The notes under the pieces: model-generated
Databases searched by the model: none
What the model saw: only the letters and a program-made list of their open reading frames with translations
Told to the model about the DNA's origin: nothing
Position numbers and translations under genes: made by a program
Assembly (NCBI GenBank): GCA_000320545.1
Contig: ADNK01000870.1
Span: 62,001-126,000, forward strand
DNA from: Bigelowiella natans CCMP2755
Lineage: Eukaryota; Protista; Cercozoa
DNA length: 64,000 nucleotides
Direction: 5' to 3'
Shown here: positions 1 through 64,000 of the stretch, piece after piece
Layout of the letters: each line of letters begins with the position of its first letter
Position numbering within the stretch: the first letter of the stretch is position 1

Positions 1-2559
1 CCATGCTACCTACCCCTGACAGCTGAAGAGGGAGAACGAATGATGAAGTTTGCAGAAGCTTATGAATTGATCCGGGTTTGTACCGAAAAGGCACAGAATG
101 CGTCCGAAAAAATACAGCGGGAAAAGGATTGCATTCTACAGAAAGTCGAGAAAAACTTTATGTCTGTGGCGAGGAAGCTGGAGACCGAGAAGACTCGAAT
201 CTGTCAAATGGTTAAGAAGAAGTATGGCGTTATCGAGAAGCGGCTGAGCGGCATCAAGGATCAATTAGAAAGTAGCATGGATGTTACCAAAATGACCGAG
301 AAGACTCTGAACAAGCAATCGCGTATCACCGAGTGGTCAGAGCAGAAGGCTCGCAAAGAGCTGATTCTGAAGGAGTCCGCTGCCATACTTGAAACGGTCC
401 ATCCTTTCTTGGTAGGCCTACCTTCTCTAGATGTTGCCTTCGACGACTACATATTCAGTAAGCTTCTGAGCTGTGAGAAGGATCAGAAGGATGGCAATTT
501 TCATGTCTGCGCCTTGAACATAACGCAGCCCGTGGTCGAAGGGAAATCCGTGATACAATCGGAAAAGGCGAAACGCGAGGAGGCGGAGAAGAGGCAGATA
601 GAAGAGGGAAAGGTCGGTTGATAATGTGAACCTAAATCAGAAGGGTAAGTGATATTTTCATTTTTGACCATTACATATCATTATTTTTCTCAGAGAAAAC
701 TGCGTGAGGCAAAACAGGCAGAGGAGAGAAAGACAGCTGCCGAGCGAAAGGATTGGGAAACGATGAGAGCGGCTATGCTCTCGGGTAGTGGTTCATCCTC
801 TCCAAAGAGCTTTGATGAGCCGAAAACGTGGATTCCTCTCAAGGACGCGGACAAGAAGGCCGTTGCGGCGTTCTTCGAGCATGTGAAGACCATTCAAGCC
901 TGGGAACGACGTGGGGTGCAGGCTCTACAGGAGCTCAACAACCATCACCACTACGAGACGAAGCGAGCACTCGCAGAGTTCAAAGCGCTCAATGCCCGTA
1001 TCGACAGAATTAATGCAAACACTGTCGAGTCGCTCGCAGGCACAGCCAAGCAACTCCGTCTGAAATTGCAGATCTCCATTGAGACTCTGCGCAAGCATCT
1101 CAACGAAGACTTGCCAAAGGTGGAGATTGAGCTCAACAAAAGGATCAAGGTGACCGACTTCTCTCTGCTGGAAGAGCGGAGCAAAAGCATTCGAGAATTG
1201 GTCAAAGCGACAATCGAAAAACCACATCCTTTCCTGCTCACAATGCCCAACGTTTCCATCACTCTCAGTCAAGAATTCAAAGAGGCTAAAACCGAGAAGT
1301 TGGTCACTGTCAACTGCACAGATGCGACCACCATGCCCAAATGGACTCTGGGTGTTGGTGGAGTTATTGACATGGCCGGCGGGTTCGAGGCCTTGTTGGA
1401 GACTCTTGGCGGGTTCGAGGCCTTGTTGAAGACTCTTGGCGGGTTCGAGGCCTTATGCAAGGGGGCTGGCGGGTTAGAGGCCTTGTTGAAGACTCTTGGC
1501 GGGTTCGAGGCCTTGTTGAAGACTCTTGGCGGATTCGAGGCCTTATGCAAGGGGGCTGGCGGGTTCGAGGCCTTATGCAAGGGGGCTGGCGGATTCGAGG
1601 CCTTGTTGAAGACTCTTGGCGGATTCGAGGCCTTGTTGAAGACTCTTGGCGGATTCGAGGCCTTATGCAAGGGGGCTGGCGGATTCGAGGCCTTATGCAA
1701 GGGGGCTGGCGGGTTCGAGGCCTTATGCAAAGGGGCTGGCGGATTCGAGGCCTTGTTGAAGACTCTTGGCGGATTCGAGGCCTTGTTGAAGACTCTTGGC
1801 GGGTTCGAGGCCTTATGCAAGGGGGCTGGCGGGTTCGAGGCCTTATGCAAGGGGGCTGGCGGATTCGAGGCCTTGTTGAAGACTCTTGGCGGATTCGAGG
1901 CCTTATGCAAGGGGGCTGGCGGGTTCGAGGCCTTATGCAAGGGGGCTGGCGGATTCGAGGCCTTGTTGAAGACTCTTGGCGGATTCGAGGCCTTATGCAA
2001 GGGGGCTGGCGGGTTCGAGGCCTTATGCAAGGGGGCTGGCGGGTTTCAGAAACTTTGCAAGGTTGGTGGTGGTTTCAAAGCGTTAGTGGATGGTGTGGGA
2101 TACGAAAACTGGTTAAGGTTGGCGGTACAACCATCTCAAATTTTCCGCAATGGGGAAAGATACCCCATGGATGTAACAGGGAATGGAAAAGTTGTGACAA
2201 GTTCAGGGAGAGCTCATGCTTTCGTGTCAGGTGCAGACAATGATCACTGCATCGTGAAGGTGGTGCAACAGGGACACTGCCCCTACAGTGGAATCGCACT
2301 TCTGAATTCTTCAAAGAAATACTCTGGTGGATCTAATGACCTCATGTGTCCATTCCAAGATGGTGACATGCGAAATGCATTTGGGGAAAAGAGGGAAACT
2401 CCCTCTTTCTCCAATGAAGCAGTTGTCATTTTCGCTCGTGAGGAGCAACACGTCACATGGTGTGTGAATGGCAAGCATGAAAGATTTGCAAGACCATCCA
2501 TTGAGACGAATTTGGTGGTGGTTTCGAATGGTGGAAGGGCAAAGTACAAAATCATGTAG
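1..2559 (+). CDS. Coiled-coil protein (TRIM/BBC-like, two copies) with 10-aa tandem repeat and C-terminal beta-rich (SPRY/B30.2-like) domain; probably 5'-partial
   Basis: Frame is open from position 1. ORFs 40..621 and 649..2559 join in frame through a GT-AG intron at 613-693. Two helical blocks each end in HPFLxxxP. The domain family call is inference. Confidence 0.7.
1381..2100 (+). repeat. Coding 30-bp minisatellite: 22 units of two types (GFEALLKTLG / GFEALCKGAG) plus 2 degenerate units
   Basis: 30-bp periodicity is directly visible at 1381-2040, degenerate to 2100. Confidence 0.98.
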
Positions 2560-4260
2560 GTGTTTTTTCACATGACATCAAACGATGCGACTTCGATGTT
2601 CTTGCCATGGATGCATCCCTTGTTAGTTCTTTCTTTTGTGCATCAACCCACACACATGCATGCGCACAGCCCCTGTTTGGTCCATGCGAATCACCTAGAT
2701 TCTTCTAGCCTCTGCAGAGCCGATGCTGACACGACGAGTTCTGTGGCCGTTCCAAGTGACTGCATGACTGGCGCATGGTGCATCTTGTTTCCGATGCATG
2801 CCACAATGTGACCAACCGCTGTTGACAGTTTTTGTGCAGCCACGCTCACCATGTAGAAGCTCAAACAACAATAATGAACGTGTCATAGCATGAGCATCCA
2901 GCTGTGCATCTTGCATGTCTAGGTGTGAGCAGCGCGTGCACAATGCAATGGTGCATGACACTGCTTGATCGGCATGTCTAGATGTGCGTAGCAGTGACAA
3001 CTGTGCTAGTGCGGTCAATCTTGTCACGCATCGATCCCCCAAGCATGCCTGGGACAAGTGACAACGCAACCATGCCGACTCATTGGCGTTCATTGTGAGC
3101 ATGCAATGATGCAATGAACATCATTGGAATGAATGCTGTCTGCAGACTGGCGAACGATGCATTCATTCGTGCGCATCGTTGAGATTTCACAATGTTTTGT
3201 GAAGCTTTGCAACAACAAACACACGCGTTTCTGTTTTTCATGTCACGTCTAGACGTCGTGCATGTGGTGTCACACAAATGTCTAGACATGCTGCAGTGCA
3301 GCTGTTCACACGCCGTTGTTACAGTCTAGCGCAGGCAGCCTTGCAGCAGCCATTCTAGCATTCTAGCATTCTAGCATTGCACTCTAGCATTCATGCATCT
3401 TGTGTCGCGGTGACGATGGCGCCGCTACCGCGCAAATACAGGGACATATATGTCCATGTACGTGTACGCGTAAGGAACACATGTACCCATGCACACCACA
3501 TGCACCTAAAAAGCACACATGCTCTGTGGATGCATGCATGTACATGTGAGCGCTGTCATTTGGCACACATGTAGCTATGGGTACATGTGAAGTACGCGAT
3601 GTACACATGTCGTAGACGGCTACACGTATAGGGACATGCATGTCCATGTACAAACACGTGAAACGTGAGAGGTGAATTGCAAATTTGATCACTGTCATCT
3701 AGCTTCAATCACGTCTCACTGTGTGAACGACTTTGTGAAACATGTGTGATCAAATGAAAGCATCGTGGAAGCCCAAGTTCGCGATGAGAGGATCTAGCCA
3801 TTGCGTTGTCACGCCTGCAATGTCTAGATGTGCATGTGGCTCAGCTTTCGTTTCAAAATCGATGGATCTAGTGATTGAAGCTGAAGATGACTCCATCATT
3901 GACAAATGAATGCGCGCTCATTGCTGGCGATGCGCCACATTGAACAACGAGGTTTGACTCACGTCACAATGTCCTAGATGTTGTTGATTCACACATGTGC
4001 ATCATCCGTGCATGCTTGTCGCACGCGTCATCACAACTGCAGTAAATGTGGTAGCTGCCTCATGCTAATGATAACATGCACGTGCACATGCCAGCATATC
4101 ACATCTAACACGTTTGAGTTTGCAGTTCGTGCCAATCCATGGGATTGTCGAAACAGCATTGACTTAACAAAATCGTCTTCGGACGCACTGCGGACATGAA
4201 TATTTTTAGCATGAACATGATTGCAAGCAAGTGCCCTAAACAATTAACACTTTTACATTA
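2560..4260. other. TpA-depleted, CATG/TGCA/CTAG-rich intergenic island
   Basis: TA occurs mostly in CTAG; the island lies between convergent genes. Confidence 0.8.
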
Positions 4261-4263
4261 CAT

Positions 4264-4346
4264 CGGCGGCGTGTAGCCGCCGCTTTGCATAGCTACATTA
4301 GGATGATAATTGAAAAAATATAATCATTTCATTATATTCGTTTCAC
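4264..4346 (+). repeat. Dispersed ~60-80 bp repeat, copy 1, with hairpin cggcggc-gtgta-gccgccg
   Basis: agctacattaggatgataattgaaaaaatataatcatttcattatattcgtttca resembles copies at 14187, 20176, 55796, 56221, 59795 and 60086. Confidence 0.8.
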
Positions 4347-4347
4347 A

Positions 4348-7300
4348 TTATAACGGTGGACCTGTAGCACCACTGAAATAAGGATCATTTATTCCGAAAT
4401 CTGCCTTCTCTTTAGCGATTTGAATCATTTTCTGTGCCTTCCTTTCTTTCAATAATTCTTCATCACAATCGTGATCTGAATGCTATATGACCAAACGAAC
4501 GTAGATGAGAAACAATATAGACGGGAGAATGTGAAAAAAAAGGGAATCTTGAAGAGAAAGGAGTATCGTGATGCAATGAGAATATACGTCAACACACCAC
4601 AAATCCTGGCATATGCGTTTGATCATCTTTCGTGGGATCGTAGTTCGGGTCTATTTCTGAGATATAATGAAGTGGGCAATGTCATGGGCATTGAGAATGC
4701 TTGGAGAAGGAGATGGAGTAAGAAGAACATCGAAAATACGGAATTACACACGATAACAGAGCTAAGCAAAGCTTTTTCAGAGAATGATTACTTTGGAGAA
4801 ATTGCCCATTCATCTGAAATCAGTACTACCTTTCATTTTTCTTGTGTGCCGTTCTTCGGCATGAATGCATCTGTGAATCAATTATATCATCAACATGCTT
4901 CCTCCTACCGACTACATTTGCCACATAAGAATTAGACTCATGATACTCATTTGGTATGCTGCAAGTCATATGAAATCTCGAAAGGATGGAAGTAATAACG
5001 CATATGATGAGATATGATGACGAAGATTGTACGCTACGAAACTATTAGAATGGTTACCCAAAGTATTTGTTGTTGAGCGCCTCTTCTAGCAAACTAATGA
5101 TCGATACGAAGACAAAGCTGGTAAATTTACGGCTAGTGCTGCTGCTGCTGCATTACGGCGTATTAAGAAAACTTAGCACACGTACACACACACACACACT
5201 ATATATATATATATATATATATATCACCTAAAGGAAGATCTGAAAACCCAAACATCTGCATGCTCTTTTGGGAGTATCAGATACGCTCCTTTTTCTACGA
5301 AACCTATGATGAAATAGTAGTGTACCATGAATAGAACAATATCATTTTGAAGCGTTATCGCTGTTCTTCTCCCTCGAAACTATTGTGACGTTTCTTCTTC
5401 GTCTAATGCTTTGTCATGATAATTGTTGTTGTGTTATCTTCGTGTTACTCACTACCCATTGCCTCGAAGAACTTCTTCACGCCAATCATGGGATGCAAGT
5501 CACATGTTTTTATCTCACGTGCTCTAAGCAGGAAACAACAAGAAATACAGTGACTGGTTCCTTTCGATTTGCTTCTTTGGATATACACACCACCAACACT
5601 TTCTAATATAACATATCACGTTTTCCCTTCAACTGCTGATACATATTTTCTATGATGTGAATTCACTTAAACTACTTGCATTCATCTTCCTTCGACAGAC
5701 AAGGATCATAACCAACTGCTACTACAACTTCTGCTACCGACTACTGCTACTATTACTTTTCATCGTGGGGGTCATTGTACAGCTTTCTCACGAAGTAGCT
5801 AATTGAGATGAAGGCCTACATGATGATAAATATTACAAGCAGCAGAATGCTGGTGTTACCTACTGCTATTGTCGTATCTGCAGTAGCACATACTACTACT
5901 AGTAGTACTAGTACAATTAGTTTGACTCTATTACCTCTTTAGCCTCTTTGTAGTCGTTGAGCTTCATATCGACTAGAATATCACCAAGCTGTGGTAGCGT
6001 TGAACCAACGGATAAGACAATTGCAAGTTTTCTTCCCCTCACAAGTAAACAACAACATCATCATCGTTTGGTAGTAGTAAGGAGTGATACTAGCGCATAC
6101 CTCCACGTACACCTCCAGCAGCCATGATGAATTGCTCTGTGACCACAATCATCATCAACAACATCACTATCATCGCCTCGGGTAAGCAGCATCAAATGAT
6201 TCAATAGAGTGATAGAAAAGAAAACAGTAGCCATTGTATGAGGAACTTTGGATGTAACATGAACCAACAGCAGCAGAGGTGTATATATCACACTGCTTTT
6301 GAAGGTGTTAAAAATAGGAGTTTCACATGGCCGTCTCATACAGCTAAAAGATAATATCTCAAGTAGTAGTGGCACCATGATCGCTGCTGCTGCTACTACT
6401 ACTACTACTACTACTACTACTAGTAGTAGTAGTAGTAGTGCTTGATGTCAGTTATAATTAGCGTACTTCAGTGAGAGGTCGTCGTGGAAACTCTAGCTCT
6501 TCCGGTATATGCTCCCTTTCATTGGAAGAGGAAGAAGAAGAAGAAGAAGAAGAAGAAGAAGAAGAAATCGATAGTAAGCAACAAAAGTATGTATAAGACG
6601 CAGTTATTCGCAAATAAATCAAATCGATGTTATTGTTCGACTCATGTCCTTGTTGAGGAAACAAATAAGAAGTACTTGCTTGTAGGAGAGGCTTAGTCAT
6701 AGTAGTAATACTTGTAGTAGTAGTAGTAGTAACATGCAGAAGTAGGAGCACGATACATCTACCCATTATTTGCTATTACTCGCAATCACGTACCTCATCT
6801 CCATCAACGTCGGCCCTTCAGCACGGTTGCGGAACTCTTCGACGTTCCTAAAGAGTGGGGGGGGAGAAGAAGATGAAGGAGGAGGACGACGAAATCCAGG
6901 TGGAATACCCTTTCTCTTTTCTCTTGTTCTCTCTACTATTATCATCGATAGTACTAATGAAAAGTAGAAATACTCATAGTAACGTATAGAACAGTGCAGC
7001 ATCATCATCTGTTAATAATGGGCAAATACCGATTCAATACTTCTCTGAATCTATCCATCTCTTGCTGTATTTCGTCTACAGTCTTGTTGGACTCAAGATA
7101 CCTTCGATATTAGTAGCAGCAACAACAACAACAACAACGATGGTGATGATGATGATTATAATAATAATAATAACGATGATGATACAAAAAGAACACTGCC
7201 AGCACGATTTTTGGTACACGTTCTCCTTTGCCTTAAATGGTGTCGTTGTTGTTGTTTTCGGTATTGGTCTTGCACGTTTAGTATGCGGATGATGTGTATC

Positions 7301-7576
7301 CTTACAATTCATCTTCCTTTTCGTAGGCAAGTCGCTCGATCTCGCTGGAGTGAAATAACGGTCATTAAAAAGTAGCACAACACGAATAACAACCAAACTA
7401 TTACGATCTAATTACGGTTGATGAATTAATTTTCTCCATTGTCTCCCTCCCCCTCTAGCTTCCTCCTGTATGTTTGTCTTTTTGGTTGTCTTTTTTTTCA
7501 TGTTTTCTCCACACTGTTTGATGTCGTAATCATCCCGCTCTCGGATTCTTTTCTTTTCCTCCAATAACTTCTCTGA

Positions 7577-7617
<41 letters not shown>

Positions 7618-8123
7618 AAAAGAACAAAAAGAGACGAGAGGTTGCAATAATTTAGTACTTGAATGCAAATAGCATCATCATCATCATCATCATCATCGTC
7701 ATCCTCATTAGGTCAGCAGTGCATCTACTAGTATATCTGCAACAAGAACCCCTCTTTTGTAACGTCAGACTAGTTAGATAGTGTAGGCAATGCGTGCTGC
7801 TGCTACTACTATTACTTTCCCATAAGGAAATAGAGCTTTGGATTGAAACTGGGGTGTACTTCTCCGGTACTTGATACTTGTTTAAATAGACGACTACTGA
7901 CACAATAACTACAACTACTACCACTGCTGCTACTACCACCTTGAATGGCTTCCTCTTCTCGTTCTCCTATATCACTTCCCTCTTCATCAATCTAAAGTTT
8001 GTTTATTTATACACACCAACACTGTTGATAATGAGAATGTAGCTTGGATTGATGTACCATACAGCTAAAACATATATACTGATCACATCTATTCCTGGTG
8101 TGCACGTATCTCAAATAAATATA

Positions 8124-8154
<31 letters not shown>

Positions 8155-8609
8155 TTGTTTCTTCTTTTTCTTCTTCTTCTTCTTCTTCTTGCTGTTGTTT
8201 CTCTTAACATGACCCCTGCGTCTCGAGTGAAATTGCTTCTAAGCTCTTGCTTGTATAGCATGTCGTTTTTGAGATGCACACGTCGTGTCCACCTGATTGC
8301 CAATGACGACAAGAAGAAGAAGAAGAAGAAGAAATTGCAATGAGAAACAATATCAGTAATTCATATTTATAATCATCAGTAGGTAGTATTAGCCTGTGGT
8401 AGTTGTGGAAATCAAAAGGAACATAGTTGCGTAGCCAAACAATTGTGTTGGGTGAAAATGGCTGCTCGTGTTCGTCATCCATACTTTCTAGGCTGATATC
8501 GTCTTAGCTTTTCATCTTCCACAAACCTAGTTAAATGTACAATAAATAATACATCTACACTTACACTCAGCAGCAATAGCATCACCACCACCACCAGCAA
8601 AGAAGTCAT

Positions 8610-8643
<34 letters not shown>

Positions 8644-9302
8644 GTAGCACCAGATGCACGCATATAACATAAATACATACTGCTGCATACTGATATATTT
8701 GGTGAATTGCGGTGAATGACTTCATAACACGCAACTTAAACCCATTCGAATGTTTTATACGGCTGCTACTGGAAAGCAATCATTATATGAATATAAATGT
8801 TTCTTCAGAAGGCCTCTACCCACCCCCTATATCCAAGAGCTGCTGTTCGGTCTGGAGTGTTCAATTCCTAAAACAACATCGTGGTATCTCCATTGTTACT
8901 ACCATCGATTGCCCAAGTAAAATTGAATCTTGGACAAATAAGTAGTTGTAGTAGTAGTAGCAGGACCACCACCACCACCAGCATAAGCAGCATCAAGGAG
9001 AAGCAACATGCTACATCTTGAACGAGAAGGTGGACGTATAGACTGCTTATAATCGTATGCAGCTCTTGATACAGCTGCAGATACATGATTTACACTACTT
9101 CTACCGCTGCTGCTACTAACAATAATACTACTGAGCGATTTTAGCTCTTCTTGAATGATAGAAAGATGGATATTTGATTCATATAAAAACTATGTTGTTT
9201 GTGTTCGAAAGAGAATGTAATACATCCGCAGTTAAGTCTGCAGAGAGAGCGTCTGCATCAGCGTCCATGACTTTTGCAAACATAAGTTTCTCCACCTATG
9301 GC

Positions 9303-9337
<35 letters not shown>

Positions 9338-9906
9338 AATCGTAAGCATATCATTGTCGCAGTGAATGGTCGCGGTAATTATAACCACCGACTACAAGAT
9401 TGAATTCTGTTAATATTTCATGCCTTATGGCTGTGTTGTCACCTTCTGCTTGACGAATGAGATATGTGTATAGTAGTAAATTCTTTAGATGGTAAAGAAC
9501 CTACCTTTGAGAAGTTCCCATTTGTAACCCATTTTCCACCAAGGTTTTCCCAAGGTCGTCCATGCTCCATCTCCCACTCTTCTTTCTTCAGAATTATAAC
9601 AATGTAATGGTCACATATGCTACAACATTATTAATACGCCATATCAGTGAAGCTGATTATTTAAATCGGCAGTTGTATAAAATTTGTCGTTTTTGGTTAC
9701 TTATTCTAAGGGTCTTTAAATACTAATGTGAGATGACGCATACTTACCTCAATTTCTTCTCTTTCTTTCTTCTCCTTTGCTTCTCTCCTTTTCACACCCT
9801 CCTCTGACTTTTCGGATTTCTCCATCTCCTAAATACCATATAGTTCCTACTCAATACGTGCGTGATTGACTAATCAGCTCCCTCCTTCCCACACACACAC
9901 CACATC

Positions 9907-9947
<41 letters not shown>

Positions 9948-11088
9948 GCAGACGACGATGGTGATGATGATGATGATTATCGATCACGTTGTCGAGGTAA
10001 CCTGGCGGTTCATTTCGTCGATTTCCTTCAATACTTGATCCATAGGCTTGGTGTAATTGCCAGATATATTCAGGCGTTTCAATCGTGAAGATGCTTGCTC
10101 AAGCATATCCTGTGAAGAAAAGGTATTATTGGAGCAACAATCCCGTTGTTCAGATTTTTATCTAATTAATTCTAACATAAATATTTCTTGAAAGAGAACT
10201 AGACTTTCAATGTTCGACGGAACCAATTCCATTCGCCACTGGCTCTATTGGCGTTTGCTGTTGCTGCCCCTCCCAATAGTTTTGCTACAATGCGACGAAG
10301 AGAGATTTACTTCTATTTTTGTCGCCTAATAGGCTGCTCTAGTCGCTAGTCCCAACTATCGTTGCAGCTTCTCGAAATTTATACCTCGCTACCGCTGAGA
10401 ACATCAAGCCCTTTCATTGATCGCGCTCTCAAGTGTTCCTCTGTTTTATTTCCCAAGGCCTTGCTGTTTACAACCATTTCCACATTGAAGTTTGTTTCAT
10501 TAGATGTAGGAACGAATGAGAAGGAGCAGGAGGAGGAGGAAGAGGAGGAGGAGAAGGGCTGTGCGTTTTACTAGAAAGGAAAAATGAAGTATGATATGCG
10601 AGATGTATTATCATAATCATTTGTAAGTAGTCGCAGTCAGTAAGCGGTTCTAATTACGCAGCAGCAGCAGCAGCAGAGAGAACGATGATGAATAGTAAAG
10701 AACAGCATAAACCTAAATTCTGCGAAGTCACGCTCAAAGCCAGGGTCACCAATCCACCGTGCCTCTACCTTCCTTTCAGATCTAATCGATTATGTCGCAA
10801 TCGTAGCATTAGGAGAGGGTTAGGGTTAGGGTTAGGGTTAGGGTTAGGGTTAGGGTTAGGGTTAGGGTTTTCGAAGAGTGTGATTGAGTCTGCAAGAAAG
10901 TTGTTCTCATCTACTGGTACCCACCCGTCGTCGCTGTGACCTGCGAAGCCCCACTCTTTACCACCCCTGATACTGTGTAGCCTTTTTATTGTCACTCTCC
11001 GACGGCTGACTTTCCTTTGGACGGAACACGCAAGGGCCAGGTGCACAATGATGATGAGAAAAAGAGGGCCTGCCCGGGACCGAGCCAT
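4348..11088 (-). CDS. Multi-exon protein with putative signal+transit peptide and a PUB-like domain near the C-terminus
   Basis: N-terminus MARSRAGPLFLIIIVHLALAC...SIRGG; about 20 short GT-AG-bounded exons between microsatellite introns; IGVKKFFEAMGFVEKGAYLILP...EEALNNKYFG resembles PUB domains; stop at 4348. Confidence 0.6.
10816..10867 (+). repeat. Interstitial telomere-like repeat (TTAGGG)8
   Basis: Eight perfect copies at 10820-10867, probably inside the first intron of the 4348-11088 gene. Confidence 0.95.
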
Positions 11089-11256
11089 CGGAGAGAGCCG
11101 CCACGAGAACTCAATCCTTGATTGCTTATTACTGCGACATGCCTTTTCCCTTGACGCAGATGCATTTTCCCCTTTCCCGACAGCATGGAATCCTCTTCAT
11201 TTCTTCTTTACGACATAGTACTCGTTGAAAAACTTCACTTTTGAGAAGAAGGAAGA

Positions 11257-13899
11257 ATGGATGCAGACGACCTTCGTGATGCGATTCTTAGACTTCCGGG
11301 AACCAATAATAAGCTCCCTCAGGTCATCAAGAATAAGCAGGAGGGATTTCCGTAACGATACAAACGAATATTTTAGGCTCGGGAGATTGGTGTATTGATA
11401 ATCGATATGCTGGACGACGAAGAGGTGAAAGAAATATCTCGACAATCCGTGCAACAATAGATTTCAAATTGCTCTCCTAAGCTTGAACAACGAATTTGTG
11501 TCAGATTCTTGAAACTCTCTCCGAAGCGGTAGGAACGGGGAAACTTGAAAACTTAGAAAATGCTTTGATACAGATCATGGAACAAGAGGGTAATAATCAT
11601 TTGCCTAATATAATTGTAATAGTGCACTATTCAAAGCGTTTTCGCACCTTCTTGAAATTCGATGTAGGTTTGGACAAGGAATCCTTCAACCTTCCTGAAG
11701 ACCAGGTCTAAATAGTCGAATATGTCGAGCAAACCGAATGCATCGAGCAATTAAAAACTGCGAACCTTGTTTTCATTCATATGGCGGCTTGGACTTTATA
11801 TTTTCATGGATTAAATTTTCTTATTACTTTTTGTCAAAATTATGTTTTAATGATATTTTTGTAATCTTAAATCGTAGGATTCGTTGCAAATCCCACTCGA
11901 CGAAGCGCGCATCGATCGCCTAAACTACATTCACAAGTTGCTCTTCAATGTAAGAATTGGTTGTATTGATAATTCATATCAGCATTCAAAATTTGTTATA
12001 TGTAGGCTGGAGGAGGTACACGCATTGCGGAGATGGTTTTTATGTTTTATACAGAAAGCCCTCTGGAGGTATTTTCCGATTACATTTGAGAAAGAGAGAT
12101 GCCTGTCTTCTGAATCTCAATAAATATGGCGTGTTATATGTTTTAATCGTATAGCTATCGCGATTACAGCTCGTCTGCAAGGTCACTCGAAAAAGATAAA
12201 AAATACATCCATATGGAAGTTAAATTTTGTGTGTGCTAGTTTTGCGGAAAATAAAATATTCTTTACATGTTATCTCAGCTTTGGAATAAACGACTTCAAT
12301 CCAACTCCTTTTGGAGGCCGCTTGCGACGAAGTAAGTGAAAACGGAAAGAACAAAGATTCCGAGAATATTTTACGAAAATTTTGGCCATCCCAGAAAATG
12401 GACTTATCTTGCGGCAATAGACCCTGCAATCATCAAGAATTGGAGGCTCTTCTACGCGGCCAGGTCGGAAAAGGAAATTTGCAAAGAGAGGCATGGCGAA
12501 GATCATGAGAGGCGAGGGGGAGATCACAATAATGAGAATGCCGTTTTAGTCTGCAAACGTACAGCTATGGCGTTGCTTCTTGATATATATCGTATCCTTG
12601 CCGTCTGTTCGATTTGATTTAAAGTCATTTAACATTTAAAGCATTGGCCTTACAGCCTTACAACTCAATATTATCATCAACGCCTATTCTGATCATTAGG
12701 ACAGTTGCGTTGCTTGAATCCCGCAACAAGGGATCAAAAGTACGGCCGTGGCTCGGGAAAAATGATAGCTCGAAGGAAGTTGTTCCCATTGGTATTTTAT
12801 GCACAAATTGTACATAAACTGAATTACTATTAAGTTGATTATTCCATTTGCAGAAAACTGTGCATATGGGCTGGTACCGTTTGAAGAGAAAAATTTGCCA
12901 AGTGGTTTCAAATGGTATGTAAACAATGAATGATTGAGTTTCGAAAATGAAGGAACCGGCTTGATAAAATAAATGTATATGACGGCTTTGGTTCGTTATC
13001 ACGACTTAAAATTGTCTTGTAATTCAAGAAATATTATGATATAAACAAGCATTTCTGTATACATAAAGAAATCATAATTATCTTCTTTAAGCATAGTTAC
13101 AAAATCACTTTGAAATTGATTTTCTGATTGATGATGGAATCTTTCTCACATACTTCAATCTACTGTTGTACAGGAAGGTAGAAAATATTTGTATTCCTTC
13201 AAAATGCGGCAAGCAAAATTTAAATTTTTTATAAAATTAGTTTAAATGTCCTGTATCTCTGGCTAATCTCAAAAAAACAAAGAATATGAAGGTAGGTAGT
13301 TTGATGCGTAGTAACTCTGCATCATTCAATGATACTTTTTACGATGAGCAATTATATGCTTTGCTGATGTAAGTCATTTCTTGACACCAGGAAATGCAGT
13401 TCTGCACTATTCATTTCCGAACATATCCTCTTAGTATATGGAATTTCAAAATGTTATGCATATTTCTGTGAGTGCAACGAAATTTCAACTGGACGAATCC
13501 CCGTATTTCATTTTTGTCACCAATTATTAGGTGGACTATTGCAACATTTGCAAGAAGAATGTTTATTTGGTGCAAAATGAGGTACCTAAGTATTCTCGCG
13601 TAGCAATTATCAGAGATGCTCACTTCACTTTCTCAATCGCAGGGGGAGTTAAAGGAGCATGTTAGCAAAGGAAATTGTGTAGCCCTCGATCTAGAACAAA
13701 AGGTAATGATGATTCTATACACCTTCAAATTATCCAAAGAGTATGCATGCTTATATTCTCTAGTCGTTCACGACATGCTTTTTTTATTCAATCACTCCCC
13801 AGATTGCATCAGTCCGTGGCCCTCGTCCTCGCCCTCATCCCATACGAAGAGGGAGAGTTGCCATTCGTAGACCCATGCTTCGATGATCCGCTGCTTTAA
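11257..13899 (+). CDS. Hypothetical multi-exon protein (start and exon chain uncertain)
   Basis: Series of short exons with GT/AG flanks (e.g. DSLQIPLDEARIDRLNYIHKLLFN); last exon LHQSVALVLALIPYEEGELPFVDPCFDDPLL*. Confidence 0.45.
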
Positions 13900-14099
13900 A
13901 TTTTACATGTCTGTATTTTTGTGTGCGGTTGGTTATCATGAAACTAGACATCCCAGTCTGGTCGTCGCGTATACCAAATTCATTTTGCAGCATCTGATGC
14001 GCGGTAGCACGTAATTAGACGCTACACTATTGATATGCGGATTAAGTTACTCATTAGTTATGACAATTTATTGGTGTCGTATAGGAACTGAGGGGTCTG

Positions 14100-14620
14100 T
14101 GCCATTTAGCACAGCAGCGCTGAGCCAATATATGTAAACGCTTGCAATTGTCTAGCTAGATCTACTATAGAGCATGGCTGCACATACGAGACGGGTGTAA
14201 TGGAGTGATTAAGTCTTTTCAGTGGTGATTCTTATGTAGCTATGCAATACTGTGACTACAACGCTAAATATATATATACTGCTACATCGGCCGCGGTGCC
14301 GATTCTGAATTATTGGAAGCGGACTAGCGGATGCCGACGCACATCGCATCGCAGGCCGTATGCTAGCACACACGACGTGCATCGCATATTTTGTTGATTG
14401 TCGTCATTTCGCGCTGATCAGTCTTGAACGAATTGTATATGCTAATTGTTACTGTGATCAATTTGCGATGACGATGCTTGACTTGCTATTGCCACCTGCG
14501 ATCACATGCAGTAGCACACAATGCATCTGTGCTACACTGGTACAGCTTGTACGCACATTACATGGACTGTGGTGTGCGGTTCGTCACAAAATAAATATGC
14601 TCCAAAAATTGTGCGACACA
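14100..14620. other. TpA-reduced intergenic island (weaker)
   Basis: catg/tgca/ctag-rich stretch between convergent genes. Confidence 0.55.
14187..14246 (-). repeat. Dispersed repeat copy (reverse orientation)
   Basis: cgagacgggtgtaatggagtgattaagtcttttcagtggtgattcttatgtagctatgca is reverse-complement-like to the 4291-4346 copy. Confidence 0.7.
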
Positions 14621-14759
14621 TGAAGCTAAAGGCAATTACTAAATCTCGAATTCCTCTCTTTTGTATGCCTAATCTAGCATCTCAGAATATTGGTACTGCA
14701 CCAACTTTTGGTTACAATGTACCATCCAAGCGTCTTGTGAGCTTATATCGATAACAAAT

Positions 14760-15598
14760 TTACCTCTCTCGCGTCATCTCAATTCCAACGTAATCCAGAA
14801 TTCCAGGAATACACACCTTCATACGGAGAGAAATGCGTCGTTCTAGAAGGATGGTCGAAGTTCAAATGTATCTCACCTGAGGCTTTTTGACTTGAATTCG
14901 AACTTTCGAGATACGTTCATCAAGAGTGAGGATTCTGTCAGAGATATCACCTCCTAGTGCTTCTATCATCTCAAACCTAAATTAATTTTCTCATTCTTGT
15001 CAAATTTGGGGTTTTGGGGCTGCGTGTGCTAGTGAGTAACTACCTCTTGGTTTCTACGCTATCTTTCGTCAATTCCCAAATCTGAATATGAACTTCTCAG
15101 TTTTTCATAATTTATTACGAAAATATTGCTACCGTTACATAATTTACTGTATCCTTCAGCAGATCAGATTTTTGTGCCGTCTCAAGACTAAAAATTTATC
15201 TTTCTGAGGAGTCATGTTAATTCATCGTATGATGAGGAACCATCTTGTACCTTGTCCAAACATCGACGTTTACCAGAAACTTTTGTCCAAGCTCTTGTTC
15301 TGCAGGCAAATCTCCGTGGAAGCTATACAGTAAAATGTCGTTATATTTATTAAGATACACATCTGATTACTGCACTACCCATAAAATTGCATCCCGTGCA
15401 CCATAAGTCTGTCATCCTGGATAAGCGAAGCAAGGTTGACATCCCGGAAATGTTCTCAACTTCAGTCATCTTTGACAAAGTTATTTTATAAGAAATTGCC
15501 TTTGTTGTTGAGAAAGAAAGGAATCGTGATCTTCGCAAATATGAAGGTGACTTTGCATACGCCTTGGGCCTGGTTGTAGCAAATGCTCTTCTCCACAT
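14760..15598 (-). CDS. folB: Dihydroneopterin aldolase with mitochondrial-type presequence
   Basis: Spliced exons DDRLMVHGMQFYG|FHGDLPAEQELGQKFLVNVDV...DLLKDTVNY...MIEALG...VKKPQ|VCIPGILDYVGIEMTR match FolB motifs. Confidence 0.88.
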
Positions 15599-16111
15599 CC
15601 TAATGGGCGTTTTTATTTACTCAATCGTTTAAAATTATCGACTGCTCCAATTCAACAAATGGTCATATCACTGGGCATATGGATTGTATTTCATTCAAAG
15701 GATACCGTTCCTTCTCCTGTGCTGCTTGTTCGAGCGATCGATTGTGGGGTTAGTGGGGTGTCCCCGTCGTCGGAGGTGAGAAGACGCAGGGCGGTGATTT
15801 TACAGGGAATATGGTATCATCATTTTGTCGCAATGAGATAATTGCAGTCCATTTTAAATGCCTAGTCCAGCTACCGCCACAATGTCTCCAAGTCTCTGTC
15901 GTTACCACTGGAATCAATGGGAAACCAGGCAAATACAACGCGCTCAATCGCAGAATCTTCCGAACGCGATAACATTATTTGCACTCAAGCGACTTGAATA
16001 TTAGGATGTCGCATATACGTAATATGTTGTATTTCTGTTGCGTTTTGGATTCATTTGCGAAGATATTTCTGTGATTGGGTCGCACAATTCGATCACAAAC
16101 TTCGTTCTACC

Positions 16112-19100
16112 ATGGATGCAAAGGAATTGAAAGGCGTGGATGAGAGCTTGTGAGTAGCATACATCTTTGGAGATTGAACATGGATATTTATAAGTAGTTG
16201 TATTCAGATACTCTCGGCAACTGTACGTTTACGGTGCTGATGCACAACGACGAATGCAGCAAACAAATGTGCTTCTGGTAAGAAAGAACACCCCGGATTT
16301 CAGGACTCAAATGACAGCAAACTATCTTTTAGGTGGGCCTTCAAGGATTGGGAGTCGAAATTGCAAAAAATATCATTCTATCTGGTGTGAAATCTGTCGG
16401 AATCCTCGATCAAGAACCAGTTCAGGTGTGAAATGTATAATGCTCGTCGCATCAATTTTAAAGGTCGTGATTACTTCTTTCGTTGCCAGATTTCAGATCT
16501 CGGGTCCCAATTTTACTTGAAAGAGAGCGATGTCGGAAAACCCCGTGCAGAGTGTGCGATTGGACAACTCACAGAGCTAAACAAATATGTCAACGTGCAC
16601 CACATTCCTGTGAAGTCAGGATGCCTCATGCCGTACTTGGATGAAAGCGTTCTCAAAAACTACAATCTGGTTGTGCTGACTGGGAAAACAGTTAACGAAC
16701 AGATTCACGTGAATAAGTTGTGCCGCAAGCTAGGTATTATGTTTATTGCGGCTGATGTACATGGTCTTCTCGGATCTGTGTTCATAGATCTAATTGAACT
16801 CACGGTGAAAGATACAAATGGGGAGAGAGAGAAACGTGGCCTAATATCTTCGATTTCCAACGATGAGAAAGCGATAGTAACGACACTGGACAAGAAAAGA
16901 CACGATCTCAACAGTGGTGACTTCGTTGTATTCACTGAAGTGAAAGGAATGAAAGAAATCAACAAGGGTGAACCTGTCAAGATCAAATATAAAGCCAGCA
17001 ATCAATTCGAAATTGACCTTGACACATCAAAGTTCAGCAAATATACCACAGATGGATACTTTGAACAAGTAAAAATGCCAACTACATTCAAGTTTGACAC
17101 TCTTGGTGACCAAGTCAAAAGACCCACGTTCCAATTTTATGATGGATTTGAAATGGAGTGTCATTGTCTGCGAAATGCAATCTCCGCTTTTCAGCTTAAG
17201 AATGGTCGTATGGCTGACCCAACCAAGCAAGAAGACGTCGATTCTCTTATTAAATTTGCAACTGATTTCGCTTCCAGGGTTGAGGTTTCAGTTGGCGAAG
17301 AATGGAAGGCAGGATACGAGATTGATAAGAAAAAAGTAGAGAAACTTCAAAGACTTGCAATTGGTTCAAGAGCACAAATTACACCCATGACTGCCACGTT
17401 GGGAGGCATTGTCGGCCAGGAAATCATCAAAGCCTGTATGGCAAAATTCACTCCTATAAAACAATTCTTTTATTTTCATGCCCTCGAAGCTCTGCCTGAG
17501 GATGCAAAGCCTGGACCACAGTATGCAGCTAAAAAATCCAGATACGATGACTATTACGCAGTTTTTGGAGAAGGGGTACAAGCAAAGATTTTCGATTTGA
17601 ACATGTTTCTGATTGGATCTGGAGCTATTGGTTGTGAAATGCTTAAAAATTGGGCAATGATGGGGCTTGCCTGTGGTGAGAAAGGGCAAATTACAATCAC
17701 CGATATGGACACGATTGAAAAATCCAATCTAAGCCGACAATTTTTATTTCGACCTAAAGATATTGGACACATGAAAGCTAAAGTAGCAACTGCTGCGGCA
17801 AAAGTCATGAACCCCAAGCTAAACATCCACACAGATGCAATCAGAGTGGGAACCGACACTGAGAATGTGTACGATGCGGCATTTTGGAGCAAACTTGATG
17901 GTGCTACGACTGCTCTAGATAATGTGAAAGCTCGTTTGTACATTGATCAGCGATGCGTCGAATTTTCGAAACCTATGGTAGATTCTGGAACATTAGGTAC
18001 TAAAGGAAACACACAAGTTGTAGTACCTTACTTGACTGAACCATATGGCGAGGGTGCCAGTGATCAGCCTGAACAAGGTATACCTGTATGTACGCTCAAG
18101 TCATTCCCACATAAGATCGAACATACGATCCAGTGGGCAAGAGATAAATTTGAAGGTTGGTTTTCCAATGGTCCAAGTGAGGTTAAAAGTTACATCAAGG
18201 ATGAGAACTATCTCGAAGAACTTGCATCATCTCCAAATGAGCAACTTGGGAACCTTTCAATACTTAACGAACTCCTTGTGGAGTACAAACCCAAGAATTT
18301 TGACGACTGCGTTAAATGGGCAAGACTTAAGTACGAAACTCTTTACCATAACGACATCGTGCAGCTATTGACAGTTTACCCTGAAAATAAAACTGACGCA
18401 AAGGGTGTTCCGTTCTGGTCGGGAACAAAACGAAGACCATCTCCACTCAAGTTCGATGCTGACAAGGACACCGACTATGAATTCATCGTTGCTGCATCCA
18501 ATATGTTCGCTTCGGTGTTTGGAATTGAAAAGTGTACAGATAAGAAGGCCATTCAGAAAGCTCTATCTTCCGTTCAATTACCTAAATTTGTGCCTGATGA
18601 GTCAATGAAAATCGCTGCGACCGAAGAGGAGGCTGCGGAAGAGAAGAAGGGAAAAAAGGAAGAAAAGGAAGAATCCAATGAAGGAGTTGTCGAGCAGATT
18701 AATAAGTTGACTGCTTCACTTCCTCCTCCATCTTCAATAAAGGACTTAGATATCAACCCAGCTAAATTTGAAAAAGATGATCCTACCAATTTCCATATCG
18801 ACTTTATAACAGCATGTTCAAACCTCCGGGCCATGAATTATAGAATCAAGATGGAGTCCAAGCATCAAACCAAATTTATCGCTGGAAAGATTATACCTGC
18901 AATAGCAACGACCACCGCTATGGTCACCGGCATGGTTTGTATGGAATGGTACAAAATCATACAGGAATTCAAGCTTGAGGCTTACCGAAATAGCTATGCC
19001 AATCTTGCTCTTCCAATGGTAACGGCATCTGAACCTTTTTTTCCTTTGAAGAAGGAGGTCAAACTCTTTGGCGAGAAGAAGGGAGAGAAACTATCCTTTA

Positions 19101-19429
19101 GTTCATGGGATGTCATTGAGATAAAAATTGGAAATGAGATGATGAAAACCTTCCTCCGTCACTTCACCAAAACCTATGGATATAAGGTTGCTGGATTAGC
19201 CTATGGCTCGTTTAGCCTTTACCAATCCATGCAAAAGGGAGAAAAATGGATGAAGAAACGCTTGAAAATGCCCCTGGGAGATGTTGTTCAAGAGATAAGC
19301 GGCCAACCATTGCCAAAAACAGATTATCTCAAGTTGAATCTAATTTGTCACAACCCAGAAGAGAACGAGGATACACCAATGGACGAGAGAGTGGTTGAAT
19401 TCCCGCCTGTTAGGTTTTACTACAAGTAA
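16112..19429 (+). CDS. UBA1: Ubiquitin-activating enzyme E1
   Basis: Three short 5' introns give [22 protein letters not shown]; [11 protein letters not shown] motif; SNLSRQFLF; catalytic PVCTLKSFP; [10 protein letters not shown]. Confidence 0.97.
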
Positions 19430-19789
19430 AATTTCAAGGGGAAGCATTCAAATAATAACTGGAAGTAATCACGCAAGTTTTCCGTTCTTCCTTTCCATGA
19501 TTAGCTCATGGAGACTTGCATCATCAGTCAGAATTCTAGGATAAGATATGTAGAAGTTCTAGTGTATGCTCTAGTAGGTGTGATGACGTCAAAGTTGGCA
19601 CCCACCCATCATAGAATCTTTTGTGACAATTTGCAGATGAAGATGAAACCAGCACTAAACACTTCTGTCTCTTGCTTGCGATGCGGTGCATTTGCCAATT
19701 GCAGCGTATTCATCGTGCTATTCAATTGGTAAATTACACCATGATTGTAGACAACGTAATCATCATGAGCCTATTGCCGAGCTAACAAA

Positions 19790-20180
19790 CAACTCGCAGA
19801 GCTCGACCCTTCTAGCGCACATGCGCACGCACGCTAGCTACGTACGTGCATCATCTCTATAGCTAAATAGATCTATGTGCATCCGACGTGCATTAGATCG
19901 ATTGAATTGCTTCGCTGACACATGCTAGCAGACATGTGCACGTACTAGCACACACATGGTACGGTTTGTGTGTGTGTGTGTGCCTGTGCCTTGTGCTTGT
20001 CGCATTCAAATATGTGCACATTGCCTAGTGCTATGTCGCGTGGGAAAAATCACGGCATGCCTAGATGCGCTATGTCCCCTATATAGTCTCGTAGTACCCA
20101 TCTAGCCATCGATCGATACATGATGCGTAATTTGACACGCGCTGTCTAGCTCTAGAGCTATCTAGCTGTAGCTGCAGCTA
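19790..20180. other. TpA-reduced intergenic island
   Basis: ctag/catg/gcac-rich stretch between convergent UBA1 and J-CUE genes. Confidence 0.65.
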
Positions 20181-20232
20181 CATCAGGATGATGATTAAAA
20201 ATATATTTAATCATTTCATTACATTCGTCTCA
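20176..20232 (+). repeat. Dispersed repeat copy
   Basis: agctacatcaggatgatgattaaaaatatatttaatcatttcattacattcgtctca. Confidence 0.8.
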
Positions 20233-20416
20233 TGACACGAGTTGAATTCGCAATTACCGACGAGTGTTTAAATCTTGCATGAATCATCGGGAACGCAACT
20301 AGTCGAATAAAATTTCACATCCATTAAATTCTACATAAACTCCTCATTGGTTCCCGCTATAATTCAACTGATATTCCCAGATATTTGCCGCGTATTTTAC
20401 TGCATCAGTTGATTAA

Positions 20417-20460
<44 letters not shown>

Positions 20461-20468
20461 TACATGCT

Positions 20469-20824
20469 TCATCGTACGTTTCTATTGATCTTGCTTGGCT
20501 CTTGTTTGGCTTCTTGCATGGCAATGCATGCGTCCACGGCTCGTTTGATTTCACACTGTTTTATAGAACATGTCACATCAATTTTAGCCCACCAACTTTC
20601 ATACTAAAAAACCAATAAAGAAATTGTATACTCCATACATTTTTTAAGATTTACAACAAAAATTTCAATTTCTCAGAATAACAACCCGGTTCCATAAAAG
20701 TATTTCGTACAAGACATCCTCCTCGAAATCTGATAACATCATAGAATGTTTCCAGAAGCGTGGAGAGCGCAAGAATATTTCTCAGAGTCTATCCATCAGA
20801 TTGCCTACTCTCTCATAAGCTCCT

Positions 20825-20866
<42 letters not shown>

Positions 20867-21277
20867 CTACCTGGAAATATATTTTTCAATTGCTCGAGCT
20901 TTTCCCACATCATATTGTCGTCAGCAGGAGTAGGAGCATCAGGAGGACCAGGATCAGAACGAGTAGGAGAAGGAGCTCTTACTGCTTGCTTCAGCTCCGC
21001 ACTACCGGGTGCAATACCCCCACCTTCCTGCAGAGTTTGGTAAAAAACAACATTCCACACACAAATTTAGTCGTCAATATCAATATCCACGTGATCACCA
21101 CCATGCTCAGTCAGTATGATCATGGGTACCATGAGCAGCGAGTCATTGCAACTGGGATACACAGGAAAAACCAAGTGTACACTACTACTACTACTACGAT
21201 ATTTAAAATGAGACGGTATTATCCACATCTATCTTACTCCTTTTCATGCTCCCTATTTTTTAACATTAGCTGTCGTG

Positions 21278-21310
<33 letters not shown>

Positions 21311-21642
21311 CAACACCCAGGTAGCAGTAGCACCTGCATCATCTCCAACAGAACTTCGCACGATTTCTGTACATCAGATCTAATATTGACAGCATTAGAA
21401 TGATTATCAATGTAACATGATGAATCATGAGAATGGATACTGTGAAAATGACGATAATGATGGGGATTATGAGAATAATTGTGATGGTTGGAAAATCATG
21501 CTATTGGTATTCATCCAATAAGCAATACGAACACACGGCTGCTGCTGCTGCTGCTGCTGCACACAGGTGTAGTATCAGAAATAGGGACACGTAGGCGCTC
21601 ACGACACAATAACCAACATTAAATCCCAAACGCGCTTTCCCA

Positions 21643-21698
<56 letters not shown>

Positions 21699-23832
21699 TA
21701 CATCAGTGATTTCATCACACAGCTACAACTATTACTTGCAGTTCCCAACAATATCTCGTATCAAGTCCCGATCCATGTTTGGAAACATCTCTACCAATTG
21801 AGATACCTAACAAAAGAGGAGGAGGAGGCGGAGAAAAAGGAACATAAGAGAAACGACCCAGTGAAGATGAAGTCGTCACCTAATTCCAAGCCAACAATGA
21901 TGATCTCAATAACTTTCATAAAAAAAGAAGCACAGGTGTCTTTCAAAGACGACAGCAACAGGCAGCACCCTCAAACTCCCTTGGCTGTCTTCCATTCGTA
22001 ACTACTAATACTACCTTCTGTTCAAAATCTGCCTGTGCGGTGGTATCTTCTAACATAAAGGAGGAGGAGGCTGCAGGATCATAGTTATTATTGTATTGAT
22101 CATCGTCTGAGCTGTACTCATCTTCAACATCATGCTGCATTCCAGCAGTAGTAGTAGTAGTACCAGGGCCAGCACTGCTCCCGTGCGGGTGGTGCGAGGA
22201 TGGTCTCATTACTTCACTTCGAGGAAGGAAATGGATCCTCCTTTACAAACAAACAAACAAACATCAACGACAACAGTCAATTTACTACTTTTAGATGTAC
22301 GAATCCATCATCCATATGATTGTTGTCCACGCAGAAGTGAATGTTCAATCCACTATTCTCCAACATCTTGCCGACTATTCATGTCATCCTCTTTTCTTAC
22401 TCCTTCTCACTACTCTTAAAAATTATGAATTGATAGGAGGCTGTGGAGTCACCATCATCATCATCACCATCATCATCACCATCACCATCATCATCATCAT
22501 TGTCGTCATCGCTTTATGATACTGCCTCCCTGTTACTTATCTCCCTCCCTGCCTTCTGGCCTGTTTCTAAATACATTCTACACTAATTCTTCTTTTGTTT
22601 AGAAGGACCCGTTTCGATACACAACTGCGACTCCACGAGAAGTGAACCCTACGAATAGAACAAATAAAACGATGCAAAGAAATGGAAATCAATCGAACAC
22701 AACTCAATATACCGCTCTTGGATTAGATAAATATGAAGACCATGAACATCTTGTGTAAGACAACGAAACATGACAAAATAATAAATACAATGCAAACCTT
22801 GACCGAACGTCGATCTAAACAAAGTAAATGGGTCAAAATGGCCAGAGTTGCCCATTGTCCCCATCATTTCATCTTCGCCATCATCGTCTTCACTATCCGT
22901 GAGATGGAAGAAGTATCGTTGGTACAGAGAGTCTAAGGAAGAAGAAGAAGAAGAAGAAGAAGAAGAAGAATAAGAGCATTGAGGAATATCACTACTTTGT
23001 ATGTGCATTGAATCAACACCCCAGTACTGTGTATTCCATCGGGCTGGACATATTTCTTTCTACAATTTCTACACAATAATTGATGACTACTACTTTGTAC
23101 TACTCAACCTCGAGATGATTGCTGTTGCTCTTGCTGTCGTCGGCCACGACCATCATAAGCTACACGTTTTTCTGGGTTGGAGAGAATCTGATATCATTTT
23201 TTTCATTTGCAATTCAGAGGATAGTAAAATCGCAAGTCAGGTGTCAAGCGACGATCGATTTTCAAATATGGTGAATTAGCTCTATTATACATGGTAGGCC
23301 TTTCCAAAGATCTTGAACTTATCATTACATTCTCTCCACCTTGATCCTGGTTCAGATGGTAGGGGTAGTGAGAGGGGTTGAAGATGTCTTAGAGGATGAA
23401 CCCATTATGATTAAAAAGGAAGTGAAAATTTTTGGAAAAATCGTCAACTCATAGCACCATAGCAATAATGTTTCGAAACGATAAAAGTGGAGAGGAAAGA
23501 ATGCGTTTTGTGTTGTAATCAGGAAATCAATCCAGTATATACTGGTATCAATAATAACAGTAGGAAGTACGAAAATTGTGTTGAACTTGTTAGTTCTCTG
23601 TTGAATACTTGGGTTTTTATCCGGGTGCCACTTCAATGATAGCTTTCTATACGCTTTTGTGATTTCTTCTGTGCTTGCATTTTGATTTACGCCAAGAATC
23701 TCATATAAATTCTAGTTTGATGTAAAACTTCTTATCATTTAAAAAACAATAGCACAACAAAAGTGTGATTGAAATTCTGATATGCAAGACCTCATTTGTT
23801 GTTTCCATCGAAGCGGAGATGGAGTTTGACAT
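20469..23832 (-). CDS. J-domain protein with two CUE-like ubiquitin-binding domains
   Basis: [34 protein letters not shown]...[11 protein letters not shown]|[12 protein letters not shown]; CUE-like [20 protein letters not shown]...SCEVLLEM and LEQLKNIFP|[12 protein letters not shown]|[13 protein letters not shown]; 3' end approximate. Confidence 0.75.
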
Positions 23833-24369
23833 GCTCTCGTTTCGGAAGATGATTGTGAGGAAAGCAGAAGAAACTATGATGCCAAGACAGGATGATACCA
23901 ATGTAAAATGTTCTACGTATTCAAATGATAAGAAAAACTCAGATGGATTTATTGCACAGATCATCAAAGTTGAATGCTCATTTCTTGTTTTACCGGTCAA
24001 TTTTCTTCGGGAATTCCTACGCGGAACCATCGCCAACCAAACAAACAACTTCAAGTGGGTGAGGATAGTAGTCTCTGACACATTGCAACACAAGTTCACT
24101 AGTAGTAGTCGGTTAATGCTTGTGCATGTGCGCAACGTCGTCCCCGCCCAATAGATCAGTCATTCTTCCGAGTGGTGGTCTCTCCTACAATTATCCATCC
24201 GTTCTGATCTCACACCATCATCATTAAGCTCATATTAACAAGTGAATCCGGTCCAGTCGACAAGTCTTTCTGCAAAAACCGCATCTATATCATGTACCAT
24301 GGAGGAATCCCTGTCAATGACCGGTGCGATTCGGAGATGGGTTCGCCGCCGAAGCCGAAGAGTGAACAG

Positions 24370-25760
24370 CTTCAGTGCACTTTGTCAGTTGGATGATGTC
24401 GAATGAGCACGAATGTCAAATCTTGCAAGTTGGATTTGATTGTCCTTCGCAGGGGCTTCGCACCCTTACAAGCTAGCAAGGTGGACGCTGCTACATGCAA
24501 GTGAACGTTGAAGTTTTTGAGGCCACTTTTCGAGTGCGCCCGTGCAGACGCGTGATGTGAAGTGCACACGTTGTTGTTGCTGCAAAGGCACAATGCACAG
24601 CAGTGTGTCCAAAAGTGCTGCGCGTGATGTCGTGCGTGCACACAGTTGTCGCCCATCCAACCAAGTGCCGCATAGCCGTGCAGCTGGCGTGTGGTTTCTT
24701 TTCTTGGTGACCTGCTGGCCAGCTAGCCAGGCTAGCAGGTCATTGATCGGAGGCGAGGACATGCCAGCGTGGATGAATCAGCACGTCCCATCGCTGAATT
24801 GCAAAACAATTGTGTAGCACCCATGATCCTTTCAATTGCTTTATAGCTTCAATGAAACACTCAATTTTTTCTCTCTGTCTTTCTTTGGCACGTGCGTTCC
24901 AACAATGCAATGATCTTCAGGGCGGATCGACAAGCCAATCGCATCAGCCAGCGAAGATGTCCTTTCAGTTCAACCGCTCCATTGGAATGAATCTACTCAT
25001 TTGTGTTCACCGGTGGGATTTGTCCTTGCTTGAGAGCTTCTTCACGAGGTGCGCTGAATTCATTCTGAAAGCATCATTGTCAAAACAAACGCTCTGGGCT
25101 AGGTCTGCAATTCATCCCTGATTGGTCCGGCGCAGCTGTCGTGGCAGCCAGCGTGCACCATGGTGGTCAATGAAACGAGACAGGTTGAAGGACAGACAAA
25201 ACAAACTCTCATTTGTGCGGTCTGGACAACTAGACAATCGAATGAAGTTCGAAAATTCCATGTGAATGGCGTGATCGACCGCACGTGCCGGCCACGTCTC
25301 GCTCATCTAGTCATACTAGCGCTTCAGAGCAGATGGAATTCTGTGTGACCACCAGCTCTAGAGCTATCTGCAAAGAGCAGACGTGCCTGTTCTATAGTGT
25401 CTACTTGTGGCCGACAAAACATTTGTTCTGACGACAACTGTTCACTGCTTACATCGAGCGCATGAGCGATTCAAACATTTGAAATTTGACACGATGTGAT
25501 CGATGCGTATTGACGTGGCGCGGTCCGTTGCGGGCGCGTTGCCTTGCATCGTTTCTTCGATGCTCCAATGTCCAAATGTGGCACATGTTGGCGATGTTCT
25601 CAATAACAATGATGCATGCTTCCCAATGCATAGTGACTCACAGACACATTCGTGTTTGGAACATTACAGATGGGAAGTGGCACAAGAGCTCATTCGTTGA
25701 TGATAAATGTTCGCTTTCTTCGCCAATGCATGCATTGATTCTTTTGATTAGGTCTTGAAT
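24370..25760. other. TpA-depleted island, possibly decayed gene or element sequence
   Basis: TA is rare outside CTAG; no intact gene recognised. Confidence 0.7.
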
Positions 25761-26649
25761 TCGTTTTCATCGTAATACGAATGCATGTAATCTGGATTTA
25801 TTCTTGTCCTTGCCCTATTTCCAGACTATCAATACATAACATACACATTATCATAATCTAGATTATTGACACTGTGACACTTCGTACCTTGTATATCACT
25901 CCAGGCTGGGCGTAATACATTCTTGGGTAGGGATTTCCGTAATGTTCAGCCAATTCGATTCTACATACATGCCAAATGGAGACAATATTTATATCATGGG
26001 TGAGAATACCATCGTTTCAAAGTAAAACTACTCATATCTGCAACTAGCACCTTGATTCCCCTTCTGTTATCTTTTCAGCTATCAGATGTTGATCGGTGAT
26101 GTCTCGGTTCTTTCGGAATAGTTTCCCTGCCTAATCAAACTCAATGTGAAAGGATTCTCTGTACAAAAAATTTAGAAAATACGCACCTCTTCAACTATGT
26201 ACTTGCTTTCTTCAATGCAGCCCTTGGATTTCCCTTATAATTTCAGAAAATTACATTAGCGGTATAGTTTCACATATTAATTTATTGTACTTATATTCAT
26301 GTATATTTCTTGCATATCTAATATGTGTGAAAATTTTACATGTTCGTGCCCTTTTCATGATGTCTCTGTAAAGGGAAAGAACACGGGATCGTGTTGTTGC
26401 CATGTCCCCGCAAACTGTTAATGTCTCGACTGCGCTTTAGGTTGTGAAAAGGATATTAATTGCAGCGTGAATGTCTCCTCAAGGGACTGTTATTCAATGG
26501 TTAGGATGACACGTGTTGGCCGTTGCTGTTTTATGGGTAGGTGTTGGACTGTCACGTGTCCATCAGGGGTGGGCAAGATGTGCAAGATGTGGTGGTGGGT
26601 GGTGGTGATTAATAGAGTGTTACGGACATCCAAATAATCATCCAGGCGG

Positions 26650-28140
26650 TTTTGGTGCAACGACAACAAAAACTAACAAACAACAACAAACCATTCCTAG
26701 GAGATCCCGACTGCAAAATCCCTTCTTTTTCGGCGTGTGTCCCCGCTGGTTTGCTAGTCTGTCGGTCCTCGCTGAAGCTGTCCAGTTCGAGAGCACTGCA
26801 TTTCGCACGTTGCAAGTGTCTTGTCACACTTTGTGTAATGTGATTTTTCATCATTGTTCTCATTGTTCCGCATTTTGGAAATGCAGTTTGTCAACAATCC
26901 TTGTTCATTGTTCATTGTCCGCGTGTCCCATTTCAACTCATTTGGAAATGTGATTGTTCAACAAAGTTCCTTTCTTTCTTTCTTTCTTTCAACTGCTCTC
27001 TACATCCAATGGAAATCTTTCTTTCTTCTTGATCCTTTGAACCACTCTGACGAAACACTTCTTTCTTTCTTCCTCACTTTCTTTCTTGTTGTCTTTTTGA
27101 GTCACGTGAAACAAGCTAGCAAGCCTTCTTTCTTTTTCCCCTGCGTTGGAACGTCAAACGAACAAGAACCTTGAACTTTGAACTTTTGCTTGAACTTCGC
27201 TTGAAGCGCGTGTAATCGTGTCAGCAGTGCCAGTGGCATGTCGCTTTTGGAATGTCGAACAGACATGAATCTTGAACTTTGCAACGTGCATCGACCGCCG
27301 CCATGTTGCGGACCTTGAACCTTGAACACGAACCTTTCGGTTCGATCGGGTGCACACGTGCTGGTGTGGCACGCAAATCACGACCTAGCGATGCACGTGT
27401 GCTGCAAGGGATGCCAAGTGTGAGGCAATGTCATGGACACAGCCAGACAGTGACACGCACACACGTGCAATGTGTGTGGTGTCACGTGTCTTTCGTCAAT
27501 GCTAAAACATGAATGCCACGACATGCAACTGTTTGTGCACAACTCTAGAACTGTCCAGCTAGCCCCACTAGCTAGCTGTCTAGTCTGGAGCTCTGCCTTG
27601 CAAGTCCAGAAGTCCAGATGTGCACGTCTGGATACGATCGACTGTTCACAAGACGTGCTAACGTGGCATGCCAGCCAGTGCCAGAGTGGTGCAGCTAGCA
27701 AGGTGCTGCGACACAACGCACGATCGAGTGAGCTCACGACGATGCACGGCTAGACTGGGGCAATGACTAGCTTTAACTGTTGCTCTCACTAGCTCACCTT
27801 CATGCGTTGCACGTGCAAAAGCAGAAAAAATGCATGACTGTGCAAGCCAGCAAGACCAACATTGTTGCAGTCACATCTAGACATCGATCAGGACACCGTG
27901 CTCGCCAAAATCATTGCATGCTGTCTGCACTGCTGCCATGCACGTAGATGCACAATGCGACGCGATGCATTTGCAAGTCTTGCTAGCATCAAAAGTCAAA
28001 TGTGCATCACATCCTTTCTGCATGAGTTCCGATTGCACATGTCTGGACAACGTGCAAGATTTTGAAGGGAACCGAATGTGCAGAGTTGCTCATGTTGTAG
28101 GCACTGTTCCCATGCAATGTGCACGACAAAATTGAACACA
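26650..28140. other. TpA-depleted island
   Basis: In 27361-27780 I count 13 TA dinucleotides, 9 of them in CTAG. Confidence 0.8.
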
Positions 28141-28170
28141 ATGTAGCAATTTTCTATTTTTTCCCTCGCA

Positions 28171-29728
28171 CTACATGTGCCGGCATTCCATGCCTCTACC
28201 TTCTTCCTCCTCATCCTCATCATAGCCTTCACCTTTCGCCGCGGATGGTGTAAATTTTGGTTCGCCTTCAACTGCTTCCATTGTTACATTTTCGGTCTCT
28301 ACAAAATCCTCATCTTCAGTTTCCATTTTGCTTTTCGAGGTCTTGCTATCGTTTGCTGGCTCGACAATGGCTAGGCAGTTCTCTGGTACCGCAACACGTT
28401 TACCACTATCTAACTCGACAGGCCATCTGCCGTTGTGGGATTCTTCCTTTATGATGCGCCCCGACTTTCCATTAAACCGGGCGTTGTTCAAGTTGACAAG
28501 TTTTACACGAACACCCATACCAAAGGTAATCTTCTGAGCTTCCTCCTCGGGGTATTCAAGCTTTCCCAGAACTGGTTCAAGAGACTTAGCCTCTTTGTCC
28601 GTTATGCTCCCAGGAACTGGAAATAAAATTTCGAAGTGAATGTAAAGGTTGCCTTTAACGTCGTATGAGCCTTTCTGTGGAAGCCCCCATTCCTTAATTA
28701 CTTTCAGCTGGCCGGGTGATATGATCTCGTTTTTCTCAGATTTAAGATGAAGCGTTGTCCCAGAAACGTGCTGTATTTTGAATTCGAACCCACAGAGTGC
28801 TTCTTTTAGAGTAAGCTGTTTTTTCATTCCTAGGTCTGCGCCTTTTCGCTCGAAAACTCTGTGCTTCATAACACGGCAAAGGGCAACTACATCACCTCTT
28901 TCCATCCCAGGAAGTTGGTGGCCTTCGCCCTGGAGGGTGACTTTTTCGTTGTTCTTGATTCCTTTGGGTATCTTAACTTTCTTTGTGGCTTTGATTGTTT
29001 GCTGATCTTTAAATTTTACTGCAGTTCCTTGACATGTCGGGCACTGACGCTGTGTCTGCATGATCATTCCAGGTCCCGCTTGAACTTGAGCCATGACGAA
29101 TCCTTGTCCGTGGCAGGTGGGGCATATCTCCTTCTTTGTTGCCGAAGAATACTTGTAGCTTACGCTCTTGCTGGGTCCATAATAAACATCTGAGAGCGTT
29201 AAGTTGAATGTTACAACAATCTCCTCTGGTTTCTGCGGCCCCCGCCTCCTTCGGCCTCCTCCCCCATTGAAGAGGTCAAAAATACTTGTTGGAGCTGGGG
29301 AACCTCCATTTTCGAGGCCTTTCTCTCCATAACGATCGTAAAGTTCTCGTTTAGTTTCGTCACTCAATGTGTCGTAAGCTTTCTGAATTTCCTTGAACTT
29401 CTCTTCGTCACCACCCTTGTCCTACATTTGAAATAATTACTTTAGTTTCATTGGTATAACATCAATCGATAAAAGCCATCACCGGGTGGTGGACACGAGC
29501 GAGCTTGAAGTAGGCCTTCTTGATCGTCCTACCGTCTGCTTTCTTGTCCACACCCAGAATTTTGTCTGTGAGTTAAGAGCAGATTGTATCAGTGCAGAGC
29601 CTCCATGTGTTCACAGAAAATGGCAACTTACAGAATTTTTCGTTGTCGACTGCAGCTCCTCCACCACCAGGCCCTCTGGATCCTCGTGGCATTCCACCTC
29701 CCCTCATAAAGTCCTCGAATCCGAACAT
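28171..29728 (-). CDS. DnaJ subfamily A-like Hsp40 (two CxxCxG repeats, SH3-like insert, CaaX end)
   Basis: Spliced KILGVDKKADGRTIKKAYFKLARVHHP|DKGGDEEKFKEIQKAYDTLSD; G/F region; CPTCHGQG and CPTCQGTA; LKEALCGF; ends CRHM. Confidence 0.92.
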
Positions 29729-29985
29729 TTTAGAGTTTAGTTTGTAGCTGTGAAAATTGCCCAGATGATGAGGTGCGCGAGGCGAGCAGTCTTTTTTGCA
29801 GCAAGCAGTCTATGGAACACGTATCTACGACAAGAGAGAAAGTGATGTCGCATCTTCTATGTCAAGTCATTTTCTTTGTCGTTATATTCGCTACGTTCTC
29901 GCTCTCACCTTTTCCAGACTTTCCCCCGAAGCTTCGCGAACTCTCAAGAAGCTGCACACGGAGAAATCCAAGAATCGGATGTCGT

Positions 29986-31468
29986 ATGGAAGAAATCGTC
30001 AACACTATGAGAGTTGAAAGGTAAAACAACATTTAAGAGCCTCCGACAACCAAATGGGTTTACCGCAGAGACAAAGTAGCAGTGTATGCACGTAAATATT
30101 GCATGCAACGAGGGAAGAAGAATGTTTCTAAGTCGTTCATGTCAAAATGCTGTAGATCTACTCGGAATTCTGCTGACGTTCCTCTTGTTGTCCTTTTTTA
30201 GGTAGATCCAGTCTACAAAGTTTTGGTACAGTGAGTGTTGGTTGCTTTTAACAGTCTTCCTTTACAAAGAGTCTTCCTTTACAAAGGCAATAAATTTAGG
30301 TAGGATACCCAATATCAAATGACAACAGCAACAAACTACAACATCAACAACAAGGAAGAGGAAACTACTGACAAACTAATAACCAATCTACCAACTACTT
30401 CCTAGATATACTACGCAACAACTAACAACACTAACTAACAACAACACGTCATTCTAGTAAACAAGGAGGAGAAGCAGAATGGAGCAACTACAAAAGCTCT
30501 GTTGCTGCCTTCGAGTTTATTTTCCATGCTTATTTGAACCTAATGGCAATGGATCCACCCCCCTCGTTAGTTTCAGCGACGTCAAGGTTTTCTAAGAAGA
30601 GTGCATTCTATGTCGAGTATTATTAGCTGCAGAATGAAGTTTGAGAGTTGTACATAGTCAAACTTGAGGAGTCTCTGAATCCCAATCCTGTTAGAAAAAA
30701 AGTTTTCATATACTTACCAAAAGAGTGTATCATAGGGACCCCGAGTGAGGATATCAAATTTCTTTGTTACCGGTCATGGAACAGCTTTAGTGAATGTGCC
30801 AGTCATCCAAAATCGAGCATATTGGGAATTTAAAATAATTGAAACAGGTGCAACAGAATGTGGTTGGGGTGTGCTGTAGGCCGTTAGAAAGCATGTACAT
30901 TCGTACCGTTCTGTCATGATACGGTGTAGTAACAAGTGCTATTATAATGTTAGGAAGCTTCTGCGTCGGAGTGTGCGAACCCTCAAAAGCGTCATTAGAT
31001 GGTCAACTTTCTGATCGAAAAAGGACATGGGCAATCTCTTCTAAAGGTTTATACAGATCATATTATTTTTCAAATACTGACCCTTGAGGATAAAACTAAA
31101 GTAAATCATACCACTTTCTTATTTCTTTTTAAGCCGCAAAAAGGGATCTTAAAAAGGGAGACACGATTGGTCTAGCGTATGATCTGTCAGATATACGGCC
31201 CGTGCTGAAAATGTATTTGAATGGTAAAGTTGCCAAGATTTTGAAGGTGAATTTATATATCTTGAAACAAATTTTTGACATTATTGTAATGTGTATGTTT
31301 TCTCGTGATTTTCAGTGCAACGGGGATATGCATGGCGATGTATACCCATGCGTTAGTGTTGCAGGCGGTTGTATGCTCGAGGCCAATTTTGAAGGCTCCC
31401 TACACGAGTTCCAATATGGCCCCCCTCAGGGCTATTGTGGAATAATGTACACGCGAGACATTCTCTAA
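29986..31468 (+). CDS. SPRYD7: SPRY domain protein, SPRYD7-like (start uncertain)
   Basis: Exons GSFCVGVCEP, KGDTIGLAYDLSDIRPVLKMYLNGK, GDVYPCVSV...ANF...FQYGPPQGYCGIMYTRDIL*. Confidence 0.7.
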
Positions 31469-31479
31469 CAATGTTCCAT

Positions 31480-31870
31480 ACTTGTCCATGTCAGTTGTAG
31501 CATGTAGGGCTAGATCATGAGATCAGATGAAAAGTAAATGCGGTAGATTTTGGTTCAATATGTGCAGTAGGCATATTATGATAGGCACATCTACCTATAC
31601 AGCTATGACAACAATGCAAGATGCAGCCGATACGTACTCGATAATAATCCTGATATTTGCAACGAGTAATGCCCAATGTGAATGTGTCATCATGTTTACA
31701 CATGAGGCATGTAGTTTTCAAGTGCACGTATACAAATTTTGAACATGTGTACGCAGCGTTCAGGATGATCTAGTGCTGCTGACATGTTGGGTATGGATGA
31801 TGCGCATGCAGCGGCTAAAATGACTATAGCTCATCACTGCGCAAATCTGCTGGCAAGGGCATTGTGGCAT
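31480..31870. other. TpA-reduced intergenic island (weaker)
   Basis: catg/tgca-rich stretch between convergent genes. Confidence 0.5.
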
Positions 31871-31963
31871 GAGTTATTTTTTTTTTTGTGAAGGATCCAA
31901 ATTAGAGACTAACTAGAGAATGACTAATGAGTGATATAAGCTTGTACGTTACGACTTGTTCTG

Positions 31964-33019
31964 CTAAAGCCACCAAAAATTTACAGACATCGTTGCTAAA
32001 TTTCCTTGAGAAGCAAAATGATGGAAGTACCCTTTGGGGATGTAAACTGCGTCTCCTGGTGCGATGACGGCTGCCTCCAAGTCCGCACTCGCAGTTGAAA
32101 TTTCGGGGAATTTTTCAAATAAAACTTCAGCGTTTGCATTACACGATACAAAGTCTAGACTGCTGGTGTTCTGTTGTGGTGGAGGATAGAGATTCAGGGA
32201 GCCGGCATGTTCTTCTGGGCACAATAGCAGTGACTTGTGGCCCCTCATTTGGACAAATATGTTGTGAAATGGGTCTCTATGCATTGGGGAATTACAGCCA
32301 GAAGATGGTCCGATCCAAAAATTTACTCTCTGAATCTCTCCCCGTCCACACGATGAGAGAATCTCTCGCGAAAGATGATCAAACTCGATGTCGTTAGCTA
32401 ATTCAGGGTACTGTTCCCGTAGGTCATACTGTGCCAAGTACATTTTAGGGATGGATTGCTGTTCAGTTCCGAAAGAATCGCTCAGAGGGCCCTCTTTCTC
32501 CATCAAATCCAGGATCTGTTGGTAAACAATTTTTTTGTTGCTAAACACGCCGTTTTATCAAATTTGAAGTGAACGACTTGTTTGCAGCATGCACACGATT
32601 GCAGCCTACTGCATCACATTTTTGGCGTGGAGGAGGCAATGTATTCGTCACGTAAAAGAAGAACATTTTTATGAACATGCGCAATCTACCCGCAAATAGT
32701 CGCCAAACATGACATGCTGTCGCTCCATGCCCTCGTCCATGTAGTCGTTTCCGCCAACTTCTATGGGAACAAGTTTCTGCTCTCCAGCTTCTTCACCTCC
32801 CTCAAGATATTCAGCTAGAGCCTCAAGATCCCGCCATCGCTGCATGGCTGGCCAGGACCTTGCAAAGCCGCGCAATACTATGGGTTTCATATTTTGAAAA
32901 CAGCGCTTAATTTCACTTTTGAAGTTAGAACGGCGTTGGTTAATCGTTCGTAGGCCAGCCCATGCAGCAGAAGGCCCATAAATTGAGGAAGGAAGCGAAG
33001 AGAATGCTCTGCTCTTCAT
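31964..33019 (-). CDS. JmjC (cupin_8) hydroxylase, JMJD5/KDM8-like
   Basis: Two exons; PIVLRG..WPAMQRW, VPIEVG, YLAQYDL, HRDPFHN (HxD), YIPKGYFHH, SVNFWW. Confidence 0.88.
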
Positions 33020-33798
33020 TGAGGAGGAAATCACTCGCTTTTATGGTAAGACCAGACCTATTCTGCGATGAGGGGCTTCTCACCACCTCTGGGTGGGGTT
33101 CATTGTTTCAATAATTTGCATTATTATTGTTGTCATTATTTTATATTAATATTCCATTCGGTCAATAAATATACCAGGAAATATCCTTTTCAACCTGAGA
33201 AATCAAGAAAATATTAACAAGCTGGAATTCGAGGTATACGACATCAATTCAGCAATCAGATTCTCAGAACACCAACTCGACAAAGGATGCTTCTATGATG
33301 TGTTCCATCAACATCATCAAGTCATCTATTTCCTAGAATTTCCCGGTGAAATTTCCTTCATTTTACCTAAGATCAATGTTGGTGAAAAGAAGTACCCCCA
33401 GAGTATCAGATATTACTTCGGTACTAGTACTCGTATGTCAACAGTGGCTGGAAATTTTCGAAATAATCCATCAAGAGGAAAGCACAAAACAACCTGCACT
33501 CTCTTTGATCTCTCTTTTTTTGTGCGTAATCGTAGTAATTTTAAGTGACATGCTAGCTGCATTTCTCTTACAATTACTCTCAGCTTTCTTCGCAGAGTTT
33601 GGACCTCGTGTGTGAGATGCATCCTCTGCATTTTGAGATTCCATGTAGAGAAGCGACATATATATTTTCGTGTCGCAAGGACTAAACAACGTAACTCAAC
33701 CCATCCAAAGTAAATTTCAATTTATTGCTCCTCTCTCCGTCCCTAGTAGAACTAACTAACCGAATTCTTGTTCTCGAATCGATCCTGTCATTTGTACC

Positions 33799-35043
33799 AT
33801 GATGTCTCCCTTCCTTGCGCGGAAGTCTCGCCCGCCTGGTGGGCACCAAGACATAAAAATGGGGACATGTGCATGGTGGCCACGAGGTTCGTGCAACTTC
33901 GGGAACCGATGCAGCTTTCTACACGCTTTCGTTGACCCGGAGAAGCGAGGAATCTGTATGAGACATGTAAGTTAGCTTCTAATTTTTACCATTAGAATAC
34001 CAGTTGATTTATAATTTTTAAAGCTTCGCGGAGAGTGCTATTTCACCGCGGAGGGTTGCTTTTACAGTCACATTCCATGTTCCATTGCAAAATATGAGGA
34101 ATTTGCCAAAGGCACCAAGAATTTCCGCGAACTCAAAACGAAATTAGAACAAAATGGATTTGTATGGAATCGCAGAACTACTAAATTTGCTCCAGAGGAA
34201 AGTGAAAATGGAAATGGATCCATACCAGAGTCTAAAAACAGGGCGGTATCTTTTGATAACCATATTTGTTCTCCCGCACTGCAGAACTTCAAGAATCTAC
34301 GAATTACATCAGGACATAATGGAAAAGTTGATAATGAAACTTGGTATGCAAATAGCTCTCTCTTCTCAACACGAGAGATATTTTCAGTGTCTGGGCAAAC
34401 CATTCCTACAACCCAAGGAAGTTCCCTTTGGAAAATAAGTGATGGAGCTAGTCCAGATGTGTCCTCTGGACCTTCTGTTCGATCGTCTGGTTCATCAATC
34501 GATCCATCTTGGCCGATCACAAAAGCTCAAAATTCCTTAAACGGAGAATTAAGTCATGTTCTAGGGTACCAAACAAGCAGTGTCGAGGACTGGGGAAAGT
34601 ACTGCGGGCCTCCAAACGGATCCGTAGATACAATTTCCTCCGCTGGTAGCACAGATTCTAAAAATGATGAGGACCTAGAAAGAGAACCTGAAGAGCCAAA
34701 TGTAAGCCCTAAAGAGGCAAGAGTTGATCTAAGCGAATCGCGCGAATGTCTACCCGAGGCTATTGGAAGTAGTGCATCCGATCCGCAAGATGATGAGAAA
34801 ACTGTCCCAAATGAAGGGAAGATAATGGCCGAATGGGACTGCAATGAGGTTTTCGAATTTATCAAAGAAATTGGGGATCATAAATGCTGGGAGCAGTATG
34901 CAACGAAGCTAAGAGATGAGGAAGTGGACGGTCTCACCTTAAAAGTTTACGTCAATTTTAATGATATTATAGAAGATTATCCTGGTATAAAAAAGGGTCA
35001 CGCTAGGGTACTAGCTGGTAGCATTCGTCGCCGATTGGGATAG
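33799..35043 (+). CDS. Tandem CCCH zinc-finger protein with C-terminal SAM domain
   Basis: CAWWPRGSCNFGNRCSFLH and CMRH|LRGECYFTAEGCFYSH (intron 33967-34023), in frame with ORF 34387..35043 ending in the SAM-like EWDCNEV...EEVDGLTL...GIKKGH. Confidence 0.82.
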
Positions 35044-35689
35044 AATATATGCGATTTTTCCACTATGGGAAACTTCTTTCGAAGTCAAATATTACCTGTT
35101 ATTTTGGTCCCTACGAATTTGGTCCGTAATGCGCTGTGGTAGAGTATAATTTTAACGAGATTGAAATTTGATATGATACCGTAACCTTATCTGAAGTCAC
35201 ATGTAAATTATTGTGATTTAGATGTACTTATGATTATTTAAAGAATATTTACTTGGTATCAAAATATTCGTTTTTCTCTTCGAGTTTAAAAAATCTTCCC
35301 TTCGAACTATAATCCACATCTAAATTGAAACCATGTTAAGTTGCTAATAGGTGATTAATGTTATATGAACACTTAAAATACAGATTTAGTTCATACCAAA
35401 GGAATATGACAATGATAGTGCATCATAATTGATATTTGTGCATTATATCAACGTTGGAAGATGAAGTTCCTTCGATAAAATGGAAGTTAAGATAGAGCAA
35501 GATTTGTTTAGTCGTTTTGATCAAGGTTTGTAAGGCACTAAAATTTGAATCATCACTAAAACCTCGACCATAAAATATACTCCGGTGCTCTCAATTATAC
35601 AACTAACCAAATTATATATGTCATCATCGCTGTGTAAAAAATGTTTCAGAGAACAATTCATTTCGCTTCATCATAACCTTTAAAATGTA

Positions 35690-36500
35690 CAATGTGTCAC
35701 AGCCGTCATTCACAACCATGTTTGCCCTAATGAGTGAGCATGATGAAGTGTCATTCGATCCATCAATGTGTCGATGACGTGCACACAGCGTGACTGCTAG
35801 ACTGCTCCATCGATCGCATGCTAGCGTGATTCGAGGATCACTATGTCAGTCAAGTATGTCAATCATCTTTTGGGCACACGCTTGCCGCGATGCTGAGCTA
35901 ATACATGTCGAGGTGCGCATGCCATCTAGCCATGCTGGACATGAACACTGCAAATGAACACGTTGTGAATGAACACTCAAAGACAACAATGATGTGTGAT
36001 CGAGACACACACAGCAGCACGCAAACCAGCAAGCGTGGCAAGATAGCAAGCGTGGCAAGTTGCCCAGCTAGCCAGTCGGAAATCATGCCAAGTCCTAGAG
36101 TCATCTAGTCGATCATGGACGCGCAGATCTAGCTAGCTAGAGATGTCCATCCATGTGACATGCTAGCATGTGCATGCTGACGAACATTGTGTCCATTGTG
36201 CACGCTTCTAGACGTCGTGAGATGAGAACGCAGACGACAAACACAACAGCAACCAATGTGTGTCACTTGATCACATGCAAACGTCTAGACGTGGTGTGGG
36301 CCACAACGAGGCTAGGATGTGAGGAGGGGGGAGGCATCCCAGCACAAAATGCTTTGTACGTACATGGACACAGCATCTCTAGATATGCTGATCGAGTATC
36401 ATGCACATGGTGTGTACATTGTGTCTGTAATTAGTGCGTTATGCTCATTCTGAGTTTAGACTTCTTGCACATACACGTAATTTTGCACAATGCAGTCCAC
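35690..36500. other. TpA-depleted intergenic island
   Basis: TA mostly in CTAG; between convergent genes. Confidence 0.8.
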
Positions 36501-36529
36501 TGAACAAGATGATGGATTTTCTGCTCTGA

Positions 36530-38154
36530 TTACGATTCTTTTCGGTGAATGCGAATTGGGAAGTTCTCGGTTATGACGTGATTGTCTTGGAAAATCACGT
36601 TTAAATTCACTTCAAAGTCAATCTGATGTTTATTGTATTGATTAATCCTTTTGTATTTTTTGTTTTTTGGATATCGTTAGAATATGTATGTTCCATACGA
36701 CTTTAGCGCACAAATGAGCACAGAAATACAACGTTTGTGATTGATGATTGAATTTACTTGAAATTGCTTCGTCCTCATGCTGCAGCAAGAAAAATGCTTC
36801 GGAAATATCATGTGTATTGGAATCGGCATGTTCGGTACCACAAACTGAAAAAGACAAAATGGTTGGCATACATGTTACTTTTTCATCTCAGTGACATGTA
36901 TTTTGCATCCCACTAAAAATTACGGTCTACCCCATCTGCAATTTGAATGTTTTGAACCTCTGTAGCTTCCCGTGCTTCTCCTTCAGCGTATGCTAGAATT
37001 ATGTATTACGAAAGATTAGGGTTGGTATCATCACCCAGAGAAATTCTCTTTACATGTTCGTTCAACGCGAACAAGTTGCAGCTCAATCGACTTGATCTTT
37101 CTTTCAGAATGCCGAATGATGAGTTCCCCCTGGAAAGGCTAATATTTTATTTCAGGCTAGTGTGAGTATGTTATCCTATTTTTGATTCAGATTATGGAAT
37201 CTTTGATGACCTTGTCTATATTACAATTTATAAAAGTTAGGTTTCCTTCAAAAAGGAAATTCGGAATTCTGTTCCGAAGACGTGATGTTATATTTCGAAT
37301 CTTTGCTGGGGAGATCGTGAAGTTTACTCCGCGTTTCGATTCTTCTTTCTGATCAAAATGCTAAATTGGTACAAGCAATTGACGTCTTCGACTTGTTTAC
37401 TTCAATTGAATTTAGTATCTTCTTCTCTGTTGGAACTTCAACATAGAATTCAGATGAAGTTTCAGGACTCGACTGGAGCATTCCGCGCTTTAACTTAGCT
37501 CTTATAAAGTACTAGTTTACAGAATGGGGATAGGAGGGATAGTTCTAATTGAATTAAGCTAGTATTGAAAAATGTTTGTACCTTTACAGATATGTAGACA
37601 CCATGATAAGTATCGAATAAGGGCACATTACTTCCACTACGTATTGACAAATCTTCGTAAGACAAAATAATTTTATGTGAAAATAATTGTGACCTGGTAG
37701 GTAAGATTGGAAATTCAAATGCAAACTTTTTCTCCTTATCCCTTATCTCGCCCTCGCCGCATATTTTAATCTTTCGATCAATGATCTTCAAAGGCTTTAC
37801 GGTTGAGTAGAATGATTCAAATATTCCAACGGATCGTGCTGGTTAAAATTTAATGAATTAGCCTTGGATGGTTAAACCCAACGAAGCGTCATGTTTACCA
37901 GATAACTCAAGCTTTACTTCACCCTTAACAACAATCTCGAGACCGCTGTGCTTAAATGCCTTGTGAGAACATATGGTAATAAATCCAGAGAGATTTTCCT
38001 ACATATTAACTTAGATTAGTAACCAACTGCGAAATCTACAATGTTTACACAGCCTTTTGTACACCAAGAATTGAATTTTAGATTTCACATGTGGCCTGTA
38101 GATCTTGCTGAAGCGGTCAGGTTCAATTGAAATGGAAATGGGGGAAGCTGCCAT
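36530..38154 (-). CDS. VPS26C: VPS26C / DSCR3 (retriever subunit)
   Basis: DRFSKIYRP, LS|ARSVGIFESFYSTVKP, LFDTYHGVYISV, ATEVQNIQIADG, PIHMIFP, FEVNLNVIF..VITENFPI. Confidence 0.9.
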
Positions 38155-38445
38155 GTTTTCTACACTAGCAGAATTAGCAGAATATTTGCGGCTTATCTTT
38201 TGTTTGCGACAATGTTTTCATGCGTAGTCGCAGGGAATAAATGGACTACGTTAGTTTCGGCTCTGGAAGAATCTCTGGAGAAAGTTTATAATCTCTAGAA
38301 TTAGAATTACGAAGTCCTTCGTTTTCAGTACGACATTCCAATAGGAGCAGAATATGCCTAAAATTAGCTGCATTTCTGGGAAAAACAATTGAAAAACTAT
38401 CACACTTAGTCTGCCAGCACAATTACATCTCACAACAAACAAAAA

Positions 38446-42602
<4,157 letters not shown>

Positions 42603-43029
42603 CATCTACGGAATGCTTTCTTGAGAATTTTGATCCTTCTGATGAGAATTGTAAATTCATCATTATAACAGTAAGGGTTTTGATGGACCCTAGGCCTTCA
42701 AAATGTAAGCTGTTAGGTCGGGATTACTTGATTTGTTTTTCACGTTTCAACACGTTTCTTCAGGAATTCTAAAAATGCGTGCATCGATTATACAAATAAC
42801 CGAATCGTTGCTGTATACATTTAAAACTAGCAATGAATATGAAATAAATTGTGGACCTATCGCGACATCGCAAATTTGCTTGTCAATTTATCTTATAAAC
42901 ACCGCTGAGGTATGTACGCATGAATCTCAATGTTCCGTTTTAATTTTGCTGGCTCACAAAGTTTGTAGTACTCGCGATGAGACAACATACGTGCATATTC
43001 ATTGTTTCTCATCGTTACTCATCGCCTAG

Positions 43030-43740
43030 CCGTAGCTATCTAGCTAGGGATGGCGGGTTGGTCCAGAACACGGACCGTATTAGAGCAGCTGCTAGATGTA
43101 ACCACCGGTTGGCTGTGAGTGTGCTAGCTAGCTAGTGCGTGCTAGAGTGTGATGGCTAGAACTAAAGATCGAAGGACAACATGCTAGCATGGCTAGATGG
43201 ATGCTTGCATGCGATGCTTGCTAGCTTGCATCGTGTCTTGATGACGTGCTCATGCTAGTCATCAGCTAGATCAGTGCCATCTTCATGCGCGCATGTCAAG
43301 ATGCTATGTGCATGCAAAACAGCAAAATGTGTTGTTTGCCAACAACCGCTAGAACTGGTTGTGCTTGCCGCACACGCTGCTAGCTAGCTAGCACGTCTAG
43401 ACGTGCTAGCGTGTAGATCGGATGCGAGCTAGTCAGCATTTAACAACTAGCTTCTCCATCTGCCATCCCACACATAATCTAGATAATAGCACATTGCATG
43501 TCTATCATGCACAGCTGCGCTGCATTGTCATGTGGAATGCATCTAGTTGTGCTGCGATGAGAACTTCAGACGTTTTGCATGCTCTAGTGCCAATTGAAGC
43601 TGTCTGCATCACTAGTTCAGCCATGCTGCATTTGCAAAAGCTTCGCATAGACATCACAAACATGCTCATTGTAAATGACACCAACTTCTATCTACTTTTG
43701 CTTAAATTTTTTATGTGTGATGTGACAATGTGAATGGGAG
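43030..43740. other. TpA-depleted island with a 24-bp perfect palindrome (43387-43410)
   Basis: ctag-dense; palindrome gctagcacgtctagacgtgctagc. Confidence 0.8.
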
Positions 43741-43850
43741 CAAATTGGAGTAATACCCCTATTTTCCATTCGTATCGCGAAACAGATTGTCTAATTTTTA
43801 CCTTAATGCCTCTGCTTGGGTAGCAGATAAATGAGAAGTGAAACAGATAT

Positions 43851-46800
43851 TTAGCCCTGGATGCTGCGACGACCCCAATTATCCGGGACAATGTGTTGAA
43901 TATCCCATCTAAAGATCAAAACAGACTTAATATGTATGATTGTGTCTAGTTTTTCACATACTTACATCCATGGTTTATCGTTCCCCTCATATCGGATAGG
44001 AGGCAAAGAATATGGCAAAGGAAACCTAAATACGGTAATAGGATAACGTTTGCTTTTCCATTTTTGGAGATTTATTATAGTTAGTACTACTTTATGCTGA
44101 TTTCTCCTTTTGTGGGATTGGCGGCAGTTGTAACCATATTCTTTGAACTCGTCGAGCGTTTATTTAATGATGGTAGAAACAAGACCCCAAGCTCCTACGA
44201 ATACGCATTGTTACAAACACAACAGAAATGATGTGGCAATTATTCCTTTCAGTACCCAATGACGAATGAAGAACTGCAGACCAGACCTACCGTTCTGAAA
44301 CTCTCCCCAAGCCTGCATCATAAGTGAGTAGGTAATTTAGTACGCGCATCCAACATTAGCACAGGGAGAGACTAACCGCTTTGCTCAGATTATGACTTGT
44401 TAGAAGCATCCAGGCAAGCTTTTGGGGATTCTCTTTGCTATACCTAAGAAAACAGAAGATTCGCTGGTTAAGGTAAAATACTAACAGTAATTGGAGTAGC
44501 CATCACCGAAGGAAAGTTTTAATATGAGGAGCAGCCTTCCTGTTTTACAAACCGTAAAGTATCAGCCATACTACTATCCAGAGTTTGACAATGTCCACCT
44601 TCTATTGTGAACTTTATCTGTAGCCCATTTATGAAACATTCCTTGAAGAAATGGCTTAATAACGTTCTTTTCGTATCCTGGTATAGATCCACCAGCTGCG
44701 TAGCCTGCAAACAAAATCGCTCGAAATTATAGAGGAATACAAACCAGTCGTTGTCAGTACCTTCCAATGATGTTCTCACTTCTTCAACTGTTGGCCATAT
44801 TATTTGAAGTTTCTCCACTACAATAACAAACGGACATGGATAGGAGAAGTCTTATTGTAAAGAAGTGAATATACCACATAGATATAGGATGAAACTGTAT
44901 GAGAGACTAGGAGAAGGCGGCGGGTACCGGAAGAAATGTTCATCTTGGAATCCGCGCAATCATTAAGAGTCTGTTTCCCTGTTGATGTAAAAATAACCTG
45001 TTATTGGATCTCCAACATGATCTACTTCCCGATGTTGTTAATTGTTGGATAATCTCCGAATTTATATAGTTTATCAAATTTCGCCGCACCAGCACTCATT
45101 GACTTCTTGAAATCTGCCAACCATTTCTGACTGAGCGAACCTAAATTACAGATAGAAAATAATAATTGCCGATAATATCTATTTCATTCTTTATGATAAT
45201 ATTACTTCGGATGATAATATGGAAAATTGCTTTCGCATTCTGCTGAACTTACCGAGACTGGAAAATTGAGCCACTACATTAGATTCATCAAAATCAGATG
45301 AGAATTTCTCGTCTCCAAGAATGCCTTTAAAAGATTAAATGGTATAATAAACAACAACAACTTCAATTCAAATGAATTATATAACTTCTTAGCTTTGCAT
45401 GGCCAAATAAATGCAATTGATTTCCGCGATGCCAACCCGGGGCACTTCCTGCCAAATATAGCAGATCATTTTTATGGGGGTGGGGACAAGAAGGAGGAGG
45501 ATGGGGAGGAGGGGGAAGAAGAGAACTTACCTATCAGCCGTACATTTGCCTTGGAGTAATCATACCTCCTTAGACTATCCACTATGGACGACAACGAAAA
45601 TCGCTATCATTCAATGTCATATAATTTAGAGAATCAAGGTTTTGACCTGATAGTTGTCGGATTTTATCGTTATTCACAGGATCCCTCCAAGAGCTCCCTC
45701 TCCATCTTACCTATACAAATAAGCTATTTTGTCAAGTGACTGAAGTACTTCCCAGGTTGCTACTATCATCAACACTTTCCCTCTATCCCCGTCATAATCA
45801 CCATCAACATCAACATCATCTTAATCATCATCACCACGCACGCACCTTATATGTTGCCATGTATGTCATTAGATCCTCCTCGAAGTCTGAACAATTTGGG
45901 CTTCTTTCATTGCCTATCACTTGTTTTGACTGCTGCTGCTGCTTTAGAGGAAAATCCATTTCCCACGATCCTTGAGACTTGTTCCAGAAATCCCCTACGA
46001 ATAGTAAACTTATATAAAATTGTAGACCACGTTGTGAACAACTACAAAATTGTAGAAGAAGAAAGTTTTAAACGAAAACTTGTGGTGAAATAACAATACA
46101 GATTTCTCCGCCTCCTCCTCCTCTACCTGGTATAAGATTCGCAGTGTGGACAACAACACGTATTTCTGACAGAAGAGTAGTTAATAAATATTGAGAATGA
46201 TTTTTGATAGTGATGGTGTAGGTAGGAACGTTGATGTAGTAGTTCCAATAGCACTATAATGGTGGCTAGTTGTATTGAGCATTGGCAATTTCATATTGAG
46301 ATGCTAATAGAATATAGTTTTTGTTCTAATCATAGTACGGGGAGATAGAGATAGGAATAATAATGGTGTATCTAAGCAGGCAGCTACAGCAAATACTAAT
46401 TCAGAAAGGATAGGAACAAATAGGACAAAGTCGCAGGAAGCTGGAATCAGAGATAAAACATTATGGAAGCAACCAACCCCAAGAATTGTACGTGGGAACA
46501 ACTGTTTTGGTTAGCATTACTATCGGAAAACATTATATATCCTCCTATTTACAGAGAGGAGGCTAAGAAGAGTAAGGAACCTATGTATACCTATATATTT
46601 TCTGGTCTAACCCACCTGTAGCAAACCCAATGAGGAATGATTTCGTATGGAAGACTCCGTATCTATTTAGAGCAAAACTTGCTTCATATTCCCATAGTTG
46701 CGAACAATTATTTGAATAAATTGCTTCTTGTTTCACCTGATTCTATGTGTTTTCTCGGGTTCCATACAGAATGATTGGAAGTTTTCAGGTAGTTGAGACG

Positions 46801-49260
46801 GGATGATGTCGTCGCTCCTTCCGTGAAAAATCAATACCTTTCCGTAAAAACCGTATGTTTTAGAATATCGTATATAAAAAGGGAATCATTACGAGAAAAT
46901 AGAGAAAGAAAATTGCGCAGTCGCCCAATATTTTACCCTAGAAGTTATCCCACCACCATATTGTACTAGGAGAAGTGGAGAGTGAGGAGGGAGAGGAGGA
47001 GGAGGAGAGAGGGGGGATGGTGACGATGGGATCTAATAAGCAAATACCTTTGGAACGGCGTGCAATTCAGGCCATTGCTGAAGCAGCCAAGGGATATTTA
47101 TCTGAAATAGGAAGAAAGACCAACATTAGATTGATTTCTATTTAGGGGAGTACCAGTGTTTGTTGTTTATTACCATGTAATTGGCGATTATAACCCATTC
47201 TGGTTGAACAATGTCATCAGCACGAACCATGCCTCTCAAATCTACCGACATTTCCTGAGGCATTGTTAGAAGTATCACGTAGTTTATGAATGAGTACAAA
47301 CCACCGAATAATAAGAGTTCTTCACCATTACCATGATTACCACCACCACCACCACCACCACCATCATCATCATCATTATCCGTTCGTTCAAATTAGTAGT
47401 CAGTTTAAAAAAAAATGAATTCTGTGGTGCTACTCTCCTGTGTACAGCAGTAGTGCGAACAAATATTTCACTCTCCTCCGTTTCACCATGGTGGATTCAA
47501 TATTTTCCTTCTCCCTAGACTTCCATACATTTGCTGATGGAGGAAGTCCGTGCTTACGGCTCAGTTTGAGCAATCGAAAAGTGCCAGCACTAGAAGCAGC
47601 AGGAGTAGTTTCAGTAATTGAAGGAGTAGTAGTAGCGATGGTTGAGTAGCTCAAGTCCTCCTTCACATCCTGGGCCGAAACTTTATCTGATGATCTCTCT
47701 TTTTTATTCGCACCTTGGCTTGCAGAAACGTTCTCGATCTCAATATATTGTCGTTTTCTAGGGGGTAATAATCAAACAATATATTCGCATAAATGATCAG
47801 GAGAGATTCACTTGAAAGACTAACAGCGTAATCAGTGTTTAAACAGTAGGTCGAAGTGTTTAATTGTAATTCCCTCCCTATTTTTCCTTCACCTGGATCC
47901 AGATACTGCCTTTCGTCGTTGAGCGATCTTTCCTCTGTCGCTGTCAGGGTAGTCGTTGCTACTGGTACTAGTACTGGTCTCGTGAACAACCGTAGTAGTA
48001 GCACTTTGATCGTCCGGAAGGCTAGTAGCAGTATCTCTGCGAGCAGCCCGATTCACAAGGGAATATAACTGACCTACACGATCTGCTGTCTTGTCATCCT
48101 TGTATTCATAATAATAACGGTCAAAATATAATAATGAATACGAACACAAACACAAACAAAAGAGGAGGGGGGTGAGCACAACTGCTGCTACTGCTGCTGA
48201 TACCATTACGATGTGCGCAAACAGTAGCAACACTAGTAAGCAGTGGTGATATCATAAATAAAACTCGCTTATAATTATTATTCTACTTTGTACTACTACT
48301 GCTACAACTACAACCACTACTACAATTCTTACTACCGTGCAGACAGAAATTAGCTTGAAACCTTCTTCATACCTTGGTACCACCTATGTAAAATAAAAAG
48401 CGATTGAGACAGAGAGCGCGAGAAATAGAAAGGTTCGAAGAGAAAGAACTTCTCAATGTATGAGGGCGACAAAGAGGAAAGTTCCACTGAAACTGCAATC
48501 AACGCGTAATGGGTTGTTGTTATTGTTCTTCTCAAAAAATTTTGTAGAACAAAAATATTATCAAGGAAAAAATACTAGGGTTCTTGTGCTATGCGGCTGC
48601 TGATTGTTACTACATCAGTATTATTAGGATTTAGTGTCACTACTAATTAGCATTCACTATCACTGTTCAGGATATAGAAACAACGAATGGATGTCACAAA
48701 AAACGAACCAATTTAGCATGAGAGAGGCGCGACAATTGAGCGCCTTTGGGACCAAAAACAGCATGGTTTTTCCTTGTCAATACTCGGTTAGATGCTAGAA
48801 CAGCGGATGGCAGCAAGACCTAAGATTTAGATATAAAAGAAGCACCAAATTCGGTAGTATAACCTTTTCTTGATTATTGAATCTAATCTCGTTTTAAACT
48901 TTGATATCACAGTCGATGTTGATCAGTCACTACCACAGCATGGCACTTCACATTCAGATCTTTGGCAATCTTCAAGAAAGGAAGTCTCTACGAAAAATAT
49001 GAATACAATACGAAGTCAGTTACCTCTACCGTTTTGTTTCAACATTTCTCCTTCACTCCCCACCCACCTGTGATGGAACTAAATGCATCCGGTCAATCAG
49101 AACGCTACGCCCTTCCATGAGAGCATTCTTTGCTCTTTTCTAATATTCAACGTGTATTAACAAAGATAGTCGTCAGATTGGTGCGCTTGCGGTAAATGGC
49201 TATTATATTGTACTAAATCGACTTAAAATACAACCACCACAGCCACAATCACTACCACTA

Positions 49261-49295
<35 letters not shown>

Positions 49296-49532
49296 GCACC
49301 TACTACTTCCGTGATTTAATTTAAATGCTGCGTCACTATTACTGCTACGACTACCAAGCACATCTCTATAGTGCCTCTGTTCCCATTTCTTATAGTATCC
49401 TAAAAAATATGTAGCACTATAATGATGATGATGATGATAATGGTGGTGGTGGTGGTGGTGATGATGATGCACTAATATTATGATAGAGCAGTAAATGTAC
49501 AATCAGACATTACTATTTCTTATTTCCACCTT

Positions 49533-49566
<34 letters not shown>

Positions 49567-51634
49567 CTGATTAATCTGAACCCATCCTCCATCTTCTTCC
49601 TCATTTGATTTAATCATTTTTAGGCAAAATGTGGATTTACCCGCACCCTGCGGCCCGCACATGATAACCATCAAAGGTCCTTTTAGTCTAAGTTTATTTC
49701 AAAGGTGGGGTTGCAAGGAAAACAATCACAAGCAAAACTTCCAGGAAACAAATATGGACATGCCTTCTTCCGTAAAGCATGCCTCGCTCAAGTGTTGCTC
49801 TGGAGTCCTTCTCGAATGCCCTTAGAACTTCGACTCGATTATCCACTTTGCTTTCTCCAAAACATTCTTCAGGGGTTAAAAATCTACAAGGAAAAAAGGA
49901 GAGATCAGCTACTACAATTGTAGGTATGAAAGCTTAGAAAAATGAATTAACGAAGAGCAATCTCCTTAGTTGTCTTAATAGTAATAAAGATTTTACTTAA
50001 TTCCCACAGATTCTGCAAACTTCCGATCCGAATCGCTGATATTGTTAGTTTGGATCATTTTAAATGAAATTCATTGCAACGTCACGAGTACTGTTACTAC
50101 TACTACCACCTATGGTCCTGACGTCGACCAGCTGCATCTCCAACGAACAAGCTCAACGACTTATCGAGAAGAATTTGGGGTTGGTGAGCAACATCGTCAC
50201 CTAACTTATCACGTCTTTTTTCCATTATATCCTTCATTTTCTGCCACATCCTTGTACCTATTCCCTGTCAGCATAAGCTTTCTGTTAGGCACTAGGTGCA
50301 CAATCGTGGGTACCATCACCTACTTTACGGAAACTATCCTTTTGGGTCGCCATGAAAACATCAACGGGGACTTCCAAACGTCGAATAGTCTGAAGGAAAG
50401 ATCGATTTACTGTGAAGAGATTAGGGGGGTGGTTTGAAAGGAAACCTGCTCTATTGCCCATTTTACTGTGCTCGCTCGTTTTCCTTGATGTGCACCCTTA
50501 ATTCCATTTTGATTTGTAAATATTACAATCCCGTAGCCGTCTGCAAAGAGGCGCCGAATCTGTACCGAAATTATAAGAAGCTCTTACTACTCCATATTGA
50601 ACGCTATTACTACGTAGAATTATCCCACAACATGCTCGCAATCAAATCAAATGCACAGTAGAACACCTTTTGGATCACCACATTTGTGGGGAAAATGTAA
50701 TCCGATTTTTGTAGTGCCATAGAGGACCCTCCACGCGCATGAACCAAAGTCCTTTTACGTAGTTTAACAAACATAAAGATCAAATCTCTTACTATGAACA
50801 CGACTAAAGATCACCACCCGTCGAAATCGAAGCCTGCTATCTTCGATTGAAATACACCGTGTTTAAGATAAAGGAGACTGTTTCCTAGAGATTTCCAAAC
50901 GAAAGCATTGGGACGAAATTTTTCATGGACATCTAAGGGCCCCAAGCTTTTTGCAGCAGCTTTGCTTTGAAGATTCTTGGTTTGGATATGTACGATTCCC
51001 TCAGGTATTGTACCTTGGAGACCTTTTATGAGACTGAATGGTAAGCATCATTATTCTGACAAAACTGAAAATGAATTCACCTATCTTATCTCCATGCTGT
51101 AATTGTATCGTCTCACCATGTTTAACCTTATAGCTGAAAAGCATTGGAGTAAAATAAAACATTGCAAAAGACGATGTTAAAAAATCTACTGCTAGAAGTA
51201 AACTTAAGCTTACGTTTTGCCGCCACGAAGTACGACTGTTGGATTTGTCTTTGATAGTGTCTCGACCTGGAGAATTTGTACGACAAGGTCAGCTGACATT
51301 TTGTTGCGAGCTTGGGGAATACCAGTCAACCTTTGCACCACAATTTTCTGCAGCCTTAATTCGGCACTGAGTAGAATTTTGCGCATATTATTGGTCAATC
51401 TCTGGTCGATCGCGAATTCAAAAGCACCTTAGAAATTTTTACTTCAGATACCTGCGTTTTGCTAACAAAGAAGCTCCGAGTTAGATGATCGGCCCTTCCT
51501 AACGTTCTTTCTGTCCCGGGTTGCATGTGGACACGTGAGCCGCACGGTAGTAAGAGAAGAACAGCAACAAATGGAGATGACAGCTTATCATCTTTCGTTT
51601 GATCCGAAGCCATTGCCGTTAAGTGAGTTGCCAT
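43851..51634 (-). CDS. FHA + polynucleotide 3'-phosphatase + 5'-kinase (PNKP-like) + tyrosyl-DNA phosphodiesterase 1 fusion
   Basis: FHA (LGR..SKTQ, NPT); HAD motifs KIAGFDFDG|TLV, VIFTNQNGI, FVGDAAGR, DSDRKFA, FLTPEECF; P-loop GPQGAGKST, NQ|DT, VLIDR, EGF; TDP1 motifs ANYM, FHTK, HTANL, QFSSL, WPTVEEVRTSLEGY, PHIKT, SHNLSKAAWG, ELGVLF. Confidence 0.85.
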
Positions 51635-52092
51635 GCTTTTCGCCTGGACTCGTTGGTGCTATATTCAGCTTCTCAAGATAGATGCAATCAAACCATCCTC
51701 ATCATCATCATCATCATCTTCTTCTTCTTCTGCATCACATTCATCCCCTCCCTCGTTGCCAGTGGTGAGGTGGCGATCTCGATTTTGGATAAAGCATCTG
51801 ATTGATGAATGACATAGGGGATTTTTTGTTGTCGTCAAATCAAATGGATTGTCTTACAACAGAAAACTGAGAACATAGTTTGTTATGAGCACCCGTTGAA
51901 CGCCTTCCTAATGCTACATTCCGTCATGTGGGAGGGTAAAACATCTTTGACACCCATGTCGCAGTGTATAAATGACCTACATTGCTCAAAGTTCTTTCGA
52001 TGGCTGTCGACGTGACCTCAACCAGAGCATGCATGCATACTTTATTAGATACATGATCAAATGACACCGCTGCTTGCTTCAGAATAGTGCAT

Positions 52093-53604
52093 ATGATGAT
52101 GCAGATGATCATACCGGGCAGAGTGATAGTATTAATTGCAATTTTTGGCTTGGTGGTAATCCAACCCCAGCTAAAGACCCCCCTGAAACACGGAGGCGGA
52201 ACATTTCCTATCAGAAGACAACAGCATTCATCTTTCTTGCAGCCTTTTCATTATACACACTGCTCTGGGACGATGACAGTGGTGGAAAATCGAAGAAGAA
52301 GAAGAAGAAGGAGTGAACTTATTGAGGTAATGAGTTTCAAAGGAGATGAGGGTATCTCGGAGAACGATGGATCTCGTGATGGACGAGCGAGACAGCTACG
52401 AAGGCTATCCAGGAAAGATCCCGAGAAAGTTCGATTATTGTTTCTACCTTTTATTCACTGTTCTTCCCCTTCCTAATGTGTACATTGTTCAAAGACTTTT
52501 TTTGGTATCGTATGATTTAGGTTGTCGAGTTATTGATTGAGGCGCTGCACACCAATGTCTATAATGATGGTATTTACACACACCGTGCGTGCACACAAAC
52601 GTACCATGATGTATATCAATTGACTGTGATCTATTTTATTAGGATACAGTGTATTATATGCATCATGTGATGTCTGCGTCTTGACAACTTAACACCAGGA
52701 ATAATCATACCCCTTTCTCATGAATAAAATCAGGCAATATTGAACCATACGAGTGTGTAACCCAGAAACATCTCTCAATTGGGAACGACAGCATTGTCTA
52801 GATATACATTAGGACGAGGAAAGCAAGATGCATACAAATACATCACAGAGACTAACAAGCTAATGACAGGTGCTCGAGGTCACATTGTTCTCCGTTTTAT
52901 TATCTTTCTGTTAGGGCTGACGACGGTCTCGCTCTCCTTTATTCATTCTCGACGATTGATCCTTGGTTTACCTTCTAGCTTCAAGGGTCATTCTAGCTTC
53001 GCTTACGCTTAATATTCTGAAAGGAAGCCTTCGGAATACTTTGGTGTACGACGTGACTTAGGGCAATTTGAAAGATTTCGGCTAATGATGTACAGGTTGT
53101 GTATCCGCACTTCTTTCCAAATACGATTCATCTAATTACTTCCTTTTAGTGACCCGTTCAAGCATTTAATCAATCACAAGGATTGTGATGTAGTAGCTTC
53201 GGCAAGACCAACGGTTATTTAACTGATGAGAATCGTTGATGCAAACCTTTGATCCATATATGTAATATTTGTAGAGAAGGCATTTTGTATCATTGCTTCG
53301 AGTTACACCGAAGGTAGATCCATTTTGCGCATATTTAATGGAGACATTTTAATTTTTAATGTTTGTATCGTTCAGGATGACCACGATGACAAATGTGAAA
53401 GGAAAAAACGCTACTTTTTCTTTCTATCTCTTCGGCAACAAAAAGAGGGACCACATCGTGGCCGCTGGGTAAGTTCTACTTCACACAAATACATGTAAGT
53501 TGGCGTATGAGATGACTTTTGGTCTGCTTTGTTTCGGAACATCTCAGATGCCTGAGAAACTATTTCCAACTACACATCCTGAATCTGATCCAGCATGGAT
53601 GTAG
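52093..53604 (+). CDS. Conserved hypothetical protein, putatively plastid-targeted
   Basis: Hydrophobic N-terminus followed by an Arg-rich leader; DPEK|VVELLIEALHTN and YFFFLSLRQQKEGPHRGRW|MPEK recall an algal/cyanobacterial hypothetical family (from memory, unverified). Confidence 0.5.
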
Positions 53605-53619
53605 TAGTGGACAGAGTAT

Positions 53620-54090
53620 ATACCTTTATGTGACATGATGATACCATTTTTCACATGTGGGACAATTGCTCGATTCTTTGCAATGTGACCTGTGACGGTG
53701 CTCGCACAGTCTCGCACAGTTTCCACACGTTGTGCACGTCTAGACGTGCTATATGCATGGGCATGTGATGTGAAATTCTGCGTACCGTTGAGTCAATCAC
53801 TTCATGCACATGGTGCGCGCGCTACGTGTGCATCGCATAGCGTATGAGAGCACGTCACTGTTTTTTTGCCACACGGTGATGCATGTCACACATGCACTGT
53901 GCACATTGCACACCTAGCTAGCTAGCCCGTCGATCTGCATCGCAGCATGTGACAAGCAGTCTAGCAGTGTTCGCAGCCCATGCCCAACATTTCAAGCATG
54001 CGCATGCAGTGTGCACCACATCATGTCTAGATGTGCGTGAGCAGCACATGCCATGCTAGCATGTAGCACACTGCTACATGTGGCGATCGC
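53620..54090. other. TpA-depleted island
   Basis: catg/tgca/ctag-rich; contains gcacgtctagacgtgc. Confidence 0.75.
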
Positions 54091-54387
54091 TATAGGTCGT
54101 CAGGGGACCAGAACGAACCCACCTGTGGGAGAGATGCCATTGATGCTTCTGACGCTCCTCTGTCGGAGACACTCCTCTGTTGGAGCACTGTGGTTGTGGA
54201 TTAGTCAAACGCATCAATTGAGGCAATCAGATCCATTAATTGAAGAAAACATGTGCCATTTTGTTCTTACGACAATGGTGATTAGACTCCCAACAAACAA
54301 GAATGTCAAGAACTCTTCGTAACAGATCTAATTGTTGCCATCAGAATATCCTCATAGCTCGACGTTTATTTCCAAGGAGGCATCCCG

Positions 54388-55665
54388 ATGGGAAGGGCAA
54401 AGGAAGCGCCAGAGGGAGTGTTAGTTCCCTTGTGGAGGTTTCTCTACGCTCCATCATCAACCCCATATGCATTTATGTGGATGATCGTGATGATGGCAGT
54501 AACGATTGGTTCTGTCGTCGCGACAGTCGCATGCTCTATCCCCCCGGAATATGTAAATCGTTCGAATTGGGAACTTGCAGACTCCATTTTCAACTGGATA
54601 TACACAGGAGAACTATTCCTAATCGTTGTTGCCTATATCAAGAATCCAAAATTAATGATGTATGATTGGATTATCTATTGCGAGTTTTTGACTCTGATTC
54701 CATTTTGGATCGATGAGGCTGTGAGGCATAATGCGGAGGACGACCGACCACTCGGTCCTATGGAGTCCTTTCGTATGTTGCGATTGTTGCAGCTAGCAAG
54801 ATACTATGATGGCATCGAACTGGTACTCGGATCAGTAAGACGCAGTTTTTTTGCGTTGTTAGTGCCACTGTGCTATCTGTTCATCGCTGGCCTCTTCTTC
54901 GCCCAGCTAATATTTGAAGTAGAGCGTAAGGAGAATCCCGACATTAATTCAATACCACAAGCTTACTACTTTATCATAATCACGATGACTACTGTTGGCT
55001 ATGGAGATGTCAGTCCCGTCACTCCCTTAGGGAAGGCTATTGGGTGCTGCGTGGTCCTGTTCGGAATTGTATTCTTAGCACTTCCACTTGCTGTAGTAGG
55101 TCAAGAATTTCTCGATTCATGGGAAGCTAAAAGCCTGGAGCGTATTAGTCGGAGAGTAGGCCTTGCTATGGAAGAGAAATCAATGTCCAACACAGAATTC
55201 GTCCAGCAACTAACTTCAAAGTCCCAGGATGGAATCTTGATTGATAAGTCCGCTCTTGAAGAATTCATGATACAGATTGGCGTATCCCTAACTCCGCGAC
55301 AGCTTTCGAAACTCATTGAATACCTGAAAAGTGGATCTTGTGAACCTGTAAAGGTTGCACATTTAGCTGAAACTCTGTTGCAGGGTTGCCCCGACTACTT
55401 TGCAGTCGTTGGCGGTAGGAAAAAAGAAAAGCAGGGGAAGCATTATGTGCTCATGTTAGATGAGAAAGAGAATGGTGGCGGCGAAACAAGGAATGGTAGC
55501 TCCTCTGTATATGACAAATTTCCGAACAAGGGGTATTCGAAAGAAGTGACTGGAAAGCTTAACAGTTTGCTAGAGGCTCAGGTTCGCTTCGAAGTTGCAC
55601 TTAAAGACATGAAGAGACTTACGAGCGCTCTTTCCCAGGAAATTGCCGCCGCAGGCACAAAATAA
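54388..55665 (+). CDS. Voltage-gated-type (6TM) potassium channel, intronless
   Basis: TMTTVGYGD filter, S4-like FRMLRLLQLARY, S6 LALPLAVV; single 425-aa ORF. Confidence 0.92.
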   Translation: MGRAKEAPEGVLVPLWRFLYAPSSTPYAFMWMIVMMAVTIGSVVATVACSIPPEYVNRSNWELADSIFNWIYTGELFLIVVAYIKNPKLMMYDWIIYCEFLTLIPFWIDEAVRHNAEDDRPLGPMESFRMLRLLQLARYYDGIELVLGSVRRSFFALLVPLCYLFIAGLFFAQLIFEVERKENPDINSIPQAYYFIIITMTTVGYGDVSPVTPLGKAIGCCVVLFGIVFLALPLAVVGQEFLDSWEAKSLERISRRVGLAMEEKSMSNTEFVQQLTSKSQDGILIDKSALEEFMIQIGVSLTPRQLSKLIEYLKSGSCEPVKVAHLAETLLQGCPDYFAVVGGRKKEKQGKHYVLMLDEKENGGGETRNGSSSVYDKFPNKGYSKEVTGKLNSLLEAQVRFEVALKDMKRLTSALSQEIAAAGTK

Positions 55666-55795
55666 TAGTATTGTTCACGTATGAAAATGACAAAATATAT
55701 CCTTCAAAATTTCCGTTGTGACGCTAGATTAGTGCAATGTAAAAATAGAATAGACAAAGTGCTGATACATAAGAAATACATGTGTCTCCGTATAA

Positions 55796-56299
55796 CGAGA
55801 CGGTTGCAATGAGTTAATTATTTTTTTTCAATTATCATTCTAATGTAGCTGTGCTACAGACACACCGCACGCGTGTACACACACTACGTACACGCATTCA
55901 CATCACAGCCACATCAGCGCTGTATGCGCATCACATGCATTTTTATATGTCAGACAATACACTGTCGCCTATAACATGTGAGATGGTGGATGCATGCAAT
56001 GAAAACAATTGCATTTTTCAACAGTCATCCCAATATAGCTCATCCATGGCACATGTGAATCAGACAATGAGTCTTTATTGTGAGGAAATTGCGCATCGAG
56101 ACACTGTGGCATTGTCATCCAAAGCGCGGTGCGCCATGCAATGCCAGGATGCTACGCTGACGCATTCTCCAACATGAAATGCACAGTGGCAGAAGCTAGA
56201 ACGCAATTCAAGCGCATATAGCCGCCGCTCTGCACAAACATTAGGATGACCATTGAGAACATTTAATCTATTTATTATTATGAATCAGATCCCGTCTCG
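55796..56299. mobile_element. MITE-like structure: two inverted copies of the dispersed repeat flanking ~370 bp of TpA-poor DNA
   Basis: Reverse copy at 55796-55854 (cgagacgg...taatgtagct) and forward copy at 56221-56299 (...ttaggatg...ccgtctcg); no clear target-site duplication. Confidence 0.45.
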
Positions 56300-56883
56300 T
56301 GGTTATATGGTCACGTGAAAAAACAAGTCTCCACAATCCACAATGTGTGCACACATCTTGCTGTGCATTGACAGACTTATGGACAGATTCTATCTGTGCC
56401 ACATCCGTCTTACATGGCGCATGCGTTGCTAGCATGGATATGGCGTGGGTAACTGCGTGCATCGCACGCACACGTATACATAAGCACATTCGCAATTCAT
56501 CAAGACTTGTGGCGCGCGGCGCCTGTGTGATGTGAGCACGTGGGCTCCATCTTGCATGTTCAATTTGCGAGTTGCCGATTCCAAAAGCGATTTTTGTGAC
56601 AAATTTAAAATGAAACGGAAGCCGGTTGAGACACCTACACACATGGCGATGGGCTAGCTGATTGTGTGCGTTATTGCATCTTAATGCGTGTGAACAGTTC
56701 AATGAACATCTTAGCTTTGCGACCCCGTACATTCCATATACATCATGTATAAAATGTACATGTGTCCATGGTGTGCGTAGGTAGTATTTACACTCAATCG
56801 TCAACAGACGCAATAGCACAATCTGAAATTGTATTCTAGACTAATCTCTTTGCCTTGGTCTACTTCTCTTTCGGACCACTGAT

Positions 56884-58395
56884 TCACTTGTTCCGACGGC
56901 CACGAGTTATAATTTCGACATTAAGGAGAATGTTTCTAGAAGGAATAAGCCGTACATGACAACATTAGAGAAGGATAAGTAAATAGAACAGTAGATAACA
57001 CCTACCCAGATGTCTCCGTGAACAACCTACACCTTTCACTCTACATAGATGAAGGAAAATTCAATATAGTCAATGTCGATGCCGAGATTGGTGGTTAGTT
57101 ATTTTATCTTTCACAAGAGATAGAAAACTCATTTCTGAAAAAATCAAGTCGAAGCACATACGGCTGCCTTCTTGAACACAACATCCTTATCCACCAATTG
57201 AGGACGAGGGCCAAGAAAGTAGGCTGAAGTTTGTCGGGGTAAGAATCAATTCAAATTTCTAATAAAAGGAGCAATGATCCAGGGAACATAGTCGCAATAT
57301 GCTATCCCATGAAAGAGAAGTTATAAAACCCCCACCTAGAACTTCTTCCTTTGGTGTTCCACTCGGTCTAAATGTAACAACAACAACAATGACAATTGAA
57401 GAGGTCGCCGGCACATCATGCATCATTAAGTGTTAAAATATTGTACATGGACCGTGCACAACAAGGGAAAGTTACTACCTCCATATTGGGCACTTGATTT
57501 CGTGGGATCCAGGAGTCCGGGGTACATATGTCATACCATAACCGCCTAAAACATCCATGGAGATACTGTAAATAATTTCATGGTGATGATCAATACATAA
57601 TGACTATCCTTATCGTCATCATCGCTTTTCATTTTCACCAAAATCATCCTGCTTCATTAAAATCATCGTGTTTCGCTATCATCATCATCATCATCATCAT
57701 CATCATCGTGCTTCTGGAAAAAAAACGTTTACAGAGAATTTTCCCGCCTGTGTTATCTAACGTCCAGACTTCAATTTTAAGAGATGGCCATCCTTGCATA
57801 CTCTATATATTGTCACAATTTCAGCATGTCCCAGCCCCAACCATTTTTTTTTGGTGAGCACATGATGACCTTCATGAAGTAATGCAGATCGATCGGATGA
57901 TTCCAAACGAACTCTTTTGAACCCTGTGAACAAAACGACATGATTTTTAACTAAGGAAATGTACTTTAAATTCCGATGAATTAAAGCTGCGTCCACTTAG
58001 TGAGCAACCGCTTGTGGATAGTCGACTTGCGTTTGACCCTTCTCTTTCCCCCCGACGCACTCGAAATGTTTACCCTAAGTGTAATACACAATAAGGTAAA
58101 CACAAGGATCTTGAGAATCTATAACTCTGGTTTAAGAGTTTGATTTGGACATGTTATTTTGCATTGCAAAATAGAATCGTTTCTTTGTAACAACGGTCCT
58201 GCTAGGTGTAACCACTTTCAAAAGTCGGATGAGTCTCAGTCCCATGACTTTACGACTAGCAGCGAAGAAGTACTTTTTAAACGTATTCACCTTTTCAAAT
58301 TGAAATTGGCAAAAGAGGTTGCCAAGAGAACTGAATCCCCGAGCACCTTTGAGCTCTCCAAGAACGTGCAGCTCCTGCTCACCGACAGTTGCCAT
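56884..58395 (-). CDS. B9D2: B9 domain-containing protein 2 (ciliary transition zone)
   Basis: ELHVLGELKGARGF..LFC, GQTQVD, VWNHPIDLHY, QGWPSL, GYG..YVP.TPG.H...CPIWRP. Confidence 0.9.
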
Positions 58396-58767
58396 TGGAA
58401 ACTGAGTCTGTTTTCCGCTGAGAGTGTTGTGCGTCTTGATTCTGTTGTTGTCGCTATGGTAAAATATAGGTCTTTTCTTTTATTAGTGGTATCTAGTATG
58501 TCATTGACTACCAACTGTCGCTCATAACAATAATACATGGAACTTGTGCGCTCATCACAGTAGAGGTGCATTCTTCGCACTATTATCCTACGAGTATGAG
58601 AAGGCAGCTGAATGCCAACGCTAAACGCTTCCAGCCAACGAAAAGAGGGATTTTTGAAATTAAAGGGTGAGAAAATGACTAGACCAGTGGCCAGCTTTGT
58701 TTGCTAACTATTACTGGTTAAGAGAAATGACGAGACACCTTTTCGTTTTTTCGGGAATAATGTTCCG

Positions 58768-59428
58768 ATGCAGGGAAATATTGTCAAAAAGCGTCTCATC
58801 GGAGATTGGGGATGCTCTATCAAGGTATGGTTATGACAACGCATCGAAGTTTTGAGGCATCGCAGAGCGCTCACAACAGCGAGAGCATTAACAGTTTCCT
58901 TCTTCTTCTTCTTCCCCTTCTTCATCCATGAAGAGGTATTAACCAAAGTTTATGTTATTAGCTCTATTAGAGACAATGAGGTTATGCAGAAAAATCTGAT
59001 TCGCTATCTCTCCATCGGTGTGAATTCTGTTCTGAGGGACTTGGAGAGGGGTACCAATTTCTTCATTAGTAGGCCAAAATACCGATCGAAATGATAATTT
59101 ATAGGCAAGTTGTCCCTCGTGGTCCTCGCAAAAATAAAGCGAGATTCGTTCTTGCGTCCATTAAGAGTTCTCGCTTGCGTAAAAAAAGTACCGGTTTGTT
59201 CAGTAACAATGTCGAGCTCCAAGCTTGGCAATTGCATTGGACTTCGTAGCGCAACATCTCTTGGATTTAAGGTTGTCATGTGAAGAACGGCTTTGATACG
59301 TCTGAATATTTTTTTTACAGACTGAAAGTATAGATGGAACTGGTAGAAACCCATTGGACAGCCTCATTGAGCAACTACAGAAACATTCAGTCATCTTGTC
59401 TGATTCGAGACTAAAGAGTGATGAATAA
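58768..59428 (+). CDS. L7Ae-family protein, RNase P/MRP p38 (Pop3)-like (start uncertain)
   Basis: Exons LSIGVNSVLRDLER|GKLSLVVLAK...KKVPVC...KLGNCIGLRSATSLGFK|TESID...*. Confidence 0.6.
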
Positions 59429-59794
59429 ACCATGCAGGATAGACTGTAGGCACATATTTAGCGAGCACTCCAGTATATGGCATTTTTAACCTTATACGAA
59501 AATGTGTACATATATGTGGATATAATTATGAATATACTTGTAGCAGCTACAGATGAACTCCTTATTTTTTGCATGCATAAGAATGTACGTACGTATGCCA
59601 CAGACACAACTGCTACGATCGCAAAGCTAACAAGACATGAGCTGCTACGATCGCAAAGCTAGCAAGACATGTCTAGATGTAGCGAAGTTAGCTTTATTTA
59701 TTATGCGATAGCCTGCAAGTGATGCATGCATGTGTACATGCTGTGTACTAACGATCGAAGCAAACATACAAACATGACATTGGCGCTAGCTGCA

Positions 59795-59887
59795 GCCGTC
59801 GCTCTGCATGTGTAGCTAGCTAGCTAGATTGCTACGCTAGGATGATGACCATTGAAAAAATGTCATCATTGCGTTACATCCGTCTCG
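59795..59887 (+). repeat. Dispersed repeat copy
   Basis: gccgtcgctctgca...gctacgctaggatgatgaccattgaaaaaatgtcatcattgcgttacatccgtctcg. Confidence 0.75.
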
Positions 59888-60085
59888 CAAATACCAGCTT
59901 ACACAAGCAAGTACGCACTACATACAGCACTAGAGCATAGCGCAGGCGATGCTAGCTAGCTAGCTAGCTAGGATGTGTCATGCATGCGCGCATGCAATGC
60001 ATAGCTTTTGCTATCCATGCATGCACATATGCTGCTATGTGCTAGCAGGCGCATGATTGCTACGTACAGCTACAGACTATGCTAT

Positions 60086-60142
60086 GCAGCATTTAGGATG
60101 GCCATTTTAAAAATGTCATATAATTTCATTACATCTGTCTCA
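60086..60142 (+). repeat. Dispersed repeat copy
   Basis: catttaggatggccattttaaaaatgtcatataatttcattacatctgtctca. Confidence 0.72.
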
Positions 60143-60609
60143 TGCGCACATTATCACTGCATGACGACATGCACTAGTGCGGCTGCTAGCATAGCTCTAA
60201 CGTACACAACTGCGAACGTGTGCGCGTTATGCTAGCAGTCAGCGCGCCTCCCGCTAGCATGGTACAGCATATATATAGCTGCAACTGCGAGCATGTCTAG
60301 ATCTAGAGATGTCTACAGCTGCGCATGCCTATTATTTTAGGCAGCATGATGATTATCGATCGCAGCAGCACAACTGCCATTATGTATCTAGCCAGATATG
60401 TGCTCATCAATGTGTCCAACGGTGTACATCTAGACATGGAGATTGCATACATATAACCGTACATAAACACGGAAGCACTTCCTTCTTCTCGATCCATTGA
60501 TAATTCATCGAGGTGGTCTAGTACCATTTCGTTTAAAGCCACAAACCAACCCCAACCGAAAATCCCCATATAACAACGAATCACAACAGACTTATCCATG
60601 ATATCAGCT

Positions 60610-62828
60610 TCAGGACACCGGATTCTTACACAAGGGACACTTTGTATTTCCTTCGAGCCATTTATCGATACAAGCCTGATAAAAGATCACGATAACAAAG
60701 CGTCAACATACCAATTTACTGTTACAACGTACATCTACGCATATACATATACATTAACATAACATGTATTTGGTATTTTTTATTGTGTTCTTATGTTTGG
60801 GTATTCTTTGTCCTAAAAACTAAAAAAGTGATGAAGTGTTCTTCAATTCTTTCGTACAACCAGCTTAACTGCTAACGTACAAGCTATTACTCATTTTAGT
60901 GAGATACCTTATGGTAGAAGTGGAAACAGGGTAAAGTGCGAAGCTCATCACCATCTTTGTACTCTTCGAGACAAATCATGCACCTGGAAGGGCGATCAGT
61001 TACAGATTGACCAGTTTACATGCGAAAAGTAATGGTGCCTCACTGCGTGAATTCGCTCTTTTCTAATTTGGATCCAGCCTCCTTTCCACTAAAATGTAAG
61101 TTAGGAGAGCTTTAGGACGGTTTCTATTCTTATTGAAAAATATTTGCATCGTACTCATCATTTTTCTTGTAAACCCTGGTGGGCAGAGACTGGATGACTG
61201 TTTGCGGTACTCCCTTCAATTAGAAAACAAGTTATCCCTGTATTTCATTCTATACGAAGTTGCTTGTGAGCGATAATTTACCTGCGGTATTGGTTGTTGT
61301 CGAAGAAGTTGAGCCAATGATTGATTCATTGACTGTTGTGGGATGTAGGGCAGCCTTGCAAGTTGGTTGTGCAACTGCTCCACCAACGCCCGATTAGGAT
61401 CGTTTGCCGGCATCATACGAAGGGTGTTTTGTAGCCTCATACGGAGATACTCTGGCGAAGTCCGTCCTCGTTGCCACAAGCCTCCGGATTCTTGTTGTTG
61501 TAACCTCCTAGCCATCTCTTCATCTCTCTCCATCTGTTGCCTCTTGATGTCTTCCGCTTTAATGGCTCCACCCCCTGCATAAAGCTCTGTTTCGTTTGTT
61601 ACTACACCTTCTTTAGGTTCAGCGCCAACAACTTTAAAGTCGACCCCGTCTATCTTAAACTCCAGTCCCTCCGATAAGAAGACTTGTCGTCCGCTGAAAT
61701 AAGTCTTCAAGTACTTGTCAAAGGTGGCCTTCTCATCAATATCTTTCTCACTATTTGGTAGTGATTCATAGATCGGTAAGATATGAACTTTCTTCAGATC
61801 CTCAATCGGCGGACCGCTACTGTATATATTTGTTTCTCGAGTAACCCTCCCATCTATGGGATCCGCCTGCCGAACGTGAAACTGAATGCCACCTGAAGTG
61901 AAATTCTGTCCCTGCCTGATGTGCCTTTCTTCCTGTGTGAAGTAAGGTCTGATGTGATTATCGAATAGTTTGGCCTCATTTGGAGCGGAAGGCGGCAAGC
62001 TTGCCTTCAAAGGCAGCACATGAATCCTCCTCATCTCCCGTAAAGCTGACAGAGGAGGATGAGATACGGCAACTTTTGTTGCTGCATGGGCTATTCCTCT
62101 CGGAGGCTTGCAAGCAACCACCTCAAAATCGACCTCCTTGATCTGCAATCGGGTTCCTAAAGGAAGAGCAACCCCAAAACAATCCAAATTATACTCATTT
62201 GCAGACGATGTTATTTAGGATTGCTGAGATAGCGGAAAAGAGATTCTGACCTATTTCGAACACGGTTGGTGTTCGAAGGCTTTGTAGGTGCGGAACAATG
62301 TAATTGTTGACCAGGTCGTTGTCTTGACTGGGTGATGAATCACTAAACTTTATGTCTTCCGGTAATGTTTCTTCATAAGGCCGCAATGATATTCTGGAAA
62401 CAGTTTCCACGTAAATAGGAACAATGCAACATGTTAACCAAGAAATGACCAAGTTTTTATGTTAAATTCTTCTCAAAAACTTTTTCAAATTGAACATGGT
62501 TGTACCTTTCTAGGTTGGGTAGGAAATTCTTTGAGTTCTGCCCTCCAGAATCTTTCCCATCTGCAAGATCCGCCCTATTTCTCCCTCTCGAATTTGTAGT
62601 TTTCTCTTCTCCAGTTTCAGGCCAAAACCTATCACATGCAATATTTAAAAGAAGCGAATGAAGAAAGTCTCGATGTAATATCATTCTTAGTCCCCCTCAT
62701 TTAAATCCAACGACTTACCCAATAAATCCACAACGGGGACACTCATCACTTGGTGATTTATGTTTGTCCTTGTCAATATATGCCCCGCAGTTCGGACACT
62801 GCAGCTGGATGCTCGTTTTCGAGCCCAT
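60610..62828 (-). CDS. RING-H2 E3 ligase with myristoylation motif, zinc ribbon, three CDC48 domain-2-like repeats and an MIU-like motif
   Basis: MGSKTS; CPNC..CPRC; repeats of the form [36 protein letters not shown]; [12 protein letters not shown]; [17 protein letters not shown]|ACIDKWL..CPLCK. Confidence 0.82.
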
Positions 62829-63012
62829 AACTTTTGTAGATCTAAGACTTTTCAGGAACTCGTATTTTCACGCAATGCTCGAGCTTAAAGGACGCAAGCG
62901 GAGCCTTCCTTCCTTCTATTATCGTTTTTATGAGCTTGCGTTATGTCTACGTGTTTGTGCGTGTTAGGGAATCTATTCGCTTGACTGACTGTGCCACCCG
63001 TAAGCTTTCTCT

Positions 63013-63052
<40 letters not shown>

Positions 63053-63580
63053 AAGCGAAGAAGATTTCTTTCTGTGTTTACTAGATCTAGTAGTACACAC
63101 AACATCTAGGCTTTATCTCCTGTCTCTCTCTCGTTCCATATGTCGCACTCTCTCTTTCTCTCTTCCTGTCTCTCTCCATTTTCTTGTTGCATTTTAGCAG
63201 ACAATTATGGTTTTTCTACCCAAATTCTGCCAAAATTCTGTCCTGATCTCTTCCGGGAGCACGTAGACTTTTTACCCTGAACTTACAGGCGAAGCATTTG
63301 TCGCACCTTCAAAAGAGTGGTTAAAAACAGCCAGGAAATTCTTTCTCGGCACTCCGCTTCGAAATTGCGCGGCATTGCTCTACTTCAAAAGATCCGCTTT
63401 CCCGGTTTTATTCATAAAACTGTATAAATAAGAACTGTTTGCAGTATATATTTGGCATATGTAGGAATATATGAGTTAAATGGCGTGATTTCTCTACTTC
63501 CTAGTCAGTGGGAAAGGCTCTCGTGCTGCCTGAATCTTCGAAAGGGAGGACAGACAGTTTGAAGACACCATCTCGTCATC

Positions 63581-64000
63581 ATGGACAAGGTAGTACGATG
63601 GCGAATATGGTAGGGGAAAAATAACGAATGATATTATTACAATTAGGAATACGATTTCATAGTGCTAGGAACTGGACTAAAGGAGTGCATCCTTTCCGGG
63701 CTGCTCTCAACAAATGGATACAGCGTGTTGCACATGGACAAACGTGCCTATTACGGGGGTGAATCTGCATCGCTAAACCTCAACGATCTGTTTAAAAAAT
63801 TTGAAGGCCTTGAAAAGGCACCTGAGGATGCTAAGCTGGGAAGCTCGCGTGATTACTGTGTCGACCTGTGCCCAAAGCTACTAATGGCAGACGGTGTTGA
63901 CATTTATGGAAATCGTTTTCCTCGTGCTGAGATTCTATGATAATTAGGTGATCTTGTCAAGATTCTTCTTTCCACGAAAGTAACGCGTTACTTGGAATTT
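63581..64000 (+). CDS. GDI1: Rab GDP dissociation inhibitor (3'-partial)
   Basis: MDK|[54 protein letters not shown]|DLVKILL. Confidence 0.95.

What the first reader, a model, noticed from the sequence alone, without database searches (positions are those of the whole stretch)
43851..51634. One gene appears to fuse FHA, PNKP phosphatase, polynucleotide kinase and TDP1 into a single Top1-break end-processing enzyme
Seen: the ORF track misses this because exons are short, but splicing gives the HAD motif DFDGT (50818-50844 plus next exon), FTNQ, GDAAGR, P-loop GPQGAGKST (49631-49656) and both TDP1 catalytic motifs, HTK (46641-46649) and HIK (44518-44526). The kinase-to-TDP1 linker exons (EGFKLISVCT|DDKTADR...GSR|KRQY...FRLLKLSRKHGLPPSAN|EMSVDL) are phase-compatible with no stop. 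There is also no TpA-depleted island between the two parts, unlike every other gene 3' end in the window. Established: TDP1 leaves a 3'-phosphate and Top1 a 5'-OH, which PNKP converts to 3'-OH/5'-P; in animals, fungi and plants they are separate proteins. Inference: substrate channelling within one chain. I do not recall a characterised PNKP-TDP1 fusion but cannot search.
Basis: partly seen in the sequence, partly recalled or inferred. Interest (0 to 1): 0.9.

Follow-up and report, generated by a model that had tools for sequence, protein, structure and literature searches.

The report
Fused PNKP–TDP1 DNA break-repair gene
One expressed 39-exon gene of the alga Bigelowiella natans puts an FHA docking domain, a DNA 3'-phosphatase, a DNA 5'-kinase and the topoisomerase-I clean-up enzyme TDP1 on a single 1119-residue protein; a second chlorarachniophyte genus has the same fusion, other eukaryotes I could search keep these enzymes apart, and I found no paper describing it.

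Summary
The minus strand from 51707 to 43634 carries one 39-exon gene (CDS 51634-43851, 1119 codons). Spliced transcript contigs from three studies run without a break from the 5'UTR through the PNKP exons and both linker exons into TDP1. A 3649-nt public cDNA contig aligns to the window in 39 blocks at about 100% identity. The organism is Bigelowiella natans.

Pfam on the transcript-derived protein gives PNK3P (132 bits), AAA_33 kinase (47 bits) and a full-length Tyr-DNA_phospho match (291 bits). The N-terminus folds as an FHA domain of the PNKP/aprataxin/APLF class. All catalytic motifs are intact.

Amorphochlora amoebiformis has a 1159-residue orthologue (49% identity) with the same architecture. 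Among 120 best TDP1 relatives, 34 long PNKP relatives and 80 environmental TDP1 loci, no other protein combines the two.

The enzymes are joined by a roughly 100-residue, poorly conserved, low-confidence linker. This suggests a tethered hand-off rather than a channel.

The FHA, the segment just before the catalytic domain and TDP1 resemble plant FHA-TDP1, so a PNKP cassette was probably inserted into such a gene.

The genome annotation holds only a 335-residue fragment. Activity is untested. The scan also flagged a different TDP1 gene in this genome.

The parts
43634..51707 (-). Whole transcription unit, 39 exons. The 5' end is at or beyond 51707 and the 3' end at 43634.
   Evidence: The 3649-nt cDNA contig L012 (JGI 3300017095, Ga0186110_100526) aligns in 39 blocks at about 100% identity. 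Logan contigs from three studies are spliced the same way.
43851..51634 (-). Coding sequence of 3360 nt, giving 1119 residues plus a TAA stop. An in-frame stop lies upstream of the ATG at 51634.
   Evidence: Exon-by-exon translation matches P0001/P0005.
51006..51571 (-). FHA domain (residues about 22-114), spread over exons 1-5. Phosphopeptide-binding signature: G46-R47 (51499-51494), S58-K59 (51463-51458), N81 and D106.
   Evidence: Pfam FHA scores 17.7 bits, below the 20.7 cut-off. The AF2 model has core pLDDT 75-94. Foldseek top hits are the APLF, PNKP and aprataxin FHA domains. The signature columns are invariant in A4.
49859..50843 (-). HAD-type DNA 3'-phosphatase (PNK3P, residues 169-338). 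Motifs: DFDGT (50828-50818 plus 50751-50748), FTNQ (50520-50509), RK (50329-50324), GDAAGR (50141-50124).
   Evidence: Pfam PF08645 scores 131.9 bits on P0001. hhalign to animal PNKP gives E 2e-42. Mouse PNKP structures match at E 1.5e-32. Coordinates were checked.
49688..49763 (-). The only non-GT intron of the gene (GC-AG, 76 nt). It lies between the phosphatase-kinase connector exon and the P-loop exon.
   Evidence: cDNA block ends are at 49764 and 49689/49687. The tally is 37 of 38 donors GT and 38 of 38 acceptors AG.
48054..49671 (-). P-loop polynucleotide 5'-kinase (residues 376 to about 535). It has Walker A GPQGAGKST (49656-49630), the catalytic Asp of 'NQDTI' (49399-49397) and the Walker-B-region Asp in 'LIDRMH'. 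It ends with helix DRVGQLYSLV, which corresponds to the C-terminus of animal PNKP.
   Evidence: Pfam AAA_33 scores 46.9 bits. The AF2 model has pLDDT above 85.
47583..48053 (-). Inter-enzyme linker (residues 536-647). It covers the rest of exon 18 and most of exon 19 and spans intron 18 (47892-47758). It is Ser/Thr-rich, with no Met and no stop.
   Evidence: The spliced joint 47757>47893 appears in contigs from three runs. Identity to Amorphochlora is 24%, and the length is 112 versus 184 aa. AF2 pLDDT is 26-45 over residues 544-646.
43854..47582 (-). TDP1 catalytic domain (residues 648-1119), from the end of exon 19 to exon 39. First HKN motif: HTK 46649-46641 and N 46139-46137. Second HKN motif: HIK 44526-44518 and N 44391-44389. 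ELG is at 44194-44186.
   Evidence: Pfam PF06087 scores 290.8 bits and covers 3-445 of 445 profile positions. Human TDP1 structures match at E 3e-65. hhalign to plant TDP1 gives E 8e-105. Coordinates were checked.
43634..43850 (-). 3' UTR, about 217 nt.
   Evidence: Last cDNA block 43908-43634.
51635..51707 (-). 5' UTR, at least 73 nt. Logan contigs run a further 38 nt or so beyond 51690.

Best explanation
This is a real, single-copy, expressed gene of Bigelowiella natans. Its one reading frame encodes, in order:
- an FHA phosphopeptide-docking domain;
- a flexible stretch of about 25 residues;
- the two-domain catalytic core of polynucleotide kinase/phosphatase (HAD 3'-phosphatase, then P-loop 5'-kinase);
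- a disordered tether of about 100 residues;
- a complete TDP1.

Shown here: the gene structure, the transcript, the architecture, its conservation in Amorphochlora and the integrity of every catalytic motif.

Inferred from established TDP1 and PNKP biochemistry: the protein carries out all three end-cleaning steps needed after an abortive topoisomerase-I cut, and for other 3'-blocked breaks such as 3'-phosphoglycolate.
1. TDP1 removes the 3'-linked tyrosyl or peptide adduct and leaves a 3'-phosphate.
2. The phosphatase converts that to 3'-OH.
3. The kinase phosphorylates the 5'-OH, so the nick can be filled and ligated.

The FHA domain would recruit the enzyme to a phosphorylated scaffold or chromatin partner. 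Because the modules are beads on a flexible string, the likely gain is high local concentration and hand-off at one break, plus fixed 1:1:1 stoichiometry, rather than a closed channel.

Probable origin (inference): a PNKP catalytic cassette without its own FHA was inserted between the FHA and the pre-catalytic linker of a plant-type FHA-TDP1 gene.
For: Transcript evidence:
- One spliced contig per run in three studies covers the 5'UTR, all PNKP exons, linker exons 47893-48097 and 47528-47757, and the TDP1 exons. All joints are GT..AG on the minus strand.
- The cDNA contig L012 aligns in 39 blocks from 51707 to 43634.
- MMETSP ORF P0001 and JGI ORF P0005, both 1119 aa, match the window exon by exon.
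- Only this locus matches P0001 in the genome.

Domains: Pfam gives PNK3P 131.9, AAA_33 46.9 and Tyr-DNA_phospho 290.8 bits.

Structure matches:
- Human TDP1 at E 3e-65 and mouse PNKP at E 1.5e-32 by sequence against the PDB.
- FHA fold with APLF, PNKP and aprataxin as top hits.

Conservation and distribution:
- Orthologue P0006 (Amorphochlora, UniRef100_A0A7S0GYA7, 1159 aa) has the same Pfam architecture and invariant catalytic residues.
- No other PNKP+TDP1 protein appears among the 120 best TDP1 hits, 34 long PNKP hits and 80 environmental TDP1 loci.

Linker: 24% identity, variable length, pLDDT 26-45, whole-model pTM 0.53.

Origin:
- The FHA resembles plant TDP1 FHAs (z up to 8) but not animal PNKP FHAs (z about 1).
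- The pre-catalytic segment aligns with plant TDP1.
- The nearest PNKP relatives start without an FHA.
Against: - No enzyme activity, protein size or localisation was measured.
- The runs behind the Logan contigs are labelled RNA only by guess, although contigs lacking 38 introns can only come from spliced RNA. The one certified raw RNA run gave only 9 reads on the stretch.
- Contigs cannot exclude additional shorter isoforms. A low-depth contig retains intron 19 (47387-47546, depth 4 versus 33), which would end the frame after the PNKP part.
- Some kinase residues differ from animal PNKP: 'DRMH' for 'DNTN', and 'RKG' for 'RKP' in the phosphatase.
- The FHA is below Pfam's sequence cut-off.
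- Only two genera are documented. Other chlorarachniophytes could not be searched separately.
- The origin scenario rests on four animal PNKP FHAs as the only comparison set.
Confidence: 0.8

Rival explanations
1. Two neighbouring genes (FHA-PNKP and TDP1) are joined only by read-through transcription or by a chimeric assembly. On this view the cell makes two separate proteins.
For: The official JGI model covers only the last 335 residues. The NCBI models for Amorphochlora are partial pieces of 466 and 649 aa. Contigs cannot prove a single molecule, which is the tool's own caveat.
Against: - Exon 18, which carries the C-terminal helix of the kinase, is spliced directly to exon 19, which carries the first strand of TDP1. 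The phase fits and there is no stop.
- There is no Met between residues 443 and 667, so a TDP1-only protein would lack its first conserved strand.
- Independent assemblies from three studies plus MMETSP and JGI give the same junction.
- A second genus has the same continuous ORF at 49% identity.
Confidence: 0.03
2. The fusion is real, but one module has lost catalysis and serves only as a DNA-end binding or scaffolding part. The most likely candidates are the divergent kinase or the phosphatase. The canonical PNKP encoded elsewhere in the genome would then do that chemistry.
For: - The genome has a separate PNKP at C1539. It carries the FDMDGTLI, FTNQ, YRKP, GDAAGR and GPPASGKS motifs. It matches sea-urchin PNKP P0150 in four exons but the fused protein P0001 in only one.
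- The fused copy has 'DRMH' for 'DNTN' and 'RKG' for 'RKP'.
Against: - The nucleophile and general-acid Asp residues, motif II Thr, motif III Lys and motif IV GDAAGR are present.
- Walker A Lys, the catalytic Asp of the kinase and the Walker-B Asp are also present.
- All of these are invariant between two genera that are only 47-55% identical in these domains. That argues for selection on catalysis.
Confidence: 0.12
3. The enzyme's main job is not topoisomerase-I breaks. Instead it cleans oxidative 3'-blocked ends in general (3'-phosphoglycolate, 3'-dRP after AP-lyase action) in a photosynthetic cell. TDP1 followed by PNKP is also the known order of action for such ends.
For: From established knowledge, TDP1 also removes 3'-phosphoglycolate and processes AP sites, leaving a 3'-phosphate for PNKP. 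The TDP1 half is of the plant type.
Against: Nothing in the sequence separates the two substrate classes. The 5'-kinase is needed for Top1 breaks (5'-OH) but not for most oxidative breaks (5'-phosphate), and keeping it favours the Top1-type substrate.
Confidence: 0.25

Closest known systems
Mammalian PNKP (FHA + HAD 3'-phosphatase + P-loop 5'-kinase; structures 3ZVL, 1YJ5, 1UJX, 2W3O)
   Same: The N-terminal half has the same order of three modules, the same catalytic motifs and a C-terminal helix equivalent to the PNKP C-terminus. hhalign gives E 2e-42 over the catalytic core. PDB sequence matches reach E 1.5e-32. The FHA fold matches PNKP FHA.
   Different: The frame does not stop after the kinase. 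It runs on through a roughly 100-residue linker into TDP1. The FHA sequence is closer to plant TDP1 FHAs than to animal PNKP FHAs. Identity in the core is about 33%, with 'DRMH' for 'DNTN'.
Human/yeast TDP1 (PLD-superfamily tyrosyl-DNA phosphodiesterase; 1JY1, 6DHU)
   Same: Full-length catalytic domain with both HKN motifs and the ELGVLFLPS strand.
   Different: Human TDP1 has a disordered regulatory N-terminus and meets PNKP only through the XRCC1/ligase III complex. Here the N-terminal extension is an entire PNKP.
Plant TDP1-alpha (FHA + TDP1; for example P0024 Vicia, P0007 Riccia; PMC7762302)
   Same: These are the nearest TDP1 relatives, at about 40% identity and E about 1e-96. They share an N-terminal FHA of the PNK type, the pre-catalytic 'FRLL..GLP..AN' segment and, in Amorphochlora, the acidic 'DEAFARQLQAE' motif.
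   Different: Plants have nothing between the FHA and TDP1 except a linker. Their 3'-phosphatase (ZDP) is a separate protein without a kinase domain (from memory of Petrucco et al. 2002, as cited in PMC4878875).
Other natural fusions of DNA-end-processing enzymes seen in the searches: PNK3P + aprataxin-type HIT (P0162, Hondaea fermentalgiana), NAD-ligase + BRCT + PNKP (P0159), PNKP + aldo/keto reductase (P0131-P0147), ubiquitin + PNKP (P0013)
   Same: PNKP modules are joined to another enzyme or adaptor in one chain. The aprataxin and ligase cases also join consecutive steps of break repair.
   Different: None contains TDP1. They come from other lineages, or from unassigned metagenome or sequencing-run assembly contigs.
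Bacterial trifunctional Pnkp of the Pnkp-Hen1 RNA repair system (kinase-phosphatase-ligase), recalled from memory
   Same: The idea is the same: several consecutive end-healing activities sit on one polypeptide. The kinase modules of Clostridium thermocellum Pnkp appear as weak PDB matches (4MDE and 4JST at E about 1e-6).
   Different: It is an RNA repair enzyme with a different phosphatase fold (metallophosphoesterase), has no TDP1 and is bacterial.

Membership tests
TDP1 (Pfam PF06087 Tyr-DNA_phospho, PLD superfamily) | Full-length match to the family profile above the curated cut-off | tested here: met
   290.8 bits against a cut-off of 22, covering profile positions 3-445 of 445 at residues 653-1094 of P0001. 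At exon level on the window the score is 21.7-29 bits.
TDP1 (Pfam PF06087 Tyr-DNA_phospho, PLD superfamily) | First HKN motif (human H263, K265, N283) | tested here: met
   H749-T-K751 at 46649-46641 and N769 at 46139-46137. They align to human 'HHTK...HTSNL', are invariant in Amorphochlora, and the coordinates were checked.
TDP1 (Pfam PF06087 Tyr-DNA_phospho, PLD superfamily) | Second HKN motif (human H493, K495, N516) | tested here: met
   H999-I-K1001 at 44526-44518 and N1023 at 44391-44389. They align to human 'PHIKT...TSANLSKAAWG'.
TDP1 (Pfam PF06087 Tyr-DNA_phospho, PLD superfamily) | Hydrolysis of a 3'-phosphotyrosyl-DNA bond | not testable with these tools
   Needs recombinant protein and an oligonucleotide substrate.
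PNKP (bifunctional polynucleotide phosphatase/kinase) | HAD-type 3'-phosphatase: PNK3P profile above cut-off, with motifs DxDGT, T (FTNQ), K and GDxxGR | tested here: met
   PF08645 scores 131.9 bits against a cut-off of 22. D174-F-D176-G-T178, T220, K265 and G307-DAAGR are all invariant in A1. Coordinates were checked.
PNKP (bifunctional polynucleotide phosphatase/kinase) | P-loop 5'-kinase: Walker A GxxGxGK[ST] and the catalytic Asp of the 'N[RQ]D[TS]' motif | tested here: met
   AAA_33 scores 46.9 bits against a cut-off of 27. GPQGAGKST and D411 in 'INQDTI' align to 'VNRDT' of animal PNKP.
PNKP (bifunctional polynucleotide phosphatase/kinase) | Walker-B-region 'DNTN' as in animal PNKP | tested here: inconclusive
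   The Asp is kept (D441) but the motif reads 'DRMH' in both genera. The effect on activity is unknown.
PNKP (bifunctional polynucleotide phosphatase/kinase) | N-terminal FHA domain, by sequence profile | tested here: not met
   Pfam FHA PF00498 scores 17.7 bits against a cut-off of 20.7. FHA_2 (PF17913) is not reported. No FHA chain appears in PDB sequence searches.
PNKP (bifunctional polynucleotide phosphatase/kinase) | N-terminal FHA domain of the PNKP/aprataxin/APLF class, by fold and signature residues | tested here: met
   The AF2 model of residues 1-135 has nine strands and core pLDDT 75-94. Foldseek top hits are APLF (5E50, 5W7W), mouse PNKP (1UJX, 1YJM) and aprataxin (3KT9), at E 3-6e-4, probability 1.0 and target TM 0.63-0.69. 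G46-R47 and S58 are invariant and N81 and D106 nearly invariant across 20 FHA-bearing proteins. UniRef names the orthologue 'PNK FHA domain-containing protein'.
PNKP (bifunctional polynucleotide phosphatase/kinase) | Protein ends after the kinase domain (canonical three-module architecture) | tested here: not met
   The frame continues for about 580 more residues into TDP1.
Plant-type TDP1-alpha (FHA directly followed by linker and TDP1) | FHA and TDP1 separated only by a linker | tested here: not met
   About 400 residues of PNKP core lie between them. The FHA, the pre-catalytic segment and TDP1 are nevertheless closest to this family.

The most novel reading that the evidence does not exclude
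In chlorarachniophytes the only canonical TDP1 exists as part of this fusion. The fusion arose when a PNKP catalytic cassette was inserted into a plant-type (possibly endosymbiont-derived) FHA-TDP1 gene. The covalent link then replaces the XRCC1-type scaffold that couples TDP1 and PNKP in animals. That would make the protein a self-contained enzyme which turns a topoisomerase-I-linked nick into a ligatable one, faster than the separated parts can.
Probability: 0.3. Interest if true: 0.65.

Novelty: new variant of a known kind. Interest (0 to 1): 0.55.

Why it matters
TDP1 and PNKP are textbook consecutive enzymes of single-strand-break repair. In animals they are brought together only through the XRCC1 scaffold.

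- **Independent evidence for the pathway.** A natural fusion of both, kept in at least two genera, is 'Rosetta-stone' evidence for the pathway order outside animals and fungi.
- **A ready-made experiment.** It allows a direct test of whether physical coupling speeds hand-off of the toxic 3'-phosphate intermediate.
- **A possible reagent.** A single-chain enzyme that turns 3'-blocked, 5'-OH nicks into ligatable ends could be useful in the laboratory.
- **Domain history.** The fusion shows how end-processing modules (FHA, PNKP core, TDP1, HIT, ligase) are shuffled among protists.
- **An annotation problem.** The B. natans reference model is a 335-residue fragment and the Amorphochlora genome models are partial. 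Architecture surveys based on those annotations will miss the fusion.

The biology it implies is expected rather than surprising, which limits the score.

Tried and rejected
- I then worked from coordinates only.
- **Exon-by-exon Pfam.** This gave only sub-threshold, though colinear, matches. It was useful as a consistency check, not as proof.
- **My first hand model.** It had four errors: one FHA exon was really two, the donor and acceptor around the GC-AG intron were wrong, and two small TDP1 exons were missed. All were corrected from transcripts.
- **Representative-library search with one exon.** It found only the protein itself plus two irrelevant repeat proteins, P0002 and P0003.
- **Raw RNA run X21.** Only 9 reads landed on the stretch, so starts, ends and strand could not be read.
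- **First metagenome scan.** It used FHA patterns and confirmed nothing.
- **Second metagenome scan.** It gave 80 TDP1 loci, none with a PNKP part within the flanks. The closest, L077, is a plant FHA-TDP1 gene.
- **ESM Atlas.** It returned only ordinary PNKP clusters at a score of 0.8.
- **The look-up of encoding contigs for P0006.** It found no record.
- **Long TDP1 hits P0014 and P0015.** These are tandem or merged TDP1 proteins, not PNKP fusions.
- **Genome-wide exon-level scans for XRCC1_N and FHA_2.** Both were blank. This says little in an intron-rich genome, and FHA_2 matched nothing in the control genomes either.
- **Phylogeny.** I did not build trees, because the proteins in hand are the top hits only (mostly land plants) and would not give a fair test of origin.
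- **Joined spliced model.** It was never sent to any search, fold or comparison tool. Searches used single exons by reference and then the public transcript proteins P0001 and P0005. Scripts joined exons only to count codons and stops; one search also wrote that translation to scratch, where it stayed unused.

Full report
**1. What is in the window**

Six-frame translation of the minus strand between 51.7 and 43.8 kb shows short open segments carrying PNKP-like and TDP1-like motifs. I built an exon model from GT/AG sites and reading phase. It gave one uninterrupted frame from ATG 51634 to TAA 43851.

Exon-by-exon Pfam scans by reference gave weak but colinear matches:
- PNK3P at profile positions 39-69, 76-96 and 101-130.
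- AAA_33 at 1-23.
- Tyr-DNA_phospho at 128-171 and 358-377.

A six-frame HMM scan of the whole assembly placed Tyr-DNA_phospho and PNK3P signals at this locus. It also found two other loci.

**2. Transcript evidence**

Twenty public runs hold 0.20-0.36 of the sampled words of the 7.8-kb stretch. That is what a spliced mRNA of a gene that is 42% exon would give.

I laid four runs on 45700-51690.
- Three runs from three studies each contain one long contig: 2849, 3530 and 2505 nt, at depth 33-72.
- Each contig runs from the 5'UTR through all PNKP exons, then linker exons 47893-48097 and 47528-47757, into the TDP1 exons and about 970 nt beyond the laid stretch.
- Every listed joint has CT..AC ends on the plus strand, which is GT..AG on the coding strand.
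- Record arithmetic fits the exon model base for base after three corrections.
- The raw RNA run gave only nine reads.

The run labels 'RNA' are guesses. However, a contig that lacks all the introns of a single-copy gene can only derive from spliced RNA.

**3. Public full-length ORFs**

A search of 1.84 billion representatives with one 67-residue exon returned P0001. This is a complete 1119-residue MMETSP ORF, identical over the exon at residues 110-176.

Its cluster holds:
- P0005, a JGI copy on a 3649-nt contig.
- P0004, the JGI Bigna1 model 60976 of Bigelowiella natans. It is only the C-terminal 335 residues.

This names the organism. It also shows that the reference annotation misses the fusion.

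The cDNA contig L012 (ORF 74-3433) aligns to the window in 39 blocks from 51707 to 43634 at about 100% identity. That fixes all exons.
- CDS exons are 33-229 nt (median 64). Introns are 56-450 nt.
- 37 of 38 donors are GT; one is GC at 49763. All acceptors are AG.
- The two transcript ORFs differ at five residues, and the window is a mosaic of both. This points to allelic or strain variation.

**4. Domains and catalytic residues**

Pfam on P0001:

| Family | Residues | Bits |
|---|---|---|
| FHA | 49-110 | 17.7 (below the 20.7 cut-off) |
| PNK3P | 169-338 | 131.9 |
| AAA_33 | 376-486 | 46.9 |
| Tyr-DNA_phospho | 653-1094 | 290.8 (profile 3-445 of 445) |

Sequence search of the PDB matches human TDP1 (E 3e-65) and mouse PNKP (E 1.5e-32).

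The motifs present are:
- Phosphatase: DFDGT, FTNQ, RK, GDAAGR.
- Kinase: GPQGAGKST, the kinase Asp in INQDTI, and D441.
- TDP1: HTK...N, HIK...N and ELG.

All of these are invariant in the orthologue. Their window coordinates were verified.

Differences from animal PNKP are 'DRMH' for 'DNTN' and 'RKG' for 'RKP'.

For the FHA:
- An AlphaFold model of residues 1-135 has a nine-strand core with pLDDT 75-94.
- Its best PDB matches are the FHA domains of APLF, PNKP and aprataxin.
- The GR...S...N...D signature is conserved.

**5. Overall shape**

A full-length model built from a 51-sequence alignment has mean pLDDT 81. It shows three confident modules: residues 22-114, 140-543 and 647-1119. Two low-confidence stretches separate them, at 115-139 and 544-646. 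The pTM is 0.53, so no fixed arrangement of the modules is predicted.

Between the two genera the catalytic domains are 47-57% identical. The inter-enzyme linker is only 24% identical. It measures 112 versus 184 residues and is rich in Ser and Thr.

This is a tether, not a channel.

**6. Distribution**

Amorphochlora amoebiformis has P0006 (UniRef100_A0A7S0GYA7). It is 1159 residues long and 49% identical over the full length, with the same Pfam architecture. Its genome models at NCBI are partial.

No other protein combining the two enzymes turned up:
- Among the 120 best TDP1-part hits (of 461), only P0001 and P0006 carry PF08645.
- Among 34 long PNKP-bearing proteins, only these two carry PF06087.
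- Among 80 environmental TDP1 loci with up to 6 kb of flank, none has a PNKP part.

Five literature searches and two papers read in part gave no description of such a fusion.

Limits of this survey:
- The word-based search sees only proteins of 615-1958 residues.
- Only the top hits are listed.
- Other chlorarachniophyte transcriptomes could not be queried separately.

**7. Origin**

- The TDP1 half is closest to streptophyte and other green-lineage FHA-TDP1 proteins, at about 40% identity.
- Profile alignment with them extends upstream of the catalytic domain. It covers 'FRLL..GLP..AN' and, in Amorphochlora, an acidic 'DEAFARQLQAE' motif that plants also have.
- The FHA of the fusion scores z 5-8 against many plant TDP1 FHAs but z about 1 against four animal PNKP FHAs.
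- The nearest PNKP relatives are PNKP plus aldo/keto reductase proteins from unassigned metagenome or sequencing-run assembly contigs. They have no FHA.

The simplest reading is that a PNKP core was inserted into an FHA-TDP1 gene. This is an inference and needs proper trees.

**8. Paralogues**

The genome also holds two related genes.
- A canonical-looking PNKP on contig C1539. It matches sea-urchin PNKP P0150 in four exons but the fused protein P0001 in only one.
- A divergent FHA-TDP1 on C1362, with HPK...SSANL and HAK...SHNLSPNAWG motifs.

The fusion therefore carries the only canonical TDP1 I could find in this genome.

The scan had flagged the C1362-type gene as a different TDP1 fusion (s1-732916). 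My PNK3P scan gave no signal on that contig.

**9. Mechanism and verdict**

From the established chemistry, TDP1 leaves a 3'-phosphate and topoisomerase I leaves a 5'-OH. PNKP's two activities repair exactly these two ends. The fusion therefore holds the complete end-cleaning set for a topoisomerase-I break.

Shown here: gene, transcript, architecture, conservation and intact motifs.

Inferred: the activities themselves, their cooperation at one break, and FHA-mediated recruitment.

I rate this a new variant of a known kind. It is a neat natural fusion rather than unexpected biology.

Noticed in passing
window 900-3300, 24300-25200, 26700-27400: Strongly TpA-poor tracts: TA observed/expected 0.08-0.25 in 300-nt windows, with TA-free runs up to 276 nt. 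The window median is 0.72. None lies at either end of the PNKP-TDP1 gene, so they are not a general mark of gene 3' ends here.
   Followed up: partly
window 49688-49763 (minus strand): A GC-AG intron, confirmed by cDNA. It is the only non-GT donor among the 38 introns of the gene.
   Followed up: yes
window 49530-49566, 49240-49310, 48290-48335, 47340-47385 (minus strand, inside introns): Several introns begin with or contain runs of GTA/GTG (and complementary) triplet repeats directly after the donor site. Read laying skipped some of these as repeats.
   Followed up: no
window 47387-47546: A low-depth contig (depth 4 versus 33 for the mRNA contig) retains intron 19. If translated, it would stop shortly after the linker and give an FHA-PNKP protein without TDP1. 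It may simply be pre-mRNA.
   Followed up: no
G000:C1539:7100-9800 (+), loci L009/L011: A separate PNKP gene with the FDMDGTLI, FTNQ, YRKP, GDAAGR, TPEEFF and GPPASGKS motifs. It matches sea-urchin PNKP P0150 in four exons but the fused protein P0001 in only one.
   Followed up: partly
G000:C1362:20900-24300 (-), loci L001/L003/L010: A second, divergent TDP1 gene preceded by an FHA domain, with HPK...SSANL and HAK...GSHNLSPNAWG motifs. My genome-wide PF08645 scan gave no signal on this contig.
   Followed up: partly
proteins P0131-P0147, P0011 (metagenome and sequencing-run assembly contigs from JGI, ENA, NCBI and Logan): A family of at least 18 clusters in which a PNKP core (phosphatase plus kinase, no FHA) is fused to an aldo/keto reductase domain. 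These are the nearest relatives of the PNKP half of the fusion. Their organisms are unknown.
   Followed up: no
proteins P0159, P0162, P0013: Other end-processing fusions: NAD-dependent DNA ligase + BRCT + PNKP (1032 aa, Logan contig), PNK3P + aprataxin-type HIT in Hondaea fermentalgiana (716 aa), and ubiquitin-like domain + PNKP (1072 aa).
   Followed up: partly
P0006 residues about 640-660; L077:455-1588 (plant TDP1 ORF): An acidic helix motif sits between the FHA and TDP1 in plants (DEA[LF]AR.LQ.E, in the plant contig 'EDEALARTLQES'). It looks like a ubiquitin-interacting motif (recalled from memory, untested). The Amorphochlora linker keeps it and B. natans has lost it.
   Followed up: no
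P0004 (JGI Bigna1 60976), P0163/P0164 (GAB5368019.1, GAB5369819.1): Reference gene models of both algae hold only fragments of the fusion: 335 aa for B. natans, and 466 and 649 aa for Amorphochlora. The Amorphochlora pieces sit on two different contigs.
   Followed up: partly
window 54388-55665 (+): A 425-residue single-exon ORF that looks like a potassium-channel-type pore protein with the TVGYGD selectivity-filter motif. It lies upstream of the PNKP-TDP1 gene on the other strand.
   Followed up: no
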